Shown here piece after piece: positions 1 to 64,000 of a DNA stretch of 64,000 nucleotides. Under the pieces are notes generated by a model. The model saw only the letters and a list, made by a program, of their open reading frames with translations. It made no database searches and had not been told where the DNA came from. The first letter of the stretch is position 1. Each line of letters begins with the position of its first letter. This DNA is from Bacteroidales bacterium H4 (GTDB lineage Bacteria; Bacillota; Clostridia; Lachnospirales; Lachnospiraceae): positions 7,150 through 71,149 of the forward strand of contig CAVJMX010000002.1 in the NCBI GenBank assembly GCA_963650795.1, read 5' to 3'. Made by a program: the position numbers and the translations under genes.

Positions 1-1
1 C

Positions 2-322
2 GAGATCCGCAAGAAGATGTTCGTATTCGAGGATATCCTTCTGTTAGACGACAAAGCGATACAGCGTGTGCTGCGTGACGTGGACAATAACGATCTGGCA
101 GTGGCACTGAAGGGTGCCAACGAGCAGGTACAGAATGCGATCTTCAATAACCTGTCTAAGCGTCTGGTGGTTATGATCAAGGAAGATATGGAATTCATGG
201 GACCTGTCCGTATGAAGGATGTAGAGGAAGCACAGCAGAAGATCGTCAATATTATCCGTAAGCTGGAGGATTCCGGTGAGATCATCATTTCCAGAGGCGG
301 AGGTGACGAGATCGTTGTCTAG
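2..322 (+). CDS. fliG: Flagellar motor switch protein FliG, C-terminal part (5'-truncated by window edge)
   Basis: MFVFEDI...LAVALKGA...NLSKR...MGPVRMKDVEEAQQKIV is the FliG C-terminal domain; precedes fliH. Confidence 0.97.
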   Translation, partial: EIRKKMFVFEDILLLDDKAIQRVLRDVDNNDLAVALKGANEQVQNAIFNNLSKRLVVMIKEDMEFMGPVRMKDVEEAQQKIVNIIRKLEDSGEIIISRGGGDEIVV

Positions 323-1172
323 TAATCTTTTAAAACGGGGATTTACCAAGCTGGTGGAGGACGACACCAGAGTGATCAATACCAATGATCTGGTGGCAAA
401 GCGGATCCGGGAACTGTCTGCAAAAATGCAGCAGGAAGGAACGGAAGGTTTTGTCTCCGGATTGGCGGCAGATAAAGTGGACGCCCTGGTGGCAGATACG
501 GAAGAGTCCGAAGGGAAACCACAGCCTTCCGGCAATGTCATCAAAGCCGGAGAAGATTTACAGAAATTGAAAGAAGATGCCGAAGCACAGGCAGCGCAGA
601 TCTTAGAGGATGCCAAAGCCCAGGCGGAGAGCATCCTGCTGGATGCAAGAGCCCAGGCAGAGTCCGAGAAACAGAATGTGTTAGAACAGGCGAAAAAACA
701 GGGACTTGCCGAAGCTAAAGTCCAGGCAGACCGTTCGGAGGCGCAGAGAGAAGCTGCGTACCGGGAGAAGACTGCCGGACTGGATGCGGAATATCAGAAA
801 ATGATAGATGAACTGGAACCGAAGTTCGTAGATACCATCACCGGTATTTACGAGCATATTTTTCATGTGGATCTGCATTCCTACAGAGAGGTACTGTGTT
901 ATCTGATCTCTGCGACCATGAAAAATACCGAAGATAACAAGAGTTTTCTGGTTCATGTGTCCAAGGAGGATTATCCTTATGCCAGCATGCAGAAAAAGCA
1001 GATTACTGCCCAGGCAGCGTCACCGAATGCATCCGTGGAGATCATAGAAGACATGACACTGGGCAAGGGAGAATGCCTGATCGAGACAGAGGGCGGTATT
1101 TTTGACTGCGGGCTGGGAACACAGCTTGCAGAGCTGCGCCAGAAATTAAAATTGCTATCTTACGAAGGCTGA
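315..1172 (+). CDS. fliH: Flagellar assembly protein FliH
   Basis: Coiled-coil N-terminus, C-terminal GECLIETEGGIFD; between fliG and fliI; TTG start chosen from SD GGAGGTGA at 299-306. Confidence 0.9.
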   Translation: MSSNLLKRGFTKLVEDDTRVINTNDLVAKRIRELSAKMQQEGTEGFVSGLAADKVDALVADTEESEGKPQPSGNVIKAGEDLQKLKEDAEAQAAQILEDAKAQAESILLDARAQAESEKQNVLEQAKKQGLAEAKVQADRSEAQREAAYREKTAGLDAEYQKMIDELEPKFVDTITGIYEHIFHVDLHSYREVLCYLISATMKNTEDNKSFLVHVSKEDYPYASMQKKQITAQAASPNASVEIIEDMTLGKGECLIETEGGIFDCGLGTQLAELRQKLKLLSYEG

Positions 1173-1175
1173 TAA

Positions 1176-2498
1176 ATGGTCATAAAGAATATTAATTTTG
1201 AAAAATACAATAAAGTAGCGGATAAAACCTTCTACCGGAAGCTGGGAAAGGTAGTGAATGTAGTGGGACTGACCATAGAATCCGCGGGACCGGACTCCAA
1301 GCTGGGAGACCTGTGCCGGATCCTCCCGGAGGCGGAAGATGCAAAGCCGATCATGGCGGAGGTCGTGGGCTTTCGCGACAGGAAGACGTTACTTATGCCT
1401 TATGATTCCGTGGACGGTATCGGACTAGGCTGCGTCGTAGAGAATACCGGTGCCCCCTTAAAGGTAACCGTAAGTGACAAGCTGTTAGGCAAGACGGTGA
1501 ACGGACTGGGCATTCCCATTGACGGAGAGACCATCATCGGAGCTGCCTATCCTGTGGAAGCGGCACCGCCGGATCCTATGTCCCGTACCATCATCGATCA
1601 GGTGCTGCCCCTCGGCGTAAAAGCGGTGGATGGCATGATCACCGTCGGCAAGGGACAGAGAATCGGTATTTTCGCCGGATCCGGTGTCGGAAAGTCTACA
1701 TTGATGGGTATGTTTGCCAGAAATACCAAGGCAGACATCAATGTCATTGCGTTGATCGGTGAGCGTGGCAGAGAGGTCCGGGAATTCATAGAGCGAGACT
1801 TAGGCGAGGAAGGTATGCGCAGATCGGTGGTAGTCGTGGCGACTTCCGACAGACCGGCGCTGGAGCGTAATAAGGCGGCGAAGACAGCTACCGCCATCGC
1901 AGAATACTTCAGAGATCAGGGGAAGGATGTTCTTCTGATGATGGACTCACTGACCAGATTTTCCATGGCGCAGAGAGAGATCGGACTGGCCAGCGGAGAA
2001 CCACCGGTGACCAGAGGATATCCCCCAAGCGTGTATTCCGAGATGCCGAAGCTTTTAGAGCGCGCCGGAAGAGCATCGGTCGGGTCCATCACCGGTCTGT
2101 ATACCGTTCTGGTAGACGGCGATGATTTCAACGAACCGATCACGGATACGGCGCGAAGTATTTTAGACGGTCATATTATGTTAGACAGAAAGCTGGGACA
2201 TAAAAACCATTATCCGGCGATTGATATTTTACAGAGTATTTCCAGATGCATGAGTCAGATTGCTGCCAGGGAACATAAGCAGGCAGCCAATAAGCTCAAA
2301 AATGTACTGGCAACCTATAATGAAGCGGAAGACCTGATTAACATCGGTGCTTATAAAAAGGGCAGCAATCCCAACATTGACTATGCCATCTCCCGGATCG
2401 ACGCCGTGAACGGCTTTCTGTGTCAGGGCACAGAAGAGAAGTTTACCTTTGAAGAGACGGTGCAGATGTTAGAAGACCTATTTGCGGATCAGGGGTGA
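1176..2498 (+). CDS. fliI: Flagellar export ATPase FliI
   Basis: Walker A GSGVGKST, GERGREV, DSLTRF, GEPP motifs. Confidence 0.98.
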   Translation: MVIKNINFEKYNKVADKTFYRKLGKVVNVVGLTIESAGPDSKLGDLCRILPEAEDAKPIMAEVVGFRDRKTLLMPYDSVDGIGLGCVVENTGAPLKVTVSDKLLGKTVNGLGIPIDGETIIGAAYPVEAAPPDPMSRTIIDQVLPLGVKAVDGMITVGKGQRIGIFAGSGVGKSTLMGMFARNTKADINVIALIGERGREVREFIERDLGEEGMRRSVVVVATSDRPALERNKAAKTATAIAEYFRDQGKDVLLMMDSLTRFSMAQREIGLASGEPPVTRGYPPSVYSEMPKLLERAGRASVGSITGLYTVLVDGDDFNEPITDTARSILDGHIMLDRKLGHKNHYPAIDILQSISRCMSQIAAREHKQAANKLKNVLATYNEAEDLINIGAYKKGSNPNIDYAISRIDAVNGFLCQGTEEKFTFEETVQMLEDLFADQG

Positions 2499-2503
2499 GA
2501 TAA

Positions 2504-2956
2504 ATGGCAAAGTTCAGATACTCCCTGCAGAACATTCTGAATATCAAAGAAAAAATTGAGACGCAGGCAAAGCAGGAATTCGGAACGGCGCAGGCAGCAT
2601 TGAATGTGGAAATTGAACATTTGGAACGCCTGAAAGCACGCAGAAGAGAGTACGAAGCACAGTCTGCGGGTCTCTTAAATGGAAAACTGGATCTGCGTGC
2701 CATTGAAGAGAACAAAGAAGCATTGCTTAAAATGGACAGTATTGTGGCGACGCAGACAATCCGGGTGGAAAAGGCCAAAGAAAATGTAGAGGCTGCCAGA
2801 GAACGTATGGCAGAAGCCATGAAAGAGAGAAAAATGCATGAGACACTGCGAGAAAAGGCCTTCGAGGCATTTTTACAGGAAGAGAATCATGCGGAAAGCA
2901 AGGCAATCGACGAACTGACCAGTTATACCTATGGGCAGAAGACCAGGCAGGCGTAA
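2504..2956 (+). CDS. fliJ: Flagellar export chaperone FliJ
   Basis: 150-aa coiled coil, N-terminal FRYSLQNIL, C-terminal E..K.IDE; follows fliI. Confidence 0.93.
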   Translation: MAKFRYSLQNILNIKEKIETQAKQEFGTAQAALNVEIEHLERLKARRREYEAQSAGLLNGKLDLRAIEENKEALLKMDSIVATQTIRVEKAKENVEAARERMAEAMKERKMHETLREKAFEAFLQEENHAESKAIDELTSYTYGQKTRQA

Positions 2957-2978
2957 ACGAGACAACAGGAGAATTTAA

Positions 2979-3854
2979 ATGGCAAGAGAAAAGACTCCGG
3001 AAGAACAGACAACGGATAACGAGAGAAAACAACTGGCGGAAGAAAAGAAAAAACTGAAAAAAGAGCAGAAGGCGCAGCGGAAAGAAGCAAAACGCCGGGC
3101 AAAAGAGATCGCAAAGCAGGAAGATGCTTTAGACGACGGGAGCGAAGGCAGCAGCCTGCTTACGTTCGGCGCAACCATATTGATCGTAATTCTGTGGATT
3201 GCTGTGATCTGTGCAGTCATCAAGCTGGATATCGGCGGATTCGGAAGCTCCGTGGTGACACCTATTTTAAAGGATGTTCCGGTGCTTAACAGAATCCTTC
3301 CCAGCAATTCCATTACGGAGACTACGGACGGAAGCGCCTACGGTGGCTATACCAGCTTACAGGATGCAGTGGATCAGATCAAGAGTCTGGAGTTACAGTT
3401 AGAGCAGTCACAGACAGCATCCGCAGCCAAGGATGAGGAATTGGATCAGCTGAAAGCCGAAGTCTTACGACTGAAAGAATTTGAGGATCAGCAGGTGGAA
3501 TTCCAGCGTATCCAAAAGGAATTCTATGATGAAGTAGTCTATTCCGACAAGGGACCGGGTGCGGAAGAGTATAAGAAATATTATGAATCCATGGATCCTG
3601 CAACCGCAGAATATATCTATAAGCAGGTAGTAACCCAGCTGCAGGAGAGTAAAGAAGTGCAGGATTATGCAGCGGCATACTCTGCCATGAAGCCGAAGCA
3701 GGCAGCGGCCATTTTTGAAAAGATGACCAACAATCTGGATCTGGCAGCACGGATACTGAAGGTAATGAGTGCGGATGACAGAGGCGCTATTTTAGGCGCT
3801 ATGGATTCTGAAGTGGCAGCAAAGATCACAAAAATTATGGATCCGGAATCTTAA
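2979..3854 (+). CDS. MotE/YlxF-like membrane-anchored flagellar protein (MgtE-N-like C-terminus)
   Basis: One TM helix, coiled coil, YESMDP and YSAMKPKQAAAIF repeats; occupies the ylxF position between fliJ and fliK. Confidence 0.75.
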   Translation: MAREKTPEEQTTDNERKQLAEEKKKLKKEQKAQRKEAKRRAKEIAKQEDALDDGSEGSSLLTFGATILIVILWIAVICAVIKLDIGGFGSSVVTPILKDVPVLNRILPSNSITETTDGSAYGGYTSLQDAVDQIKSLELQLEQSQTASAAKDEELDQLKAEVLRLKEFEDQQVEFQRIQKEFYDEVVYSDKGPGAEEYKKYYESMDPATAEYIYKQVVTQLQESKEVQDYAAAYSAMKPKQAAAIFEKMTNNLDLAARILKVMSADDRGAILGAMDSEVAAKITKIMDPES

Positions 3855-3878
3855 GAAATTAAGCGAAAGCTCCGATAA
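3852..3878 (+). promoter_or_regulatory. Putative sigma-28 (FliA/SigD) promoter upstream of fliK
   Basis: TAAG-N15-TCCGATAA versus consensus TAAA-N15-GCCGATAA. Confidence 0.65.
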
Positions 3879-3948
3879 ATAATTTGTAGTATAATTACAG
3901 GTCAAATTACCTGACAAAGGGAAAGGATGACTTGGGAAAGGAGGAAAA

Positions 3949-5310
3949 ATGGCAGGAACGACAATCAAGGGCGTAGGTAACGGCAGCAATGTACAGATTC
4001 CGGATTTGACGACAGCAGCAAAGCAGAATGCGGGAACCAGCTTCCAGGCAGTATGGAATAAGACCCAGAGCAGTGCCCAGACAGCAAACGCGAGCACGAA
4101 TAGCCGTAATCGTACAGATCACAGTGATGGCAGAAGAGGTGATTCCTTAAAAAACGGCGACAGACAGCGGGACAATCTCGTGCATGCTTCTGATGACAAG
4201 GGAACGGACAGCGAGAAGACAGATGCAAAAGACCTGGAGAAAGCGCAGGAAGTGTTGGGAACCATTGTACAGAATCTGATCGGACAGATCACCGGTACTT
4301 TTTCCATCAGCGAAGAAGAATTGCAGGGAATTATGGATGATCTGGGAATGACCGAGATGAATCTGACAGATCCCACGAGCTTAAATGAACTCCTTATGAA
4401 CATCAGCGGCGCACAGGATTCATTTGCACTGCTCACAGATGAGAATCTGTATGGCAATGTAAAGGGAATTATGAATCTGCAGAATGAACTTGTGGGACAG
4501 GCACAGGAAGACCTGAAGCTGACTCCCGAAGAATGGCAGCAGACAGTTGCCGGGATCGCACAGGAGACTGTGGCGGAACCTGTGATTACCGTGGAGATGG
4601 ATGATGCTGTGAATACGACGGCAGGATCCCAGACGGGCGAGGCAGCAATCCAGACGCAGGAGCCGGAGATTTTAGAAAATCAGGCAGCGCAGAACACGCA
4701 GGGAGAGAAAGCCGGAAACTTTGGTGAGAAAGAGGAACATGCGGCGAATGGCGAACATGGCAATCTTCTGTTACAGAATCTGAAGGAAGGCAATTTCCTC
4801 ACACAGTTACAGCAGACAGCACAGACTGAGGAAGCAGGGCCGGTAGACACACAGGATATCATGCGTCAGATCATGGATTATATGAAAGTATCCGTAAAGC
4901 CGGACAGCTCTGATCTGGAAATGCAGCTGCATCCGCAGAGCCTGGGAACACTGCACATTCAGATGGCAGCCAAAAACGGTGTGGTCACGGCAAATTTCAT
5001 TACAGAAAATGATACGGTCAAGGCAGCACTGGAGAGCCAGATGGTACAGCTGAGGGAAAACTTCGCAGAGCAGGGCATTAAAGTGGAAGCCATCGAAGTT
5101 ACGGTACAGACTCATCCGTTCGAACAGAACTTAGAACAGGGCAGAGATGGCAACGGCAGCCGGGAGCAGGAAGCTGGTATCGGCAGAAGACGTACCCGGA
5201 GGATCAATCTGAACGCATCTTTCGCAGAGGAAGAGCCACAGACCGAGGAAGACAAAATTACCGCTGACATGATGGCGGCAAACGGCAATACGGTGGATTT
5301 TACCGCATAA
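3949..5310 (+). CDS. fliK: Flagellar hook-length control protein FliK
   Basis: C-terminal T3S4 domain (MQLHPQSLGTL...VKAALESQMVQLRENF); SD AAGGAGG. Confidence 0.92.
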   Translation: MAGTTIKGVGNGSNVQIPDLTTAAKQNAGTSFQAVWNKTQSSAQTANASTNSRNRTDHSDGRRGDSLKNGDRQRDNLVHASDDKGTDSEKTDAKDLEKAQEVLGTIVQNLIGQITGTFSISEEELQGIMDDLGMTEMNLTDPTSLNELLMNISGAQDSFALLTDENLYGNVKGIMNLQNELVGQAQEDLKLTPEEWQQTVAGIAQETVAEPVITVEMDDAVNTTAGSQTGEAAIQTQEPEILENQAAQNTQGEKAGNFGEKEEHAANGEHGNLLLQNLKEGNFLTQLQQTAQTEEAGPVDTQDIMRQIMDYMKVSVKPDSSDLEMQLHPQSLGTLHIQMAAKNGVVTANFITENDTVKAALESQMVQLRENFAEQGIKVEAIEVTVQTHPFEQNLEQGRDGNGSREQEAGIGRRRTRRINLNASFAEEEPQTEEDKITADMMAANGNTVDFTA

Positions 5311-5343
5311 CAATCTAAATAATCTAATAGAAGGAGAAAGAAA

Positions 5344-5991
5344 ATGGCATTAGTAGCACCCGTGGAAAACGGCAAGATCGTAGAGACAGCATCTCAGACT
5401 TCTGTGAAGAATTCTACGAAATCAAGCAATGACGGGATGGACAAGGAAGCATTTTTACAGCTTCTGGTAGCGCAGATGAAGTACCAGGATCCTCTGGAAC
5501 CTACCTCTAACACCGAGTACATATCCCAGTACGCACAGTTCTCACAGGTAGAGCAGATGCAGAATATGTCCAGCAGCATGGACTTACAGAGAGCAAGCGC
5601 ACTGGTAGGCAAGGAGGTTTACATCAAGACTACTACATCCTCCGGCGATACCAAACTGGTACAGGGCAGAGTCGATTATGTATCTTATGAGAGCAATAAG
5701 GCTTACCTTTATATTAATGAGCAGAAGTACTCCATTGATGATCTGGATTCTGTTGTAGATACAGATTATCTGAATGCATACAACAAAGCTTGCAACTTCA
5801 CTGTAAAACTGAACAAGCTTCCTAATGTCAACGGTATTGATTCCGGTGATGGCGAGACCATTGATGAACTGGAGAAGGAATATAACGATATGAGCGATTA
5901 TGAGAAATCCTTCCTGGCCAAAGATACCGTAACCAGTCTGAATAAGTACATCGAGAGACTGAAGGAGATCCGTGAGGCGGAAGAAAAATAA
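5344..5991 (+). CDS. flgD: Flagellar hook capping protein FlgD
   Basis: FLQLLVAQMKYQDPLEP...SQYAQFSQVEQM signature. Confidence 0.95.
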   Translation: MALVAPVENGKIVETASQTSVKNSTKSSNDGMDKEAFLQLLVAQMKYQDPLEPTSNTEYISQYAQFSQVEQMQNMSSSMDLQRASALVGKEVYIKTTTSSGDTKLVQGRVDYVSYESNKAYLYINEQKYSIDDLDSVVDTDYLNAYNKACNFTVKLNKLPNVNGIDSGDGETIDELEKEYNDMSDYEKSFLAKDTVTSLNKYIERLKEIREAEEK

Positions 5992-6018
5992 GCGGCTGAC
6001 GCAGAGGGGTGTTTGAAT

Positions 6019-6408
6019 ATGGATATTCAGAAAAACAGTTTTCTGTCCATTGACCAGCTGGCAAATCAGTATTTAAACAACAGTCGTAAGACAGTAAAAG
6101 CAGCACAGGAAAATCTGGTATCATTCCAGGAAATCTTACAGAACAAAAGTAACGATCAACTGAAATTTTCCAAACATGCTACGGTGCGGCTGGCAGACAG
6201 AGGCATTGAATTGACCAATGCACAGCTGGAACGCTTGAACGACGGAGCGCAAAAAGCGGGACAGAAGGGAATCAGGGATTCTCTGGTGATCGTGGACGAC
6301 CTGGCATTTATTGTGAATGTACCCAATAAGACCGTAGTCACTGCGATGGACAGCAGAGAAACCGAAGAAAATGTATTTACAAATATTAATGGAGCCGTAA
6401 TTATGTAG
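6019..6408 (+). CDS. Conserved flagellar operon protein (TIGR02530-like)
   Basis: LKFSKHA..RL..RGI and TVVTAMD....NVFTNINGAV; between flgD and flgE; start may be TTG 6013. Confidence 0.85.
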   Translation: MDIQKNSFLSIDQLANQYLNNSRKTVKAAQENLVSFQEILQNKSNDQLKFSKHATVRLADRGIELTNAQLERLNDGAQKAGQKGIRDSLVIVDDLAFIVNVPNKTVVTAMDSRETEENVFTNINGAVIM

Positions 6409-6486
6409 ACCGGACCTTAACGGAGGTTACACTCTTTTGAATGACAGAGAAAGAGTACGGTTCCGAACACAGGAGGAACAAGCACT

Positions 6487-8193
6487 ATGATGAGATCATT
6501 GTATTCTGGTGTAGCAGGACTGAAAACACACCAGACCAGAATGGACGTAATCGGTAATAATATTGCCAACGTCAACACAACAGCTTACAAATCCAGTTCC
6601 ATGACTTTCAGTGAACTGATGAGCCAGACCACACAGAAGGCCAGCGGTGCCAACGCTACTACCGGCGTTGGTGGTACCAATGCCAAACAGATCGGTCTGG
6701 GTGTTAAGGCAGGTGCTATCAACACGGCCATTACCACGCAGGGCTCCGCACAGTCTACCGGTAACCCCTTTGATATCATGATCACCGGAGACAACTTCTT
6801 CGTAGTCAGCAACGGCTCTGAGAATTTCTTCACCAGAGACGGCTCTTTCTATGTAGATGGTGCCGGCAACCTGGCAATGACCAGCACCGGTTACAATGTT
6901 ATGGGATGGGGCGTGGATGAGACCACAGGCAACATCAAGCAGGATACTGTAACCGCACTGCGTATTATGAGTGCTGCAAATATGACTTACCCCCCTGAGG
7001 CTACCACACAAGCGAATATCTCCGGAATCTTGGATCAGAATGACAAGGATGTTACCAGCGCCAACGGTAAAACAGTCAACCTGAACTTCTTCGATGCAAG
7101 AGGTTACAGCTATACTGCAAAGTTCACCTTTAAGCAGTCCGGCGGTGATAAGACCAATGAATACAGCCTGGAATTAAATAAGATTCTGGATTCCACCGGA
7201 AAGGAAATGGATATTTCGGGTATTACTTTCGGAGAGCAGAATCTGGAACAGACCTTAAGCTCTAAGCTTTCATTAAATACAGACTCCTATAAATGGGATG
7301 ATGCTACAAAAACGCTGCAGACAACAGCGACACCTCCGGAAACAGTAGCAGAACTTGATAAAATATTTAACAACGGTGCACTCATAACCGATAAGGACAA
7401 AGCAGAAGAAGTACAAAAGAATCTGGATGCCATTGCCAAGGCATATGGTTATGAAGGCTCTACGGATGAATTTTTAAAATTGTATACTACGGGAAATGCC
7501 GGTCAGTTGACTGTGCAGACAATGCTGGAAAATATGTCACAGAACATGACAGGAGATAATATTCTGCCGAAAGCCAAGAACGAAGAACTTACGATGACCG
7601 GAAGAAAGTTTGATGGTGCGAAGGTTGTATTTGATAAGGATAGTGGTAAATTGCAGAGTATCAATAACAGCACGACAAATCTTTCCGCAACATTGAATTT
7701 CCCGGCTTCAATGGGCAACTTCTCTAATATCACCATTGACCTGTCCGAGTGTACTAACTACGATAATAAGGGTACCTCCACTATCGGTGCTACCAGCGGA
7801 GACCTGGACGGACTGGGAACCGGACGTCGTCTGGGAGATATGATCGGCGTATCCATTCAGAAGGATGGTATGATCTACGCAAGCTATGACAACGGCATGA
7901 CCAAACTGTTAGGCCAGATCGCTACCGCAGCCTTTGCCAATGCTTCCGGTCTGGAGAAGGAAGGAGACAACCTCTACTCCGCGACACTGAACTCCGGTGA
8001 GTTCGACGGTATCGGTGTAGATATCACCGCAGGCGGCGGATACATGTCCACCGGTCAGCTGGAGATGAGTAACGTAGATCTGTCTTCTGAGTTTACCGAG
8101 ATGATTACCACACAGAGAGGTTTCCAGGCAAACAGCCGTATCATTACCGTATCCGATACCCTGCTTGAGGAACTGACCAATCTGAAGCGTTGA
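6487..8193 (+). CDS. flgE: Flagellar hook protein FlgE
   Basis: MRSLYSGVAGL...GNNIANVNT N-terminus; LEMSNVDLSSEFTEMITTQRGFQANSR C-terminus. Confidence 0.96.
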   Translation: MMRSLYSGVAGLKTHQTRMDVIGNNIANVNTTAYKSSSMTFSELMSQTTQKASGANATTGVGGTNAKQIGLGVKAGAINTAITTQGSAQSTGNPFDIMITGDNFFVVSNGSENFFTRDGSFYVDGAGNLAMTSTGYNVMGWGVDETTGNIKQDTVTALRIMSAANMTYPPEATTQANISGILDQNDKDVTSANGKTVNLNFFDARGYSYTAKFTFKQSGGDKTNEYSLELNKILDSTGKEMDISGITFGEQNLEQTLSSKLSLNTDSYKWDDATKTLQTTATPPETVAELDKIFNNGALITDKDKAEEVQKNLDAIAKAYGYEGSTDEFLKLYTTGNAGQLTVQTMLENMSQNMTGDNILPKAKNEELTMTGRKFDGAKVVFDKDSGKLQSINNSTTNLSATLNFPASMGNFSNITIDLSECTNYDNKGTSTIGATSGDLDGLGTGRRLGDMIGVSIQKDGMIYASYDNGMTKLLGQIATAAFANASGLEKEGDNLYSATLNSGEFDGIGVDITAGGGYMSTGQLEMSNVDLSSEFTEMITTQRGFQANSRIITVSDTLLEELTNLKR

Positions 8194-8221
8194 TAAAACT
8201 TAAAAATTCATTTGACTGCAT

Positions 8222-8251
8222 AAAGGGATAGGAGAAAAACCTGTCCCTTTT
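8222..8251 (+). terminator. Intrinsic terminator after flgE
   Basis: AAAGGGATAGG / CCTGTCCCTTTT stem with T tail. Confidence 0.75.
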
Positions 8252-8338
8252 ATGTACATAAAAGATCAAGGAACAAAAGTACTATATTGCGACGAGAATC
8301 CTGCTGAAATGTCGGAGAGCAGGAAAGGAGATGACTGT

Positions 8339-8524
8339 ATGATCGAAGTAACGAAGATCAATGGTGTCAAGGTTCTGGTGAATCCGGACCTGATCGAACT
8401 GGTGGAAGAGACCCCGGATACGGTCCTGACACTTACTACCGGAAAGAAAATAATAGTAAAAGAAAGTAGACAAGAAATAAAAAATCTTGTAATATTATAC
8501 AGAAAGGATATTTTTGCAACATAA
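8339..8524 (+). CDS. flbD: Flagellar protein FlbD/SwrD
   Basis: MIEVTKING...VNPDLIELVEETPDTVLTLTTGKKIIVKES; SD AAGGAG before ATG 8339. Confidence 0.92.
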   Translation: MIEVTKINGVKVLVNPDLIELVEETPDTVLTLTTGKKIIVKESRQEIKNLVILYRKDIFAT

Positions 8525-8546
8525 TGCAGAATGTCAGGTGATTTAA

Positions 8547-9344
8547 GTGGATATAGCATCTTTAGCCGGTATATTGCTGGCATTATTCATGACGGTATTT
8601 GGTATCATAAGCTCTGCAGGTGTGGGAGGATTCGGTGAATATCTGGATCCGGCTTCTGCGATCATCACCTTTGGCGGAGCCTTTTCCTGTACCCTCATGT
8701 CCATGAGCTTGCAGAACTACATAGCTGGATTGAAATCTTTCACGCTGATCTTCAAAGCGCCCACACTGAATACTTCGGATATGATCGGTAAGATCATTGA
8801 ACTTTCCAACGTAGCCCGTAAGGAAGGTCTGCTATCTCTGGAAGAAGCAGCGGCAGATTTAGAGGAACCGTTTCTTAAAAAAGGAATTCTTCTGATCGTC
8901 GACGGTACCGATCCCGAACTGGTACGTGCCATCATGGAGACAGAGCTTGTCAGCGTGGAGGGCAGACATAAGGATACGATTGGTTTCTGGGATACCCTGG
9001 CGGCCATGGGTCCTGCCTGGGGTATGATCGGTACCCTGATCGGTCTGGTAGATATGTTGTATCACATGGAAGATCCGTCCACACTGGGACCTGCAATGGC
9101 AGTCGCATTGATCACAACTTTGTACGGATCTTTGCTTGCTAACTGGATCTGTACACCGGTATCCAACAAATTAAAAGCGGATAATGCGATAGAAATGCAA
9201 CAGAAGGAAGTTATGATCGAAGGTCTGCTATCTATACAGGCAGGAGAAAATCCTCGTGTCATTGAAGAAAAATTAAAATCGTTCCTTCCTCCGAAGGACA
9301 GAACAAGTGCAGAGGGTGAAGAGAAAGCAGGGGGTGAAGCTTAA
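8547..9344 (+). CDS. motA: Flagellar stator A subunit (MotA/PomA/MotP family)
   Basis: ARKEGLLSLE, GPAWGMIGTLIGL, ALITTLYG, IQAGENP. Confidence 0.95.
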   Translation: MDIASLAGILLALFMTVFGIISSAGVGGFGEYLDPASAIITFGGAFSCTLMSMSLQNYIAGLKSFTLIFKAPTLNTSDMIGKIIELSNVARKEGLLSLEEAAADLEEPFLKKGILLIVDGTDPELVRAIMETELVSVEGRHKDTIGFWDTLAAMGPAWGMIGTLIGLVDMLYHMEDPSTLGPAMAVALITTLYGSLLANWICTPVSNKLKADNAIEMQQKEVMIEGLLSIQAGENPRVIEEKLKSFLPPKDRTSAEGEEKAGGEA

Positions 9345-10174
9345 TGGCAAAGCGTAAGCCAGAAGATCCACCTGCTGGATCCCCGGCATGGATGGCGACA
9401 TTCAGTGATCTGATGAACTTGCTGCTGTGCTTCTTTGTCATGTTGTTCTCTATGTCATCTATCGATGCCAATAAATGGAATGAAATGGCTGCGGCAATGT
9501 CCAACAGCGCATTCAGTATTTTCAATGCCGGCTCCACAGCCATCGGCGAGGGAATACTAATCAGTAACGGCGTCAGCCAATTGAATGATCTCGATGAATA
9601 TATCAGTAATGCCGGAAGAAATGCAGACAGCGAGACGGATTCCGACAATTACGAAAAATATGAAAGTGCAGCCGCTCTGGAAGAGGCTCTGAATGAGAAG
9701 AACCTGCAAAGTAATGAAGAACTTTCCGAGACAGTGCAGGAAGCAATAGATGAAAATAGTCTGGCAGATCAGGTCAATGTATCTTTTACGGCACAGTATG
9801 TACAACTGTCCATGAAAGGCGCGCTGTTATTCGATTCGGGCAGTGCAGTACTGAAGGATCAGTCCAAACCGGTACTGGATAAAGTCGGCGTGATCTTAGA
9901 ACGTTATGGCAGTGATGCTGTGATCGAGATCGAAGGGCATACAGATAATGTTCCTATCCACAATTCTAAATTTGCGGATAATGAGGAACTGAGCAGCGCC
10001 AGAGCATTGTCGGTGTTCTACTATCTGGTAGAGAATACCTCACTGGATCCTTCTAACTTAAGACATGCAGGAATGGGGGATCGCACTCCGGTAGCCGATA
10101 ACTCTACCGATGAGGGACGCAGCAAAAACAGACGTGTAGAGATCAGAATATATAATCCTTCCGCAGCAAATTAA
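9344..10174 (+). CDS. motB: Flagellar stator B subunit (MotB/PomB/MotS family)
   Basis: WMATFSDLMNLLLCFFVML TM; OmpA-like domain (EGHTD, NEELSSARA, NRRVEI). Confidence 0.95.
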   Translation: MAKRKPEDPPAGSPAWMATFSDLMNLLLCFFVMLFSMSSIDANKWNEMAAAMSNSAFSIFNAGSTAIGEGILISNGVSQLNDLDEYISNAGRNADSETDSDNYEKYESAAALEEALNEKNLQSNEELSETVQEAIDENSLADQVNVSFTAQYVQLSMKGALLFDSGSAVLKDQSKPVLDKVGVILERYGSDAVIEIEGHTDNVPIHNSKFADNEELSSARALSVFYYLVENTSLDPSNLRHAGMGDRTPVADNSTDEGRSKNRRVEIRIYNPSAAN

Positions 10175-10203
10175 TACGGAGAGGGAAAGGAAGCATAGAA
10201 AGA

Positions 10204-10722
10204 ATGAAGAAAAACCTGATGACGGTGTTGATTCTGGCATTACTGATCGTGAATATCGTATTGACCAGTGTCATGCTGGTAAGCATTGTAGGCACCAATA
10301 AAAAAACCGCGCAGCTGGTGGATAATATCACCACAGCCATGAATCTGGAATTGACGGTACCCGGAGCAGAAAGCGCAGCAAATGTGTCTCTTACCGATAC
10401 GGAGGTTTATAACATTTCCGATACAATGACGATTCCGTTAAAGAGTGAGGCGGGTGCCAAGCAGGATTACATCCTGTTCGATGTATCTTTGTCCATCAAT
10501 AAGAAGAGCAAAGATTATAAGACCTACGGAAGCAGCGATACCTTGTCCAGCTACGAAAATCTGATCAAGGATGCCATTACGGCTACTGTCTCCGCACATA
10601 CAGAAGAAGAGTGTAGTGAGGACATGGAAGGGCTGAAAGAAGAAATTTTGAAATCCATTCAGGATCTGTTCCAATCCGACTTCATCTATAAGGTCGCAAT
10701 CAGCGGAGTGAAATTTGGCTGA
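10204..10722 (+). CDS. fliL: Flagellar basal body-associated protein FliL
   Basis: N-terminal TM, 172 aa, between motB and fliM. Confidence 0.8.
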   Translation: MKKNLMTVLILALLIVNIVLTSVMLVSIVGTNKKTAQLVDNITTAMNLELTVPGAESAANVSLTDTEVYNISDTMTIPLKSEAGAKQDYILFDVSLSINKKSKDYKTYGSSDTLSSYENLIKDAITATVSAHTEEECSEDMEGLKEEILKSIQDLFQSDFIYKVAISGVKFG

Positions 10723-10759
10723 TGAGACACAAAAATAAGATGACAGGAGGTGAGGACCT

Positions 10760-11740
10760 GTGAGCGATATACTTTCGCAAAACGAAATTGACGCCCTTCT
10801 GAAGCAGTTGTCGGACGGGGATCTGGACATGGATCAGATCCAGGGCGAGGATGAAAAGCAGGTCAAGAATTACGACTTCAGCCGTCCTACCAAGTTCTCC
10901 AAAGAACATTTAAGAACGTTAGAGATCATATTTGAACATTACAGCCGTTTGATCTCCACGAATCTTCCGGTATATCTCCGCAAAAATGTGCAGGTAACGG
11001 TGGCAAGTTCAGAAACGGTTACATTCAGTGAATTCTCCAATGCACTGTCAAATCCGTCAGTACTTGGTATTGTTAATTTCGCGCCGCTTAACGGCAATAT
11101 TATTATAGAGATCGCAACAAACCTGTGCTATGCCATGCTGGACCGTATGTTGGGAGGCAGTGGACAGCCTTTGGAAAAAAGCAGAGATTTCTCGGACATA
11201 GAGCTGACGATTTTACAGAAGCTTCTGGTTATGTTTACTCAGCTCCTGCGGGAACCCTGGAAAAATGTTCTTGAGATCTCACCGGTCTTAAGCCGGTTGG
11301 AGACGAATCCCCAGTTTGCACAGGTGATCGCACCCAGCGACATGATCGCCATCGTGACTTTGAATATGAAGATCGGGGATGTCGAAGGAATGGTAAATAT
11401 CTGTCTTCCTTTCTTTACACTGGAAGACGTGATGGATAAACTGAACACCAAATACTGGTTCTCCACAATGCAGGAGAATCATGATGAACACTACGAGGAA
11501 TACATTGAGTCCATGATCCGCAGAGTGGATGTTCCCATTAAGGCCGTGTTGGGTAAGAGCACGATCTCGGTGAATGATTTCCTAAATCTGCAGGTGGGCG
11601 ACTGTATCAGACTGGATTCCAGAGTCGATGCCGACATGGATGTGTATGTGGGTAATATCAGGAAGTTCACGGCATTGCCCGGCACGGAGAGAGACTCGTA
11701 TGCTGTTCAGATCACATCGGTGATCAGAGAGGAGGAGTAA
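10760..11740 (+). CDS. fliM: Flagellar motor switch protein FliM
   Basis: LSQNEIDALL CheY-binding peptide, YDFSRP, ETNPQF. Confidence 0.97.
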   Translation: MSDILSQNEIDALLKQLSDGDLDMDQIQGEDEKQVKNYDFSRPTKFSKEHLRTLEIIFEHYSRLISTNLPVYLRKNVQVTVASSETVTFSEFSNALSNPSVLGIVNFAPLNGNIIIEIATNLCYAMLDRMLGGSGQPLEKSRDFSDIELTILQKLLVMFTQLLREPWKNVLEISPVLSRLETNPQFAQVIAPSDMIAIVTLNMKIGDVEGMVNICLPFFTLEDVMDKLNTKYWFSTMQENHDEHYEEYIESMIRRVDVPIKAVLGKSTISVNDFLNLQVGDCIRLDSRVDADMDVYVGNIRKFTALPGTERDSYAVQITSVIREEE

Positions 11741-11742
11741 CG

Positions 11743-13155
11743 ATGGATGGGATGTTATCTCAGGATGAGATAAATGCCCTGCTGCAAGGCATGGATCTGT
11801 CGGACACTGCGGATGGCAGTGACGCGGCGGCGTCTGCGCCGGAGAACAGCACGGCTGACAATAATGACAACGGATATGTGACAGACACGAAACCGACAAT
11901 CGGAGACGGTGAGGCACTGACTGATGTGGAGAAGGATGCCATCGGTGAAGTCGCCAATATCAGTATGGGTTCTTCCGCCACTACATTATATTCGTTGGTT
12001 AACCGCAAAGTAAATATTACCACACCGGTGGTTACACTGGCTACATGGAACACCTTGCTGGATACTTACGAAAAGCCCTGTGTATTTATTCAGATCAAAT
12101 ATACCCAGGGACTGGACGGCACCAATATTTTGGTGCTGAAGGAACATGATGTAAAGGTAATCACTGATCTGATGATGGGTGGTGACGGTACCAATACAGA
12201 TGGAGAACTGGGAGAACTGCATCTGAGTGCAATTTCTGAAGCCATGAATCAGATGATGGGATCTGCGGCAACTTCACTTTCTACACTGCTGCAGACAGTC
12301 ATTGATATCAGCCCGCCTGAGTCATCTCTTTTTGATCTGACGGAAGTAAAGGACGGCAAAGAAATCTCTCCGTTCCTTGGTGGCACTTTTGTAAAGATCG
12401 CGTTCCGGATGCAGATCGATGATCTGGTGGACAGTACTATTATGCAGCTGTACCCGATTGACTTTGCAAAAAAATTAGTAGAGACATTTATCAATACCCA
12501 GATGAGTAGCCTGGATGGAGCAGCGGAAGAGCAGCCCGCACAGGTGAAGGACAGTGCATCCGAACAAAATATGCAGGGTAGTGCTGCTATGGCAGGCACA
12601 ACAGATCATATGCCCCAGCCGGGTATGGACAGCATGGGACAGCAGGGTTCCGTGAATATGAACGGTATGCCCCAGATGGGCATGAATCCTATGGGTAACA
12701 TGGGAATGAACCAGATGGGCATGAACCAAATGGGTAACATGAACGGCATGAATCCTATGGGCAACAGCTCCATGGGTATGAATGGCATGAACCAGATGGG
12801 TAACATGAATGGCATGGGCATGATGAATCAGATGGGAATGCCTGGACAGAATGTACAGAATGTGAATGTACAGCCCGCACAGTTCCAGAGTTTTTCCAAT
12901 GATCAGGTGGGAATGACGGGGCAGGAGAACATTGGCCTGATCAAAGATGTACCATTGGAGGTAACCGTAGAACTCGGAAGGACGACAAAGTCCATATCCG
13001 ATATTCTGGACTTCTCGCCGGGAACGATCATAGAACTCGACCGTATCGCCGGAGAACCGATCGATGTATTGGTGAATGGCAAGTTCGTAGCCAAGGGCGA
13101 AGTAGTTGTGATTGAAGAGAGCTTTGGTGTAAGAATTACGGAGATCATAAAATAA
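11743..13155 (+). CDS. fliY: Flagellar switch phosphatase FliY (CheC-like plus FliN domain)
   Basis: LSQDEINALL; two ExxN motifs (EVAN, EAMN); C-terminal SpoA/FliN domain. Confidence 0.95.
   Translation: MDGMLSQDEINALLQGMDLSDTADGSDAAASAPENSTADNNDNGYVTDTKPTIGDGEALTDVEKDAIGEVANISMGSSATTLYSLVNRKVNITTPVVTLATWNTLLDTYEKPCVFIQIKYTQGLDGTNILVLKEHDVKVITDLMMGGDGTNTDGELGELHLSAISEAMNQMMGSAATSLSTLLQTVIDISPPESSLFDLTEVKDGKEISPFLGGTFVKIAFRMQIDDLVDSTIMQLYPIDFAKKLVETFINTQMSSLDGAAEEQPAQVKDSASEQNMQGSAAMAGTTDHMPQPGMDSMGQQGSVNMNGMPQMGMNPMGNMGMNQMGMNQMGNMNGMNPMGNSSMGMNGMNQMGNMNGMGMMNQMGMPGQNVQNVNVQPAQFQSFSNDQVGMTGQENIGLIKDVPLEVTVELGRTTKSISDILDFSPGTIIELDRIAGEPIDVLVNGKFVAKGEVVVIEESFGVRITEIIK
12610..12840 (+). repeat. 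Met/Gly/Asn/Gln-rich low-complexity repeat tract in the FliY linker
   Basis: Imperfect MNQMG/MNPMG/MNGM repeats. Confidence 0.85.
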
Positions 13156-13190
13156 GCAGAGAATAGACCAAATAAACGGAGGAAAAATTA

Positions 13191-13553
13191 ATGGCTAAAA
13201 ATATTTTAATCTGTGATGATGCAGCATTCATGAGGATGATGATCAAGGACATCCTGACCAAAAACGGATATAATGTTGCCGGTGAAGCAGAGAACGGACT
13301 GAAGGCTGTGGAGAAGTTCAAGGAAGTAAATCCCGACCTGGTACTTATGGATATTACCATGCCGGAGATGGACGGCATCCAGGCACTGAAAGAGATCAAG
13401 AAGATCGACGGAGGTGCTAAGGTGATCATGTGTTCTGCAATGGGTCAGCAGGCGATGGTTATCGAGTCCATACAGGCAGGTGCCAAAGACTTCATCGTAA
13501 AACCTTTCCAGGCAGAACGTGTTATCGAAGCAGTGAAAAAGGTAGTGGGTTAA
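13191..13553 (+). CDS. cheY: Chemotaxis response regulator CheY
   Basis: DDAAFMR, DITMP, SAMGQ, FIVKPF. Confidence 0.97.
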   Translation: MAKNILICDDAAFMRMMIKDILTKNGYNVAGEAENGLKAVEKFKEVNPDLVLMDITMPEMDGIQALKEIKKIDGGAKVIMCSAMGQQAMVIESIQAGAKDFIVKPFQAERVIEAVKKVVG

Positions 13554-13918
13554 TGATCATACTCACCGGAAAAGCAGACAGTTATGCCCAGTTTATTACA
13601 GTACTGCTGATCTTCGTGGCAGTACTGGCGGTAACCGCATGGGTGACAAAATGGATCGCAGGATACCAGAAAAAACAGGGAGCGGAAAGCAATATTGAAG
13701 TAAGAGAGACCGTCCGGATCGCCAACAATAAATACATTCAACTGATCCGGGTCGGAGAGACTTATTTTGCTGTTGCGGTCTGCAAGGATACTGTGACGAC
13801 TCTGGGAGAGATTCCCGCAGAACAACTAAAGGACATGTCAACATTGGAAAATACTTCCGGCTTCCGGGAGATATTGGAACGTGCGGCGAAGAAAGAGAAT
13901 GAAGAGAAATATCATTGA
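13553..13918 (+). CDS. fliO: Flagellar biosynthesis protein FliO/FliZ
   Basis: Single TM then beta domain; ATG overlaps cheY stop (TAATG); precedes fliP. Confidence 0.85.
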   Translation: MIILTGKADSYAQFITVLLIFVAVLAVTAWVTKWIAGYQKKQGAESNIEVRETVRIANNKYIQLIRVGETYFAVAVCKDTVTTLGEIPAEQLKDMSTLENTSGFREILERAAKKENEEKYH

Positions 13919-14780
13919 TTTTGATTCCGACAGAAAATTAAAGATGGTTATTTATATAGTATGCCTGCTGGTCACGGTGGGCATATTGTGTATTTGCCCC
14001 CCGGTGAAGGTACATGCGACAGAGCGTCATCTGACGGGGGATACCGAGGTATCTACCGTGATCAATCCGGCGGGAACGGCTACCACACCGGAAGAGGTGG
14101 GAAGTCTGAACACTGCGAACACGGTCAGCATTACTTACAATAACGGTAACGGACAGATCAACGGAGCACTGCGAATTCTTATCACTCTGACACTGATCGC
14201 GCTGGCTCCTACGATCATCATCATGATGACCTCTTTTACGAGGATCATTATTGTATTGCATTTTACCAGATCTGCCCTGAACACGCAGACGGCACCACCG
14301 AACCAGATCCTGATCGGGCTGGCGCTGATCCTGACTTTTTTTATTATGGAACCTACCATTACCAGAATCAATGAAGAAGCGATACAGCCTTTTGAGGAAG
14401 GTACCATAGACCAGAGTGAAGCTTTGGAAAAAGGTATGGCACCTTTGCGGGAATTTATGTATCCCCAGACACAGGTGAAAGATGTAGAGCTGTTCATGGA
14501 TATTGCAGGACTGGAGTGGGATGGAACACTGGATGACATTCCCAATTCCGTGTTGGTTCCCAGCTTTATGATCAGTGAGCTTCGGACTGCGTTCTGGATC
14601 GGATTTATGATCTATATTCCTTTTATCGTGATCGATATGGTAGTTGCATCCACGTTGATGAGTATGGGTATGATGATGCTGCCACCTACGACGATCTCCA
14701 TGCCCTTCAAGATATTGTTGTTTGTTCTCGCTGACGGCTGGGCACTGATTATAGGACAGCTGGTGCAGACATTCTATTAA
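13899..14780 (+). CDS. fliP: Flagellar export protein FliP
   Basis: TSFTRIIIV, PPNQ, ISELRTAF, MGMMMLPP motifs; start approximate. Confidence 0.96.
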   Translation: MKRNIIDFDSDRKLKMVIYIVCLLVTVGILCICPPVKVHATERHLTGDTEVSTVINPAGTATTPEEVGSLNTANTVSITYNNGNGQINGALRILITLTLIALAPTIIIMMTSFTRIIIVLHFTRSALNTQTAPPNQILIGLALILTFFIMEPTITRINEEAIQPFEEGTIDQSEALEKGMAPLREFMYPQTQVKDVELFMDIAGLEWDGTLDDIPNSVLVPSFMISELRTAFWIGFMIYIPFIVIDMVVASTLMSMGMMMLPPTTISMPFKILLFVLADGWALIIGQLVQTFY

Positions 14781-14800
14781 CCGGGAGATGAGGTTTTGTT

Positions 14801-15073
14801 ATGACGATTGATGCAGTATCGGAAATGACAAATAATGCGTTATATGTGATCATCAAGGTATCCCTTCCTGTGCTTCTGGTGTCATTGATCGTTGGTCTGG
14901 TCATCAGTATTTTCCAGACAGTGACATCCATTCAGGAACAGACACTGACATTTGTACCCAAGATCATTGCAATATTTCTGACACTTGTCCTGTTGGGAAG
15001 CTGGATGATGAATACCATGGTGGAATACACTGTGCAGCTCTGGTCAAGCTTCAGCCAGTATGTACACAGGTGA
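14801..15073 (+). CDS. fliQ: Flagellar export protein FliQ
   Basis: FQTVTSIQEQTLTFVPK. Confidence 0.96.
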   Translation: MTIDAVSEMTNNALYVIIKVSLPVLLVSLIVGLVISIFQTVTSIQEQTLTFVPKIIAIFLTLVLLGSWMMNTMVEYTVQLWSSFSQYVHR

Positions 15074-15085
15074 TGGGATGACTAC

Positions 15086-15868
15086 ATGATAGATTTTTCG
15101 TTTTCCATATACGATTTTGAATATTTTCTGCTGATTTTTGTCCGGGTATCCTGCTTTGTGTATATCGCTCCCTATTTCGGAATGAATGATACACCTGCCA
15201 GGATCCGGATCGGTATCAGCGCATTTACGGCAATTCTGCTCTATGAGACACTGACACCGGTGGATGCAGTGGTGTTTGACACGGTGATGGAATATGCCGT
15301 GATTGTTATGAAAGAGGCAATCGCCGGTCTGCTGATCGGCTTTGGCGCAAATATCTGTATGGCGATCGTTAATTTTGCCGGTTCGATCGCAGATATGGAG
15401 ACAGGACTTTCCATGGCGACACTGATGGATCCGGCGACCAGAGAGAGCACCAGTATTACCGGTGTACTGTATCAGTATTCATTTATGCTGATGCTGATCG
15501 CTTCCGGAATGTACCGCTACCTGTTTGGGGCACTGGCAGACAGCTTTGTGCTGATCCCGGTGAATGGTGTGGTGTTCCACGCAGACAGCCTGTTACAGTC
15601 CATGATCGAATTTATGAATGACTATATCATGATCGGCTTTCGCATTGTATTGCCGATTTTTTGTGCAACATTATTACTGAATGCAATCTTAGGTGTACTG
15701 GCGAAAGTATCGCCGCAGATGAACATGTTCGCAGTCGGTATTCAGTTGAAAGTGCTGACGGGACTGGCAGCAATGTTCCTGACAGCGGGAATGCTGCCGG
15801 GAGCGGCGGATTTTGTCTATCAGGAGATGAAGAAGATGGTGGTGTCCTTTATCGGAGGTATGATGTGA
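15086..15868 (+). CDS. fliR: Flagellar export protein FliR
   Basis: Hydrophobic; GLSMATLMDP and PQMNMF motifs. Confidence 0.95.
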   Translation: MIDFSFSIYDFEYFLLIFVRVSCFVYIAPYFGMNDTPARIRIGISAFTAILLYETLTPVDAVVFDTVMEYAVIVMKEAIAGLLIGFGANICMAIVNFAGSIADMETGLSMATLMDPATRESTSITGVLYQYSFMLMLIASGMYRYLFGALADSFVLIPVNGVVFHADSLLQSMIEFMNDYIMIGFRIVLPIFCATLLLNAILGVLAKVSPQMNMFAVGIQLKVLTGLAAMFLTAGMLPGAADFVYQEMKKMVVSFIGGMM

Positions 15869-16977
15869 GCTTAGAATACAATCTGCAATTCTTTGCCGCA
15901 GAGGGACAGGGCGGAGAGAAAACAGAACCCGCTACCGAGAAAAAGCTGACAGATGCCAGAAAAGAAGGTCAGGTAGCAAAAAGCCGTGAAATCGCCAACG
16001 GACTGGGACTCCTTGCGGTGTTCCTGGTATTGAAGCTGTGGGTGGGACACATGGGCTATCAGTTCATAAATGTGTTTTCTGCGATTTATGATAAGATTCC
16101 GGAAGTCGTAACCTTCTGGCACGGAAATATGCCACAGACAGATGCAAATATTGTATTTCGTAATATGATGCTGGAATCTGTGATCATTATGGCACCGATA
16201 TTACTGATAGGCTTTGCGGTAGCCTTTTTGAGCGATGTGGCGCAGGTGGGATGGCATCCTACGGGCAAACCGATGCAGCCCAAATTCTCCAAACTGAGTC
16301 CGGTCTCCGGATTCAAGAGGGTCTTTTCCGTCAATTCCGTGGTGGAGCTGATCAAATCTTTGTTGAAGATTGGACTGATCATATACATATGCTACAATTA
16401 CCTGCAGGACAAATGGCCGATACTGTATACCTTATATGACATGGATCTGACCCAGGCGATCGCTCTGATTGGTGAGACAGTGACGGACTTAGGTATCCGG
16501 ATCTCCTTGATCTACATGATCATTGCTGCGGCAGACTTCATCTACCAGAAGTACAAGTTCAGCAAGGACATGCGGATGACCAAACAGGAGATTAAAGAAG
16601 AATACAAACAGCAGGAAGGTGATCCGCAGGTCAAAGGACGTATCCGGCAGAAGATGCGGGAAGTATCCCAGCGGAGAATGATGCAGAACCTTCCCCAGGC
16701 GGATGTGGTCATCACCAACCCCACCCATTATGCGGCTGCTATAAAATACGATCCCGAGGTGGCGGAGGCACCTATTGTGATCGCCAAAGGTGCGGATAAT
16801 CTGGCAGCTAAGATCAAAGAGATTGCCAGAGAGCATAAGATTGAAATAGTAGAGAATAAACCACTTGCGAGAATGTTGTATGCAAATGTGGATGTGGGAC
16901 AGGCTGTGCCGCCGGAATTATATCAGGCGGTGGCGGAGGTTCTGGCATTTGTATATCATCTGCAGGGAAAAGTATAG
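15865..16977 (+). CDS. flhB: Flagellar export switch protein FlhB
   Basis: EKTEPATEKK, EGDPQVK, NPTH autocleavage site; GTG start at 15865 with SD GGAGG. Confidence 0.96.
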   Translation: MSLEYNLQFFAAEGQGGEKTEPATEKKLTDARKEGQVAKSREIANGLGLLAVFLVLKLWVGHMGYQFINVFSAIYDKIPEVVTFWHGNMPQTDANIVFRNMMLESVIIMAPILLIGFAVAFLSDVAQVGWHPTGKPMQPKFSKLSPVSGFKRVFSVNSVVELIKSLLKIGLIIYICYNYLQDKWPILYTLYDMDLTQAIALIGETVTDLGIRISLIYMIIAAADFIYQKYKFSKDMRMTKQEIKEEYKQQEGDPQVKGRIRQKMREVSQRRMMQNLPQADVVITNPTHYAAAIKYDPEVAEAPIVIAKGADNLAAKIKEIAREHKIEIVENKPLARMLYANVDVGQAVPPELYQAVAEVLAFVYHLQGKV

Positions 16978-17027
16978 AAAAAAATTAAGATTAGAAAAAA
17001 CACAGACAGAAAGGAGGTAAGGCACAG

Positions 17028-19067
17028 ATGAAAATAAAAAAAGCGGATGTGGGGGTAGCACTCTACATTATGGCGGCGATCATCATGTTTATTGTGCCGA
17101 TTCCTTCCTGGCTTCTGGATATTCTGCTGGCTATCAATATTTCCATTGCGCTGACCGTGTTATTTGCCACAATGTTCAGCAAGGAAGTACTGGATATGTC
17201 TTTTTTCCCGACAATGCTTCTGTTCACCACGATCTTCCGTATTGCGCTGAACACATCCTCTACCCGTCTGATCTTACGAGACGGTAATGCGGGTAATGTT
17301 GTGGAGACTTTCGGCGAGTTCGTAGGCGGCGGTGATCTGGTCATCGGTGTTATTATCTTCATTATTCTGATCCTGATCCAGTTCATGGTCATCAATAAAG
17401 GTTCTGAACGTGTATCCGAGGTAACGGCGAGATTTACCCTGGATGCCATGCCCGGTAAACAGATGGCGATCGATGCTGATCTGAATACAGGAGCGATCAC
17501 GGATGCGGAAGCAAAGAGACGTAGAGAGAAGATCCAGGAGGAAGCAAGCTTTTTCGGTTCCATGGATGGTGCCGTGAAATACGTAAAAGGAGACGCAGTA
17601 GCGGGTCTTCTGATCACAACCATCAATATCGTGGGCGGTATCGTCATGGGAGTGACGAGACAGGGCATGGATATCACCGCAGCTCTGAATAAATACGCGA
17701 TCCTCACCATCGGTGACGGTCTGGTGAGCCAGATCCCCTCACTGCTGATCTCTCTGTCCACCGGTATCCTGGTGACCAAAGGAAGTAAGGACGCAGATTT
17801 CGGAACCACACTGGTCAGCCAGTTATTCGGTGTGCCGAAGGCATTGTACCTGGTAGGTGCCATGCTGGCGATCCTGGGATTTGTGACACAGTTAAATACG
17901 ATCCTGTTCGTTGGACTGGGACTGGTATTTATCATTGTGGCGAGAAATATCGAGGGAACTATCGAGACAGCCAAGATTGAGCAGGAGGTAGACAGTGAAG
18001 AGGCTACGGCGGAAGAAATCAGGCAGCCGGAGAATGTCAACAGCCTGTTGCAGGTGGATCCTATCGAGTTGGAATTCGGCTACGGTATCATTCCGTTAGC
18101 GGATGTAAATCAAGGAGGCGACCTGTTAGACCGTGTTGTTATGATTCGAAGACAGATCGCATTGGAACTGGGTACAGTGGTGCCGATCATCCGACTGCGT
18201 GATAACATTCAGCTGAATCCGAACCAGTATATTATCAAGATTAAGGGAATTCAGGTCAGCGAAGGTGAGATCCTGTTTGACCATTATATGGCGATGAACC
18301 CCGGATACGTAGAAGAGGAGATCACGGGCATTCCTACTTTTGAGCCCTCCTTTCATCTGCCGGCGATCTGGATCACGGAGGGACAGAGAGAACGTGCGGA
18401 GAGCCTGGGCTATACCGTAGTGGATCCGCCTTCCATTATTGCCACGCATCTGACGGAGATCATCCGCCAGCACATTGCAGAACTACTTACCAGACAGGAT
18501 GTTCAGAACTTGATCAACAATGTCAAGGAGAACAATCCTTCCCTGGTGGACGAACTGGTACCGAAGCTGCTTGGGCTAGGTGAGATTCAGAAAGTACTGC
18601 AGAATCTCTTAAAAGAGGGTATTTCCATACGAGATCTGCTGACGATTTTAGAGACATTGGCGGATTATGCACCGACGACGAGAGATACGGATATTCTTAC
18701 GGAGTATGTCAGACAGAGTCTGAAGAGAGCGATTTCCACAAAATATTTTCCTTCTCATGAGACTACCAGTGTATTGACACTGGATCCGAAGATCGAGCAG
18801 GAGGTGATGGGAAGCGTGAAGCAGACGGAGACGGGAGCTTACTTAAATCTAGATCCTGCCAGGAGCAAAGCCATCCTGAATGCGGTGGGAGAGGAGATCA
18901 AAAAACTGGAAAATATGGGAAAGACTCCCATTATTATGACATCTCCCATTGTAAGAATGTATTTTAAACGACTGACGGAAGATTACTATCCGGATCTGGT
19001 CGTGGTATCCTACAATGAAGTGGAATCCAATGTGGAATTACAGTCTGTGGGAATGGTCACAGCCTGA
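17028..19067 (+). CDS. flhA: Flagellar export protein FlhA
   Basis: RFTLDAMPGKQMAIDADL FHIPEP signature. Confidence 0.98.
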   Translation: MKIKKADVGVALYIMAAIIMFIVPIPSWLLDILLAINISIALTVLFATMFSKEVLDMSFFPTMLLFTTIFRIALNTSSTRLILRDGNAGNVVETFGEFVGGGDLVIGVIIFIILILIQFMVINKGSERVSEVTARFTLDAMPGKQMAIDADLNTGAITDAEAKRRREKIQEEASFFGSMDGAVKYVKGDAVAGLLITTINIVGGIVMGVTRQGMDITAALNKYAILTIGDGLVSQIPSLLISLSTGILVTKGSKDADFGTTLVSQLFGVPKALYLVGAMLAILGFVTQLNTILFVGLGLVFIIVARNIEGTIETAKIEQEVDSEEATAEEIRQPENVNSLLQVDPIELEFGYGIIPLADVNQGGDLLDRVVMIRRQIALELGTVVPIIRLRDNIQLNPNQYIIKIKGIQVSEGEILFDHYMAMNPGYVEEEITGIPTFEPSFHLPAIWITEGQRERAESLGYTVVDPPSIIATHLTEIIRQHIAELLTRQDVQNLINNVKENNPSLVDELVPKLLGLGEIQKVLQNLLKEGISIRDLLTILETLADYAPTTRDTDILTEYVRQSLKRAISTKYFPSHETTSVLTLDPKIEQEVMGSVKQTETGAYLNLDPARSKAILNAVGEEIKKLENMGKTPIIMTSPIVRMYFKRLTEDYYPDLVVVSYNEVESNVELQSVGMVTA

Positions 19068-19147
19068 GAACAGGTACAGTGAACCGCCACAGGAGCCAGG
19101 GATAGTGTGAAAAATAAAAAGGAACCGTCTGCGGAATGGAGATTAGT

Positions 19148-20389
19148 ATGATAATCAAAAAATTTACGGGGAAGACAGAAGCGGAAGCCACAGAGGCTGC
19201 GAAAAAGGAACTTGGAAGTAACCTTGTGATCATGAATGTGCGTGAGGTAAAAAAGAAAGGATTGTTTGCTTTCCTGTTACCGAAGCAGATAGAGGTTACC
19301 GCGGCACTGGAGGAGGAAGCACCGGCAAGACCGCAATACGGCAGCATACTCCGGACAGCAGCGGATAAGGAGATCCGGACGGAGCAGCAGAATCTGTCAG
19401 CAAAAAACAGCACAGAGAACATCGAAAAAAAGCTGGACAGTTTACAGACACTGCTAGAGAGCCAGTTAAATAACAGACAGTCCGAAAAAGAAGAATCCAC
19501 AAAGACGCAGGATGTACCGGATGCCGAAGGAAAAGAGGATAAGCCCCAGGATATGGCTGTTGCGGAGAAAAAGGAAGAAGAGAAAAATCCCGAACAGGAT
19601 AAATTCATACGACTTCTGTATAATAAGATGCTGGATAATGAAATGGATGAAAAATATGTCAACAGCATTCTGGAGGACGCTTCGAAGACAAAAAAAGCAG
19701 ATCTGCCATTTGACTATCTGCTGGCTAATATCTATCAGAAGATGGTACTCAAATTCGGAAAATCCGAAGGAATCACTCCTTCAGAGAAAGGCCCCAGAAT
19801 CGTACTGTTCATCGGACCTACGGGAGTGGGTAAGACGACTACCATAGCGAAGCTTGCCGGCAGATATTGTGTGGAAGAGAAAAAGAAAGTAGCACTTTTG
19901 ACGGCAGACACTTACCGTATTGCTGCAGCGGAACAGCTCAGAACCTATGCAAATATTTTAGAGACTCCGTTTCGGATCATCTATACCCCGGAGGAACTGC
20001 AGGCAGCGGTGGAGGATTATTGGGACTGTGATTATATTTTTATAGATACAGCGGGGAGATCACATCAGAATACGGATCAGCTGGAGAAAATGAAGGAAAT
20101 GGTGGCAGCACTGAAGAAACCGGGAAATTATCAGGTGTTTTTGGTTTTAAGTGCAACTACCAAATACAGGGATCTTCAGAGGATTGCGGATTGTTACGGT
20201 AAGATCGCAGACTTTGAGCTGATCTTTACCAAGTTGGATGAAACAGAGGCAGTGGGGAATCTGCTGAATATGAAGCTTTATACCGATGCGCCGATCGCTT
20301 ATGTGACCTGCGGACAGAATGTTCCGGACGATATGGAAGCATTCAATCCACAGAAGACAGTGAAGCAGATCCTTGGCGGAAAGGAATAA
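19148..20389 (+). CDS. flhF: SRP-family GTPase FlhF
   Basis: GPTGVGKTTT, DTYRIAA, DTAGR, TKLDE. Confidence 0.96.
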   Translation: MIIKKFTGKTEAEATEAAKKELGSNLVIMNVREVKKKGLFAFLLPKQIEVTAALEEEAPARPQYGSILRTAADKEIRTEQQNLSAKNSTENIEKKLDSLQTLLESQLNNRQSEKEESTKTQDVPDAEGKEDKPQDMAVAEKKEEEKNPEQDKFIRLLYNKMLDNEMDEKYVNSILEDASKTKKADLPFDYLLANIYQKMVLKFGKSEGITPSEKGPRIVLFIGPTGVGKTTTIAKLAGRYCVEEKKKVALLTADTYRIAAAEQLRTYANILETPFRIIYTPEELQAAVEDYWDCDYIFIDTAGRSHQNTDQLEKMKEMVAALKKPGNYQVFLVLSATTKYRDLQRIADCYGKIADFELIFTKLDETEAVGNLLNMKLYTDAPIAYVTCGQNVPDDMEAFNPQKTVKQILGGKE

Positions 20390-20413
20390 GCTTTTACAGA
20401 AAGGCGCGGGAAA

Positions 20414-21304
20414 ATGGATCAGGCGGAACAGTTAAGGATCATTAAAGCAAATCAGCAGATACGACCTACTGCAAGAGTCATTACCGTCACCTCCGGCAAG
20501 GGAGGTGTCGGAAAATCCAATATGTCCATCAATCTGGCAATTCAATTTCGTAAAATGGGGAAACGAGTGATCATTCTGGATGCGGACTTTGGACTGGCTA
20601 ACATAGAGATCATGTTCGGAACGGTACCGAAGCACAATCTGTGTGATCTGGTCTATGAGGGCAAGAGCATCAGCGACATCATTACCTGGGGACCTATGGA
20701 GGTAGGCTTTATCTCCGGTGGCTCGGGCATCGCTGGCATGTCGAACCTGGGGCGGGATGCGCTGACCTGCATCATACAGAATCTGGCCCAGTTGGATGCT
20801 GTGACAGATGTGATCATTGTGGATACCGGTGCAGGAATTTCGGAAAGCGTGCTGGAATTTTTAGTGGCCAGCGGAGAAGTACTTCTGGTGACCACACCGG
20901 AACCGACTTCTATCACAGACTCTTATTCATTATTGAAGGCTTTGTACAGACATCCGAGGTTCGAGGAAGATTATACCAAGGTCAAAATGGTAGCCAACCG
21001 GGTGGATAATGTGAAGGAAGGACAGATATTGTTCGATAAACTGAATGCGGTAGTCACCAGATACCTGAAGACTTCTATGGAATATCTGGGATGTGTGCCG
21101 CAGGATCCGCAGGTCGTGCAGGCGGTGATGCAGCAGGTACCGGTATCCATACAGAACCCCGGGGCAAAATCCAGTCAGGCATATGAGCGGATCGCGCGAA
21201 GACTGTGCGACAAGGCACAGGAGGAACAGAAAAGACGCGGAATGGCAGCTTTTTTCTCACACATTATAGGAACCAGGAATGGAGCTGCAAAACAATCCAG
21301 ATAA
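20414..21304 (+). CDS. flhG: MinD-like ATPase FlhG/FleN
   Basis: DQAEQLR N-terminus; SGKGGVGKS; TPEPTS. Confidence 0.93.
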   Translation: MDQAEQLRIIKANQQIRPTARVITVTSGKGGVGKSNMSINLAIQFRKMGKRVIILDADFGLANIEIMFGTVPKHNLCDLVYEGKSISDIITWGPMEVGFISGGSGIAGMSNLGRDALTCIIQNLAQLDAVTDVIIVDTGAGISESVLEFLVASGEVLLVTTPEPTSITDSYSLLKALYRHPRFEEDYTKVKMVANRVDNVKEGQILFDKLNAVVTRYLKTSMEYLGCVPQDPQVVQAVMQQVPVSIQNPGAKSSQAYERIARRLCDKAQEEQKRRGMAAFFSHIIGTRNGAAKQSR

Positions 21305-21319
21305 GTGAGGTACAAAAAT

Positions 21320-22051
21320 ATGTTGTCCAGATTTGTGGAAGAAGGATCCAAAGTAGAACTCCGGGCGCTGGAACGCGGGCTGGGTGAAAAAGGTGCGGAA
21401 AATACGACAAAGACATATCAGAGCCGTGTGCTGCAGATTCTCTCGGAGGACACTCTGGAGATTTCCATGCCAATGGAACAGACCAAACTGATCCTTCTGC
21501 CAGTGGAGAGCGAATATGATATGGTGTTTTTTGAGGAGAACAGCCTGTATCAGTGTTTTGCCAGAATAGTGGACCGTTATAAGAGCAACAATGTCTACGT
21601 GTTGGTCATGGAACTGACCAGCAATCTCAGAAAATATCAGCGAAGAGAATATTATCGTTTCAGCTGTGCTCTAGACATGTGTGCCAGGAATCTGGAGGAG
21701 GAAGAGATCGAGGCACTGGAGAAAAATTCTCCCTATGAATTACAGCCGGGACTTCCTTTGAAGCATAGTGTTATCGTAGATATCAGCGGCGGGGGATTAC
21801 GGTTCATGTCAACGCAGAGATACGAACCGGGCAGCCTGATCCTGTGCAGTTATCATTTGTTCACGAAGGACGGCGAGAGGAAAAAATACGATGTGGTAGG
21901 CAAGGTGCTGGCGGTACGGGAACTGGAGAACAGAAAGGGAACCTTTGAACACAGAGTCCAGTACTACAATCTGGATGTGAATACCCGGGAAGAGATCATA
22001 CGTTTTATATTCGAAGAAGAACGTAAGAGCCGCAAAAAGGAGAGAATGTAG
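21320..22051 (+). CDS. PilZ-domain c-di-GMP-binding flagellar brake protein (YcgR/MotI-like)
   Basis: QRREYYR (RxxxR) and DISGGG (DxSxxG) motifs intact. Confidence 0.9.
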   Translation: MLSRFVEEGSKVELRALERGLGEKGAENTTKTYQSRVLQILSEDTLEISMPMEQTKLILLPVESEYDMVFFEENSLYQCFARIVDRYKSNNVYVLVMELTSNLRKYQRREYYRFSCALDMCARNLEEEEIEALEKNSPYELQPGLPLKHSVIVDISGGGLRFMSTQRYEPGSLILCSYHLFTKDGERKKYDVVGKVLAVRELENRKGTFEHRVQYYNLDVNTREEIIRFIFEEERKSRKKERM

Positions 22052-22053
22052 TA

Positions 22054-23136
22054 ATGCCGAAAAAAATACTGCTTGTAGATGACTCTGCACTTATGAGAAG
22101 AATACTGTGTGATATAATAGATGCAGACATAAGATTCCAGGTGGCTGACAGGGCAAAAGACGGATTGGAAGCCTTTGACCTGTTGAGCAGAAACAGCTAC
22201 GATGCGGTAGTCCTGGATGTAAATATGCCGCGAATGAACGGATTGCAGTTGTTACAGGAGCTGCGGAAATACAAGATTCCGGTCCGAGTGATGATGGCGA
22301 GTACCGACACCAGGGAAGGCGCCAGAACTACGCTGGATGCTCTGGAACTGGGAGCACTGGATTTTGTACATAAGCCGGACAGTGCAGTGGACTGCCGGGG
22401 CGAGAATTTCCGAAGAGAGTTTCTGCGAACACTGAATGTGGTAGCAAACAGTAAGTTGCCGACATTTGCTGCGGAGGAAAAGCTTTCCGAAGAGAAGAGC
22501 ACCGTAAAAGAGATGATGAAGATCATCAATCATCATCCGGTCAGCGTGTCCGGCAGCAAGATCGTAGCGATCGCCAGCTCCACGGGAGGTCCGAAGTCGC
22601 TTCAGTCCGTGATCCCTCTTCTACCGGCCAATTTAGATGCACCGGTGTTAGTTGTACAGCACATGCCGGTGGGATTTACAGCATCCCTGGCAGAGAGACT
22701 GGACAATTTGAGTCAGCTTCATGTAAAGGAAGCAGCAGAGGGAGAAGAACTGAAAAAGGGATGGGTCTATATCGCTATGGGCGGTAAACACCTGAATGTC
22801 GTCACTTCTCCGGCAGGACGACATACCCTGCATTTGTCGGAGGAGCCTTACAGAGAGGGTGTCAGACCCTGTGCAAATTATATGTATGAATCATTGCAAA
22901 ACAGCCGTTTTGATACGGTAGTATGTGCCGTAATGACGGGCATGGGAGCAGACGGAACGGAAGGAATCAGCAAATTAAAATCTTCCGGGAAGACATATGT
23001 GATCGCACAGGATCAGGATACCAGTGTAGTATTTGGAATGCCTAAAAGTATAATCCAGGCAGGGCTTGCCGATCAGGTAGTACCCTTAGACCAGATAGCC
23101 CAGGAGATCATACTGCATGTAGGAGTAAGCAAGTAA
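22054..23136 (+). CDS. cheB: Chemotaxis methylesterase CheB
   Basis: Receiver domain plus ASSTGGP, QHMP, TGMGADG. Confidence 0.97.
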   Translation: MPKKILLVDDSALMRRILCDIIDADIRFQVADRAKDGLEAFDLLSRNSYDAVVLDVNMPRMNGLQLLQELRKYKIPVRVMMASTDTREGARTTLDALELGALDFVHKPDSAVDCRGENFRREFLRTLNVVANSKLPTFAAEEKLSEEKSTVKEMMKIINHHPVSVSGSKIVAIASSTGGPKSLQSVIPLLPANLDAPVLVVQHMPVGFTASLAERLDNLSQLHVKEAAEGEELKKGWVYIAMGGKHLNVVTSPAGRHTLHLSEEPYREGVRPCANYMYESLQNSRFDTVVCAVMTGMGADGTEGISKLKSSGKTYVIAQDQDTSVVFGMPKSIIQAGLADQVVPLDQIAQEIILHVGVSK

Positions 23137-23187
23137 GCAATACATGCCGCTTTCGGCGATACCGTGGCAGGCAGAATGGAGGAAGAG

Positions 23188-25287
23188 ATGGACGTAAGCC
23201 AATATCTTGAAATTTTTCTGGATGAAACAAATGAACATCTGCAGAACCTGAATACACAGATTCTGGAACTGGAGTCAGACCCTGAGAACATGGACAATAT
23301 CAATGAGATATTCCGTGCGGCACATTCCCTGAAAGGAATGGCGGGAACCATGGGTTACAAGCGCATGCAGAATCTGACCCATGATATGGAGAATGTGTTC
23401 TCGGAAGTGCGTAACGGTAACATTAAAGTAAAGCCGGAGATGATCGATGTATTGTTCCAGTGCCTGGATGCTTTGGAGGAATACAAGAATAATATTCAGG
23501 AGACCTCTGATGAGGGAACCAATGACAACGAGAACCTCATCAAAGCACTGAACGATATCTTAAACGGTGGCAAGACCGAAGCACCCGCAGCAAAGGAAGA
23601 AGCACCCGCAGCTGCAGTGCCCACAGCGGAAGCCGGCACAGAAGGTACTGAAAAATGGAATGACATTGCTTTTGACGACAGCCAGATCCGTGTGATCAGA
23701 GAGGCTATGAAACAGGGCAAAAATGTATACGGAATCAATGTGGTGGTACAGGAGACCTGCATACTGAAGGCAGCAAGAGCTTTTCTGGTATTCAAGGCAG
23801 TGGAAGAAAAAGGTGAGATCATCGTATCCATGCCCAGCGCACAGGATGTGGAAGATGAGAAATTCGATAAGGATTTCACTCTGATCGTATTATCCGATTA
23901 TTCCCTGGATGATATCATCAAGGCGGCCGAGAGCGTATCCGAGATCGCACAGGTAACCGGTGGCGTTCTGGAGCTGGAGAAGACCAAGAATTATCATCCC
24001 GAAGAAGAGACTGTCGAACCCGTAGAGGAGAAAAAGGAAGCCGTAGCGGAAGTTAAGGCAGAGCCTAAGAGGGAAGAGAAAAAACCCGTGGCTGCAGCCA
24101 AGGCTCCGGAGAAGAAGCCTGCAAATAAGCCGGTAGTGAACCGTACCGTACGTGTGGATATTGAAAAACTGGATTCCCTGATGAATCTGGTAAGTGAATT
24201 GATCATTGCAAAGAACTCTCTGGTAGCGGCATCCAGCAGCGACCAGGGTAACAATACTGCTTTCAATGAGCAGATTGAATATCTGGAGAATGTTACCACG
24301 AATCTCCACGAATCCGTGATGAAGGTACGAATGGTACCTATTGAGAGCGTTGTTGTGAAGTTCCCCAGAATGATCCGGGATCTGTCCAAGAAGCTGGATA
24401 AGAAGATGGAACTGTATATGACCGGTGAAGAGACTGAGCTGGATCGTACCGTGGTGGATGAGATCGGAGATCCTCTGATGCATCTGCTCCGTAACTCTGC
24501 CGATCACGGTCTGGAGTCCGCAGAAGTGCGTGCACAGCGCGGAAAGCCGGAGCAGGGATCTATTTTCCTGGATGCATATCAGGATGGCAATAACGTAGTC
24601 ATCGAAGTAAGAGATGACGGCAACGGTATTGACGTGGAAGCTGTTAAGAATAAAGCAATCGAGCGTAATCTGGTAACCGCAGAGCAGGCAGCCAACATGC
24701 CGGAAAAGGATATTATCAATCTGCTGTTCCAGCCCGGCTTCTCTACTTCCGAGAAGGTAACCGATGTATCCGGAAGAGGTGTGGGACTGGATGTCGTGAA
24801 GTCCAAGATCGAATCCTTAAGCGGTGAAGTGGAAGTGAAGTCCAAGTGGGGCGAGGGAAGTACCTGGACGATCCGTCTGCCGTTAACCCTTGCGATCATT
24901 CAGGCTCTGATGGTAGTCGTAGGCGGAGAAAAGTATGCAATCTCCCTGGGATCTATCCAGACGATTGAAGATATCTCCCCGAAGGACATCAAGCTGGTTG
25001 AGAATAAAGAGGTCATCAATTTAAGAGGAACTGTAATCCCTCTGATCCGTCTGACAGAAGTGCTGGATGTCGGGAGCACCAGATCCCCGGAGGACAACCT
25101 GATCGTTGTTATCGTCAAGAAGGGCGACAAGATGGCAGGCCTTGTCATCGACGAACTGATCGGACAGCAGGAGATCGTTATCAAGTCTCTTGGAAAATAC
25201 ATCAAGCAGTGCAAATTCATCAGTGGCGCAACGATCCTCGGAGACGGTGAGGTAGCACTGATCCTGGATGCCAATGCATTACTGTAA
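23188..25287 (+). CDS. cheA: Chemotaxis histidine kinase CheA
   Basis: Hpt FRAAHSLKG; HLLRNSADHG; DDGNG; GRGVGLDVV; CheW domain. Confidence 0.98.
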   Translation: MDVSQYLEIFLDETNEHLQNLNTQILELESDPENMDNINEIFRAAHSLKGMAGTMGYKRMQNLTHDMENVFSEVRNGNIKVKPEMIDVLFQCLDALEEYKNNIQETSDEGTNDNENLIKALNDILNGGKTEAPAAKEEAPAAAVPTAEAGTEGTEKWNDIAFDDSQIRVIREAMKQGKNVYGINVVVQETCILKAARAFLVFKAVEEKGEIIVSMPSAQDVEDEKFDKDFTLIVLSDYSLDDIIKAAESVSEIAQVTGGVLELEKTKNYHPEEETVEPVEEKKEAVAEVKAEPKREEKKPVAAAKAPEKKPANKPVVNRTVRVDIEKLDSLMNLVSELIIAKNSLVAASSSDQGNNTAFNEQIEYLENVTTNLHESVMKVRMVPIESVVVKFPRMIRDLSKKLDKKMELYMTGEETELDRTVVDEIGDPLMHLLRNSADHGLESAEVRAQRGKPEQGSIFLDAYQDGNNVVIEVRDDGNGIDVEAVKNKAIERNLVTAEQAANMPEKDIINLLFQPGFSTSEKVTDVSGRGVGLDVVKSKIESLSGEVEVKSKWGEGSTWTIRLPLTLAIIQALMVVVGGEKYAISLGSIQTIEDISPKDIKLVENKEVINLRGTVIPLIRLTEVLDVGSTRSPEDNLIVVIVKKGDKMAGLVIDELIGQQEIVIKSLGKYIKQCKFISGATILGDGEVALILDANALL

Positions 25288-25295
25288 GGAGGGAG

Positions 25296-25796
25296 ATGAC
25301 AGTTATGGAAGAACTTAGCATGAGAGAAGCATTAAAGGCCGGAGATGAGCGTAAGGTTGAGGAGGAATTTTTCCAGTATATTGTGATCCGCCTCGGAGAA
25401 GAACAGTACGGCATTGATATCCGCTATATCGATAATATTGTAAGAATGCAGCATATCACCAGAGTTCCCAAAGTGCCTGCATACCTGAAGGGTGTGATCA
25501 ATCTCCGTGGAGAAGTATTGCCCGTTATGAGCCTTCGACTGAAAATGGGACTGGAGGCAGACGACATGACCCGTGCTACCAGAATCATTATTTTGAAGCA
25601 GGAGCAGCAGGGAAGCGTAGGAATTATTGTTGACGAAGTGAAGGAGGTTGTTACTCTCGGCACCAGTCAGATTGAAAAAATGTCTCAGCATACCGGCGAA
25701 GGCAGGAAAAGCTTCATCACGGGTGTCGGTAAACACAATGGGGAACTGATCTCTTTACTGGATCTGAATTCCATTACACTGGAGGAAAATGCATAA
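25296..25796 (+). CDS. cheW: Chemotaxis coupling protein CheW
   Basis: ITRVP...GVINLRGEVLPV. Confidence 0.96.
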   Translation: MTVMEELSMREALKAGDERKVEEEFFQYIVIRLGEEQYGIDIRYIDNIVRMQHITRVPKVPAYLKGVINLRGEVLPVMSLRLKMGLEADDMTRATRIIILKQEQQGSVGIIVDEVKEVVTLGTSQIEKMSQHTGEGRKSFITGVGKHNGELISLLDLNSITLEENA

Positions 25797-25809
25797 AGGA
25801 GATGGATCC

Positions 25810-26430
25810 ATGGGAGATCTGAGTTTAGAGAAAGTTTCGGAAACATATCTGGATGTTTTAAAGGAAATCGGCAATATTGGAGCGGGCAACGCTATGACAG
25901 CACTCTCCCAGATGCTTAACTGTAAGGTGGACATGAAAGTACCGCAGGTAAAGCTTTTGGATTTTAACGAAGTAGGAGCCCTGATGGGCGGAGAAGAGCA
26001 GGTAATGGTCGGAGTTTTCTTAGGAGTGGAAGGTGACATTACCGGCAGCATGATGTTTTTGGTAGAACAGAACAGTGCAAAACATCTTCTTCATAAGATA
26101 CTGGGGGATATGGTACAGCAGGATGGATTTTCGGAGATTGAATTTTCAGCCATGAAGGAGATCGGCAACATTATTACAGGTGCCTATCTGAATTCCCTGT
26201 CTATGCTGACGAATCTGACGATCATCCCGACTCCTCCCTCTCTGACTCTGGATATGGCAGGAGCGATCTTAAGTGTGCCCGCCATTGAATTCGGAACATT
26301 GGGAGATAAGATTTTACTGATTCAGTCACAGTTCTATGATGAGGTAGAGATCGACGGTTATTTCATTCTGGTTCCTGATATTGAATCCTATCCCAAAATC
26401 CTGTCATCTTTGGGAATATCGGTGGAATAA
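25810..26430 (+). CDS. cheC: CheY-P phosphatase CheC
   Basis: Two EIGNI motifs; DMAGAILS. Confidence 0.95.
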   Translation: MGDLSLEKVSETYLDVLKEIGNIGAGNAMTALSQMLNCKVDMKVPQVKLLDFNEVGALMGGEEQVMVGVFLGVEGDITGSMMFLVEQNSAKHLLHKILGDMVQQDGFSEIEFSAMKEIGNIITGAYLNSLSMLTNLTIIPTPPSLTLDMAGAILSVPAIEFGTLGDKILLIQSQFYDEVEIDGYFILVPDIESYPKILSSLGISVE

Positions 26431-26460
26431 GGAAGGTAGAAGCAGAAGAAGGGGAGCAGA

Positions 26461-26949
26461 ATGAGCGAGATAATTAAAGTAGGAATGGCGGATCTGAAGA
26501 CCTGCGTAAGTCCTGACGGAGTGACGACTTTGGGACTGGGATCCTGCGTGGGAATAGCAATCCGCGATCCGGTGACGAAAATAGGCGGTCTGGCACATAT
26601 TATGCTGCCGGACAGCACTACAATCCGCAACAGTAACCAGAATATCGCAAAATTTGCAGATACGGGAATCGACGAACTGGTCAGGCAGATGGAAAAGCTC
26701 GGTGCAAGGAAGGCAAGAATGGTTGCCAAGATCGCCGGTGGAGCCACCATGTTCACATTTCAGGGACGTAACGATATGATGCAGGTGGGGGAACGCAACG
26801 TAGAAGCGGTCAAGAAAAAGCTGAAAGAGATCAGTATCCCCATTCTTGCGGAAGATACAGGTAAAAACTACGGAAGAACCGTAACCTTCTATCCCGAGAC
26901 CGGAGAATTTCATATCCGTGCTGTGGGAAGAGATGAATCGGTGATCTGA
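26461..26949 (+). CDS. cheD: Chemoreceptor glutamine deamidase CheD
   Basis: LGLGSCV, AHIMLP, KIAGGA. Confidence 0.96.
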   Translation: MSEIIKVGMADLKTCVSPDGVTTLGLGSCVGIAIRDPVTKIGGLAHIMLPDSTTIRNSNQNIAKFADTGIDELVRQMEKLGARKARMVAKIAGGATMFTFQGRNDMMQVGERNVEAVKKKLKEISIPILAEDTGKNYGRTVTFYPETGEFHIRAVGRDESVI

Positions 26950-26973
26950 CAGGGTTTAGATGGGAAGAAGATT

Positions 26974-27255
26974 ATGAACAGAAAGAACATGCCATTGCTT
27001 CTGATGCTGATCGCGGGTGCATGCACCTGCATCATTACATTGGTAAGATCATACTCAGTGTTGGCAAGCCTGGTGGCGCTTTTTGCGGTGATGCTTTTGT
27101 TTTATTGCCTGGGAAGTGCGATTCGTCTGCTGTTGGACCGATTTGACAGGCAGAACGAGGAGAAGGCAAAGCAGGAGCAGGAAGCGAAGGCGGAAGAAGC
27201 AGCTGCGACGGAAGAAGACGCAGGGCAGAAGGGTGTAAGCGAATCGAATGGATGA
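26974..27255 (+). CDS. Small two-TM hypothetical protein between cheD and fliA
   Basis: 93-aa ORF with two hydrophobic helices and acidic tail; overlaps fliA start. Confidence 0.75.
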   Translation: MNRKNMPLLLMLIAGACTCIITLVRSYSVLASLVALFAVMLLFYCLGSAIRLLLDRFDRQNEEKAKQEQEAKAEEAAATEEDAGQKGVSESNG

Positions 27256-28012
27256 AACCGGTAAGAAAAGGTTATTAGAAGAATATGCTGCTAATAAGCG
27301 ACCGGAGACCAGGGAACAGCTGATAATGGAATATGCTCCGCTTGTGAAAGTTGTAGCCGGAAGACTGAGTATGTACCTGGGATACAACGTGGATTATGAA
27401 GATCTGGTAAGCTATGGTATCTTTGGACTGATCGATGCCATCGACAAGTTCGATTGCATGAAGGAAGTAAAGTTCGAGACCTATGCCAGTCTGCGCATCC
27501 GGGGCGCGATTCTTGACCAGATCCGAAAAATGGACTGGATTCCCCGGACGATCAGACAGCGGCAGAAAAAAATCGATGCTGTCATCAAGGAAGTGGAGCA
27601 GACTACCGGACGCACTGCAACAGACGAAGATATTGCACAGGGATTGGGAATATCCTCCGAGGAATACCTGGACTGGCAGTCCCAGATGAAAGTCACAGGG
27701 TTAGTATCCTTAAATGAATACATGGAGCAGGGCAGTGATGTCTCACAGGATTACAGCAGACATACGACGGCACGATTTGACAGCCCGGAAGAGAGCATAG
27801 AAAAAGAAGAACTGACAAAAGTACTCGGAGAAGCACTGGAACTTTTGACAGAAAAAGAGAAAAAAGTAGTTACTTTATATTATTATGAGGATCTTACGCT
27901 GAAAGAGATCAGTAATATTCTGGAGGTATCGGAATCGCGGGTATCACAGCTGCATACCCGTGCTTTACAGAAGATGAAGACCAAAATGGGGAACTACATG
28001 GGACTTTTATAG
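27248..28012 (+). CDS. fliA: Flagellar sigma factor sigma-28 (FliA/SigD)
   Basis: KFETYASLRIRGAILDQIRKMDW; LTLKEI...SESRVSQLH. Confidence 0.96.
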   Translation: MDETGKKRLLEEYAANKRPETREQLIMEYAPLVKVVAGRLSMYLGYNVDYEDLVSYGIFGLIDAIDKFDCMKEVKFETYASLRIRGAILDQIRKMDWIPRTIRQRQKKIDAVIKEVEQTTGRTATDEDIAQGLGISSEEYLDWQSQMKVTGLVSLNEYMEQGSDVSQDYSRHTTARFDSPEESIEKEELTKVLGEALELLTEKEKKVVTLYYYEDLTLKEISNILEVSESRVSQLHTRALQKMKTKMGNYMGLL

Positions 28013-28063
28013 AACCTGATTGATCTGCACAGAATGCAGGAAGGAAAGGCAGAGGGAAGGCAT

Positions 28064-29653
28064 ATGCAGAACGGATATTTTCAGATAGTAAAAGCCCCTG
28101 GAGGCTATGGCCTGCGGCTCGTACAGCCCAAGGACGGGGGCAGTGACATAAACCTCCAGGAGGTTCTCTTATACCTTGACAGAGAATCGCTGCATTACGA
28201 TCCCATGATGATCAAAAAAGCAATTTTAGACGGTGAAGACACCGTCTGCTTTTTAGAGAGAAAAGATTGTCCGGAACTGGAGGAGACATATAGTATCGAA
28301 GTTGCTCAGGATAACATGCAGGTCACCTTACGCTTTTATCCTGCATCACAGACCGGAACAAGAGCGACTATGGACAGTGTAATCAAAGATCTGAGATTCC
28401 GGAACATAGTCTATGGAATCCAGATGAGTGTTCTGCAGGATCACTTTATGTCTGAGGGAATCTATTGCACAGATCTGGTGGTGGCAAAAGGAAAAGAACC
28501 CAGACATGGAACGGACGCAAATATTAAGTATTATTTCAATACCGATGTTCATGCCAGCCCTACCTTAAATGATGACGGAACGGTGGATTATTTCCACCTG
28601 AATATGATCAACCCCTGCAAGAAGGGGCAGCTTTTGGCGGAAATCGTCCCAGAGGATGAGGGCGAGTACGGAACCACGGTACAGGGCGCTAAGATAAAAC
28701 CGAGACAGGTGAAAAAGGCGCATCTGGAATTTGGCCGTAACATTGAGATCTCTGAAGACCGCAGGAAGATCACTTCTATGGTAGACGGACACGTATCCCT
28801 GGTAGAAGGCAAGGTTTTTGTATCCGATGTCTACGAAGTGGAAAATGTGGACCTGTCCACCGGTAATATTGATTTTGAAGGAAGTGTACAGATCAGGGGC
28901 AATGTGTCATCCAATTTTGTCATCCGGGCGGGTGGCAACGTGATCATCAGCGGTGTCGTGGAAGGCGCATATATCGAAGCCGGCGGCAATATTATCATTG
29001 CAAGAGGCATGAACGGCATGACCAAGGGAATATTGAAAGCCGGCGGCAATATTGTGGCGAAATTTTTGGAGAATTCCACAGCAACAGCCGGTGGATATGT
29101 CAGTACCGAATCCATCCTGCACAGCAATGTGACGGCAGCTACGGAGATTCAGGTAACCGGTAAGAGAGGATTCATCACCGGCGGACATGTACGTGCCGGT
29201 CAGAAGATCGAAGTGAAGACCTTAGGAGCAACCCTGGGTGCCCCCACGGTGGTGGAAGTAGGTGTGGATCCTGAGAAAAAGGCAGAATATATGAGACTTC
29301 AGAAGGAAGTCTCGGAGATCGTTAAAACCATCCGGGGCATTCAGCCGATTCTGGTCAGCTTTGCAGAAAAAAGGAGCAAAGGGGTCCGTTTTACACCGGA
29401 TCAGATCAATTATATCCGGAACTCCGCAGCTATCATGGAGACACAGAAAAAGAGTCTGGAAGAGAAGAACCGCCGAATGCAGGAGCTGCAGCTGGAGTTC
29501 AATCCCCAGGACAGAGCAATGGTATTGGTAAAAGGAGAGGTATATCCCGGCACTACGATCATTATCGGAGATTCTTCCATGCAGGTGAAGAGCACTTATC
29601 ATTACTGTCGTTTTGAGCGTATCGACGGCGATGTGAAGTCCACTCCCCTGTAA
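28064..29653 (+). CDS. FapA/DUF342 family protein
   Basis: VDLSTGNIDFEGSV and repeated A-G-G-N-I beta-helix motifs; after fliA. Confidence 0.88.
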   Translation: MQNGYFQIVKAPGGYGLRLVQPKDGGSDINLQEVLLYLDRESLHYDPMMIKKAILDGEDTVCFLERKDCPELEETYSIEVAQDNMQVTLRFYPASQTGTRATMDSVIKDLRFRNIVYGIQMSVLQDHFMSEGIYCTDLVVAKGKEPRHGTDANIKYYFNTDVHASPTLNDDGTVDYFHLNMINPCKKGQLLAEIVPEDEGEYGTTVQGAKIKPRQVKKAHLEFGRNIEISEDRRKITSMVDGHVSLVEGKVFVSDVYEVENVDLSTGNIDFEGSVQIRGNVSSNFVIRAGGNVIISGVVEGAYIEAGGNIIIARGMNGMTKGILKAGGNIVAKFLENSTATAGGYVSTESILHSNVTAATEIQVTGKRGFITGGHVRAGQKIEVKTLGATLGAPTVVEVGVDPEKKAEYMRLQKEVSEIVKTIRGIQPILVSFAEKRSKGVRFTPDQINYIRNSAAIMETQKKSLEEKNRRMQELQLEFNPQDRAMVLVKGEVYPGTTIIIGDSSMQVKSTYHYCRFERIDGDVKSTPL

Positions 29654-29678
29654 GAGTTCACAGAAAAGAGGCATAGAT

Positions 29679-29987
29679 ATGGCATTTGGCTCTTTAGAGA
29701 TTGCTTCGATCCCCCGGACACAGGATTATACTGTGATGAAGCAGAATGAAGACAACAAGGGGGCATTCCAACAGATGACTCTGGGACAGCAGACGCAGAA
29801 GCACACAGAGCAGCTCACAAAAGAGGTGCACAGCAGTGACAATGCGGACTGGTACACCGGACAATACGACGCCAAAGAAAAAGGAAGTAACGAGTATGCG
29901 GGCAACGGCGGCAAACGTCGCAAAAAGCAGCCGGAAGATGGTGTCGTGGTGAAAAAAGAGCATCAGGGATTTGATATTAAGATCTGA
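29679..29987 (+). CDS. Hypothetical protein (Q-rich, C-terminal FDIKI)
   Basis: 102-aa ORF with SD GAGG, in operon orientation. Confidence 0.75.
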   Translation: MAFGSLEIASIPRTQDYTVMKQNEDNKGAFQQMTLGQQTQKHTEQLTKEVHSSDNADWYTGQYDAKEKGSNEYAGNGGKRRKKQPEDGVVVKKEHQGFDIKI

Positions 29988-30011
29988 CAATGCAAAGGAA
30001 AAACAAGTAAC

Positions 30012-30728
30012 ATGGGTATTTTGGAGATTGTCCTGCTGATTGCGGGAATCATAATATTTACAGGAAGTTTCTTTTTGCCGCTTGGCGGGGAAAAAAACGC
30101 AGCAATTGATAAAAAAGCAGCAAAAGAAGAGATCCACGGTCTGGTGGAAGAGGAAATGAACACTGTCCGCAGTAAAATGCAGGACAAAATGGAAGAGACC
30201 TCTGAGGACGCGATAGAGAAAGCAGAACGCTCTCTGGAACGTCTGACCAATGAGAAGATCATGGCAGTTAATGAATATTCCGACACAGTATTACAGGAGA
30301 TTCATAAAAATCATGAAGAAGTAATGTTCTTATATGATATGCTGAACAGCAAACACGCAAATATCAAGGATACCGTATCCAAAATGGATAAGGCGGTCAA
30401 AGCGTCGGAAAACAAGACATCGGAAAATAAAACGGCGGAAAATAAAGCAGCTGCAGATAAGAACGCCGTAGATAAGACAGCCGCAGATAAGACCGCCGGG
30501 ACGATGGCGGAAGAGAAAACAGCGGATACTTCCCGGACAGAATCTCTTATACAGCCGGAGAATTCTCCCGAGATCGGATTTATGGGAGAGACGGTGCAGG
30601 AGGGGCAGAACAATAACGAGAAGATCCTTGAAATGCACAGACAGGGCAAATCCACAGTGGCAATTGCCAAAGAACTGGGACTGGGTGTCGGAGAGGTAAA
30701 GCTTGTGATCGACCTGTACAAGGCCTGA
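30012..30728 (+). CDS. DUF6115-like protein (N-terminal TM, coiled coil, C-terminal HTH-like)
   Basis: C-terminal GKSTVAIAKELGLGVGEVKLVIDL. Confidence 0.75.
   Translation: MGILEIVLLIAGIIIFTGSFFLPLGGEKNAAIDKKAAKEEIHGLVEEEMNTVRSKMQDKMEETSEDAIEKAERSLERLTNEKIMAVNEYSDTVLQEIHKNHEEVMFLYDMLNSKHANIKDTVSKMDKAVKASENKTSENKTAENKAAADKNAVDKTAADKTAGTMAEEKTADTSRTESLIQPENSPEIGFMGETVQEGQNNNEKILEMHRQGKSTVAIAKELGLGVGEVKLVIDLYKA
30405..30494 (+). repeat. Six imperfect 15-bp in-frame repeats
   Basis: SENKT SENKT AENKA AADKN AVDKT AADKT. Confidence 0.75.
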
Positions 30729-30771
30729 TAAGAATCGTGCGAAGCAAGGATAAGGACGGAGAAATACAATA

Positions 30772-31428
30772 ATGAAGTTAAAATATTATCTGCGCGGTCT
30801 CGGGATCGGAATGGCTGTAACGGCACTGATTTTAGGAATCAGTTTTTCCGGCAGACAGGGACAAGAGGCGCAGACACTGACAGATGAGCAGATCAGAGAG
30901 AGGGCTTCGGAACTGGAGATGGTGGACAGCAGCGAACTGACCCTGGCTGCACTCGCGAGTAGTGCGGCACAGACACCGGAAGCCACAATAGAGCCGGAAG
31001 CCGCAGCAGAGCCTGAAACAACGACAGAGCCTGAGGCAACCACAGAGTCGAAAATGGCGACAGAGCCTGAGGCAACTGCAGAGCCTGAAACAACGACAGA
31101 GCCTGAGGCAACCGCAGAGCCTGAAACAATGACAGAGCCTGAGGCAACCACAGAGCCGAAAATGACGACAGAGCCTGAGGCAACAGCAGAGCCTGAATTA
31201 ATCACAGCACCGGAACAGTCACAGACAACCATTACTATTAAGAAAGGATCCGATTCCGGAAGTGTCAGCAGAATGCTCTATGAGGCAGGTCTGGTGGAGA
31301 ATGCGAAAGCATTTGACAATTATTTATGTAATAACGGATACAGTCGCAGCATCAATCCCGGCATCTATGAAATAGCTCCCGGGACTTCGGAAGAAGAAAT
31401 TGCCAAAATAATCACAGGAAAACATTAA
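30772..31428 (+). CDS. Membrane-anchored protein with YceG/MltG N-terminal-like domain and repeat linker
   Basis: YYLRGLGIG TM; C-terminal ITIKKG...SRMLYEAGLV....FDNYL....INPGIYEI; no MltG catalytic domain. Confidence 0.75.
   Translation: MKLKYYLRGLGIGMAVTALILGISFSGRQGQEAQTLTDEQIRERASELEMVDSSELTLAALASSAAQTPEATIEPEAAAEPETTTEPEATTESKMATEPEATAEPETTTEPEATAEPETMTEPEATTEPKMTTEPEATAEPELITAPEQSQTTITIKKGSDSGSVSRMLYEAGLVENAKAFDNYLCNNGYSRSINPGIYEIAPGTSEEEIAKIITGKH
30991..31197 (+). repeat. About 11.5 tandem 18-bp repeats encoding EPE(A/T)T(T/A)
   Basis: GAGCCTGAGGCAACC / GAGCCTGAAACAACG units alternating. Confidence 0.92.
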
Positions 31429-31451
31429 AAACCCCTTGCCACAGGGGTTTT
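31428..31451 (+). terminator. Putative terminator at end of fla/che operon
   Basis: AAAACCCCT-TGCCAC-AGGGGTTTT. Confidence 0.65.
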
Positions 31452-31464
31452 CCTATGTTATAAT
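31436..31464 (+). promoter_or_regulatory. Sigma-A promoter of rpsB-tsf
   Basis: TTGCCA-N17-TATAAT with extended -10 TGn. Confidence 0.8.
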
Positions 31465-31469
31465 CGCAC

Positions 31470-31610
31470 TGTTGTGACAAAAAACACGCCTTTCGATTTG
31501 ACGATGGTGCTTACTGTTTTTACAGAAGTCTTTGTCAGAGCTAACCGGGTTCTTAACGCGTCCCGGCAGAAAAGAAAAGCGGAAGATTTTAACCAAACGG
31601 AGGTAAAGAC
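31470..31610 (+). promoter_or_regulatory. rpsB 5' leader, probable S2 autoregulatory structure
   Basis: ~140-nt UTR with stems (e.g. CCGGG/CCCGG, CTGT/ACAG); S2 autoregulation is known in other bacteria, so the call is by position. Confidence 0.5.
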
Positions 31611-32366
31611 ATGAGCGTTATTTCTATGAAACAGTTACTTGAAGCAGGTGTTCATTTTGGACATCAGACCAGAAGATGGAACCCTAAGATGGCTCCTTAC
31701 ATCTTCACCGAGAGAAACGGTATCCACATCATCGATCTGCAGAAGTCTGTAGTTAAGGTTGATGAGGCTTACAAGGCAGTATCCGAGATCGCTGCACAGG
31801 GCGGCACCATTCTGTTCGTTGGTACCAAGAAGCAGGCACAGGACGCTGTAAAGGTTGAGGCTGAGCGTTGCGGTATGTACTATGTAAACGAGAGATGGTT
31901 AGGTGGTATGCTGACCAACTTCAGAACCATCCAGTCCCGTATCGCAAGACTGCATGCAATCGAGACCATGTCTCAGGACGGTACTTTCGATGTACTGCCT
32001 AAGAAGGAAGTTATTCAGTTAAAGAAAGAATGGGAGAAGCTGGAGAAGAACCTGGGCGGTATCAAGAACATGACCAGAGTTCCCGATGCTATCTTCGTTG
32101 TAGATCCTAAGAAGGAAAGAATTTGTGTACAGGAAGCACATGCACTGGGCATCACCCTGATCGGCATCGGCGATACCAACTGTGATCCCGAAGAGCTGGA
32201 TTACATCATCCCCGGTAACGATGATGCAATCAGAGCCGTTAAGCTGATCGTTTCCAAGATGGCTGACGCTGTCATCGAAGCTAAGCAGGGCGAGGCTGTA
32301 TACAGCGATGCTGATGTAGCTACCGAAGCAGAGGATATCGAAGAGGTTGCAGCTGACGCTGAATAA
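31611..32366 (+). CDS. rpsB: 30S ribosomal protein S2
   Basis: [27 protein letters not shown]. Confidence 0.99.
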
Positions 32367-32468
32367 TCCGATTCCATAAGAGAAGCATAGGAACCCAGAT
32401 TGCGATGCCTGTCATTACGGTCTGGGTTCTTGAGGATAATATATTAATTAAGAAGAGAGGATAAAAAA

Positions 32469-33569
32469 ATGGCAATTACCGCATCTATGGTAAAAGAGCT
32501 CCGTGAAATGACCGGCGCTGGTATGATGGATTGTAAGAAGGCTCTGAACGAGACAAATGGAGATATGGACGCAGCTGTTGAGTTCCTGAGAAAGAACGGA
32601 CAGGCTAAAGCTGAGAAGAAGGCAAGCCGTATCGCAGCAGAAGGTGTTGCACGTGCAGCAATCTCCGCAGACGGCAAGACCGCTTGCGTTATCGAAGTTA
32701 ACTCCGAAACCGACTTCGTTGCAAAGAACGAGACCTTTACTTCTTTTGTAGAGGCTGTTAATGCAGCTGCTTTGGCATCCGATTTACAGGGTGGCAAGGA
32801 TGGCGAAGATATCGAAGCACTGTTGGCTGCTCCTTTCGAAGGTGCAACCGTTAAGGAAGCTCTGGTAGAGAAGACCGCTACTATCGGTGAGAAGCTGTCC
32901 ATCCGTCGTTTCGAGAAGGTATCCGGAGATGTAGCAGTATCCTACATTCACGGTGGCGGACGTATCGGTGTTATCGTTGCAGCTAACGGTGCATCCGATG
33001 ACGCAGCAAGAGAAGCACTGACCAACATCGCTATGCAGGTAGCAGCTATGAATCCTACCTACATCAGCAGAAATGATATTTCCGCAGAAGAGCTGGCTAA
33101 GTTACAGGAGATCACTGTTGACGCAGCTCTGAACGATCCTGCATCTCTGCCTAAGCCCATCCTGAACAAGCTGATCGATAAGGCTATGAACAGTTCCGCA
33201 TGGAGCGATGAGGATAAGGCTATCTACGAAGAGAAGAAGAGCAACATGAACTACCTGTTCAACTTCCTGCCCAAGGAAGCAGCAGCTGCTCTGGCTGAGC
33301 TGGCTATGGCTGACAAGGACGCTATCGTATCTGATAAGATCTTCAAGGGTCTGGCAGACGGTCGTGTATCCAAGCAGCTGAAGGAGATCTGCCTGTTAGA
33401 TCAGACCTATGTTAAGGCTGAGGACGGCAAGCAGACCGTAGCTAAGTATTTAGAGAGCGTTAACAAGGCTCTGACCATCGCTAAGGTTGTTCGTTTCGAA
33501 GTTGGCGAAGGCATGGAGAAGAAGAACGAGGACTTCGCAGCAGAAGTTGCCGCTCAGATGAACGCTTAA
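32469..33569 (+). CDS. tsf: Translation elongation factor Ts
   Basis: VKELREMTGAGMMDCKKAL; EVNSETDFVA. Confidence 0.99.
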   Translation: MAITASMVKELREMTGAGMMDCKKALNETNGDMDAAVEFLRKNGQAKAEKKASRIAAEGVARAAISADGKTACVIEVNSETDFVAKNETFTSFVEAVNAAALASDLQGGKDGEDIEALLAAPFEGATVKEALVEKTATIGEKLSIRRFEKVSGDVAVSYIHGGGRIGVIVAANGASDDAAREALTNIAMQVAAMNPTYISRNDISAEELAKLQEITVDAALNDPASLPKPILNKLIDKAMNSSAWSDEDKAIYEEKKSNMNYLFNFLPKEAAAALAELAMADKDAIVSDKIFKGLADGRVSKQLKEICLLDQTYVKAEDGKQTVAKYLESVNKALTIAKVVRFEVGEGMEKKNEDFAAEVAAQMNA

Positions 33570-33587
33570 TTATAACGGATTATGTAG

Positions 33588-33615
33588 AAAAGGCATGCGT
33601 GAGTATGCCTTTTTT
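33588..33615 (+). terminator. Intrinsic, likely bidirectional terminator after tsf
   Basis: AAAAGGCAT-N8-ATGCCTTTTTT. Confidence 0.85.
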
Positions 33616-33706
33616 ATATTGAAAGTTACGAAAGCATAGCCGCGCATAGAAAACAAGAAAGCCTGGGCGTGGACGCTTGAGCACAAATCCCAGGCTTATT
33701 CGATAC

Positions 33707-33902
33707 GCGGGGCGTAATCATCAATAATAGTCAATTAAGCCCCGGTGGTTTACGTTATGCGGGGCGTAATCATCAATAATAAGTCAATTAAGCCCCGGTG
33801 GTTTACGTTATGCGGGGCGTAATCATCAATAATAGTCAATCAAGCCCCGGTAGTCTTACATTACGCGGGGTGTAATCGTCAAATCTTGTGTGTAACGCCC
33901 CG
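33707..33902 (+). repeat. Tandem array A: three 52-53-bp units plus a diverged fourth
   Basis: GCGGGGCGTAATCATCAATAATAGTCAATTAAGCCCCGGTGGTTTACGTTAT; units start at 33707, 33759, 33812, 33865. Confidence 0.95.
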
Positions 33903-33914
33903 TACCTTGGTTTC

Positions 33915-34028
33915 AGGGTACAGAGGAGCTTGCTCCTGTCTCCTGCGCCCACGTTGAGGCGTAAGAAGGGTACAGAGAAGCTTGTCCTGTCTGCTGTGCC
34001 CACGTTGAGGCGAAAGAAAGGGCACAGG
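33915..34028 (+). repeat. Tandem array B: two 52-bp units plus the start of a third
   Basis: AGGGTACAGAG..GCTTG..CCTGTCT.CTG.GCCCACGTTGAGGCG.AAGA; units start at 33915, 33967, 34019. Confidence 0.9.
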
Positions 34029-34229
34029 CGGGCGCTCCACATTTATTGGCAGTTCTCCGCAATGAGCCACGCTATTCATAAGATTGTCAGCAAAAGGCGC
34101 TGCCAATCTTATTTCATATCGCGGCGTTCGCCGCATCACGGCATAAGTAAAGACAGCGATTTGTGCGCAAGCGCCCATCGCTGTCCTCACTATGCCTATG
34201 CGCGGCTCATTGCTCGCGTAACTTTCAAT

Positions 34230-35327
34230 TTATCGATAGAACTCCACAAGGGAATCCAGCTTTGCTGACATATTCATCATCATGGCATCCAACACAGTGA
34301 TGGCGGTCATGCATTCCATGACGACCACAGCTCTGGGGACGATGATGGGATCGTGGCGTCCGCGGATGGTCAGCTCGGTATTTTCTCCGGAGCGGTTCAC
34401 CGTCTGCTGGGGCTGGAAAATCGAAGGGGTCGGTTTTACATAGGCGCGGACAATGACAGGACTTCCGTCGCTCATACCGCCTAAAATACCGCCGGAATGA
34501 TTACTGACTTTCACAACTTTGCCGTTCTCCATGCGGAAAGGATCGTTGTTCTCACTGCCGGTATGGCGGGAAGCTTCGGCACCATCGCCGATCTCCACGG
34601 ATTTCACGGCACCGATGGACATAATGGCTTTCGCCAGGTTGGCATCCAGCTTCTCGAAGACCGGATCGCCGATACCTGCGGGAAGACCCTCCACGAGGCA
34701 TTCCATGCAGCCGCCGACGGAATCACAGACTTCTCTTGCCTGCTGCAGATAAGCACAGGCTTTTTCATCTGCTTCTGCATCCGGCATGGCAGTAATGGTG
34801 GAACGGGCAGTGCTTCGGTCAAATTTTGCAAAATCTATGTCTACGGGACCGATGGAACGGGTGTAGGCGAAGACGGTAATGCCCATCTGCTCTAAGATCT
34901 TCGCGGCAATCGCTCCGGCAGCGACGCGCCCGATAGTCTCACGACCTGAGGAACGTCCGCCACCCCGGTAATCCCGGAAACCGTATTTTGCATCAAAACA
35001 ATAATCCGCATGACCGGGGCGATAGTTCTCGGCAATCTCACTGTAATCGGCAGAGATCTGGGAAGTATTGCGCACCATCAGGGAGATAGGGGTACCGGTG
35101 GTCTTGCCCTCGAAGACGCCGGAGAGAATCTCCACCTGATCGGCTTCCTTGCGCTGGGTGGTGATGGCGCTGGTGCCGGGCTTGCGGCGGTCTAAATATT
35201 TCTGTATATCTTCTTCGGAGAGAGGAAGCCCGGCGGGACAGCCGTCTACGACGACACCTAATGCCTTTCCGTGGGATTCTCCCCAGGTAGTGATCTTGAA
35301 AATGTTACCGAATGATGAACCTGCCAT
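34230..35327 (-). CDS. aroC: Chorismate synthase
   Basis: TWGESHG, RPGHAD, GGRSSGRET, RGRHDP. Confidence 0.98.
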   Translation of the reverse strand: MAGSSFGNIFKITTWGESHGKALGVVVDGCPAGLPLSEEDIQKYLDRRKPGTSAITTQRKEADQVEILSGVFEGKTTGTPISLMVRNTSQISADYSEIAENYRPGHADYCFDAKYGFRDYRGGGRSSGRETIGRVAAGAIAAKILEQMGITVFAYTRSIGPVDIDFAKFDRSTARSTITAMPDAEADEKACAYLQQAREVCDSVGGCMECLVEGLPAGIGDPVFEKLDANLAKAIMSIGAVKSVEIGDGAEASRHTGSENNDPFRMENGKVVKVSNHSGGILGGMSDGSPVIVRAYVKPTPSIFQPQQTVNRSGENTELTIRGRHDPIIVPRAVVVMECMTAITVLDAMMMNMSAKLDSLVEFYR

Positions 35328-35472
35328 GGTAGTTCTCCTTTTCTTTTATCATTGATTATACGCAATTCCCGAAAAAATCGCAACTTTTTTATAGAAAAAG
35401 GATGCAACGGAATATAAAGTATGCTATCATAAGTCATAAGTACTAACGGGAAGTAAAAGGTCGAATATACAA

Positions 35473-36546
35473 ATGGAAAAAACAACGGAAGAGAAAGCCA
35501 GGGCAAAACTTCTGAAATTTGGGAAAAAGAATCGATGGAACAGGGCGGTAGCAGTGCCGCTGCTGTTTTTTGTGATGTCTTTTTTTCATGTCCGGAATTA
35601 TTGCAGGAATAACGGAAAACGTTTTGCCGTAATGCTGGGGACCTTTTTCCTGTTTGCGGTATACAGCAGTTTTTCCTTCCCGGCGTTTATTACGGAAGAT
35701 GCGGGAAATGATTATGAACTGAAGAATACGGAGGCTGCCAATATCTCTCTGGCGGAGGAGAAGGAACCGGATATGGCGGGAATGGAACTCTTAGAAGATG
35801 AGGATGTGCTGGAACAGTCGGATTACAACAGTTCTTCCCACGGCTATGCCCTGGTGGATAAATACGATGCTTCGGATATTTTACAGGCTTCGGAATCTAT
35901 CGTAAGTGAAAATGCGGAAGCAGAAGACGGCACAGATTCCGTAGAACAACAGGAATTCCGTTCGGATGACTGGCGGTTGGTTCTGATTAACAAGCAGAAC
36001 TCCATCCCGGAGGATTACACGTTCCAGCTGGGTACCATCAAGGGCTCCATGCAGTGCGATAAGAGAATCTTAGAAGACCTCCTTGCCATGCTGGAAGCTG
36101 CGGAGCAGGACGGTGTGAATCTGACGATCTGTTCCCCTTACCGGGATCTGGAATACCAGCAGATGCTGTTCAACCGTAAGATCAAGCGCTATATGAACCG
36201 CGGCATGTCGTATATGGAAGCTTATCAGCTCTCCAGCCAGGCGGTGACGGTACCGGGCGCCAGTGAGCATCAGATCGGACTGGCATTAGATATTGTGTGC
36301 AATGAGTATATGTCGTTGGATGAAGGCTTCGGCGATACGAAGGCAGGAAAATGGCTGGCAGCCAACAGCTGTCGTTTTGGATTTATTTTAAGATACCCGG
36401 AGGGCAAGGAAAATATCACCGGGATCGAGTATGAGCCGTGGCATTTCCGCTATGTGGGGAAAGCCGCAGCCCCTGTGATCATGGAACAGGGCATAACATT
36501 AGAAGAATTCTGGGAGGAATATGTAGAAGATGTATCGATTGATTAA
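35473..36546 (+). CDS. Membrane-anchored M15B D-Ala-D-Ala carboxypeptidase (VanY-like family)
   Basis: SPYR, SEHQIGLALD (SxHxxGxAxD) and YEPWHFRYVG (ExxH) zinc motifs. Confidence 0.92.
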   Translation: MEKTTEEKARAKLLKFGKKNRWNRAVAVPLLFFVMSFFHVRNYCRNNGKRFAVMLGTFFLFAVYSSFSFPAFITEDAGNDYELKNTEAANISLAEEKEPDMAGMELLEDEDVLEQSDYNSSSHGYALVDKYDASDILQASESIVSENAEAEDGTDSVEQQEFRSDDWRLVLINKQNSIPEDYTFQLGTIKGSMQCDKRILEDLLAMLEAAEQDGVNLTICSPYRDLEYQQMLFNRKIKRYMNRGMSYMEAYQLSSQAVTVPGASEHQIGLALDIVCNEYMSLDEGFGDTKAGKWLAANSCRFGFILRYPEGKENITGIEYEPWHFRYVGKAAAPVIMEQGITLEEFWEEYVEDVSID

Positions 36547-37663
36547 ACAGGAAGGACGCGCCAAAAGAGGAGAATTTACCACCGTACACGGTGTGATCCA
36601 GACCCCTGTATTTATGAATGTAGGAACTGTAGCGGCAATCAAGGGAGCCGTGTCCACTGCTGACTTAGAGCAGATCGGAACGCAGGTGGAACTGTCCAAC
36701 ACCTACCATCTGCACGTAAGACCGGGAGACAAGATCATCAAACAGATGGGCGGACTGCACAAGTTCATGTCCTGGAACAAGCCGATCCTGACGGATTCCG
36801 GCGGATTCCAGGTGTTTTCCCTGGCAGGACTGCGCAAGATCAAGGAAGAGGGTGTTACCTTCCGCTCTCATATTGACGGTCATAAGATCTTCATGGGACC
36901 GGAGGAGAGTATGCAGATCCAGTCCAATCTGGGATCTACCATTGCCATGGCATTCGATGAGTGCGCTCCCAGTAAGGCAGAGCGCGATTATGTACAGAAT
37001 TCCGTGGAACGTACCACCAGATGGCTGCAAAGATGCCAGGCGGAGATGAAACGCCTGAACAGTTTAGAGGACACTGTGAATCCCCACCAGCTGCTGTTCG
37101 GTATCAATCAGGGAGCGGTCTATGAGGATATCCGCATTGAACATGCCAAGAGAATTGCGGATATGAACCTGGATGGTTATGCGGTAGGCGGTCTGGCTGT
37201 CGGCGAGACCCACGAAGAGATGTATCATATCCTGGAGGAAGTAGTACCGTACCTGCCGGTGGATAAGCCCACATACCTTATGGGCGTGGGAACTCCGGCG
37301 AATATTCTGGAAGGCGTGGAGAGAGGTATTGATTTCTTCGACTGTGTATATCCTACGAGAAACGGACGTCACGGACATCTGTATACCAACCACGGCAAGA
37401 TCAATCTGTTCAATGCGAAATACGAGCTGGATGATAGACCCATCGAGGAAGGCTGCGGCTGTCCGGCATGTCAGAGATATTCCAGAGCATATATCCGCCA
37501 CCTGTTAAAGGCAAAGGAAATGTTAGGCATGCGTCTCTGTGTACTGCATAATCTGTATTTCTACAATACGATGATGACAGAGATCCGGGATGCTTTGGAC
37601 GAGGGACGCTTCGCAGAGTATAAGAAGCATAAGCTCGATTCCATGGCAACACCCCTGGAATAA
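36530..37663 (+). CDS. tgt: tRNA-guanine transglycosylase
   Basis: TPVFMNVGT, DSGGFQ, FDEC, GGLAVGE, CGCPAC zinc site. Confidence 0.98.
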   Translation: MYRLIKQEGRAKRGEFTTVHGVIQTPVFMNVGTVAAIKGAVSTADLEQIGTQVELSNTYHLHVRPGDKIIKQMGGLHKFMSWNKPILTDSGGFQVFSLAGLRKIKEEGVTFRSHIDGHKIFMGPEESMQIQSNLGSTIAMAFDECAPSKAERDYVQNSVERTTRWLQRCQAEMKRLNSLEDTVNPHQLLFGINQGAVYEDIRIEHAKRIADMNLDGYAVGGLAVGETHEEMYHILEEVVPYLPVDKPTYLMGVGTPANILEGVERGIDFFDCVYPTRNGRHGHLYTNHGKINLFNAKYELDDRPIEEGCGCPACQRYSRAYIRHLLKAKEMLGMRLCVLHNLYFYNTMMTEIRDALDEGRFAEYKKHKLDSMATPLE

Positions 37664-37716
37664 GCCGTGGATCATCGGAGTTTAGAGGAATTTCATACAA
37701 TTTTATGCAAAAAGAC

Positions 37717-37745
37717 TTGCCCCGTAAGCTTTTTTTGTGTATCAT
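37717..37745 (+). promoter_or_regulatory. Putative sigma-A promoter of yajC
   Basis: TTGCCC-N17-TATCAT. Confidence 0.5.
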
Positions 37746-37798
37746 ACTTACTTGTACAGAAAGTTTTACAGGCGTAATACGCCGGAATGGAGGAACAA

Positions 37799-38122
37799 AT
37801 GGGTATTTTATTAACTGAGTCAGAGGCTGCTGCAGCAGGTTCCGGAACCAGCATGATCCTTATGCTTCTTGTATATGCAGTATTGATCGGTGCAATGTGG
37901 TTTTTCTTCATGAGACCGCAGAAGAAGGAACAGAAGAGAGTAGCTGCGATGCTGTCCAACTTAGAGACAGGTGACTGCGTTCTGACCACTTCCGGTTTCT
38001 ATGGCATCGTGATCGACATTACAGATGATACTGTAATCGTTGAGTTCGGTAACAATAAGAATTGCCGTATCCCTATGGAGAAGTCTGCCATCAGCAAGGT
38101 TGAGAAGACCGGCGAGAATTAA
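37799..38122 (+). CDS. yajC: Preprotein translocase subunit YajC
   Basis: TM then RPQKKEQK...GD.VLTTSGFYG; SD GGAGG before ATG 37799. Confidence 0.95.
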   Translation: MGILLTESEAAAAGSGTSMILMLLVYAVLIGAMWFFFMRPQKKEQKRVAAMLSNLETGDCVLTTSGFYGIVIDITDDTVIVEFGNNKNCRIPMEKSAISKVEKTGEN

Positions 38123-38131
38123 GAAGAATCC

Positions 38132-38170
38132 AAAAAGGAGCAATACCAAAAGTGGGTATTGCTCCTTTTT
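38132..38170 (+). terminator. Intrinsic terminator after yajC
   Basis: 16-bp perfect stem AAAAAGGAGCAATACC / GGTATTGCTCCTTTTT. Confidence 0.9.
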
Positions 38171-38218
38171 CTTGATTTATTTTAATATGCAAAATTGTAT
38201 TTATGTTAATTTTCAATA

Positions 38219-38247
38219 TTGAAATTTCACATAGTATCAGTTATTAT
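38219..38247 (+). promoter_or_regulatory. Putative sigma-A promoter of leuB-ilvD-ilvB
   Basis: TTGAAA-N17-TATTAT. Confidence 0.55.
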
Positions 38248-38308
38248 GAAATAAGTATTTTACTTAGAAAATACAGGAAATATCACAAGAAACGAGGAAA
38301 ATAACACT

Positions 38309-39391
38309 ATGGAGCTACATATTACCTGTATTCCCGGCGACGGCATCGGTCCTGAGATCGTTAGGGAGACAAAAAAAGTCTTAGACAAAGTTGCACATAA
38401 ATATGGTCATAAAATGATCTATAAAGATATTCTGATGGGAGGAGCCTCCATTGATGTCCACGGAGTACCCCTGACGGAGGAGGCAATTGCGGATGCCAAA
38501 GCGGCAGATGCAGTGCTGATGGGATCCATCGGCGGCAATACCACCACCTCCCCCTGGTACAAGCTGCCCCCCGAGAAACGTCCGGAAGCAGGTCTTTTGG
38601 CAATGCGTAAGGCATTGAACCTGTTTGCCAACTTAAGACCCGCCGTGCTCTATGATGAACTGGCAGGGGCATGTCCTCTGAAAGAGGAGATCAGCAAGGC
38701 AGGATTCGACATGCTGATCATGCGGGAACTGACCGGTGGACTGTATTTCGGTGAGCGCAAGACCATCGAAGAGAACGGTGTGAGAAAAGCCATCGATACC
38801 CTGACCTACGATGAGAACGAGATCCGTCGTATTGCCATCAAGGGATTTGATATTGCAAGAAAGCGCAGAAAGAAAGTCACCAGCGTGGATAAAGCAAACG
38901 TGCTGGATTCCTCCAGACTCTGGAGAAAAGTCGTAGAGGAAGTGGCAAAGGATTATCCCGATGTGACACTGGAGCATATGCTGGTAGACAACTGTGCCAT
39001 GCAGTTAGTGAAGGACCCCGCACAGTTTGATGTCATTCTGACAGAGAACATGTTCGGAGATATCCTTTCCGACGAGGCGAGCATGGTGACCGGCTCCATC
39101 GGAATGCTGGCAAGTGCCAGCTTAAACGATACGAAGTTCGGTCTGTATGAGCCCAGCCACGGTTCCGCACCGGATATTGCCGACAAAGATATTGCAAACC
39201 CTATTGCTACCGTATTAAGTGCCGCTATGATGCTTCGTTACAGCTTTGATCTGGATGAAGAGGCAGATGCCATTGAGGCAGCGGTGAAGAAGGTACTGCA
39301 GGACGGTTACCGTACCGGCGACATTATGTCCGAGGGCTGCACCCAGGTAGGCTGTACCGAGATGGGAACTTTATTAGCTGAACGCATCTAA
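38309..39391 (+). CDS. leuB: 3-isopropylmalate dehydrogenase
   Basis: [37 protein letters not shown]. Confidence 0.98.
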
Positions 39392-39419
39392 AATAGAGAA
39401 GAGAAAGAGAGATATAACT

Positions 39420-41096
39420 ATGAGAAGTGATTCCGTAAAAACTGGAACTGCCCAGGCACCCCACAGAAGTCTGTTCAATGCCCTGGGATTTACCGAAGAA
39501 GAGAGAAGACGCCCCATGATCGGTATCGTCAGCTCCTTCAATGAGATCGTACCCGGACATATGAATCTGGATAAGATCACCGAAGCTGTAAAAATGGGTG
39601 TAGCTATGGCAGGCGGTATGCCGGTAGTATTCCCCGCTATCGCTGTATGCGACGGTATTGCCATGGGACATGTGGGAATGAAGTATTCCCTAGTGACCAG
39701 AGATCTGATCGCCGACAGTACTGAGTGTATGGCAATGGCTCACGGCTTTGACGGTCTGGTATGTATCCCTAACTGTGATAAGAATGTACCCGGACTTTTG
39801 ATGGCAGCAGCCAGAGTAAATATTCCCACCATTTTCGTATCCGGCGGTCCTATGTTAGCCGGTCATGTACATGGACAGAAGAGAAGCTTATCTTCCATGT
39901 TCGAGGCAGTGGGAAGCGTGGCAGCGGGTACCATGACCATGGACGAACTGGCAGAGTTCGAGGAAAAGGTATGCCCTACCTGTGGTTCCTGCTCCGGCAT
40001 GTATACCGCGAACTCCATGAACTGCCTGACTGAGGCAATCGGTATGGGACTTCGCGGCAACGGTACGATCCCTGCCGTATATTCCGAGCGTATCCGCTTG
40101 GCAAAACATGCCGGCATGAAGATCATGGAACTGGTGGAGAAGAATATTCGCCCCAGAGACATCATGACACCGGAAGCATTTAGGAACGCACTGACCGTAG
40201 ATATGGCACTGGGCTGTTCTACAAATACCATGCTGCATCTGCCCGCGATCGCGAGAGAAGCAGGCGTGGAACTGAATCTGGAGATCGCCAACGAGATCTC
40301 TGCCAAGACTCCGAACCTGTGCCATCTGGCACCTGCAGGTCCTACTTATATGGAAGACCTGAACGAGGCAGGCGGTGTCTATGCGGTAATGAACGAACTG
40401 TCCAAGAAGGGACTGTTGAACCTTGACTGCCTGACTGCCAACGGCACGACAGTAGGAGAGAATATCAAGAATTGTGTCAATAAGAATCCGGAAGTCATTC
40501 GTCCTGTGGAGAATCCTTACTCCGAGACCGGCGGTATCGCAGTATTAAAGGGTAATCTGGCACCGGACAGCGGCGTAGTCAAGAGATCCGCAGTGGCACC
40601 GGAGATGCTGGTACACGAAGGACCCGCCAGAGTATTTGACTGTGAAGAGGATGCCATCGATGCTATTAAGTCCGGCAGAATCGTAGCAGGAGATGTGGTA
40701 GTCATCCGTTACGAAGGACCCAAGGGCGGTCCCGGTATGCGTGAGATGCTGAATCCCACCTCTGCCATTGCCGGCATGGGACTGGGTTCCAGCGTAGCAC
40801 TGATCACCGACGGACGTTTCTCCGGCGCTTCCCGTGGCGCATCCATCGGACATGTATCCCCGGAAGCTGCTGTAGGCGGACCCATCGCACTGGTGGAAGA
40901 GGGCGATATCATCCGTATCAATATTCCGGAGAACAAACTGGATGTCCTGGTATCCGACGAAGAACTGGCAGCCAGAAGAGCAAAATGGCAGCCCAGAGAG
41001 CCCAAGATCACCACAGGATACCTGGCAAGATATCATGAACTGGTGACCAGCGGCAACCGCGGTGCGGTACTGGAAGCACCTTCTCAGAAGAACTAA
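39420..41096 (+). CDS. ilvD: Dihydroxy-acid dehydratase
   Basis: [33 protein letters not shown]. Confidence 0.98.
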
Positions 41097-41126
41097 GTGA
41101 TAATAAAAGACCGGAGGGATTTTGCA

Positions 41127-42806
41127 ATGCAGTTAACAGGATCAGAAATTCTGGTAGAATGCCTGAAGGAGCAGGGGGTAGACACCGTATTCGGCTACCC
41201 CGGCGGGGCAATCCTTAATATTTACGATGCACTTTATAAGCACAGTGGGGAAATCAAGCATATTCTGACTTCCCATGAACAGGGAGCGGCACATGCAGCG
41301 GACGGCTATGCGAGAGCTACCGGTAAGGTAGGGGTCTGCATGGCGACCAGCGGCCCCGGAGCCACCAACCTGGTCACCGGTATCGCGACAGCTTACATGG
41401 ATTCTGTTCCCATGGTGGCGATCACCGCCAACGTTACGTTACCGTTACTTGGCAAGGACAGCTTCCAGGAGGTGGATATTGCCGGTGTGACCATGCCGAT
41501 CACGAAGCATGGCTATATCGTGAAAAATGTGGAGATTTTGGCAGATACCATCCGTAAGGCGTTCCACATTGCCAGAAGCGGCAGACCCGGTCCGGTACTG
41601 ATCGATATCACGAAGGATGTAACCGCAGCAACCTGCGAATACACCCCTGTGACCATTGAACCCGAAGAGAGAGTGACCCGTTACACCAGAGAAGAACTGA
41701 TGCTGGTAGCGGAGATGATCCATAAGGCGAAAAAACCGTACATCTATCTAGGCGGTGGAGCCATTATCTCCGGCGCAAGCGAAGAAGTGGCACAGTTCGC
41801 AGAACTCATCGATGCTCCGGTATGCGACACCCTGATGGGTAAGGGAGCCTTTGACGGCAGAAGCGAGCGCTATACCGGTATGATCGGTATGCATGGCACT
41901 AAGGCTTCCAACTTAGGTGTCAGCGAGTGCGACCTGTTAGTTGCACTGGGAGCCAGATTCTCCGATCGTGTGACCGGCAATCCGAAGAAGTTCGCGGAGA
42001 ATGCAAGAATTATCCAGTTGGATGTGGATGCTGCGGAGATTAATAAAAATATCCGTGTGGATGCTTCTCTGATTGGTGATCTGAAGAAGACGCTGACCGA
42101 ATTAAATGCCTGCCTGTCCAAACAGGAACATCCGGAGTGGATAGCGCATATCAAAGAATTAAAGGAAAAATATCCTCTGAAATACGACGATGAGACTCTG
42201 TCCTGCCCTTATATCATGCAGGAGATCGACCGTGTAACGAACGGAGAGGCGATTATTTCCACCGATGTGGGACAGCACCAGATGTGGGCAGCACAGTATT
42301 ACCATTATACGAAGCCCCGCACCTTCCTGTCTTCCGGTGGACTTGGTACCATGGGCTACGGTCTGGGAGCCTGTATCGGCGCACAGATCGGTCAGCCGGA
42401 TAAGATCTGCATCAACATCGCCGGCGACGGATGCTTCCGCATGAATATGAACGAACTGGCGACTGCCAGCCGTTACAACATTCCCATTATCCAGGTAGTC
42501 ATCAACAACCAGGTACTGGGCATGGTTAGACAGTGGCAGACACTGTTCTACGGAAAGCGTTATTCCCAGACTGTGCTGAAAGATAAAGTGGATTTCTGTA
42601 AGGTGGCAGAAGGACTGGGCTGTACCGCCATCCGCGTGACCAAAAAGGAAGAAGTGGCACCCGCCATCGAGAAAGCCATCGCTCTGAAGGCACCCGTAAT
42701 GATCGAGTGCATGATCCCGGAGGATGATAAGGTATTCCCCATGGTTCCGGCAGGAGCCCCTATCAGCGAAGTGTTTGACGGAGATGATTTGAAAAGGCAG
42801 TCCTGA
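41127..42806 (+). CDS. ilvB: Acetolactate synthase large subunit
   Basis: FGYPGGA, HEQGA, TSGPGATN, GDG...NN ThDP motif. Confidence 0.97.
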   Translation: MQLTGSEILVECLKEQGVDTVFGYPGGAILNIYDALYKHSGEIKHILTSHEQGAAHAADGYARATGKVGVCMATSGPGATNLVTGIATAYMDSVPMVAITANVTLPLLGKDSFQEVDIAGVTMPITKHGYIVKNVEILADTIRKAFHIARSGRPGPVLIDITKDVTAATCEYTPVTIEPEERVTRYTREELMLVAEMIHKAKKPYIYLGGGAIISGASEEVAQFAELIDAPVCDTLMGKGAFDGRSERYTGMIGMHGTKASNLGVSECDLLVALGARFSDRVTGNPKKFAENARIIQLDVDAAEINKNIRVDASLIGDLKKTLTELNACLSKQEHPEWIAHIKELKEKYPLKYDDETLSCPYIMQEIDRVTNGEAIISTDVGQHQMWAAQYYHYTKPRTFLSSGGLGTMGYGLGACIGAQIGQPDKICINIAGDGCFRMNMNELATASRYNIPIIQVVINNQVLGMVRQWQTLFYGKRYSQTVLKDKVDFCKVAEGLGCTAIRVTKKEEVAPAIEKAIALKAPVMIECMIPEDDKVFPMVPAGAPISEVFDGDDLKRQS

Positions 42807-44215
42807 TGAAAAAGACAACGAAAAGATTAGTTTTAGCAGTGCTGAACGTAATTCTGCTTTTGCTGACAGTGTACTTTGCCCTGGCATTTTATTACAGAGA
42901 AGGTTTTTCTGTAAATACCTGGATCAACGGAGTATACTGTACCGGCAAGACAGTGGAAGAGGTGAATTCGGAGCTGCTGTCACATACAGAAGCTCCGAAT
43001 ATTGTCATTGTGGATAAAGAGGGAGAGGAGTATACAATCTCTCTTACGGACATAGATTATCGGGCAGATTTCCGCAGCGAACTGGAAGCCTACCGGCTGG
43101 AACAGAATTCTTATCTGTGGATAGACAATGTTCTGTTCCATTCCAGACGGACACTGACACCTGCGGTGACTGTGGATGAGACAGCACTTCGCACAGCCTA
43201 CGATGCCCTGGGCTTCGTACAGGCGGAACAGAAGAAAAGCAAAGATTACAGCCTTACCCGGGATGCGGAAGGAGCATACGTCTTCATAGACGGGCTTACG
43301 AATCGCATCGATCTGGAGAAGGCTTTTTTGGCGTTAAAGAACAATGTGGAGAACGGGCAGGAGACATTGAATCTACAGGACAGTGGATGCTACTATGACA
43401 TTGCTCCGGATGAGGCACAAAAAGCTCTGCGGAACCTTTGGAAAGAGATTGAGAGATTTCAGACCTGTGATATCGTCTATTGTTTTGGCGAAGAGAGACA
43501 TCCGGTGACGGCGGCGGACTGTGCTTCTTTTCTGGTGACGGAGAACGGACTCCCGGTGCAGGATGAGAAGGGAAGCTTTGTACTGGACGAAGAAGCTGTG
43601 ACAGCGTATGTGCAGAAATTGGCGGAAGAATATGACGGCTATGGACGCACCAGACAGTTCCAGAGCACCAGAGGAGATGTGATCACCATCGAGGGCGGCA
43701 CCTACGGCAGCAAGCTGGATCAGAAAAAAGAGGTGGCATATCTGATGGAGCATCTGTTAGATCCCGGTGTACATACCGGTACCCCGCAGTCCCACATTCC
43801 CACCTATGAGAGAGAAGCATTCTGTTATGGGAAAAATGACATCGGTGATACTTACATAGAAGTGGATATGACACAGCAGAAAATGTATTATTACGAAAAA
43901 GGAGTGCTGCGGCTGGAGACCGACATCGTCACCGGCAATATGCGCCGCCGTATGGGAACGCCGGAGGGCGTGAATTTCGTCTACAACAAGCAGAAGGACC
44001 GAATCTTACGGGGACCGGGCTATGCGTCCCCTGTGAAATTCTGGGTGCCCGTGAAGGGCAGCATCGGTATCCACGATGCCAGCTGGAGAAAAGAATTCGG
44101 TGGAGAGATCTACCAGACGGCAGGATCCCACGGCTGTATCAATACGCCGAAGGACAAAATGGAAGAATTATACGAAATGGTACAGATCGGCACCCCTGTC
44201 GTAATGTTTTATTAA
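42806..44215 (+). CDS. Membrane-anchored L,D-transpeptidase (YkuD catalytic domain, Ldtfm-like)
   Basis: N-terminal TM; C-terminal GIHDASWR...GSHGCIN. Confidence 0.92.
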   Translation: MKKTTKRLVLAVLNVILLLLTVYFALAFYYREGFSVNTWINGVYCTGKTVEEVNSELLSHTEAPNIVIVDKEGEEYTISLTDIDYRADFRSELEAYRLEQNSYLWIDNVLFHSRRTLTPAVTVDETALRTAYDALGFVQAEQKKSKDYSLTRDAEGAYVFIDGLTNRIDLEKAFLALKNNVENGQETLNLQDSGCYYDIAPDEAQKALRNLWKEIERFQTCDIVYCFGEERHPVTAADCASFLVTENGLPVQDEKGSFVLDEEAVTAYVQKLAEEYDGYGRTRQFQSTRGDVITIEGGTYGSKLDQKKEVAYLMEHLLDPGVHTGTPQSHIPTYEREAFCYGKNDIGDTYIEVDMTQQKMYYYEKGVLRLETDIVTGNMRRRMGTPEGVNFVYNKQKDRILRGPGYASPVKFWVPVKGSIGIHDASWRKEFGGEIYQTAGSHGCINTPKDKMEELYEMVQIGTPVVMFY

Positions 44216-44283
44216 TAAAACAGACATTTTCTGACAAAATGTGTGCCGGATGCGAACATTTTGAAAATAATTTAACAATGTAG

Positions 44284-44312
44284 TTGACTAAAGCAAATGA
44301 AAAGCTTATTCT
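44284..44312 (+). promoter_or_regulatory. Putative sigma-A promoter of serC-serA
   Basis: TTGACT-N17-TATTCT. Confidence 0.55.
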
Positions 44313-44363
44313 ATACCTATGCTTTTTATAAAAATTTAGAAAATATCGAGGAGGTCTTTGAAA

Positions 44364-45446
44364 ATGGCAAGAGTGTATAACTTTTCCGCAGGCCCTGCCG
44401 TACTTCCGGAGGAAGTATTACAGGAAGCAGCCGATGAAATGCTGGATTATAGAGGAACCGGCATGTCCGTAATGGAGATGAGCCATCGATCTAAAGCCTA
44501 TGATACGATCATTAAGGAAGCGGAAGCTGATCTCAGAGAACTGATGAATATCCCGGATAACTACAAGGTACTGTTCTTACAGGGCGGTGCGAGCCAGCAG
44601 TTCGCCATGATCCCCATGAATCTGATGAAGAACCGTGTAGCAGACTATATCGTAACCGGTCAGTGGGCGAAGAAAGCTTACCAGGAAGCTTCCCTGTACG
44701 GTAAGGCAAATAAGATCGCATCTTCCGAGGATAAGACTTTCTCTTATATTCCCGATTGTTCCGATCTGCCCATCAGCGAAGATGCAGATTACGTGTACAT
44801 ATGCGAGAATAATACGATCTACGGCACGAAGTTCAAGACCTTGCCCAATACTAAGGGTAAGCCGCTTGTTGCGGATGTGTCCAGCTGCTTCTTATCCGAG
44901 CCGGTAGATGTAACCAAGTACGGCGTGATCTACGGCGGTGTACAGAAAAATATCGGACCCGCAGGCGTAGTCATCGTTATCATCAGAGAGGATCTGATTA
45001 CCGAGGATGTACTGCCCGGGACTCCTACCATGCTGCGTTACAAGACCCATGCGGATGCAAACTCCCTGTACAATACCCCGCCCGCATACGGCATCTATAT
45101 CTGCGGCAAGGTATTCAAATGGCTGAAGAAGATGGGCGGTCTGGAAGTCATGAAGGAGCGCAACGAGAAAAAAGCGAAGATCCTGTATGATTATCTGGAC
45201 GAGAGCAAGCTCTTCAAGGGTACCGTCCGCAAGGAAGACAGATCCCTGATGAACGTTCCTTTTATCACAGGAAGTGAAGAACTGGATGCAAAATTTGTGA
45301 AAGAGGCGAAGGAAGCAGGCTTCGAGAACCTGAAGGGTCATAGAACCGTAGGCGGCATGAGAGCAAGTATCTACAACGCAATGCCTATCGAAGGTGTAGA
45401 GAAGCTGGTAGAGTTCATGAAGAAGTTTGAAGCGGAGAACATATAA
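44364..45446 (+). CDS. serC: Phosphoserine aminotransferase
   Basis: NFSAGPA, EMSHRS, QKNIGPAG, GHRTVGGMRAS. Confidence 0.98.
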   Translation: MARVYNFSAGPAVLPEEVLQEAADEMLDYRGTGMSVMEMSHRSKAYDTIIKEAEADLRELMNIPDNYKVLFLQGGASQQFAMIPMNLMKNRVADYIVTGQWAKKAYQEASLYGKANKIASSEDKTFSYIPDCSDLPISEDADYVYICENNTIYGTKFKTLPNTKGKPLVADVSSCFLSEPVDVTKYGVIYGGVQKNIGPAGVVIVIIREDLITEDVLPGTPTMLRYKTHADANSLYNTPPAYGIYICGKVFKWLKKMGGLEVMKERNEKKAKILYDYLDESKLFKGTVRKEDRSLMNVPFITGSEELDAKFVKEAKEAGFENLKGHRTVGGMRASIYNAMPIEGVEKLVEFMKKFEAENI

Positions 45447-45460
45447 GGGGGAAGAAAACT

Positions 45461-46624
45461 ATGTTTCAGATCAATTGCCTGAATCCCATTTCCAAAGTGG
45501 GACTGGATCGTCTGACAGCAGACTATAAAGTAACCGATAACATTAACGACGCAGAGGGCGTTCTGGTTCGCAGTGCTTCCATGCACGAAATGGATCTGCC
45601 GGATAATCTGCTGGCAGTAGCCAGAGCCGGAGCCGGTGTCAACAACATCCCTCTGGATAAATGTGCGGAAAAAGGTATCGTGGTATTCAATACGCCCGGT
45701 GCCAATGCCAACGGCGTAAAAGAGCTGGTGATCGCAGGCATGCTTTTGGCAGCCCGTGATGTGGTAGGCGGTATCGAATGGGTCAAGGCATCCAAAGACA
45801 ATGCTGACATTGCCAAAGCCGCTGAAAAAGAAAAGAAGAAATTCGCCGGTACCGAAGTCATGGGCAAGAAGCTCGGTGTCATCGGTCTGGGCGCCATCGG
45901 TGTCAAGGTGGCAAATACCGCAGTAAGCCTCGGCATGGAGGTCTATGGTTACGATCCTTACGTATCCGTCAATGCCGCATGGAACTTAAGCCGTTCCGTC
46001 AAGCATGTGATGAACGTGGAAGAGATCTACGCAAACTGCGATTATATTACCGTACATGTACCTCTGATGGATTCCACCAAGGGCATGATCAATAAGGAAG
46101 CTATCGACAAGATGAAGGACGGCGTGATCCTGCTGAACTTCGCAAGAGATCTGCTGGCCGATGAGGCAGATGTACTGGAAGCATTAAAGAGCGGAAAAGT
46201 AGCCCGTTACGTGTCCGACTTCCCGAATCCCACCACCGCAGGACAGCCCGGCTGTATCGTGATTCCTCATCTTGGTGCCAGCACCGAGGAATCCGAGGAT
46301 AACTGTGCGAAGATGGCAGTGGAAGAGCTGATGGATTATCTGGAAAATGGTAATATCCGCAACAGTGTCAACTATCCTGCATGTGATATGGGTGTGTGCA
46401 GCAAAGCGGGCAGAATTGCTATTTTCCATAAAAATATTGCCAATATGCTGACCCAGTTCACAGCAGTCATCGGTGAGAAGAGCATTAACATCTCCGATAT
46501 GACCAACAAATCCCGCGGAGAAGTGGCATACACCATGCTGGATATCGAAGATGCGGCAACACCGGATCTGGTAGAGTCCCTGCAGAAGATCGACGGTGTC
46601 TTCCGTGTACGTGTAGTCAGGTAG
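45461..46624 (+). CDS. serA: D-3-phosphoglycerate dehydrogenase with C-terminal ACT domain
   Basis: RAGAGVNN, GLGAIG, PHLGAST; follows serC. Confidence 0.95.
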   Translation: MFQINCLNPISKVGLDRLTADYKVTDNINDAEGVLVRSASMHEMDLPDNLLAVARAGAGVNNIPLDKCAEKGIVVFNTPGANANGVKELVIAGMLLAARDVVGGIEWVKASKDNADIAKAAEKEKKKFAGTEVMGKKLGVIGLGAIGVKVANTAVSLGMEVYGYDPYVSVNAAWNLSRSVKHVMNVEEIYANCDYITVHVPLMDSTKGMINKEAIDKMKDGVILLNFARDLLADEADVLEALKSGKVARYVSDFPNPTTAGQPGCIVIPHLGASTEESEDNCAKMAVEELMDYLENGNIRNSVNYPACDMGVCSKAGRIAIFHKNIANMLTQFTAVIGEKSINISDMTNKSRGEVAYTMLDIEDAATPDLVESLQKIDGVFRVRVVR

Positions 46625-46658
46625 AATCTTTTATTACAGAAATATTGAAAACAACAGA

Positions 46659-46709
46659 CAGGCATTTTCTGCATAGTACAAGTACTGTGTGGAGAATGTC
46701 TGATTTTTT
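46659..46709 (+). terminator. Intrinsic terminator after serA
   Basis: ~20-bp stem with G-U pairs (CAGGCATTTTCTGCATAGTAC / GTACTGTGTGGAGAATGTCTG) followed by ATTTTTT. Confidence 0.75.
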
Positions 46710-46816
46710 GTACAAAAGTTCATAAAATCTTAAGATGCTTTTATGCTACGTATCAGTTATAATGGATAGAGGATTTGACGGAAATAATGACAGCCCAAAA
46801 GAGGAGCGAGGAGAAA

Positions 46817-49120
46817 ATGATAAAAAAATTTGTAAAAAGAAGCATAACGATGGCGCTGGCTGCGGTCATGACGGTGTCTTTTATAGCCTGTGGCAATCAG
46901 GATACTGCAAAACAGCAGAATTCCGAGGCAGGGCAGGCTGATTATGTTTATGTCCCGGAGTATTTTACGATCAATGAAGGCAACGAAAGTGAAAATACCA
47001 GCTATTCCCAAATGAATCTGGTAGGGGATGAATTGTATTATGTCGAGAATGTATGGGATGGAAGCTCAGCACAGGGCAGCAATGATATTTGCAAATTCTC
47101 TCTGACAGACCAAAGCAGTGTCAAGATTATGTCCATTGTCAATGATAATGGTGGCCTGAATGCAATGCAGGCTGATGCAGAAGGCAATCTCTATACGATA
47201 GAGTATCAATACGCTGCAACAGAGGGAGAAGCAGACACACAGCAGACCTGGCTTCGTAAATATAATTCGGAGGGTACTGCACAATGGGAGCAGGAGCTTA
47301 CCGATATTTTGTCACAGAATGAAGATAATTCCTATGTTGCAGGTATGTGTATTGACGGACAGGGCAGAATCTATCTGAAATCCGAAACGGGTGTCCGTCT
47401 GTTTGATGCTGAGGGACAGTATCAGGGGGATATCAGTATTGACAGCAGCTGGCTTCAGAATCTTGGCATGGGAAAGGACGGCAAAGTATATGCCAGCTAT
47501 TATAACAATGCAAATGCAGGATATGTGCTGACAGAGCTGGATTATGACAACAAGAAGCTGGGTCAGACATACACAGGCTTTCCCAGCGCAAATAGCAGCA
47601 CCGGCAATCTGCAGAGCGGCATCAATGGAGATTTCCTTGTAAATTCTTCGGGAACTCTGTATGAATATTCCCTGGCAGATCAGAAAACAACAGAAGTGTT
47701 ACAATGGCTGGACTGTGATATTAACGGTGATTATGTGAATTATGCCGCTGCAACGGAGGATGGTGACATCCTTGCGGTAATCGTTGACTGGAACACAAAT
47801 GAAATGTCCCTGGCAAAGCTTAAAAAGACTCCTGCCGGTGAAGTGGCGCAGAAGACACAGATCGTCATCGGTACCTTATATACCGACCAGGCGCTGCAGG
47901 CCGCAGCAGTAAAATTTAACAAGAATAATACGCAGTATCATGTGAGCATCAAAACTTATGTAGACGAGAACAACTGGACAGATACCACTTGGAGTGATGC
48001 GATTACCGCACTGAACAATGATATTATATCCGGCACGGATTGCCCGGATATTTTGGATCTGTCAAATCTGGATGTAAAATCTCTGGCGTCAAAGGGAGTT
48101 TTTGAGGATATAAACCCGTATCTTGAGAAGAGTACACTGCTTGACAAGGATGATTTCTTCCAGAGCATTCTTGACAGCTATACCTTTGATGATAAGCTTG
48201 TGTGTATCCCGAAGAGTTTTATGCTGAACACAGTTGTCGGTAAAACAGCAGATGTGGGAGACAAGATGGGCTGGACCATCGAAGATGTCATGGCACTGGC
48301 ACAGAAGCATCCTGATGCTGAGCTGTTCGATGGCATGACCAAGGACTCTATGCTGTATATGTTGGTAGGATATGATCTGGACAGTTATATTGACTGGAGC
48401 ACCGGAAAATGCAATTTTGATTCTGAGAATTTCCAGAAGGTGCTGGAATTTATCAATTCCTTCCCGGATGAATATACTTATGATGAAAATGCAAAGTCCA
48501 CTCCTGCGAAGATTCAGGCGGGAGAACTTCTGCTGAATACAGCAGGAATTTATCAGCTGGTGTCTATTCAGGAGAGTGAAGCCATGTTCGGAGAGCCGGT
48601 TACCTTTGTAGGATATCCGAATGATAACGGTAACAGCGGGTGCTATATGTCAGCGAACAATCTGTATGCCATTGCAGGAAAGTCCGGCAACAAGGATGGC
48701 GCGTGGGCATTTATTGAAGATTTGCTGAATTCTCCTTTGGATGAAGCTTTTTCATATGGGCTGCCGAGCAGAAAATCTGCATTAAATGAATTGATAGAGA
48801 AAGAGATGAATCCTGTATACATGACAGATGAAAATGGCAATCAGATACTGGATGAGAATGGAAATCCTATTCCGGAGAACGGTACAAGTGGCATCAGCTG
48901 GGGTGACTGGGAGTATACCTATCATACACCGACTCAGGAGGAGGTAGATGTTCTCCTGGAGCTGATCGACGCATCTATGCCGGTCTCTGTAGGAAATGAT
49001 GAGATTAATAATATTATCACAGAAGAGGCAGCAGCTTATTTCAAGGGACAGAAGACGGCGTCTGATGTTGCCAATATCATTCAGAGCCGTGTGCAGATCT
49101 ATGTCAATGAAAACAGCTGA
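46817..49120 (+). CDS. Large extracellular solute-binding lipoprotein (beta-rich N-terminal domain plus SBP family 1-like domain)
   Basis: Lipobox FIAC; DAEG/DGQG beta-repeat motifs; PDILDL, AWAFIE, IQSRVQIY. Confidence 0.85.
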   Translation: MIKKFVKRSITMALAAVMTVSFIACGNQDTAKQQNSEAGQADYVYVPEYFTINEGNESENTSYSQMNLVGDELYYVENVWDGSSAQGSNDICKFSLTDQSSVKIMSIVNDNGGLNAMQADAEGNLYTIEYQYAATEGEADTQQTWLRKYNSEGTAQWEQELTDILSQNEDNSYVAGMCIDGQGRIYLKSETGVRLFDAEGQYQGDISIDSSWLQNLGMGKDGKVYASYYNNANAGYVLTELDYDNKKLGQTYTGFPSANSSTGNLQSGINGDFLVNSSGTLYEYSLADQKTTEVLQWLDCDINGDYVNYAAATEDGDILAVIVDWNTNEMSLAKLKKTPAGEVAQKTQIVIGTLYTDQALQAAAVKFNKNNTQYHVSIKTYVDENNWTDTTWSDAITALNNDIISGTDCPDILDLSNLDVKSLASKGVFEDINPYLEKSTLLDKDDFFQSILDSYTFDDKLVCIPKSFMLNTVVGKTADVGDKMGWTIEDVMALAQKHPDAELFDGMTKDSMLYMLVGYDLDSYIDWSTGKCNFDSENFQKVLEFINSFPDEYTYDENAKSTPAKIQAGELLLNTAGIYQLVSIQESEAMFGEPVTFVGYPNDNGNSGCYMSANNLYAIAGKSGNKDGAWAFIEDLLNSPLDEAFSYGLPSRKSALNELIEKEMNPVYMTDENGNQILDENGNPIPENGTSGISWGDWEYTYHTPTQEEVDVLLELIDASMPVSVGNDEINNIITEEAAAYFKGQKTASDVANIIQSRVQIYVNENS

Positions 49121-49165
49121 CATCTCAAGGAACAGGAATAGCAGAGAGAAAAGGAAGGCATTGCA

Positions 49166-50074
49166 GTGAGCACGAAGCATGTGACTGTAACAAGAAAGCA
49201 CAAAATGGACAAAAGAGTAAGAAAGCTGAAGAGAAGCTCGGGACTGTTTATAGCCCCAAGCTTTCTCGGCGTACTGGCTTTTTTTGTGCTGCCTTTTATG
49301 GTCGTTATCTTTTATTCTTTTGTGGATAATCCGATCAGTCTGAATTTTGTTTTTCTGGATAACTATAAAAACGTGATTCATAATGCAGCATTTCGCACAG
49401 CAGTGCATAATACTGCGGTATTTTCAGCAATGGCTGTTCCGCTGGCAGTATTGTTATCCTTACTCCTGGCAATGGTTCTGGAGACAAAGCTGCCGTTTCG
49501 CAGTTATTTCCGGACATTTTTTTTAAGCCCGATGATGGTACCTGTAGCATCTATAGTGTTGATCTGGCAGGTATTATTTCATTATAACGGAGCTGTGAAT
49601 GATATGCTGTCTGTCTTTGGCATCGAGAAGATCGACTGGCTGAAGTCGGAATATTCTATTTTTGTTATTGTGATTCTTTTCCTGTGGAAAAATCTTGGAT
49701 ATAATATGATTCTGTTTATGGCAGCATTGGCCAGCATTCCGCAGGATCAGCTGGAGGTGGCAAGGCTTGAGAGCGCGACACCGTTGCAGACTTTTTTCTA
49801 CATTAAGATAAGGTATCTGTCTTCGACTTTTTTATTTGTTACGATTATGTCCCTGATCAGTTCTTTCAAAATATTCAGGGAAATTTATCTGCTGACGACA
49901 GACTATCCGTATGACTCTATCTATATGCTGCAGCACTTTATGAACAATAAGTTCAAGAGTCTTGATTATCAGACACTGTCTGCAGCTGCCATGTTGATGT
50001 CACTGGTGATGGTTGTGATCATAGGACTGTTGTTTGCAGTGGAGGATCATTTCGGAAAGGATGTGGAAGGCTGA
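49166..50074 (+). CDS. Carbohydrate-type (CUT1) ABC permease, MalF-like
   Basis: WKNLGYNMILFMAALASIP..LEVARLESA (EAA loop). Confidence 0.92.
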   Translation: MSTKHVTVTRKHKMDKRVRKLKRSSGLFIAPSFLGVLAFFVLPFMVVIFYSFVDNPISLNFVFLDNYKNVIHNAAFRTAVHNTAVFSAMAVPLAVLLSLLLAMVLETKLPFRSYFRTFFLSPMMVPVASIVLIWQVLFHYNGAVNDMLSVFGIEKIDWLKSEYSIFVIVILFLWKNLGYNMILFMAALASIPQDQLEVARLESATPLQTFFYIKIRYLSSTFLFVTIMSLISSFKIFREIYLLTTDYPYDSIYMLQHFMNNKFKSLDYQTLSAAAMLMSLVMVVIIGLLFAVEDHFGKDVEG

Positions 50075-51024
50075 TGAATGAACCGGTGCGCAGACCGCAA
50101 TCGCCTGAGCTCAGAAGAATATCCAACAGGAAAAAAGGTAAAATCATTCGTGGAAAGATCAGAATTGGCATTGCCACTGTCATAGCGGCAGCATTTGCAA
50201 TACTGTTTCTTATGCCGATAGTACTGACGATTACCAACTCGTTTATGGCATCCTCGGAAATAGCGTCCAACTACGGTTCTATATTTGCGACAAATGATAA
50301 GGGCGGTAAGGTATATATTTCTAAAAAAGTGAACCTGAAGTTCATCCCGGATATGGTTTCCTTCAGCCAATATGCGACAGTGCTTCTGAAAAGTCCGGAT
50401 TATTTGCTGAAATTTTGGAATTCAGTAATACTGGTCGGACCGATTGTAGTGTTCCAATTATTGGTGGCATCTCTGGCGGCTTATGGATTTGCCAGGTATA
50501 AGGGGAAATTCAGATCCGTTGTATTTTTTATGTACGTCATCCTGATGCTGATGCCCTATCAGGTGACACTGGTTCCGAATTATCTGGTGGCGGAATGGAT
50601 GAAGACCCTGAATACCTATTGGGCGATCTGGCTTCCCGGTATTTTTTCTCCTTTTGCTGTATTTCTGCTGACAAAGTATATGAAGAGAATTCCGGTAGGA
50701 GTTATGGAGGCTGCGCAGATAGACGGTGCAGGTGAATGGCAGATTTATCGAAAAATATGTATGCCATTGTGCAGAGGGGCTATCTGTTCCGCAGCGATAC
50801 TTATATTTATAGATTATTGGAATATGGTGGAACAGCCACTGATTCTGCTGACGGATACGGAGAAACATCCATTGTCGGTATTCCTGAGCAAGATCAATTC
50901 CGGAGAAATCGGACTTGCCTTTGCTGTGGCTACGATCTATATGGTGCCCAGTCTTTTAGTATTTTTGTACGGAGAAGAATATCTGGTAGACGGTATTACT
51001 TACCAGGGTGGAGTAAAAGGATAA
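50074..51024 (+). CDS. Carbohydrate-type (CUT1) ABC permease, MalG-like
   Basis: EAAQIDGAG EAA loop; FIDYWN; TGATG coupling. Confidence 0.93.
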   Translation: MNEPVRRPQSPELRRISNRKKGKIIRGKIRIGIATVIAAAFAILFLMPIVLTITNSFMASSEIASNYGSIFATNDKGGKVYISKKVNLKFIPDMVSFSQYATVLLKSPDYLLKFWNSVILVGPIVVFQLLVASLAAYGFARYKGKFRSVVFFMYVILMLMPYQVTLVPNYLVAEWMKTLNTYWAIWLPGIFSPFAVFLLTKYMKRIPVGVMEAAQIDGAGEWQIYRKICMPLCRGAICSAAILIFIDYWNMVEQPLILLTDTEKHPLSVFLSKINSGEIGLAFAVATIYMVPSLLVFLYGEEYLVDGITYQGGVKG

Positions 51025-51073
51025 TGTGGGCGTTTGCTTTCATATTAACAGTGATAAGGAGAGGAATCGGAAG

Positions 51074-52801
51074 ATGAACGAGAACGGTGGTAAGAAGAAA
51101 AGAGACTGGGTGAAAAATGCGGCAATTGTTTTCCTGTCGGTTATGCTGGTGCTGACTTTTTTCTCTAACACATTTATGAATTATTCTCTGCCGGAGGTGG
51201 CAACACAATATGTGCAGTCCGGAACGATCACAGCAAAGATCAGGGGAACCGGTACGATAGAGAGCGGAGATCCTTACAATGTGAAGATCAGCGAGACCCG
51301 TACTATTTCCAGCGTTCTGGTGAAGAACGGTGATAAGGTGGAAAAGGGTGATGCACTTTTATTGCTGGAGGATAAGGAGAGCAAGGAACTGACAGATGCC
51401 CAGACCGCTTTGGATAAGGCAATGTTAGATTTTGAATTGTCTCTTTTATCCGGGGATATCTCTAATACAGCTTATAATAATGTACAGAGCGGACAGGTGT
51501 CGTCGGTGGCTTCATATCAGAGCCGGATTGTAGCAGCAGAGGCAGAGATCGACAAATGGCAGAAGCAGGTGGATGAAGCACAGACTGCCATTAACCAGCT
51601 TAAGACTGCACAGGTAAATGTAGATGCCGGCGGAACTCCCGATACCAGCTCTGAGCAGGCAAAGGTAGCAGAGGCTCAGGCTGCACTGAACAGTGACTGG
51701 GTGAAGATTGCAAAGGATAAAATCAGTGAGTGGCAGTCTGAAAAAGCTGCCTGTGACGCCACGATTGCCAAGTATAATGAAGGAATCGTAATCTCTGTAT
51801 CCGGTAACGATGAATATACCAATCAGGTGTCAGAAGAAGAGTATAATATTGCGGTAATGAACAGTGCAACTTATCAGAGACTGATTGAGGAAAAACAGGC
51901 ACAGATCAATGCGGATGCGGCTGCTGTGACAGCATACAATAATAAAGTCAGTGCACTGGCGGAGGCTAATAAGAAGCTGACAGAGAAGCAGAACAGCAAA
52001 GACAGTGCCACTGGCTCCCTGACGGTACAGACACAGAACTGGCAGAATGAGCTGGACAGCAGAAATGCCAAGCTGAAGGCGGCACAGGATTTCAAGACAC
52101 AGCTGCTGAAGGACATCTCCAGTGAATTGAATCTGGATTATCAGCTGGACAGTCTCCAGAAACAGAGAGATGAGATTGCCAAATTGCAGCAGAATGCAGT
52201 GGGTGCAAGCATCGATGCTCCTATTTCCGGTACGATTACAAGCGTAACCGTGAAAGCCGGAGATGAGGCACAGCCGGATACGGTACTTGTGACCATGCAG
52301 CCGGAAGGCAAGGGCTTTACACTGAGCTTCTCCGTGACGAACGAGCAGGCAAAGCGTGTGGCAGTCGGCGATAAGGCAGAGGTCGTGAATTCCTGGAATT
52401 ACAGTGACCTGAATATTACATTGACGAGCATCAAACCGGATACAACGGATCCGAGTAAGAAAAAGCTGCTGACCTTTGATGTATCCGGCGATGACATTAC
52501 GGCAGGTCAGACTCTGAATATATCCGTAGGACAGAAGAGTGCAAATTATGATCTGATCGTGCCCAACAGTGCCATCCGCGAGGATAACAACGGTAAGTTC
52601 ATTCTGATCGTGGAATCCAAGAGCAGTCCGCTGGGTAACCGTTATGTTGCTACCCGTGTGGACATCGAGGTACTAGCCAGCGATGATACACAATCTGCCA
52701 TAAGCGGCGGACTCTACGGATATGAGTATGTGATCACGACATCCACCAAACCTGTGGAAGCCGGCAAGCTGGTACGACTGGCAAATTCAAATAGTAATTA
52801 A
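51074..52801 (+). CDS. Membrane-fusion/adaptor protein (MacA/YknX/HlyD-like) with long coiled coil
   Basis: N-terminal TM; split lipoyl motifs VKNGDKVEKGDALL and IDAPISGTI..VKAGD; VPNSAI. Confidence 0.85.
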   Translation: MNENGGKKKRDWVKNAAIVFLSVMLVLTFFSNTFMNYSLPEVATQYVQSGTITAKIRGTGTIESGDPYNVKISETRTISSVLVKNGDKVEKGDALLLLEDKESKELTDAQTALDKAMLDFELSLLSGDISNTAYNNVQSGQVSSVASYQSRIVAAEAEIDKWQKQVDEAQTAINQLKTAQVNVDAGGTPDTSSEQAKVAEAQAALNSDWVKIAKDKISEWQSEKAACDATIAKYNEGIVISVSGNDEYTNQVSEEEYNIAVMNSATYQRLIEEKQAQINADAAAVTAYNNKVSALAEANKKLTEKQNSKDSATGSLTVQTQNWQNELDSRNAKLKAAQDFKTQLLKDISSELNLDYQLDSLQKQRDEIAKLQQNAVGASIDAPISGTITSVTVKAGDEAQPDTVLVTMQPEGKGFTLSFSVTNEQAKRVAVGDKAEVVNSWNYSDLNITLTSIKPDTTDPSKKKLLTFDVSGDDITAGQTLNISVGQKSANYDLIVPNSAIREDNNGKFILIVESKSSPLGNRYVATRVDIEVLASDDTQSAISGGLYGYEYVITTSTKPVEAGKLVRLANSNSN

Positions 52802-52834
52802 GACGAATTAAGACGGAAGGCAGTAGGAAACAGT

Positions 52835-53968
52835 ATGTTGCAGATGCGGATTCCAAATAAAAAGAAATTCATATTGGCAGGCAGTGCTGTACTGGCGTTA
52901 CTCTTTGCTCTGCTGCTTCAATTGTGGGTGCAGTACATTGCGGATCATCTGGAGGATCAGCAGATGGCTGCCCGTTGGAGTGATAATGGCGACGTGGCAC
53001 AGGTGAGCTGTTTTTTCTCTCCTAATGCCGAGGTGACTACGGATACGATCCTGAGTTTTGAGTACACGTTAAAAAATGTGCTTAAGGAGGCATCTATTGA
53101 GGCAAATACTGATAATGCAGATGCCAGGCTCTGGGTGGATGCATACAGCGCAGACGGTAAGATTACACTTGTAAATGGGAAAAATTCCCTGGAGGCAGAC
53201 GCTATCGGCATCGGTGGTGATTTTTTCCTGTTTCATCCCCTGAAGCTGCTGAAGGGATCGTATTTTTCAGGAAATGATCTGATGCAGGATTATTGTATTA
53301 TTGATCAGGATGCCGCATGGCAGCTCTTTGGATCCAACGATGTGGTAGGAATGACGGTAGACATTGGCAATGTACCGCATATCATTACCGGTGTGATTGA
53401 ACGGGCACAGGGACATATGGAGAAGGCAGCCGGACTGGATTCCACTGTTGTATATGTATCATATGAGACATTGAACACTTTGGGAACGGATAACGGAATC
53501 AATCATTATGAGATTACAATGCCGAATCCTGTCAGTGGCTTCGCACTGGATAAGGTGAAAGCCAATATCGGTGTGGATGATAAAAATATAGAGGTTGTAG
53601 AGAACAGCAACAGATATTCGCTTGTGAACCGGCTGAAAACGCTGCTGGAGTTCGGAACGCGCTCCATGAATGGAAAGGCAATTATTTATCCTTATTGGGA
53701 AAATATAGCAAGGGGATATGAAGATATAGTTGCATTACTTACATTGTTTATGATATGCTCTATGCTGTATACAGTGACCGTTATCTTGTGCCTCTTTATA
53801 GCATGGTGGAAGCACAAGACCTGGACTGTGAAAGGTATAGGGATATATGTCGGCGACAAGCTGGAAAGAAGAATGGAACGCCGCAGGGCAGAGAGACAGA
53901 ACGGATTTCACATAAGGAACATATTACAGAAAAAAAGGAGGAGTAAGAATGAAAAGGATAACTCGTAG
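52835..53968 (+). CDS. MacB-like periplasmic-core-domain membrane protein
   Basis: TM, LLKGSYF...CIIDQDAAWQLFGSNDVVGMTV..ITGVI, second TM; full FtsX C-terminal TM domain not seen. Confidence 0.75.
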   Translation: MLQMRIPNKKKFILAGSAVLALLFALLLQLWVQYIADHLEDQQMAARWSDNGDVAQVSCFFSPNAEVTTDTILSFEYTLKNVLKEASIEANTDNADARLWVDAYSADGKITLVNGKNSLEADAIGIGGDFFLFHPLKLLKGSYFSGNDLMQDYCIIDQDAAWQLFGSNDVVGMTVDIGNVPHIITGVIERAQGHMEKAAGLDSTVVYVSYETLNTLGTDNGINHYEITMPNPVSGFALDKVKANIGVDDKNIEVVENSNRYSLVNRLKTLLEFGTRSMNGKAIIYPYWENIARGYEDIVALLTLFMICSMLYTVTVILCLFIAWWKHKTWTVKGIGIYVGDKLERRMERRRAERQNGFHIRNILQKKRRSKNEKDNS

Positions 53969-56393
53969 ACTGATTAGCACCACAGTTGTCGGAGCATTGA
54001 TGTTGGGCCTGGCAGGCTGTGGCACCGGAACCGGTGATAATGGTGGCAGTTCCGGCGGAAACAGCGGTACACAGAGCAGTGTAGCCAGTACATCAAAGGA
54101 AGGTGTGTTTGAGGAACAGATACTGGAACTGAGTGGTGATTCCAGTGATGATCTGACGATCCGCTATATTACGGTGCAGAATGACAAGGTTTATATAGTA
54201 TATGATGAATATAACTATGTAGGAAGCAACACGCTGAGTACGCCACAGATCTTCAGCATGAATACAGATGGTACGGAGCAGAAGAAGGTGGCTCTGACAT
54301 TGTATGGTGAGGACGAGGAGCCTATCCAGACCACACAGACGACTGAGACTGCAGAAACAGTCGAAGAAGGTGACGGAACAGATGATACAGATGATTACAG
54401 CTATGAGTCATTGACTATAAATAACTGTACCATGAGCACAGACGGTACTTTGTATGGTATCAGAAATTATACCCATACAAGCAACACGGAGAATATCAGT
54501 CAAGACACGGTCATGGCATGGGATACGGACGGCAATCTTCTGTGGGAGCAGCAGATAGATCCTCTCTCGGCAAATGACGGTTATTCTTACGTATGCCAGA
54601 TGGTACCTATGGATGACGGAACCGTGGAAGTCCTGATCCTGGGAGATAAGCAGCGCATTATGACGCTCCAGAAGGATGGAACTTTAGAGGATGGCAAGAC
54701 TATACCCGGGGGCGAGCAGGCACAGAACATATTGAGTAATATGTCTATCTCCATGGTGAAGGAGAATGGTGTTATCACGGTATGCTACTATGATACAGCC
54801 GATTCGAGCAAGATGTATTTAGCGGATATAGATCTGAACGCAGGAAGTGTATCCGAAGCCAAACAGGTATCCGATACACTTGCAATGTCCGGTATGTACC
54901 CGATGGTACCGGGGATTGACGGTAAAATCGGAGTTGGCACAAACGGGGAAGTGTGTCTGTATGATCCGGATACACAGGAGAGCACTGTGCTGATGAATTT
55001 TGTCAATTCCAATCTGAGTATTACCAATTTCAACGCAATGCTGATCCTGGATGAGCAGCATATTGTAGCAGCTTATTATGATGATGTGACATACAAAACA
55101 GTATGCGGACTGTTTACTTATGTGGACCCTTCGACGATCAAGGATAAACAGACAATTACTCTGGGCTGTGAATATCTTACCTATGATGTGCGGAATAAGG
55201 TGGTTGAGTTTAATAAAACCAACGATGATTATCGCATTGTTATCAAGGATTATACACAATATGACACAATGGATGATACTTCAGCAGGTATGACACAGTT
55301 AAACAATGATATTATTTCCGGAAAGATGCCGGATGTTCTGATCGTTAATACAGATATGCCGATGGACAGTTATGTTTCCAAGGGGCTGCTTGCTAATGTG
55401 GATGAACTGATACAGAAGGATGAGGAACTCTCCGGAGAGACTTTTCTGCAGAATGTCTGGGATGCTTATCGTGTTGATGGGAAACTTTATTATGTGATTC
55501 CCAGCTTTTATATCCAGACTTATGTGGGCAAGACCAGTATTTTCGGTGACCGTACTTCCATTACCATGAAGGAATTGGAGGAAATCGCTTCTTCCGTGTC
55601 TGACAGCACCAGCATTTTCGGTGCTATGACGAGAGACAACTTCCTGTATAATGTTATGAGCTATTGTGGAAACAACTTTATAGATGTATCTTCCGGTAAG
55701 TGCGAATTCAATACGGATGCGTTTGTGTCTCTGCTGGAATATGCCAAGACTCTCCCGGAAACCTATGAATATACTGACGATTATTGGAATGATTATGACT
55801 CCCAGTATCGTGAGAACAGGACACTGCTGTCAGGGGTTACGATCAGCAGTATCCGGGATATCAACTCTACATTGAACGGATCCTTTGGCGAGGACATCAG
55901 CTATGTGGGATTCCCGACAGATGGAGATAACGGTTCCGTGGTAGAGCATGGTACAGCCTTTGCGCTTTCTGCAAAATCAGATAATATTGACGGTGCATGG
56001 CAATTTGTGCGTTATTATCTCACAAAGGATTATCAGGATTCGGTAGCAACTGAGGATTACAATCTGCCGGTATTGAAGAGTGCCTTTGATGCACTTGCAG
56101 CTGAGGCAGTCAATAAGCCTTATTATCTGGATGAGAACAATAATAAGGTGGAGTATGATGAGACCTACTACAGCAATAGTGAATCTATCGTACTGCCGAC
56201 ACTGACGCAGACACAGGTAGATAAGTTAGTTGCATTCATTGAGGGTGTGAATAAGGCGTCTTATGCGAATGACGAGATTCTGAATATCGTTACAGAAGAG
56301 AGCGGAGCTTATTTCTCAGGACAGAAGAGTGCACAGGATGTGGCAGATGTTATCCAGAGCCGTGTACAGGTCTACGTAAATGAAAACAGATAA
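53949..56393 (+). CDS. Second large solute-binding lipoprotein, paralog of 46817-49120
   Basis: Lipobox LAGC; LNNDIISG.MPDVL; C-terminus TEESGAYFSGQKSAQDVADVIQSRVQVYVNEN. Confidence 0.85.
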   Translation: MKRITRRLISTTVVGALMLGLAGCGTGTGDNGGSSGGNSGTQSSVASTSKEGVFEEQILELSGDSSDDLTIRYITVQNDKVYIVYDEYNYVGSNTLSTPQIFSMNTDGTEQKKVALTLYGEDEEPIQTTQTTETAETVEEGDGTDDTDDYSYESLTINNCTMSTDGTLYGIRNYTHTSNTENISQDTVMAWDTDGNLLWEQQIDPLSANDGYSYVCQMVPMDDGTVEVLILGDKQRIMTLQKDGTLEDGKTIPGGEQAQNILSNMSISMVKENGVITVCYYDTADSSKMYLADIDLNAGSVSEAKQVSDTLAMSGMYPMVPGIDGKIGVGTNGEVCLYDPDTQESTVLMNFVNSNLSITNFNAMLILDEQHIVAAYYDDVTYKTVCGLFTYVDPSTIKDKQTITLGCEYLTYDVRNKVVEFNKTNDDYRIVIKDYTQYDTMDDTSAGMTQLNNDIISGKMPDVLIVNTDMPMDSYVSKGLLANVDELIQKDEELSGETFLQNVWDAYRVDGKLYYVIPSFYIQTYVGKTSIFGDRTSITMKELEEIASSVSDSTSIFGAMTRDNFLYNVMSYCGNNFIDVSSGKCEFNTDAFVSLLEYAKTLPETYEYTDDYWNDYDSQYRENRTLLSGVTISSIRDINSTLNGSFGEDISYVGFPTDGDNGSVVEHGTAFALSAKSDNIDGAWQFVRYYLTKDYQDSVATEDYNLPVLKSAFDALAAEAVNKPYYLDENNNKVEYDETYYSNSESIVLPTLTQTQVDKLVAFIEGVNKASYANDEILNIVTEESGAYFSGQKSAQDVADVIQSRVQVYVNENR

Positions 56394-56408
56394 GAAAAGC
56401 AGCAAGTA

Positions 56409-56846
56409 TCAAATGAGTCGGACAGGAATGCCCTGTTTTTTGAGATGCTCCGTAAGAGTCAGTTCGTGCCCGTGTTCCCTCAGCCATTGCTTATAGATAC
56501 GATATTCAGGCATAATGCTAGCTACCATATTCCAGAAATCTTTGGAATGGTTCATATGGGTCAGATGGCAGAGCTCGTGCACCACCACATAATCCAACGG
56601 CCCTGCGGGTCCGTAGATCAGACGGTAGTTAAAGGATAACGTCCCCCGTGAAGAACAACTGCCCCAGCGTGTCTTCTGATCCCTTATGGTGATGGATGTG
56701 TAATGCCCTCCGGTGAACCTGTGATAGTATTCCACCCGGTTCGTGAAGACTTCTCTGGCAGTATTCCGGTATCGGTTTTCCAAAGCCTGCAGTCTGCGGA
56801 TCTCCGCAGTAGTCAGAGGTTGATTGTCATAATATACAGTATTCAT
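56409..56846 (-). CDS. YgjP/M48-like zinc metallopeptidase, short form
   Basis: KTRWGSCS, YVVVHELCH (HExxH), NHSKDFW; start uncertain (56846 or 56909). Confidence 0.85.
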   Translation of the reverse strand: MNTVYYDNQPLTTAEIRRLQALENRYRNTAREVFTNRVEYYHRFTGGHYTSITIRDQKTRWGSCSSRGTLSFNYRLIYGPAGPLDYVVVHELCHLTHMNHSKDFWNMVASIMPEYRIYKQWLREHGHELTLTEHLKKQGIPVRLI

Positions 56847-56869
56847 AGATCCAATATACTGCGTATGGC

Positions 56870-56898
56870 TTGAAATGTAAACGAAGAAATTGTAGAAT
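56870..56898 (+). promoter_or_regulatory. Putative sigma-A promoter of thiN
   Basis: TTGAAA-N17-TAGAAT. Confidence 0.5.
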
Positions 56899-57032
56899 GT
56901 CCGTGACATCTGTTTTCGTGTAATGATGCCATGGTTGGATTGTGGGAGTGCGGAGCACAGAACAATCCGCAGGTATTCAATTCGGAGACCTGGGCAGGTG
57001 AGGGTGGCGTACAGGTTCAGAAGGGAGACACT

Positions 57033-57683
57033 ATGGGGAAATGTATTTTGATTGGTGCCGGAGATCTTACGATGGGAGAACTGATAGCAGCGGAAGATGA
57101 CTATGTCATTGCAGTGGACGGTGGGTTAAGCTATTGCGGGATCCTGAACGTTGAACCGGATCTGATCATCGGGGATTTCGATTCCGTCAGTGCACAGGAG
57201 AAGCTGGCAGTGGAGCAGTTACAACAGACTGTCCCGGAGAAAATCTGCCGGCTGCCGGAGTGTAAAGACGACACGGATATGCTGGCTGCCATCAAAAAAG
57301 GTCTGGAACTGGGCTATACCGATTTCCGCATCTATGCGGCGACCGGCGGCAGATTCGATCATACCCTGGCGAATATCCAGTGTCTGTTGTATCTGAAAAA
57401 TCACGGTGCGGTGGGGTATCTCGTAGACGGCACAGGAATGGTGCTGGTGCTTAAGAAGGAAGCTGTACATTTCCGGAAGGAGCTGGAAGGGACATTGTCT
57501 TTGTTTGCACTGACTGGGGAAGCGAAGGGCGTGACCATCCGCGGCATGAAGTACACCATGGAAAATGGGGTGATCACCAACGATTTTCCCATCGGGATCA
57601 GCAATGAATTCCTGGGAGAGGAAGCGGAAGTGTCCGTAGAGGACGGGGAACTGGTGTGCATGATCAGTTATTGCATGGATTAA
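57033..57683 (+). CDS. thiN: Thiamine pyrophosphokinase
   Basis: AVDGG, GDFDS, KDDTD, GGRFDHTLAN, GISNE. Confidence 0.94.
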   Translation: MGKCILIGAGDLTMGELIAAEDDYVIAVDGGLSYCGILNVEPDLIIGDFDSVSAQEKLAVEQLQQTVPEKICRLPECKDDTDMLAAIKKGLELGYTDFRIYAATGGRFDHTLANIQCLLYLKNHGAVGYLVDGTGMVLVLKKEAVHFRKELEGTLSLFALTGEAKGVTIRGMKYTMENGVITNDFPIGISNEFLGEEAEVSVEDGELVCMISYCMD

Positions 57684-57696
57684 AATCACAGGAAAT

Positions 57697-57749
57697 ATTG
57701 GAAACATCCACATTTACGTAGAAATATGTTAAATGTGGATGTTTTCAAT
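57697..57749 (+). terminator. Long hairpin after thiN (terminator or processing site)
   Basis: 20-bp stem ATTGGAAACATCCACATTTA / TAAATGTGGATGTTTTCAAT with inner stem and GAAA loop. Confidence 0.65.
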
Positions 57750-57819
57750 TAGAAATGAGTGTGCTACAATTAAGAACGTGCAGTAAGGCACAGCAAGAAG
57801 AAAAAAGGAGCAACAGACA

Positions 57820-59091
57820 ATGGGAATGACAATGACACAGAAGATACTTGCCCGGGCTGCAGGCCTTGAGCAGGTACAGGCAGGACAGTTGATCGAGGCA
57901 CAGCTGGACCTGGTATTGGGGAATGATATCACCAGCCCGGTGGCAATCAAAGAGATGGATAAAATGAAGGTGCAGGGAGTGTTTGACAAGGACAAGATCG
58001 CACTGGTACCGGATCATTTTGTTCCCAATAAGGATATTAAATCCGCGGAGCACTGCAAATGTGTCCGTGAATTCGCAAGACGCAATGAAATCACGAATTA
58101 TTTTGAAGTGGGAGAGATGGGTATCGAGCATGCCCTGCTTCCGGAGAAAGGACTTACCGTAGCCGGAGATGTGATCATCGGTGCGGATTCCCATACCTGT
58201 ACTTACGGTGCCCTGGGTGCATTTTCCACCGGTGTGGGCAGTACCGATATGGCAGCCGGTATGGCTACCGGCAAGGCATGGTTCAAGGTGCCTTCCGCGA
58301 TTAAGTTCAACTTAACCGGCAAGCCCTCCGAATGGGTCAGCGGTAAGGACGTGATCTTACATATCATCGGTATGATCGGCGTGGACGGCGCTCTGTATAA
58401 GTCCATGGAATTCGTGGGTGACGGCATTGCCAACCTGTCTATGGATGACCGCTTTACCATCGCCAACATGGCAATCGAAGCCGGTGGTAAGAACGGTATT
58501 TTCCCCGTGGATGAGAAAGCCATCGCTTACATGGAAGAGCATTCCAAGCGCCCTTATAAGGTATTTGAAGCAGATCCGGATGCACAGTATGATGCAGAGT
58601 ATACCATTGACTTAAGCACGTTACGTCCCACCGTGGCATTCCCTCATCTGCCGGAGAACACTCATACCATTGATGAGATCCACGAGATGGAGCCCATTGC
58701 GATCGATCAGGTAGTCATCGGATCCTGCACCAACGGTCGTATCGACGATCTGCGTACCGCAGCAAAGGTACTTCAGGGCAGACATGTAGCAAAGGGCATG
58801 CGCTGCATCGTGATCCCTGCGACCCAGTCCATCTACATGCAGGCCATGGAAGAGGGGCTGCTTAAGACCTTTATTGAAGCTGGAGCAGTGGTAAGTACCC
58901 CTACCTGTGGCCCTTGCCTTGGCGGATACATGGGTATTCTGGCAGAGGGCGAGAGATGCGTCTCCACCACGAACCGTAACTTCGTCGGACGTATGGGACA
59001 TGTAAAGAGCGAGATCTATCTGGCAAGCCCCGCAGTAGCGGCAGCCAGCGCCATCACCGGCAAGATTTCCTGCCCCTGTGAACTGAAATAG
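57820..59091 (+). CDS. leuC: 3-isopropylmalate dehydratase large subunit
   Basis: GADSHT, GSCTNGR, CGPCLG, STTNRNF. Confidence 0.95.
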
Positions 59092-59198
59092 TATTCCACC
59101 TTGCAGCCCCTATCGCAGAATCAAATGCAAATGGGGATCTGAACAGTTATGATAAATTTAGTAAAAGAAATATATATGAAATAGAAAGGTAACGGAAC

Positions 59199-59693
59199 AT
59201 GAACAACGCAAAAGGAACGGTTTTCAAATTCGGGGATAACGTGGATACTGACGTTATCATTCCCGCAAGATATCTGAATTCCTCCGATCCCGCAGAACTG
59301 GCTACCCACTGCATGGAGGACATTGATAAGGATTTTATCAAAAATGTGAAAAAAGGTGACATTATCGTAGCGGAGAAGAACTTCGGCTGCGGCTCCTCCA
59401 GAGAGCATGCCCCCATCGCCATCAAGGCGGCAGGAGTCAGCTGCGTCATTGCAGAGACCTTTGCCAGAATCTTCTACCGCAATGCCATCAATATCGGGCT
59501 GCCCATCATTGAGTGTCCCGAGGCATCCCGCAAGATCAACAACGGTGACGAAGTCGAGATTGACTTTAATACCGGCGTGATCAAAGACCTCACCACCGGC
59601 GAGAGCTTCCAGGGACAGGCATTCCCTGAGTTCATGCAGAAGATCATCGCTGCAGAGGGACTGATCAATTACATCAACAGTAAAGAAGCTTAA
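59199..59693 (+). CDS. leuD: 3-isopropylmalate dehydratase small subunit
   Basis: [19 protein letters not shown]. Confidence 0.95.
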
Positions 59694-59709
59694 GAAAAAG
59701 AGATTAAGA

Positions 59710-59738
59710 AAAAGAGCAGCCTGTGGGACTGCTCTTTT
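59710..59738. terminator. Bidirectional terminator between leuD and the CDF gene
   Basis: AAAAGAGCAG-N9-CTGCTCTTTT between convergent genes. Confidence 0.85.
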
Positions 59739-59744
59739 CTGTGC

Positions 59745-60914
59745 TTATTGTACCACAGCTTTATCCACATCGATCACCGTATAGAAGTCCGGATGGTTCA
59801 TCTGGATCCGTTCAGTAATAGAATCAGTGACTTGTTTATCGGAGACAGGATAATCATAAGGAACTACCACATCGAAAATGAGATTTGTGTGGGTCGGTCC
59901 CTTGACCACGCGGAAATCATGCATACTTAAGCGTGGATCGATCTGGTCGAGGTAACCGCTTACTTCCGCCTTCAGGGACAGTGTCTCCGGATCGTTGGTG
60001 CTGACGGGATCCATGTGAATCACCGCGTTGCAGTTTAACTTCTGACGCAATTCGTGTTCGATGGTATCGATGGTATCATGCAGGGTCAGAATATTACCGT
60101 CGGCGGGAACCTCCGCATGCAGAGAGATCAGTGTTCTGCCGGGACCGTAGTTGTGTACGATGAGATCGTGGATCCCGGTGACATCATCATAAGAGAGGAC
60201 GATGTCGTTAATCTGCTGTACCAGTTCCGGTTCGGGAGGCTGCCCAAGCAACGGGCTGATGGTATCCTTCGCAGCCACGAAGCCGGAGTAGAGGATGAAC
60301 ATACCTACCAGCACACCGCAGTAGCCGTCGATAATGATACCGGAGGTGGCGGAGACAATGGTGCCGATGAGGACCACTGTGGTCGCCACCACATCGCTTA
60401 AGCTGTCAATGGCGGTAGCTTTCATCGCCACGGAGCTGATCCGGGAACCGATGCGGCGGTTATAGAATGCCATGTAGCATTTTACCAGGATGGAGAATAC
60501 CAGGATCCCCAGGATGACCGGGGAGAAATCCGGTGCCTCCGGATGGAAGATCTTGGTGATGGAGCTTTTCACCAGTTCAAAGCCCATGAGCACGATCAGA
60601 ATGGAGACTAACAGTCCGGAGATATATTCGATCCGTCCGTGTCCGAAGGGATGATCAGAGTCCGGTTTCTGTCCCGCCATCTTGAAGCCTGCCAGGGTGA
60701 TGATGGAGGATGCCGCATCCGACAGGTTGTTCACCGCATCTGCCGTGATGGCAATGGAATGACTGAAATAACCTGCCAGAGCCTTGGTAGTGAACAGGAT
60801 CAGATTGAAAAAAATCCCGACGATGCCGCAGAGCATTCCATATGCCTGGCGGACACCGGAATCCGTAACATTTTCGTGATCCTTAATGAATAATTTCGTA
60901 AGTAATGTAACCAT
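59745..60914 (-). CDS. Cation diffusion facilitator family transporter
   Basis: ADAVNNLSD, HPFGHGRIEY, DSLSD, IHDLIVHNYGP; duplicated C-terminal domain. Confidence 0.93.
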   Translation of the reverse strand: MVTLLTKLFIKDHENVTDSGVRQAYGMLCGIVGIFFNLILFTTKALAGYFSHSIAITADAVNNLSDAASSIITLAGFKMAGQKPDSDHPFGHGRIEYISGLLVSILIVLMGFELVKSSITKIFHPEAPDFSPVILGILVFSILVKCYMAFYNRRIGSRISSVAMKATAIDSLSDVVATTVVLIGTIVSATSGIIIDGYCGVLVGMFILYSGFVAAKDTISPLLGQPPEPELVQQINDIVLSYDDVTGIHDLIVHNYGPGRTLISLHAEVPADGNILTLHDTIDTIEHELRQKLNCNAVIHMDPVSTNDPETLSLKAEVSGYLDQIDPRLSMHDFRVVKGPTHTNLIFDVVVPYDYPVSDKQVTDSITERIQMNHPDFYTVIDVDKAVVQ

Positions 60915-61003
60915 AAGAGAACCCCTTTTCCCAAATAAGAGTTTAAACATAATTGTAACGCAACTTAAGGGAAAATACAAGTACGCGAAATCTGCGGTTG
61001 CTA

Positions 61004-61032
61004 TTGCGCATCCCGCGTTTTCAGTGTATAAT
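61004..61032 (+). promoter_or_regulatory. Putative sigma-A promoter of gpmI
   Basis: TTGCGC-N17-TATAAT. Confidence 0.6.
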
Positions 61033-61139
61033 CTCCGTGGACGTAGTGTAAGCTTTCAGAACGGATCCGGCGTAGAACACCTGTTTTGGAGCCGTACTGG
61101 TAATTTATAATGAGCAAAAGTAAAATGGAGGAACGATCG

Positions 61140-62681
61140 ATGAGAAAGAAACCGGTTGTATTAATGATCCTGGATGGTTATGGATTGAATGATAAGGTAG
61201 AGGGCAATGCCGTAGCAATGGCAAATACCCCTGTCATGGATTCCCTGATGAAGGAGTATCCTTATGTACGCGGCAATGCCAGCGGTATGGCAGTAGGACT
61301 TCCCGAGGGACAGATGGGTAACTCAGAGGTAGGTCATATGAACATGGGTGCCGGACGCATCGTATATCAGGAGCTGACCCGTATCACCAAGGAGATCCAG
61401 GACGGAGACTTCTTTAAAAATGAAGCCTTGTTAAAGGCAATTGATAATTGTAAGAAGAACAACAGCGCCTTGCATCTGATGGGACTGTTATCCGACGGTG
61501 GCGTACACAGCCACATCACCCATTTGTACGGACTGTTAGAGCTGGCAAAGCAGCAGGGACTGGAAAAAGTATATGTTCACTGCTTCTTAGACGGACGTGA
61601 CACCCCTCCTGCCAGCGGTAAGAGCTATGCAGAGCAGTTAAATGAAGAGATGACGAAAATCGGCGTAGGTAAGATCGCTTCCGTTATGGGACGTTACTAT
61701 GCTATGGACCGTGATAATAACTATGACCGTGTACAGCTGGCTTATGATGCCATGACCGAGGGCAAGGGTCTGACCGCTGCCTGCGGCATCTGCGGTATTC
61801 AGGAGTCCTACGACAGAGATGAGACCGATGAGTTCGTGAAGCCTACCGTAGTCGTAGAGGACGGCAAGGCAGTCGGTCTGGTACAGGACAAGGATTCTGT
61901 GATCTTCTTCAACTTCCGTCCCGATCGTGCTAGAGAGATCACCAGAGCATTCTGTGATGATGATTTCAAAGGGTTTGACCGTGTGAGAAAGGATATTACC
62001 TTCGTATGCTTCTCCGATTACGATCCTACCATCCCTAATAAAGAAGTAGCATTCCACAAGATCGCTATCACCAATACCTTTGGTGAGTGGTTGGCAGCAC
62101 ATGGCATGAAGCAGGCTCGTATCGCTGAGACCGAGAAGTATGCACATGTTACCTTCTTCTTCAACGGCGGTGTAGAGCAGCCCAACGAGGGAGAGGACCG
62201 TATCCTGGTAAATTCCCCCAAGGATGTAGCTACCTACGATCTGAAGCCCGAGATGAGTGCTCCCGCAGTATGTGAGAAATTATTAGATGCGATCCGCTCC
62301 GAAAAATACGATGTGATCGTGATCAACTTCGCAAACCCCGATATGGTAGGTCATACCGGTGTGATCTCCGCGGCTGTTAAAGCTATTGAGACCGTAGACG
62401 AGTGCGTAGGCAAGGCAGTACAGGCAGTCAAGGATGTAGACGGCGTTCTGTTCATCTGTGCAGACCACGGTAACGCAGAGCAGATGATCGATTACACCAC
62501 CGGTCAGCCTCATACCGCACACACCACCAATCCGGTTCCTTTCATCCTGGTAAACTACGATCCTGCATATACTCTGAAAGAGGGCGGATGCCTGGCAGAT
62601 ATTGTACCTACCCTGATCAATGTGATGGGTATGGAGCAGCCCGCAGAAATGACCGGCAAGTCTCTGTTAATTAAGAAATAG
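61140..62681 (+). CDS. gpmI: 2,3-bisphosphoglycerate-independent phosphoglycerate mutase
   Basis: ILDGYG, QMGNSEVGH, AETEKYAHVT, ADHGN. Confidence 0.98.
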   Translation: MRKKPVVLMILDGYGLNDKVEGNAVAMANTPVMDSLMKEYPYVRGNASGMAVGLPEGQMGNSEVGHMNMGAGRIVYQELTRITKEIQDGDFFKNEALLKAIDNCKKNNSALHLMGLLSDGGVHSHITHLYGLLELAKQQGLEKVYVHCFLDGRDTPPASGKSYAEQLNEEMTKIGVGKIASVMGRYYAMDRDNNYDRVQLAYDAMTEGKGLTAACGICGIQESYDRDETDEFVKPTVVVEDGKAVGLVQDKDSVIFFNFRPDRAREITRAFCDDDFKGFDRVRKDITFVCFSDYDPTIPNKEVAFHKIAITNTFGEWLAAHGMKQARIAETEKYAHVTFFFNGGVEQPNEGEDRILVNSPKDVATYDLKPEMSAPAVCEKLLDAIRSEKYDVIVINFANPDMVGHTGVISAAVKAIETVDECVGKAVQAVKDVDGVLFICADHGNAEQMIDYTTGQPHTAHTTNPVPFILVNYDPAYTLKEGGCLADIVPTLINVMGMEQPAEMTGKSLLIKK

Positions 62682-62714
62682 TAACTGTATCATATTACTA
62701 TGACAAGAAATGAT

Positions 62715-62748
62715 TCCTCAGGCACTTTGCACGGTGCCTGAGGATTTT
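62715..62748 (+). terminator. Intrinsic terminator after gpmI
   Basis: TCCTCAGGCAC / GTGCCTGAGGA followed by TTTT. Confidence 0.8.
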
Positions 62749-62802
62749 GTGACTGATTTTTACATGATATCTTCTTATCAGCAGGAGGAAGAGTTATATT
62801 AT

Positions 62803-63837
62803 ATGGAACAGAAGAGAAATCTGGTAACTTTAGGAAGTACGGGAATTACTGTGGAGAAGAACTCCTTCGGCGCGCTGCCGATTCAGAGAATTACCAAAGA
62901 AGCCGCCATCGGTCTGCTGCGTAAGGCATACGCAGCAGGCGTGACCTTCTACGACACTGCCAGATATTATACTGACAGTGAGGAGAAGGTGGGCGCCGCC
63001 TTCGAGGGTATGCGGGAGAAGATATACATTGCCACGAAGACAGGAGCCACCACAGCGGAAGGCTTCTGGAAGGATCTGCACACCTCTCTGGAGAAGCTGA
63101 AGACCGATTATATCGACATTTATCAGTTCCACAACCCGGCATTCTGTCCGAAGCCGGGAGACGGTACGGGACTGTATGAAGCCATGCTGGAAGCGAAGGC
63201 AAAAGGCATGATCCGTCACATCGGTATCACGAACCATCGTCTCAATGTGGCACACGAAGCGATTGAAAGCGGACTGTATGAGACCCTGCAGTTCCCTTTC
63301 TGTTATCTGGCGACGGACAAGGATCTGGAGCTGGTACAGGAATGTAAAAAGGCAGGCATGGGATTCATCGCCATGAAGGCACTGTCTGGCGGACTGATCA
63401 ATAATTCCGCGGCAGCTTATGCTTACCTGGCACAGTTTGACAATGTGCTTCCCATCTGGGGGGTACAGCGGGAGAGTGAACTGGATGAGTTTTTATCCTA
63501 TATCGACAATCCGCCCACACTTACCCCCGAACTTCAGGCGTTAATCGACCATGACAGGGAAGAACTGCAGGGAGAATTCTGCAGAGGCTGCGGTTATTGC
63601 ATGCCCTGCCCCGCAGGCATCGAGATCAACAACTGCGCCCGCATGAGCCTGATGATCCGGAGAGCTCCTTCCGCTGCACAGCTGACGGAAGAGATGCAGG
63701 CGAAAATGCACAAGATCGAAGATTGTCTGCATTGCGGCAGATGCAGATCCAAGTGCCCGTATGGACTGGATACACCGACACTTTTGGAAAAAAACTACAA
63801 GGATTACTGTGAGATCCTTGCCGGAAAAGCATATTAA
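62803..63837 (+). CDS. Aldo/keto reductase with C-terminal 4Fe-4S dicluster
   Basis: YDTARYY, IATK, YQFHN; CRGCGYCMPCP and CLHCGRCRSKCP. Confidence 0.9.
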   Translation: MEQKRNLVTLGSTGITVEKNSFGALPIQRITKEAAIGLLRKAYAAGVTFYDTARYYTDSEEKVGAAFEGMREKIYIATKTGATTAEGFWKDLHTSLEKLKTDYIDIYQFHNPAFCPKPGDGTGLYEAMLEAKAKGMIRHIGITNHRLNVAHEAIESGLYETLQFPFCYLATDKDLELVQECKKAGMGFIAMKALSGGLINNSAAAYAYLAQFDNVLPIWGVQRESELDEFLSYIDNPPTLTPELQALIDHDREELQGEFCRGCGYCMPCPAGIEINNCARMSLMIRRAPSAAQLTEEMQAKMHKIEDCLHCGRCRSKCPYGLDTPTLLEKNYKDYCEILAGKAY

Positions 63838-63924
63838 CGTTTCAAAGATCTGAATAATTACCTCCTGATAGGAAATACTTACCTAAGAAAAAGCAAGTCA
63901 AGTATACCTATAAGGAGGTTTTTT

Positions 63925-64000
63925 ATGGAAAAATATCTGGAGATCATCGAAGTACACGGAAGGGAAATCCTGGATTCGAGAGGGAATCCCACGGTAGCGG
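63925..64000 (+). CDS. eno: Enolase, 5' end (truncated by window edge)
   Basis: SD AAGGAGG; MEKYLEIIEVHGREILDSRGNPTV. Confidence 0.92.
   Translation, partial: MEKYLEIIEVHGREILDSRGNPTVA

Follow-up and report, generated by a model that had tools for sequence, protein, structure and literature searches.

An inverted-repeat-ended element between tsf and aroC belongs to a MITE-like family in Lachnospiraceae

In Bacteroidales bacterium H4 (GTDB Lachnospiraceae), the genes tsf and aroC end toward each other across a 612-bp stretch with inverted ends, one of which lies directly against the aroC stop codon. This arrangement raises the question as to what this DNA is and how it came to occupy such a place. 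The window, that is, the whole stretch of DNA that we analysed, comprises 64,000 nt (assembly GCA_963650795.1, contig CAVJMX010000002.1, positions 7,150-71,149 of the forward strand). The element spans window positions 33618-34229; the tsf terminator lies on one side of it and the stop codon of aroC on the other.

Anatomy of the element

The features of the element and its flanks are as follows (window positions; strand in brackets where one applies).

32469..33569 (+): tsf (elongation factor Ts), left flanking gene; open reading frame, Pfam EF_TS 193.7 bits
33582..33619 (+): hairpin of the tsf intrinsic terminator, with its T run; arms 33582-33596/33605-33619
33616..33617: TA at the left flank, proposed as target dinucleotide; from the sequence and from family-wide TAA...TTA borders
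33618..33649 (+): left terminal inverted repeat, ACGAAAGCA--TAGCC subtype; sequence, repeat search, BLAST
33659..33697 (+): left-end hairpin H1 with G[CUUG]C cap; inverted relative to 34150-34177
33704..33902: tandem array of four ~53-nt units (3.3 within 33707-33882)
33915..34027: 51-nt tandem array, 2.2 units, GAGCTTGCTC-capped hairpins; repeat search
34055..34229 (-): 175-nt end module, closing stem and three hairpins; the fold forms on the strand running inward from the terminus
34196..34229 (-): right terminal inverted repeat; sequence, repeat search, BLAST
34230..34232 (-): TAA stop codon of aroC, seen as TTA on the + strand; it abuts the terminus directly
34230..35327 (-): aroC (chorismate synthase), right flanking gene; Pfam Chorismate_synt 468.7 bits

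A preliminary description made from the sequence had proposed a MITE-like, non-autonomous element with inverted ends; the inverted ends were confirmed, and the element has no protein-coding content. At 33618-33649 and, in reverse complement, at 34196-34229 the letters are those described; BLAST aligns these 32- and 34-nt ends at 85% over 34 columns, and a repeat search returned two arm pairs (33615-33636/34211-34232, 22 nt, 86%; 33638-33649/34196-34207, 12 nt, 100%). Three internal ORFs (68-126 aa) gave no Pfam match with an E value under 0.05, and the content of the element is not conserved between species. In its small size and lack of coding capacity the element agrees with MITEs.

The left-end subtype recurs in three of 39 aligned modules. 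Apart from H1 the remainder of the left module is missing, and the H1 stem sequence diverges from other H1 copies with pairing retained. Each ~53-nt unit forms a CGGGGC...GCCCCG hairpin, and the copy number of these units depends on the species: five are present at the same locus in G022, and L095 and L187 contain 11-12 related 50-nt units. The 51-nt units were found in G000:C33 and G022 as well. In structure models the end module is a covarying, strand-specific three-hairpin fold, with 50 pairs, 99.1% of cells paired, nine pairs with changes on both sides, and a minimum free energy of -89.6 kcal/mol versus -78.8 kcal/mol for the opposite strand. One metatranscriptome contains contigs on the module at a depth of 10-16 versus 25.7 for aroC in strandless data; positions 33670-33897, which have no RNA cover in X2, were excluded from the evidence. 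The tsf terminator is kept 3' of tsf in six relatives (G022, G060, G126, G135, G289, and G287) and likely once also served aroC from the opposite side.

Copies, borders and the tsf-aroC site

The prediction that dispersed copies exist was borne out, as the element is multi-copy, and not single-copy, in the source genome and in its relatives. By BLAST we located a second full copy in the same genome (C33:8751-9716), and a partial copy lies at C73:12947-13042. The 13-nt terminus TAAMTDGRRAGTT has 16 matches in the source genome versus 0 for the reversed control, well above chance. Of the 269 genomes available for the genus, about 16 contain 16-62 matches each versus 0-5 for the control; the remaining genomes are at background level. 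The 175-nt end module occurs in 17 of these 269 genomes, and element DNA in four of 41 sampled relatives. In two DNA runs the end module is about 40-fold deeper than its flanks (546 vs 13 and 3945 vs 92).

Using the pattern TAA...TTA for selection, we collected 37 complete elements of 46-2053 bp, all with the same 13-nt terminus. At least three unrelated kinds of end module stand behind this terminus, and eight of the 37 elements are mixed, with two different end-module types. A/C-asymmetric ends (20 of 37) show no excess over the base-frequency expectation. For many termini, a contig end is no more than 250 bases away. The plasmid collection returned no match to the element, and the phage collection matched only three unannotated fecal contigs. 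The named records include, besides cultured carrier species, four non-Firmicute entries (Pelovirga, Geobacteraceae, and Deltaproteobacteria). Literature searches on these RNA motifs, on Lachnospiraceae MITEs, and on the terminus sequence returned no account of the element family.

A comparison with Rfam, which the preliminary description had recommended, gave no family at threshold. The end module weakly resembles Clostridiales-1 (RF01699), with which it shares the strand, the closing stem, and a first hairpin with a GCUUGC cap, whereas the central hairpins do not align. The window copy scores 28.9 bits and other copies 28.6-36.1 bits, below the gathering score of 48, and we rejected membership on this basis. 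True Clostridiales-1 is present in the source genome in at least 17 identical copies (157.2 bits) as a separate repeat, which ends in TGATGCC...GACATCA and is flanked by duplications of 5-6 bp. TwoAYGGAY (RF01731) is matched at 92-106 bits by sister elements that have this 13-nt terminus; window positions 33300-34500 contain no such match at E up to 1 (criterion 43 bits). In other Lachnospiraceae genera TwoAYGGAY lies within repeats with other ends, and outside the clade the 13-nt terminus is not tied to it. A preprint reports multi-copy TwoAYGGAY in Pseudomonas, with divergent doublets, tandem-repeat flanks, and "mobile-element-like" expansion, and names neither ends nor target (bioRxiv 10.64898/2026.09.22.753630).

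The borders bear on the mode of insertion. TTAT stands on both sides of the element (33614-33617 and 34230-34233), and the preliminary description regarded it as the 4-bp target duplication of a MITE. As a feature of the family this duplication fell away: the second full copy is flanked by ATAA and TTAC, and the two flanks of the 37 complete elements share nothing beyond TAA...TTA. Because this pattern served for selection, only the absence of any duplication longer than TA counts. At the aroC locus itself, the left border of relatives reads TTTTAT, TTTTACAT, or GTTTGATGA. Given TA on both sides, the terminal T of the element, and the T run of the terminator, only one further base must agree, and from the sequence the TTAT duplication is probably a matter of chance; we consider a MITE that makes 4-bp duplications highly unlikely. 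The common border would be either TA or a TAA/TTA borne by the element, which sequence alone cannot separate, and the reconstructed empty site is identical under a TA or a TTAT duplication.

The triplet before the module is TAA in 34 of 40 distinct copies, and a previous tabulation of termini gave 21 of 26. An ORF of at least 90 aa stops exactly on the junction TAA at 13 of 38 termini, and at 10 further termini an ORF stop lies within 25 nt. At aroC the right flanking TA (34231-34232) is part of the stop codon. The junction stop was native in three of four comparisons (aroC vs G060, L072 vs C12, and L136 vs C25); the aroC protein of G060 likewise ends in EFYR*, with 20 nt between its stop and another element.

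The tsf-aroC element is probably an old, fast-changing nest. A terminus stands at the aroC end in eight of nine inspected genomes of the genus, and the site is occupied in all eight readable contigs among nine metagenome contigs. The contents differ greatly between species, with the border retained, and termini recur inside composites at the locus (G022, G289), each again after TAA. The preliminary description had recommended a search for empty tsf-aroC sites. A genus-wide DNA search, the five nearest genomes, and metagenomes scanned for 20 nt from the end of aroC yielded none, and none appeared in the eight readable metagenome contigs. Four runs, searched as contigs only, showed no read joint that skips the element, and no run contains more than one third of the sampled words of the stretch. 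Presence/absence differences were found at sister copies, in three filled/empty pairs against the source genome (L132/L068 vs C49:13245/13247, L101 vs C19, and L136 vs C25), and not at tsf-aroC. The empty counterpart of the L136 site, G000:C25, carries an ordinary terminator in place of the element. These comparisons are cross-species, with flanks 82-93% alike, so that the junctions are not alignable base for base. At L202, L214, and L227, as at the aroC site, orthologous positions hold different end modules, an observation that simple cut-and-paste does not predict.

How the family may move

The stretch belongs to a new MITE-like family whose mobiliser was not found. As already stated from the sequence, the element contains no transposase, and none was found with its ends. 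The suggested search for an autonomous partner with the same ends covered termini of G287 and G289, and none of those inspected flanks a transposase. Seventeen of 20 3.8-kb stretches next to seemingly unpaired termini were readable; each of the 17 termini either had a partner at a distance of up to about 650 bp or had none over 3.5 kb, and the stretches held only small elements. The largest complete element (2053 bp) encodes a 414-aa membrane-anchored ORF with a sub-threshold DUF3221 match and no transposase domain. Pfam searches of five carrier genomes detected DDE_3 (IS630, PF13358) in none, rve (IS30) in three, DDE_Tnp_1 in three, DDE_Tnp_1_2 in two, and Y1_Tnp (PF01797) in one; no transposase match was flanked by element termini. 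G289 (42 termini, 99% complete) and G000 lack all five families. With none common to all five genomes, these families were discarded as mobiliser, as was derivation from IS630/Tc1-mariner given the DDE_3 result.

We consider it the best explanation, with a probability of about 0.62, that these 612 bp are a copy, non-coding and with inverted repeats at its ends, of a multi-copy superfamily that is found in only about 16 of the 269 species of the genus. The copy would have been mobilised in trans and have transposed into the TA within the stop codon of aroC. The target TA would be duplicated, and the terminal A/T of the element would rebuild TAA, leaving the protein intact after a hit in the stop codon. 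Such rebuilding would explain why 13 of 38 termini coincide exactly with a stop codon. The copy at aroC would be old and common to at least five species. Since then, further elements would have inserted within or beside it, repeated termini would have allowed deletions between them, and the tandem units would have grown or shrunk in number. Since every end module runs inward in the sense that can fold, a transcript continuing past the flanking gene would gain it as a structured 3' UTR. The first hairpin of the module and the U-rich run behind it are a predicted replacement terminator, and insertions between convergent genes would then be nearly harmless.

Several features invite other readings. 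Placed head to head, two termini give a perfect palindrome with TA at its centre (..AACTTTCAATT TA AATTGAAAGTT..), as might the sites of a serine or tyrosine site-specific recombinase that integrates, excises, and exchanges the modules as cassettes. Serine recombinases leave a 2-bp shared core. The retained border around differing end modules and contents at orthologous sites, the recurrence of termini after TAA in composites, the free combination of end-module types, and the two carrier genomes devoid of the five transposase families would all suit such an enzyme. However, no recombinase gene was found beside any element in searches whose profiles covered transposase families, and the insertion sites share only TA(A), whereas site-specific systems need a donor-like target. 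Re-insertion adjacent in the retained TA and deletion between repeated termini would also give the same patterns, and we regard a recombinase as unlikely. A tentative reading, in our view possible yet doubtful, is that the 13-nt termini are docking ends of mobile 3'-UTR cassettes, that is, strand-specific RNA modules inserted or swapped at TA next to stop codons. The modules would comprise TwoAYGGAY, the Clostridiales-1-like fold, and the CUUG-capped hairpin arrays, and the element would rebuild the TAA stop and supply a new terminator.

The continuous occupation of the site (8/8 metagenome contigs, 8/9 genomes), the covarying strand-specific fold, and the ordinary terminator at the empty site G000:C25 could also reflect a structured-RNA or terminator region that the host maintains to end or stabilise the tsf and aroC transcripts, with repeats spread by duplication or gene conversion. 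This proposal is quite improbable, because almost complete replacement of the contents between species, with the border alone kept, argues against selection on one RNA. Dispersal of the family, filled/empty polymorphism, and TAA...TTA borders also speak against it, as do the tsf terminator that persists upstream of the element and the low per-copy signal in the single RNA run. An invertible segment would account for 32/34-nt inverted repeats around about 550 bp. It is barely credible for a dispersed family with copies from 46 to about 2000 bp, and a simple terminator/promoter scan, by itself uninformative, found promoter signal at chance (1 found vs 1.4 expected); the lack of strand-switching joints in the contigs of four runs adds weakly to this.

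The family places two long-orphan Rfam motifs in a genomic context: in this clade, TwoAYGGAY and a Clostridiales-1-like fold alternate behind the same transposon-like terminus. True Clostridiales-1, with its target duplications, appears in the same genome as a repeat that was amplified recently. A family whose members dock at stop codons and leave proteins at full length would be a nearly harmless selfish repeat that may supply terminators. If the modules are indeed swapped as 3'-UTR cassettes, the orphan "sRNA" motifs of gut Clostridia would be the payload of mobile terminators instead of free-standing RNA genes. In gut Lachnospiraceae the repeats also interrupt assemblies made from short reads. 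The question of the mobiliser is testable in the cultured carrier species.

Comparison with known repeats

REP/BIME and REPIN-RAYT systems are likewise hairpin repeats in inverted pairs, found between convergent genes and near stop codons. Mobilisation of the REPIN-RAYT type was rejected since the Y1 transposase occurs in only one of the five carrier genomes. Compared with REP/BIME, the units described here are much longer and have true terminal inverted repeats.

The TA-targeting MITEs Correia/NEMIS of Neisseria and RUP of Streptococcus pneumoniae are similarly small and non-coding, with inverted-repeat ends and TA borders; they too are dispersed near genes, can be co-transcribed, and can supply hairpins. 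They have a cognate IS630-type transposase or fixed bodies of 100-150 bp. In contrast, the elements of the present family range from 46 to about 2000 bp, DDE_3 is present in 0/5 carrier genomes, and one 13-nt terminus serves several modules.

The BOX elements of Streptococcus pneumoniae (boxA-(boxB)n-boxC) have the same modular layout, with tandem middle units between two end modules. Their RNA folds are predicted to be stable, and the number of tandem units is variable. Unlike BOX, the family found here has 175-nt multi-hairpin end modules and borders on stop codons.

Anatomy and folding of the element

The 612-bp element occupies the spacer between the 3' ends of tsf and aroC. Its two ends form an inverted repeat (32 versus 34 nt, 85% alike), just as the preliminary description had observed, and TTAT flanks it on the left and on the right. 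None of the three internal ORFs (68–126 aa) matched a Pfam family.

Features at the tsf–aroC locus (window coordinates)
32469–33569 (+): tsf (EF-Ts), left flanking gene, 3' end facing the element
33582–33619: tsf terminator hairpin with T run, left of the element
33618–34229: element, between the ends of tsf and aroC
33659–33697: CUUG-capped hairpin, leftmost part of the element
33704–33902: four tandem hairpin units of ~53 nt each, inside the element
33915–34027: 2.2 units of 51 nt, inside the element
34055–34229 (–): end module, 175 nt, rightmost part of the element
34230–34232: aroC stop codon (TTA on the + strand), directly abutting the right end of the element
34230–35327 (–): aroC (chorismate synthase), right flanking gene, 3' end facing the element

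An alignment of 39 distinct copies of the end module (mean identity 90%) gave a consensus fold of 50 pairs, made up of a 14-bp closing stem and three hairpins. In this fold 99.1% of cells are paired versus 95.3% in shuffles, the observed value being reached by 0 of 500 shuffles; sliding the partners left 27–49% of cells paired. Nine consensus pairs changed on both sides. On the strand reading inward from the terminus, the 13-nt end that the inverted repeats share, five pairs are mostly G-U and none mostly A-C, and this strand folds better by 10.8 kcal/mol. Therefore, the structure belongs to one strand. The geometry is such that transcription entering an element from a gene would always produce the module in the folding sense. 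The first hairpin is capped by G[CUUG]C and followed in one subtype by a U-rich run, and a role as terminator or 3'-UTR is predicted for it. In one strand-blind metatranscriptome, module contigs were covered at a depth of 10–16 versus 25.7 on aroC.

A modular superfamily with a common terminus

The source genome assembly (G000; 2.93 Mb, 185 contigs) contains a relative of 966 bp in which both inverted end modules are complete (C33:8751–9716) and a truncated copy joined to a gene's 3' end (C73:12947–13042). Element DNA was present in 4 of 41 sampled related genomes, all four of the same genus, and the 200-nt end module in 17 of 269 genus genomes. The dispersed copies anticipated for a mobile element thus exist, and the element is not single-copy. 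A search of species-representative genomes returned 74 loci with an exact module 21-mer, titled Waltera hominis, W. intestinalis, W. acetigignens, uncultured Acetatifactor and Lachnospiraceae MAGs, together with one Odoribacter-labelled contig and four non-Firmicute records, all labels being record titles. The Odoribacter contig (L131, titled Odoribacter splanchnicus), assigned by its label to a Bacteroidota isolate bin, carries a full 174-nt module with a TAA border, which may reflect a binning error or transfer. In two DNA runs, module depth was ~40 times flank depth, where depths sum over all organisms in the run. Elsewhere on C33 (~10.5–10.9 kb; L001:3016–3121 and 3299–3416, minus strand) lie two tandem TPP riboswitch aptamers (48.6 and 58.7 bits), the first extending into a masked N stretch.

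In G000, nearly the same 12–13 bases also open contig ends and intergenic repeats whose sequence is otherwise different. The terminus pattern TAAMTDGRRAGTT matched 16 times in G000 versus 0 for a reversed control, and 18–62 times versus 0–5 in fifteen other genus genomes; it stayed at background in the remaining ~250. Many matches face outwards at no more than 250 bases from a contig end, so these repeats break assemblies. From six genomes we collected 37 complete elements of 46–2053 bp. Behind the terminus stands either the module of the present element (GTTACGCGAGCA...), a TwoAYGGAY-bearing body (GTTAGTGAAATA..., Rfam RF01731 at 92–106 bits) or other sequence, and 8 of the 37 pair two different end kinds. 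Further building blocks are an A/T-rich module and tandem hairpin arrays that vary in unit number. A second G000 repeat, with terminus AAATAGAAAGTTAGTGAAAT and a TwoAYGGAY match (105.7 bits), sits at the ends of C6, C152 and C175, at the starts of C49, C111, C113, C181 and C82, and at C45:1000–1164; it therefore breaks this assembly. The smallest element (46 bp; L196:501–546, G287:C1:520556–520601) consists of two termini with closing-stem halves only and retains TAA...TTA borders.

Target site, stop codons and mobility

The TTAT duplication read from this one locus does not hold for the family, because the second full G000 copy is flanked by ATAA and TTAC; no flank longer than TA was shared in any of the 37 complete elements. 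TAA stands before 34 of the 40 distinct module copies, and the far side reads ...CAAT/TTA. On the simplest reading of these sequences, TA would be the duplicated target and the element would start A(A/C)T and end A(T/G)T. Alternatively, TAA/TTA would be part of the element itself, with which the borders are equally compatible. Both readings predict the same empty site, ...GCCTTTTT-TA-TCGATAG..., in which the aroC stop codon would run into the A/T run of the terminator, as proposed earlier.

Adequate flanking sequence was available for 38 termini. In 13 of them the junction TAA is itself the stop codon of an ORF of 90 aa or longer, and in 10 more such an ORF ends within 25 nt; 4 have an ORF end farther away or within the element and 11 have none. 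Four cases could be compared with an orthologue lacking that insertion, and in three of them the stop codon at the junction is native: the aroC protein ends EFYR* in both G000 and G060, the proteins at L072 and C12 share the end LKELL*, and the stop at L136 is also native by comparison with C25. In the fourth, the protein is shorter by three residues. A TA hit within a stop codon would let the element's own A restore the stop, and we attribute the enrichment to selection among TA insertions within short convergent spacers rather than to stop-codon recognition. At the truncated C73 copy (12940–12975; L002 ~1440–1475), which lacks the terminus, the upstream ORF now stops at a TGA within the module (..GAG CAA TGA); in G007, where the terminus is intact, the junction TAA serves as the stop codon of the same gene.

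Filled and empty sites could be paired for three sister copies in a related species against vacant sites in G000: a 943-bp composite (C49:13245/13247), a 190-bp element of two termini and their hairpins (C19), and an 890-bp composite (C25, with an ordinary terminator hairpin there in G000). Since the flanks are 82–93% alike, these junctions are not alignable base for base. The empty tsf–aroC site that had also been envisaged was not found. Of nine genus genomes examined at the 3' end of aroC, eight carry a terminus there (in the exception, G135, a helicase gene follows tsf), as do all eight readable contigs among nine metagenome contigs. No read joint bypassed the element.

Content of the tsf–aroC site
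G000: 612 bp
G022: as G000, plus the 196-bp A/T-rich module and a fifth 53-nt unit
G289: 1.3-kb composite with two TwoAYGGAY copies
G287: twelve 50-nt units and the module
G377: unrelated 614 bp

These almost wholly different contents indicate an old insertion site with rapid internal turnover. Nested termini, each behind TAA, and direct terminus repeats suggest adjacent re-insertion followed by deletion. In G287 (L188 and L187) an insertion sequence lies within the tsf terminator, with the 18-nt hairpin GGCATACGCGAGTATGCC repeated on either side; its transposase (DDE_Tnp_1 match) resembles IS1182/IS5 at the N-terminus, as judged by eye. In metagenome contig L302, a group II intron (1405–2397, minus strand; RVT_1 108 bits, GIIM 57 bits) interrupts an end module copy at the aroC site, adjoining a GCGGCG..CGCCGC hairpin. 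Genus-wide, tsf and aroC are adjacent only in the element-carrying subclade. Elsewhere, as in G117 and G046, they map to separate contigs or are separated by tens of kb; rearrangement at a repeat may have brought the two genes together.

No element examined contains a transposase. Of five carrier genomes, DDE_3 matched in 0, Y1_Tnp in 1, DDE_Tnp_1 in 3, rve in 3 and DDE_Tnp_1_2 in 2; termini flank none of these matches, and none of the five families occurs in G000 or G289 (42 termini, 99% completeness). Since none of the G000 contigs inspected is shorter than ~2.5 kb, short collapsed insertion sequences could be absent from that assembly. A live rival explanation would have a site-specific recombinase act on the joined termini, which form a palindrome. 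The data support the main proposal of a non-autonomous mobile element that belongs to no named family.

Comparison with known RNA families

What emerges as new is a clade-limited, modular MITE-like superfamily with no mobiliser in sight, a habit of sitting on stop codons, and one terminus common to TwoAYGGAY-bearing and Clostridiales-1-like modules; a search of the main texts of papers found nothing in print on it. The end module matches Clostridiales-1 on the right strand at 28.6–36.1 bits (cut-off 48), the resemblance lying mainly in the GCUUGC-capped hairpin and the closing stem. Clostridiales-1 proper is a separate repeat, multi-copy in 82 of the 151 sampled Lachnospiraceae genera and present in G000 in at least 17 identical copies of 157.2 bits each. 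These lie outside the window (e.g., C1:15777–15944, C3:52661–52828, C5:5810–5977) as the core of a ~196-bp repeat with TGATGCC...GACATCA ends, each with a 5–6-bp A/T-rich direct repeat (e.g., TATTA, TAATA, CTTTGA), and the repeat looks like a recently active MITE.

TwoAYGGAY occurred in 19 of 121 genera sampled. In Pseudomonas it has been described as multi-copy, with divergent doublets and flanking repeats, and a mobile-element-like spread was suggested, with no ends or target named in the consulted passages of that 2026 preprint (10.64898/2026.09.22.753630). Outside the carrier clade we found TwoAYGGAY within repeats bearing other ends. Because the ~290-bp repeat that contains it in G208, a genome of another genus (L269, L290), has GTGTCAAAACATGC...GCATGTTTTGACAC ends, TwoAYGGAY is carried in other genera by inverted-repeat elements of unrelated kinds.

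Follow-up and report, generated by a model that had tools for sequence, protein, structure and literature searches.

A mosaic non-coding repeat family of one gut Lachnospiraceae clade with a Clostridiales-1-like folded module and probable descent from IS66-type MITEs

A hairpin-rich, non-coding element lies between the convergent genes tsf (EF-Ts) and aroC in the window, i.e. the whole 64,000-nt stretch of DNA that was analysed (assembly GCA_963650795.1, contig CAVJMX010000002.1). The original prediction proposed that its single-stranded structure is under selection, either as a structured RNA or as a DNA substrate of an HUH/RAYT-type enzyme, and that it is not a plain DDE-type MITE. This raises the question of what kind of element it is and in which state its fold acts. 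The best explanation, to which a probability of about 0.6 is assigned, is a mosaic non-coding repeat of one gut Lachnospiraceae clade that descends from an IS66-type MITE, exchanges its contents at fixed sites and is folded on one strand, more probably as DNA than as RNA.

The element and its family

The element covers 614 bp (33617-34230) and is bounded by an imperfect terminal inverted repeat of ~33 bp. It had been placed at 33659-34213; this part is real, but the true extent is larger and the terminal inverted repeats had been overlooked. The left repeat (33617-33649, plus strand) contains the 5' arm of a module closing stem. The left 14-bp family end (33615-33628, plus strand) is a variant of the consensus and lies directly 3' of the tsf terminator. 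The latter, an intrinsic-terminator-like hairpin with a T run (33588-33615, plus strand), is located outside the element; it is absent from the terminator-scan list and was read from the sequence directly. The first three bases of the right 14-bp family end (34219-34232, minus strand) form the TAA stop codon of aroC (34230-34232). TA flanks the element on both sides (33615-33616 and 34231-34232).

The interior starts with a left hairpin (33659-33697, plus strand), a truncated module of stem type C with an apex that is partly broken in the window copy. It is followed by array A (33707-33903), which consists of four tandem hairpin units of 52-53 bp each and ranges from ~1 to 11 copies across family members, and by array B (33916-34027), two 52-bp units and a partial third, with a copy number that also differs between members. 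Half of a linker hairpin that is whole in other copies (34037-34058, minus strand) precedes module R (34059-34213, minus strand), a Clostridiales-1-like multi-hairpin fold homologous to the body of IS66-type MITEs in other members of the genus. Module R comprises the hairpins P2 (34140-34196), P3 (34116-34139) and P4 (34078-34112) within a closing stem (34200-34213/34059-34072). Elsewhere in the window, an 18-bp tandem repeat (30940-31227) is found within an ORF (30772-31428), where it encodes a Glu/Pro/Thr/Ala-rich linker.

The two hairpins quoted in the original prediction are exact, letter for letter (33661-33695 on the plus strand, 34152-34185 on the minus strand), and the 14-bp closing stem is present in the minus-strand fold of the right 155 nt. 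On either strand, the RNA fold of this segment (34059-34213) is much more stable than those of 200 dinucleotide shuffles (z -10.6 minus and -9.3 plus). With DNA parameters, the 139-nt core (34067-34205) reaches z values of -6.2 (minus) and -3.8 (plus). G-U pairs are enriched on the minus strand as claimed: its fold has 53 Watson-Crick and 7 G-U pairs, that of the plus strand a single G-U pair. Base shuffles reproduce the strand energy gap of module R in 24 of 200 cases, and the left hairpin alone has no strand preference (z -2.97 vs -2.91). The four-way junction of the proposed multibranch fold is not the sole fold, as RNAalifold prefers two domains for 15 copies. The G-CUUG-C loop is intact in the first unit of array B but not in the other units, and the left apex of the window copy, closed by a G.A pair, is not such a loop.

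Family ends follow the inverted 14-bp consensus TAA[AC]T[TGA]GA[AG]AGTTA. Between 6 and 38 ends per genome are found in 18 of 269 genomes of the genus; six genomes have a single match and 245 have none. Seven single matches in 299 genomes from other genera of the same family correspond to the control level. Named records with a family end are Waltera, Acetatifactor and other Lachnospiraceae or Clostridia assemblies. One contig from a bin titled Odoribacter (L032) carries an element as well; its flanks are homologous to Lachnospiraceae loci and it is probably mis-binned. Plasmid sequences and viral contigs gave no family matches. Three GenBank entries labelled 'bacteriophage' matched, and the one inspected shares its flanks with chromosomal loci. 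A description of the family was not found in the open literature.

The 53 complete members range from 44 to 2049 bp. They are dispersed, multi-copy and non-coding, and combine exchangeable hairpin modules with tandem arrays in a mosaic. One shared apex is surrounded by six or more stem types, chimeras cross over within this apex, and broken or chimeric hairpins are found among the copies. Minimal forms are a 44-bp hairpin of two ends (L249), a 190-bp two-hairpin form (L231) and a 14-bp relic (L179). The relic lies between two convergent stop codons, both native TAA stops; it was considered as an empty recombinase target and is better read as the relic of a microhomology deletion. The largest member (L319:968-3020, 2049 bp) is flush with stop codons at both ends and carries a 416-codon ORF without matches in Pfam and NCBIfam searches; this cargo ORF was rejected as a transposase. 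In another genome, this site is occupied by a member of 346 bp. An IS200-like element is inserted within one member (L058:3690-4410), and the same cassette is uninterrupted in L099. At two loci of the source genome (G000; C25:29400-29510 and C10:31628-31681), a terminator-like hairpin of 52-56 bp is found where relatives carry a full element; that on C25 resembles a decayed family module.

Neighbouring ORFs are housekeeping genes, and in 64 of 81 neighbour clusters the nearest ORF is oriented towards the element. Stop codons of open frames of at least 60 codons coincide with 34 of 78 site-ends, which are not fully independent, vs 12% of non-coding TAA. Nuclease, transposase and reverse-transcriptase domains are found in 0 of 81 neighbouring ORFs, 15 of which have no Pfam match. 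In two tested genes, TAA is the native stop in element-free genomes. TA is present at both ends of 45 of 52 complete elements, and the G of a GTAA end at 40 of 99 family ends. None of the 53 complete elements reaches 6/8 matches over 8 bp as a target duplication, and nothing longer is found outside the ends.

Rfam motifs and the state of the fold

Rfam yields no match in the window at the gathering score. Module R aligns with the full model of Clostridiales-1 (RF01699) at 28.9 bits, below the 48-bit Rfam cut-off, and eight other copies of R score 24.8-36.8 bits, always on the inward strand. Reciprocally, a model of R finds the RF01699 site of locus L317 (43.2 bits, E 1.8e-7); among 30 RF01699 loci, eight of its nine best matches are the RF01699 sites on the annotated strand. 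Since a sequence-only profile of 30 RF01699 hits has no match on R, the evidence for the link comes from structure and the apex. R and Clostridiales-1 share the order of hairpins, a P2 apex with a 3' bulge and the strand, and their models match reciprocally; they differ in the low score (25-37 bits vs the 48-bit cut-off) and in the shortened P3 and P4 of R. R is classed as a diverged Clostridiales-1-like module below the Rfam threshold.

Rfam files RF01699 as an sRNA, whereas here mobile repeats with loops of DNA type have it as their body. In the source genome (G000; e.g. L288:1502-1695, C1:15778), canonical Clostridiales-1 scores 157 bits and is a 194-bp MITE with GATG-type inverted ends. 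The source genome has 25 near-full copies, 17 of them identical, and 18 of 19 complete canonical copies are flanked by AT-rich duplications of 7-8 bp. RF01699 exceeds the cut-off in 63 of 141 Lachnospiraceae genomes, with five tandem copies in L302. A search for an autonomous partner of the GATG-ended MITE returned none; 20 regions with unpaired ends are mostly truncated copies. At another locus (L361:1300-1510), a canonical MITE splits an IS200/IS605 tnpA frame and is flanked by a 7-bp duplication.

The second motif, TwoAYGGAY (RF01731), scores above the cut-off in other family members and is absent from the window copy. In genome G381, 16 of 18 hits lie inside family elements. Close pairs are divergent in seven of seven cases (three genomes), like most Pseudomonas TwoAYGGAY doublets described in the cited passages of a preprint (10.64898/2026.09.22.753630). 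Those passages do not report a Bacillota carrier of TwoAYGGAY with defined ends, which the present family has, and they contain a proposal of CsrA sites in the TwoAYGGAY loops. Both motifs were listed as probable RNAs, not cis-regulatory, in the relevant entries of Weinberg et al. 2010 (PMC2864571).

The loops of the fold were called by RNA energy rules and compared with DNA-stable classes, i.e. GNA triloops (from the cited part of PMC3201870) and four tetraloop classes (known from a reference title). With this procedure, 12 of the P3 loops of 13 R-like modules are formed and all 12 fit d(cGNABg), d(cGNNAg) or d(cGNAg), with no GNRA or UUCG loop among them. In 30 canonical RF01699 loci, 41 of the 61 loops besides the P2 apex are of DNA type, five are GNRA and none is UUCG; four are of DNA type on the opposite strand. 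Across all loops of the canonical loci L288-L317, which represent 30 genera, the DNA type accounts for 70 of 91 on the annotated strand and for 32 of 91 on the opposite one. The annotated strand has 38 DNA-only and no RNA-only loops, and all four GNA triloops occur. The apex gCTTGc suits DNA and RNA alike.

The alternative that survives best, although rather unlikely, accepts the same origin and holds that the fold is kept as RNA, as a 3' structure of the mRNA arriving from the neighbouring gene, in whose sense each end module reads, and that it alters the stability of this mRNA or ends transcription. The convergent orientation of the nearest ORFs and the ends flush with stop codons would fit this, as would the inward-strand G-U excess, which cannot separate RNA from DNA, and the G-CUUG-C loop, which is stable in RNA too. 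TwoAYGGAY modules would contribute CsrA-type sites at the proposed loop positions. However, tsf has its own terminator ahead of the left end, UUCG loops are absent and GNRA loops are merely a subset of the DNA-type loops. Moreover, unrelated ends carry the same fold, inserted in either orientation at many sites. A precedent for action on mRNAs is given by ERIC, Correia and BOX repeats in the cited sections of PMC2229807 and PMC3049150. The contigs of an RNA library (one run) are unstranded and uninformative on module transcripts. A stand-alone RNA gene is unsupported: promoter-like sites number 1 vs 1.1 in shuffles, and the element is multi-copy. Taken together, the fold somewhat more probably works as DNA; RNA is a tentative second choice, and a working state as neither is improbable.

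Probable ancestry and probable exchange of contents at fixed sites

In genus members without family ends, the covariance model of R finds MITEs of 162-188 bp (~185 bp), most of which start with GTAAC. R aligns collinearly with their bodies from end to end. Their 8-bp flanks match at 8/8 (L456, L457), 7/8 (L462), 6/8 (L459) and 1/8 positions (L441, L444), i.e. a duplication of at least 6/8 is seen in four of six homologous MITEs vs 0 of 53 present elements. The MITE end is identical in 11 of 12 bases to that of a 1812-bp single-ORF IS66 element in a carrier genome (L401), and a similar end with an 8-bp duplication is described for ISDge4 of the ISBst12 group in the relevant parts of PMC12898284 and PMC11946415. 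Module homologues sit in MITEs with the ends and duplications of a DDE-type system, which argues against the proposed HUH/RAYT association. An IS66 (ISBst12-group) MITE is the likely ancestor of the folded end module.

The present elements differ from such MITEs in GTAA ends and in the 8-bp duplication, and the present outer end agrees with true IS66 termini of these genomes in only 6-10 of 15 bases. A 12/14 end match at L475 was discarded, since it is not the terminus of that IS. Further differences from ISBst12-group MITEs are the remodelled 14-bp ends, the size range, the many exchangeable modules and the fixed sites with changing contents. By its present ends, the family is not a member of the IS66-type MITE group. 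R may be an old MITE body that is nested just inside new ends or that has acquired remodelled ends.

A quite improbable alternative is an IS630/Tc1-mariner-type MITE, similar to RUP, ERIC and Correia, that targets and duplicates TA, so that shared sites would be recurrent hot spots. TA at both ends and the inverted ends are in line with this, and TA-bounded bacterial MITEs are described in the cited part of PMC2229807. On the other hand, DDE_3 scores over the cut-off in 0 of 18 carrier genomes, a TA-only empty site was not found, TAA is a native stop in the two genes tested without the element, and relatives of the module have IS66-type ends.

Orthologous sites are common to several species and hold different cassettes. 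The aroC stop bears a family end in seven genomes with differing inner types; the tsf-aroC junction of L273 (genome G564) is element-free and has one shared hairpin terminator. Nine of 41 sites have several complete alleles, and eight of these nine differ in module content. Inversion of whole elements at a site was rejected, as alleles differ in content, not orientation. In G381, a single cassette is 98.5-100% identical at 10 sites; the flanks have a median identity of 87.9% to the source genome.

At 24 sites, the inner end family differs between alleles. Here, end position +3 agrees in 30 of 30 cases (expected 0.55), +5 in 24 of 30 and +8 in 15 of 30 (expected 0.44). Because +3 stays with the site while +8 does not, the switch point is placed inside the 14-bp end. 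Repeated insertion into targets that include +3 could leave the same pattern, with +3 being target-derived. More than one partner is found for 13 of 66 flank clusters. Two of these are artefacts of internal ends, and misassembly at repeats may explain some of the other flank swaps. Neither the loci nor the contigs of seven runs and one raw-read run yielded a clean empty site; all useful runs were contigs of relatives that covered at most 0.31 of the words. Overall, contents are likely exchanged between fixed chromosomal sites. The proposal that the element is not a plain MITE is thus borne out: present elements are mosaic, have no surviving duplication and swap their contents at fixed sites.

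Several known repeats resemble the family. BOX, BIME/ERIC and RUP are modular, folded and enriched at gene 3' ends, often supply a stop codon and vary in the number of inner units. BOX and RUP, in contrast, create duplications and have a single module order, and whole-cassette exchange within a 14-bp end at fixed sites is not described for any of these repeats in the sections cited (PMC3049150, PMC2229807). REP/REPIN-RAYT systems likewise form inverted hairpin pairs and tandem arrays, and their termini can supply stop codons (cited part of PMC3733652). Unlike them, the present family has no GTAG/CGTC foot at its ends, and a linked RAYT was not found. PMC3733652 does not mention 'Clostridi', and the accessible text of a 2024 MITE review (PMC10969869) mentions neither Clostridi, Lachnospir, mosaic nor gene conversion. 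New here are the exchange point at fixed sites, which maps within the 14-bp end, and the DNA-type signature of the loops.

Probable selection on the fold, search for a mobilising enzyme and proposed course of events

A covariance model was built from 15 copies of R. In these copies, double changes are found at 11 of 60 pairs, more than in all 500 shuffles and all slid registers, a count that is overstated because the copies are kin. All 11 pairs lie in P2 and P4; the closing stem and the third hairpin have none. In a set of six stem types plus six canonical loci, double changes affect 10 of 13 pairs, a count reached by 68 of 500 shuffles, and no shuffle of 500 reaches the cell count or the covariation score. 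Recent substitutions in 39 copies turned Watson-Crick pairs into G-U (13), A-C (7) or other mismatches (11). As these substitutions are weakly biased and broken or chimeric hairpins exist, the constraint on single copies is weak.

It is very improbable that the structure is under no selection at all, with template switching perfecting quasi-palindromes in a way that mimics compensation and strand-biased deamination producing the G-U excess. Perfected and chimeric broken hairpins both occur, and the strand energy gap that base shuffles can match and the weak bias of recent substitutions agree with it. Yet stems of unrelated sequence and 30 genera share the unpaired apex, the bulges, the internal loops and the loop classes, and palindrome repair by itself would remove wobbles without fixing loop classes. 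The fold is likely selected on one strand. The claim of selection on single-stranded structure stands to the extent of covarying stems around a shared apex, the G-U excess of the inward strand and the DNA-stable loop classes.

The search for a mobilising enzyme linked no HUH/Y1, nuclease or reverse-transcriptase gene to the family ends. Y1_Tnp is missing from the source draft genome (smallest contig 2 kb) and from four of five carriers drawn, all draft assemblies from which such contigs can drop out, and none of 30 Y1_Tnp loci of the genus lies beside a family end. Six RAYT-like proteins of Lachnospiraceae (L352, L354, L355, L356, L205, L206; frames of 256-305 codons) score below the family cut-off. 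Some of their genes lie beside a different palindromic repeat, and the canonical Clostridiales-1 relative does not flank them. A REPIN/RAYT- or IS200-like system, in which an HUH (Y1) nuclease would recognise the terminal hairpins in single-stranded DNA, is therefore hardly credible: the DNA-type loops, the inverted hairpin units, the missing target duplication and the occurrence of RAYT-like genes in the family Lachnospiraceae fit it, but the Y1 distribution (drafts, so not absence) and the neighbouring ORFs speak against it.

IS66 is present in 8 of 18 carriers with other ends, and DDE_3, IS66 and DDE_Tnp_1 loci of the draft genomes include no transposase with matching ends. RVT_1 gave one partial hit with no end nearby, and 12 inspected tyrosine-recombinase loci likewise have no family end nearby. 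A family of 193-aa tyrosine recombinases is found in 18 of 18 carriers and in 12 of 40 non-carriers; because its sequences are closely similar among carriers, which are not independent of each other, this family is no more than a candidate enzyme. At one locus (L496:167-745), its gene adjoins a flagellin gene. In pdif- and integron-like cassettes, a dedicated tyrosine recombinase acts at paired core sites. A further region (G000 C6:1-3500) encodes a tyrosine recombinase, a 542-aa ORF and a P-loop ORF that presumably resembles Zot, and is possibly a filamentous prophage.

In the preferred reading of descent from an IS66-type MITE, an ISBst12-type transposase would first have spread the ~185-bp MITE. 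Its ends would then have been remodelled in the carrier clade, with loss of the duplications, and would have settled on TAA codons. Occupied sites are proposed to persist because simple excision would strip the flanking genes of their stop codons. New cassettes would overwrite old ones by recombination resolved inside the 14-bp end, either by RecA anchored in a shared module together with end microhomology or by a dedicated enzyme, and arrays would be resized by slippage. Finally, the fold would aid the element while it is single-stranded during copying, e.g. by protecting or priming the displaced strand.

A bolder version of this scheme, itself unlikely, regards the 'Clostridiales-1 RNA' as a single-stranded DNA fold that protects or primes the copy-out of MITEs and is carried by MITEs of several end types. 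A host enzyme, possibly the small tyrosine recombinase of all carriers, would have turned the 14-bp ends into exchange sites at stop codons. Cassettes, occasionally with a cargo gene, would swap without an empty intermediate and rejoin chromosome segments, which would amount to a chromosomal cassette-exchange system built from MITE relics.

Clostridiales-1 and TwoAYGGAY, two orphan Rfam motifs of gut Clostridia, are linked to mobile repeats by this family. The loops of DNA-stable classes make the status of Clostridiales-1 as an RNA open to doubt, in a testable way. The repeats account for many assembly contig breaks in a common gut clade and mark rearrangement breakpoints between related species. 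Replacement seems to be their mode of change at the ~20 fixed sites that each genome has at gene ends. If an enzyme drives this exchange, it would represent a new recombination system; if none does, the family would still illustrate clearly how MITE relics evolve in concert.
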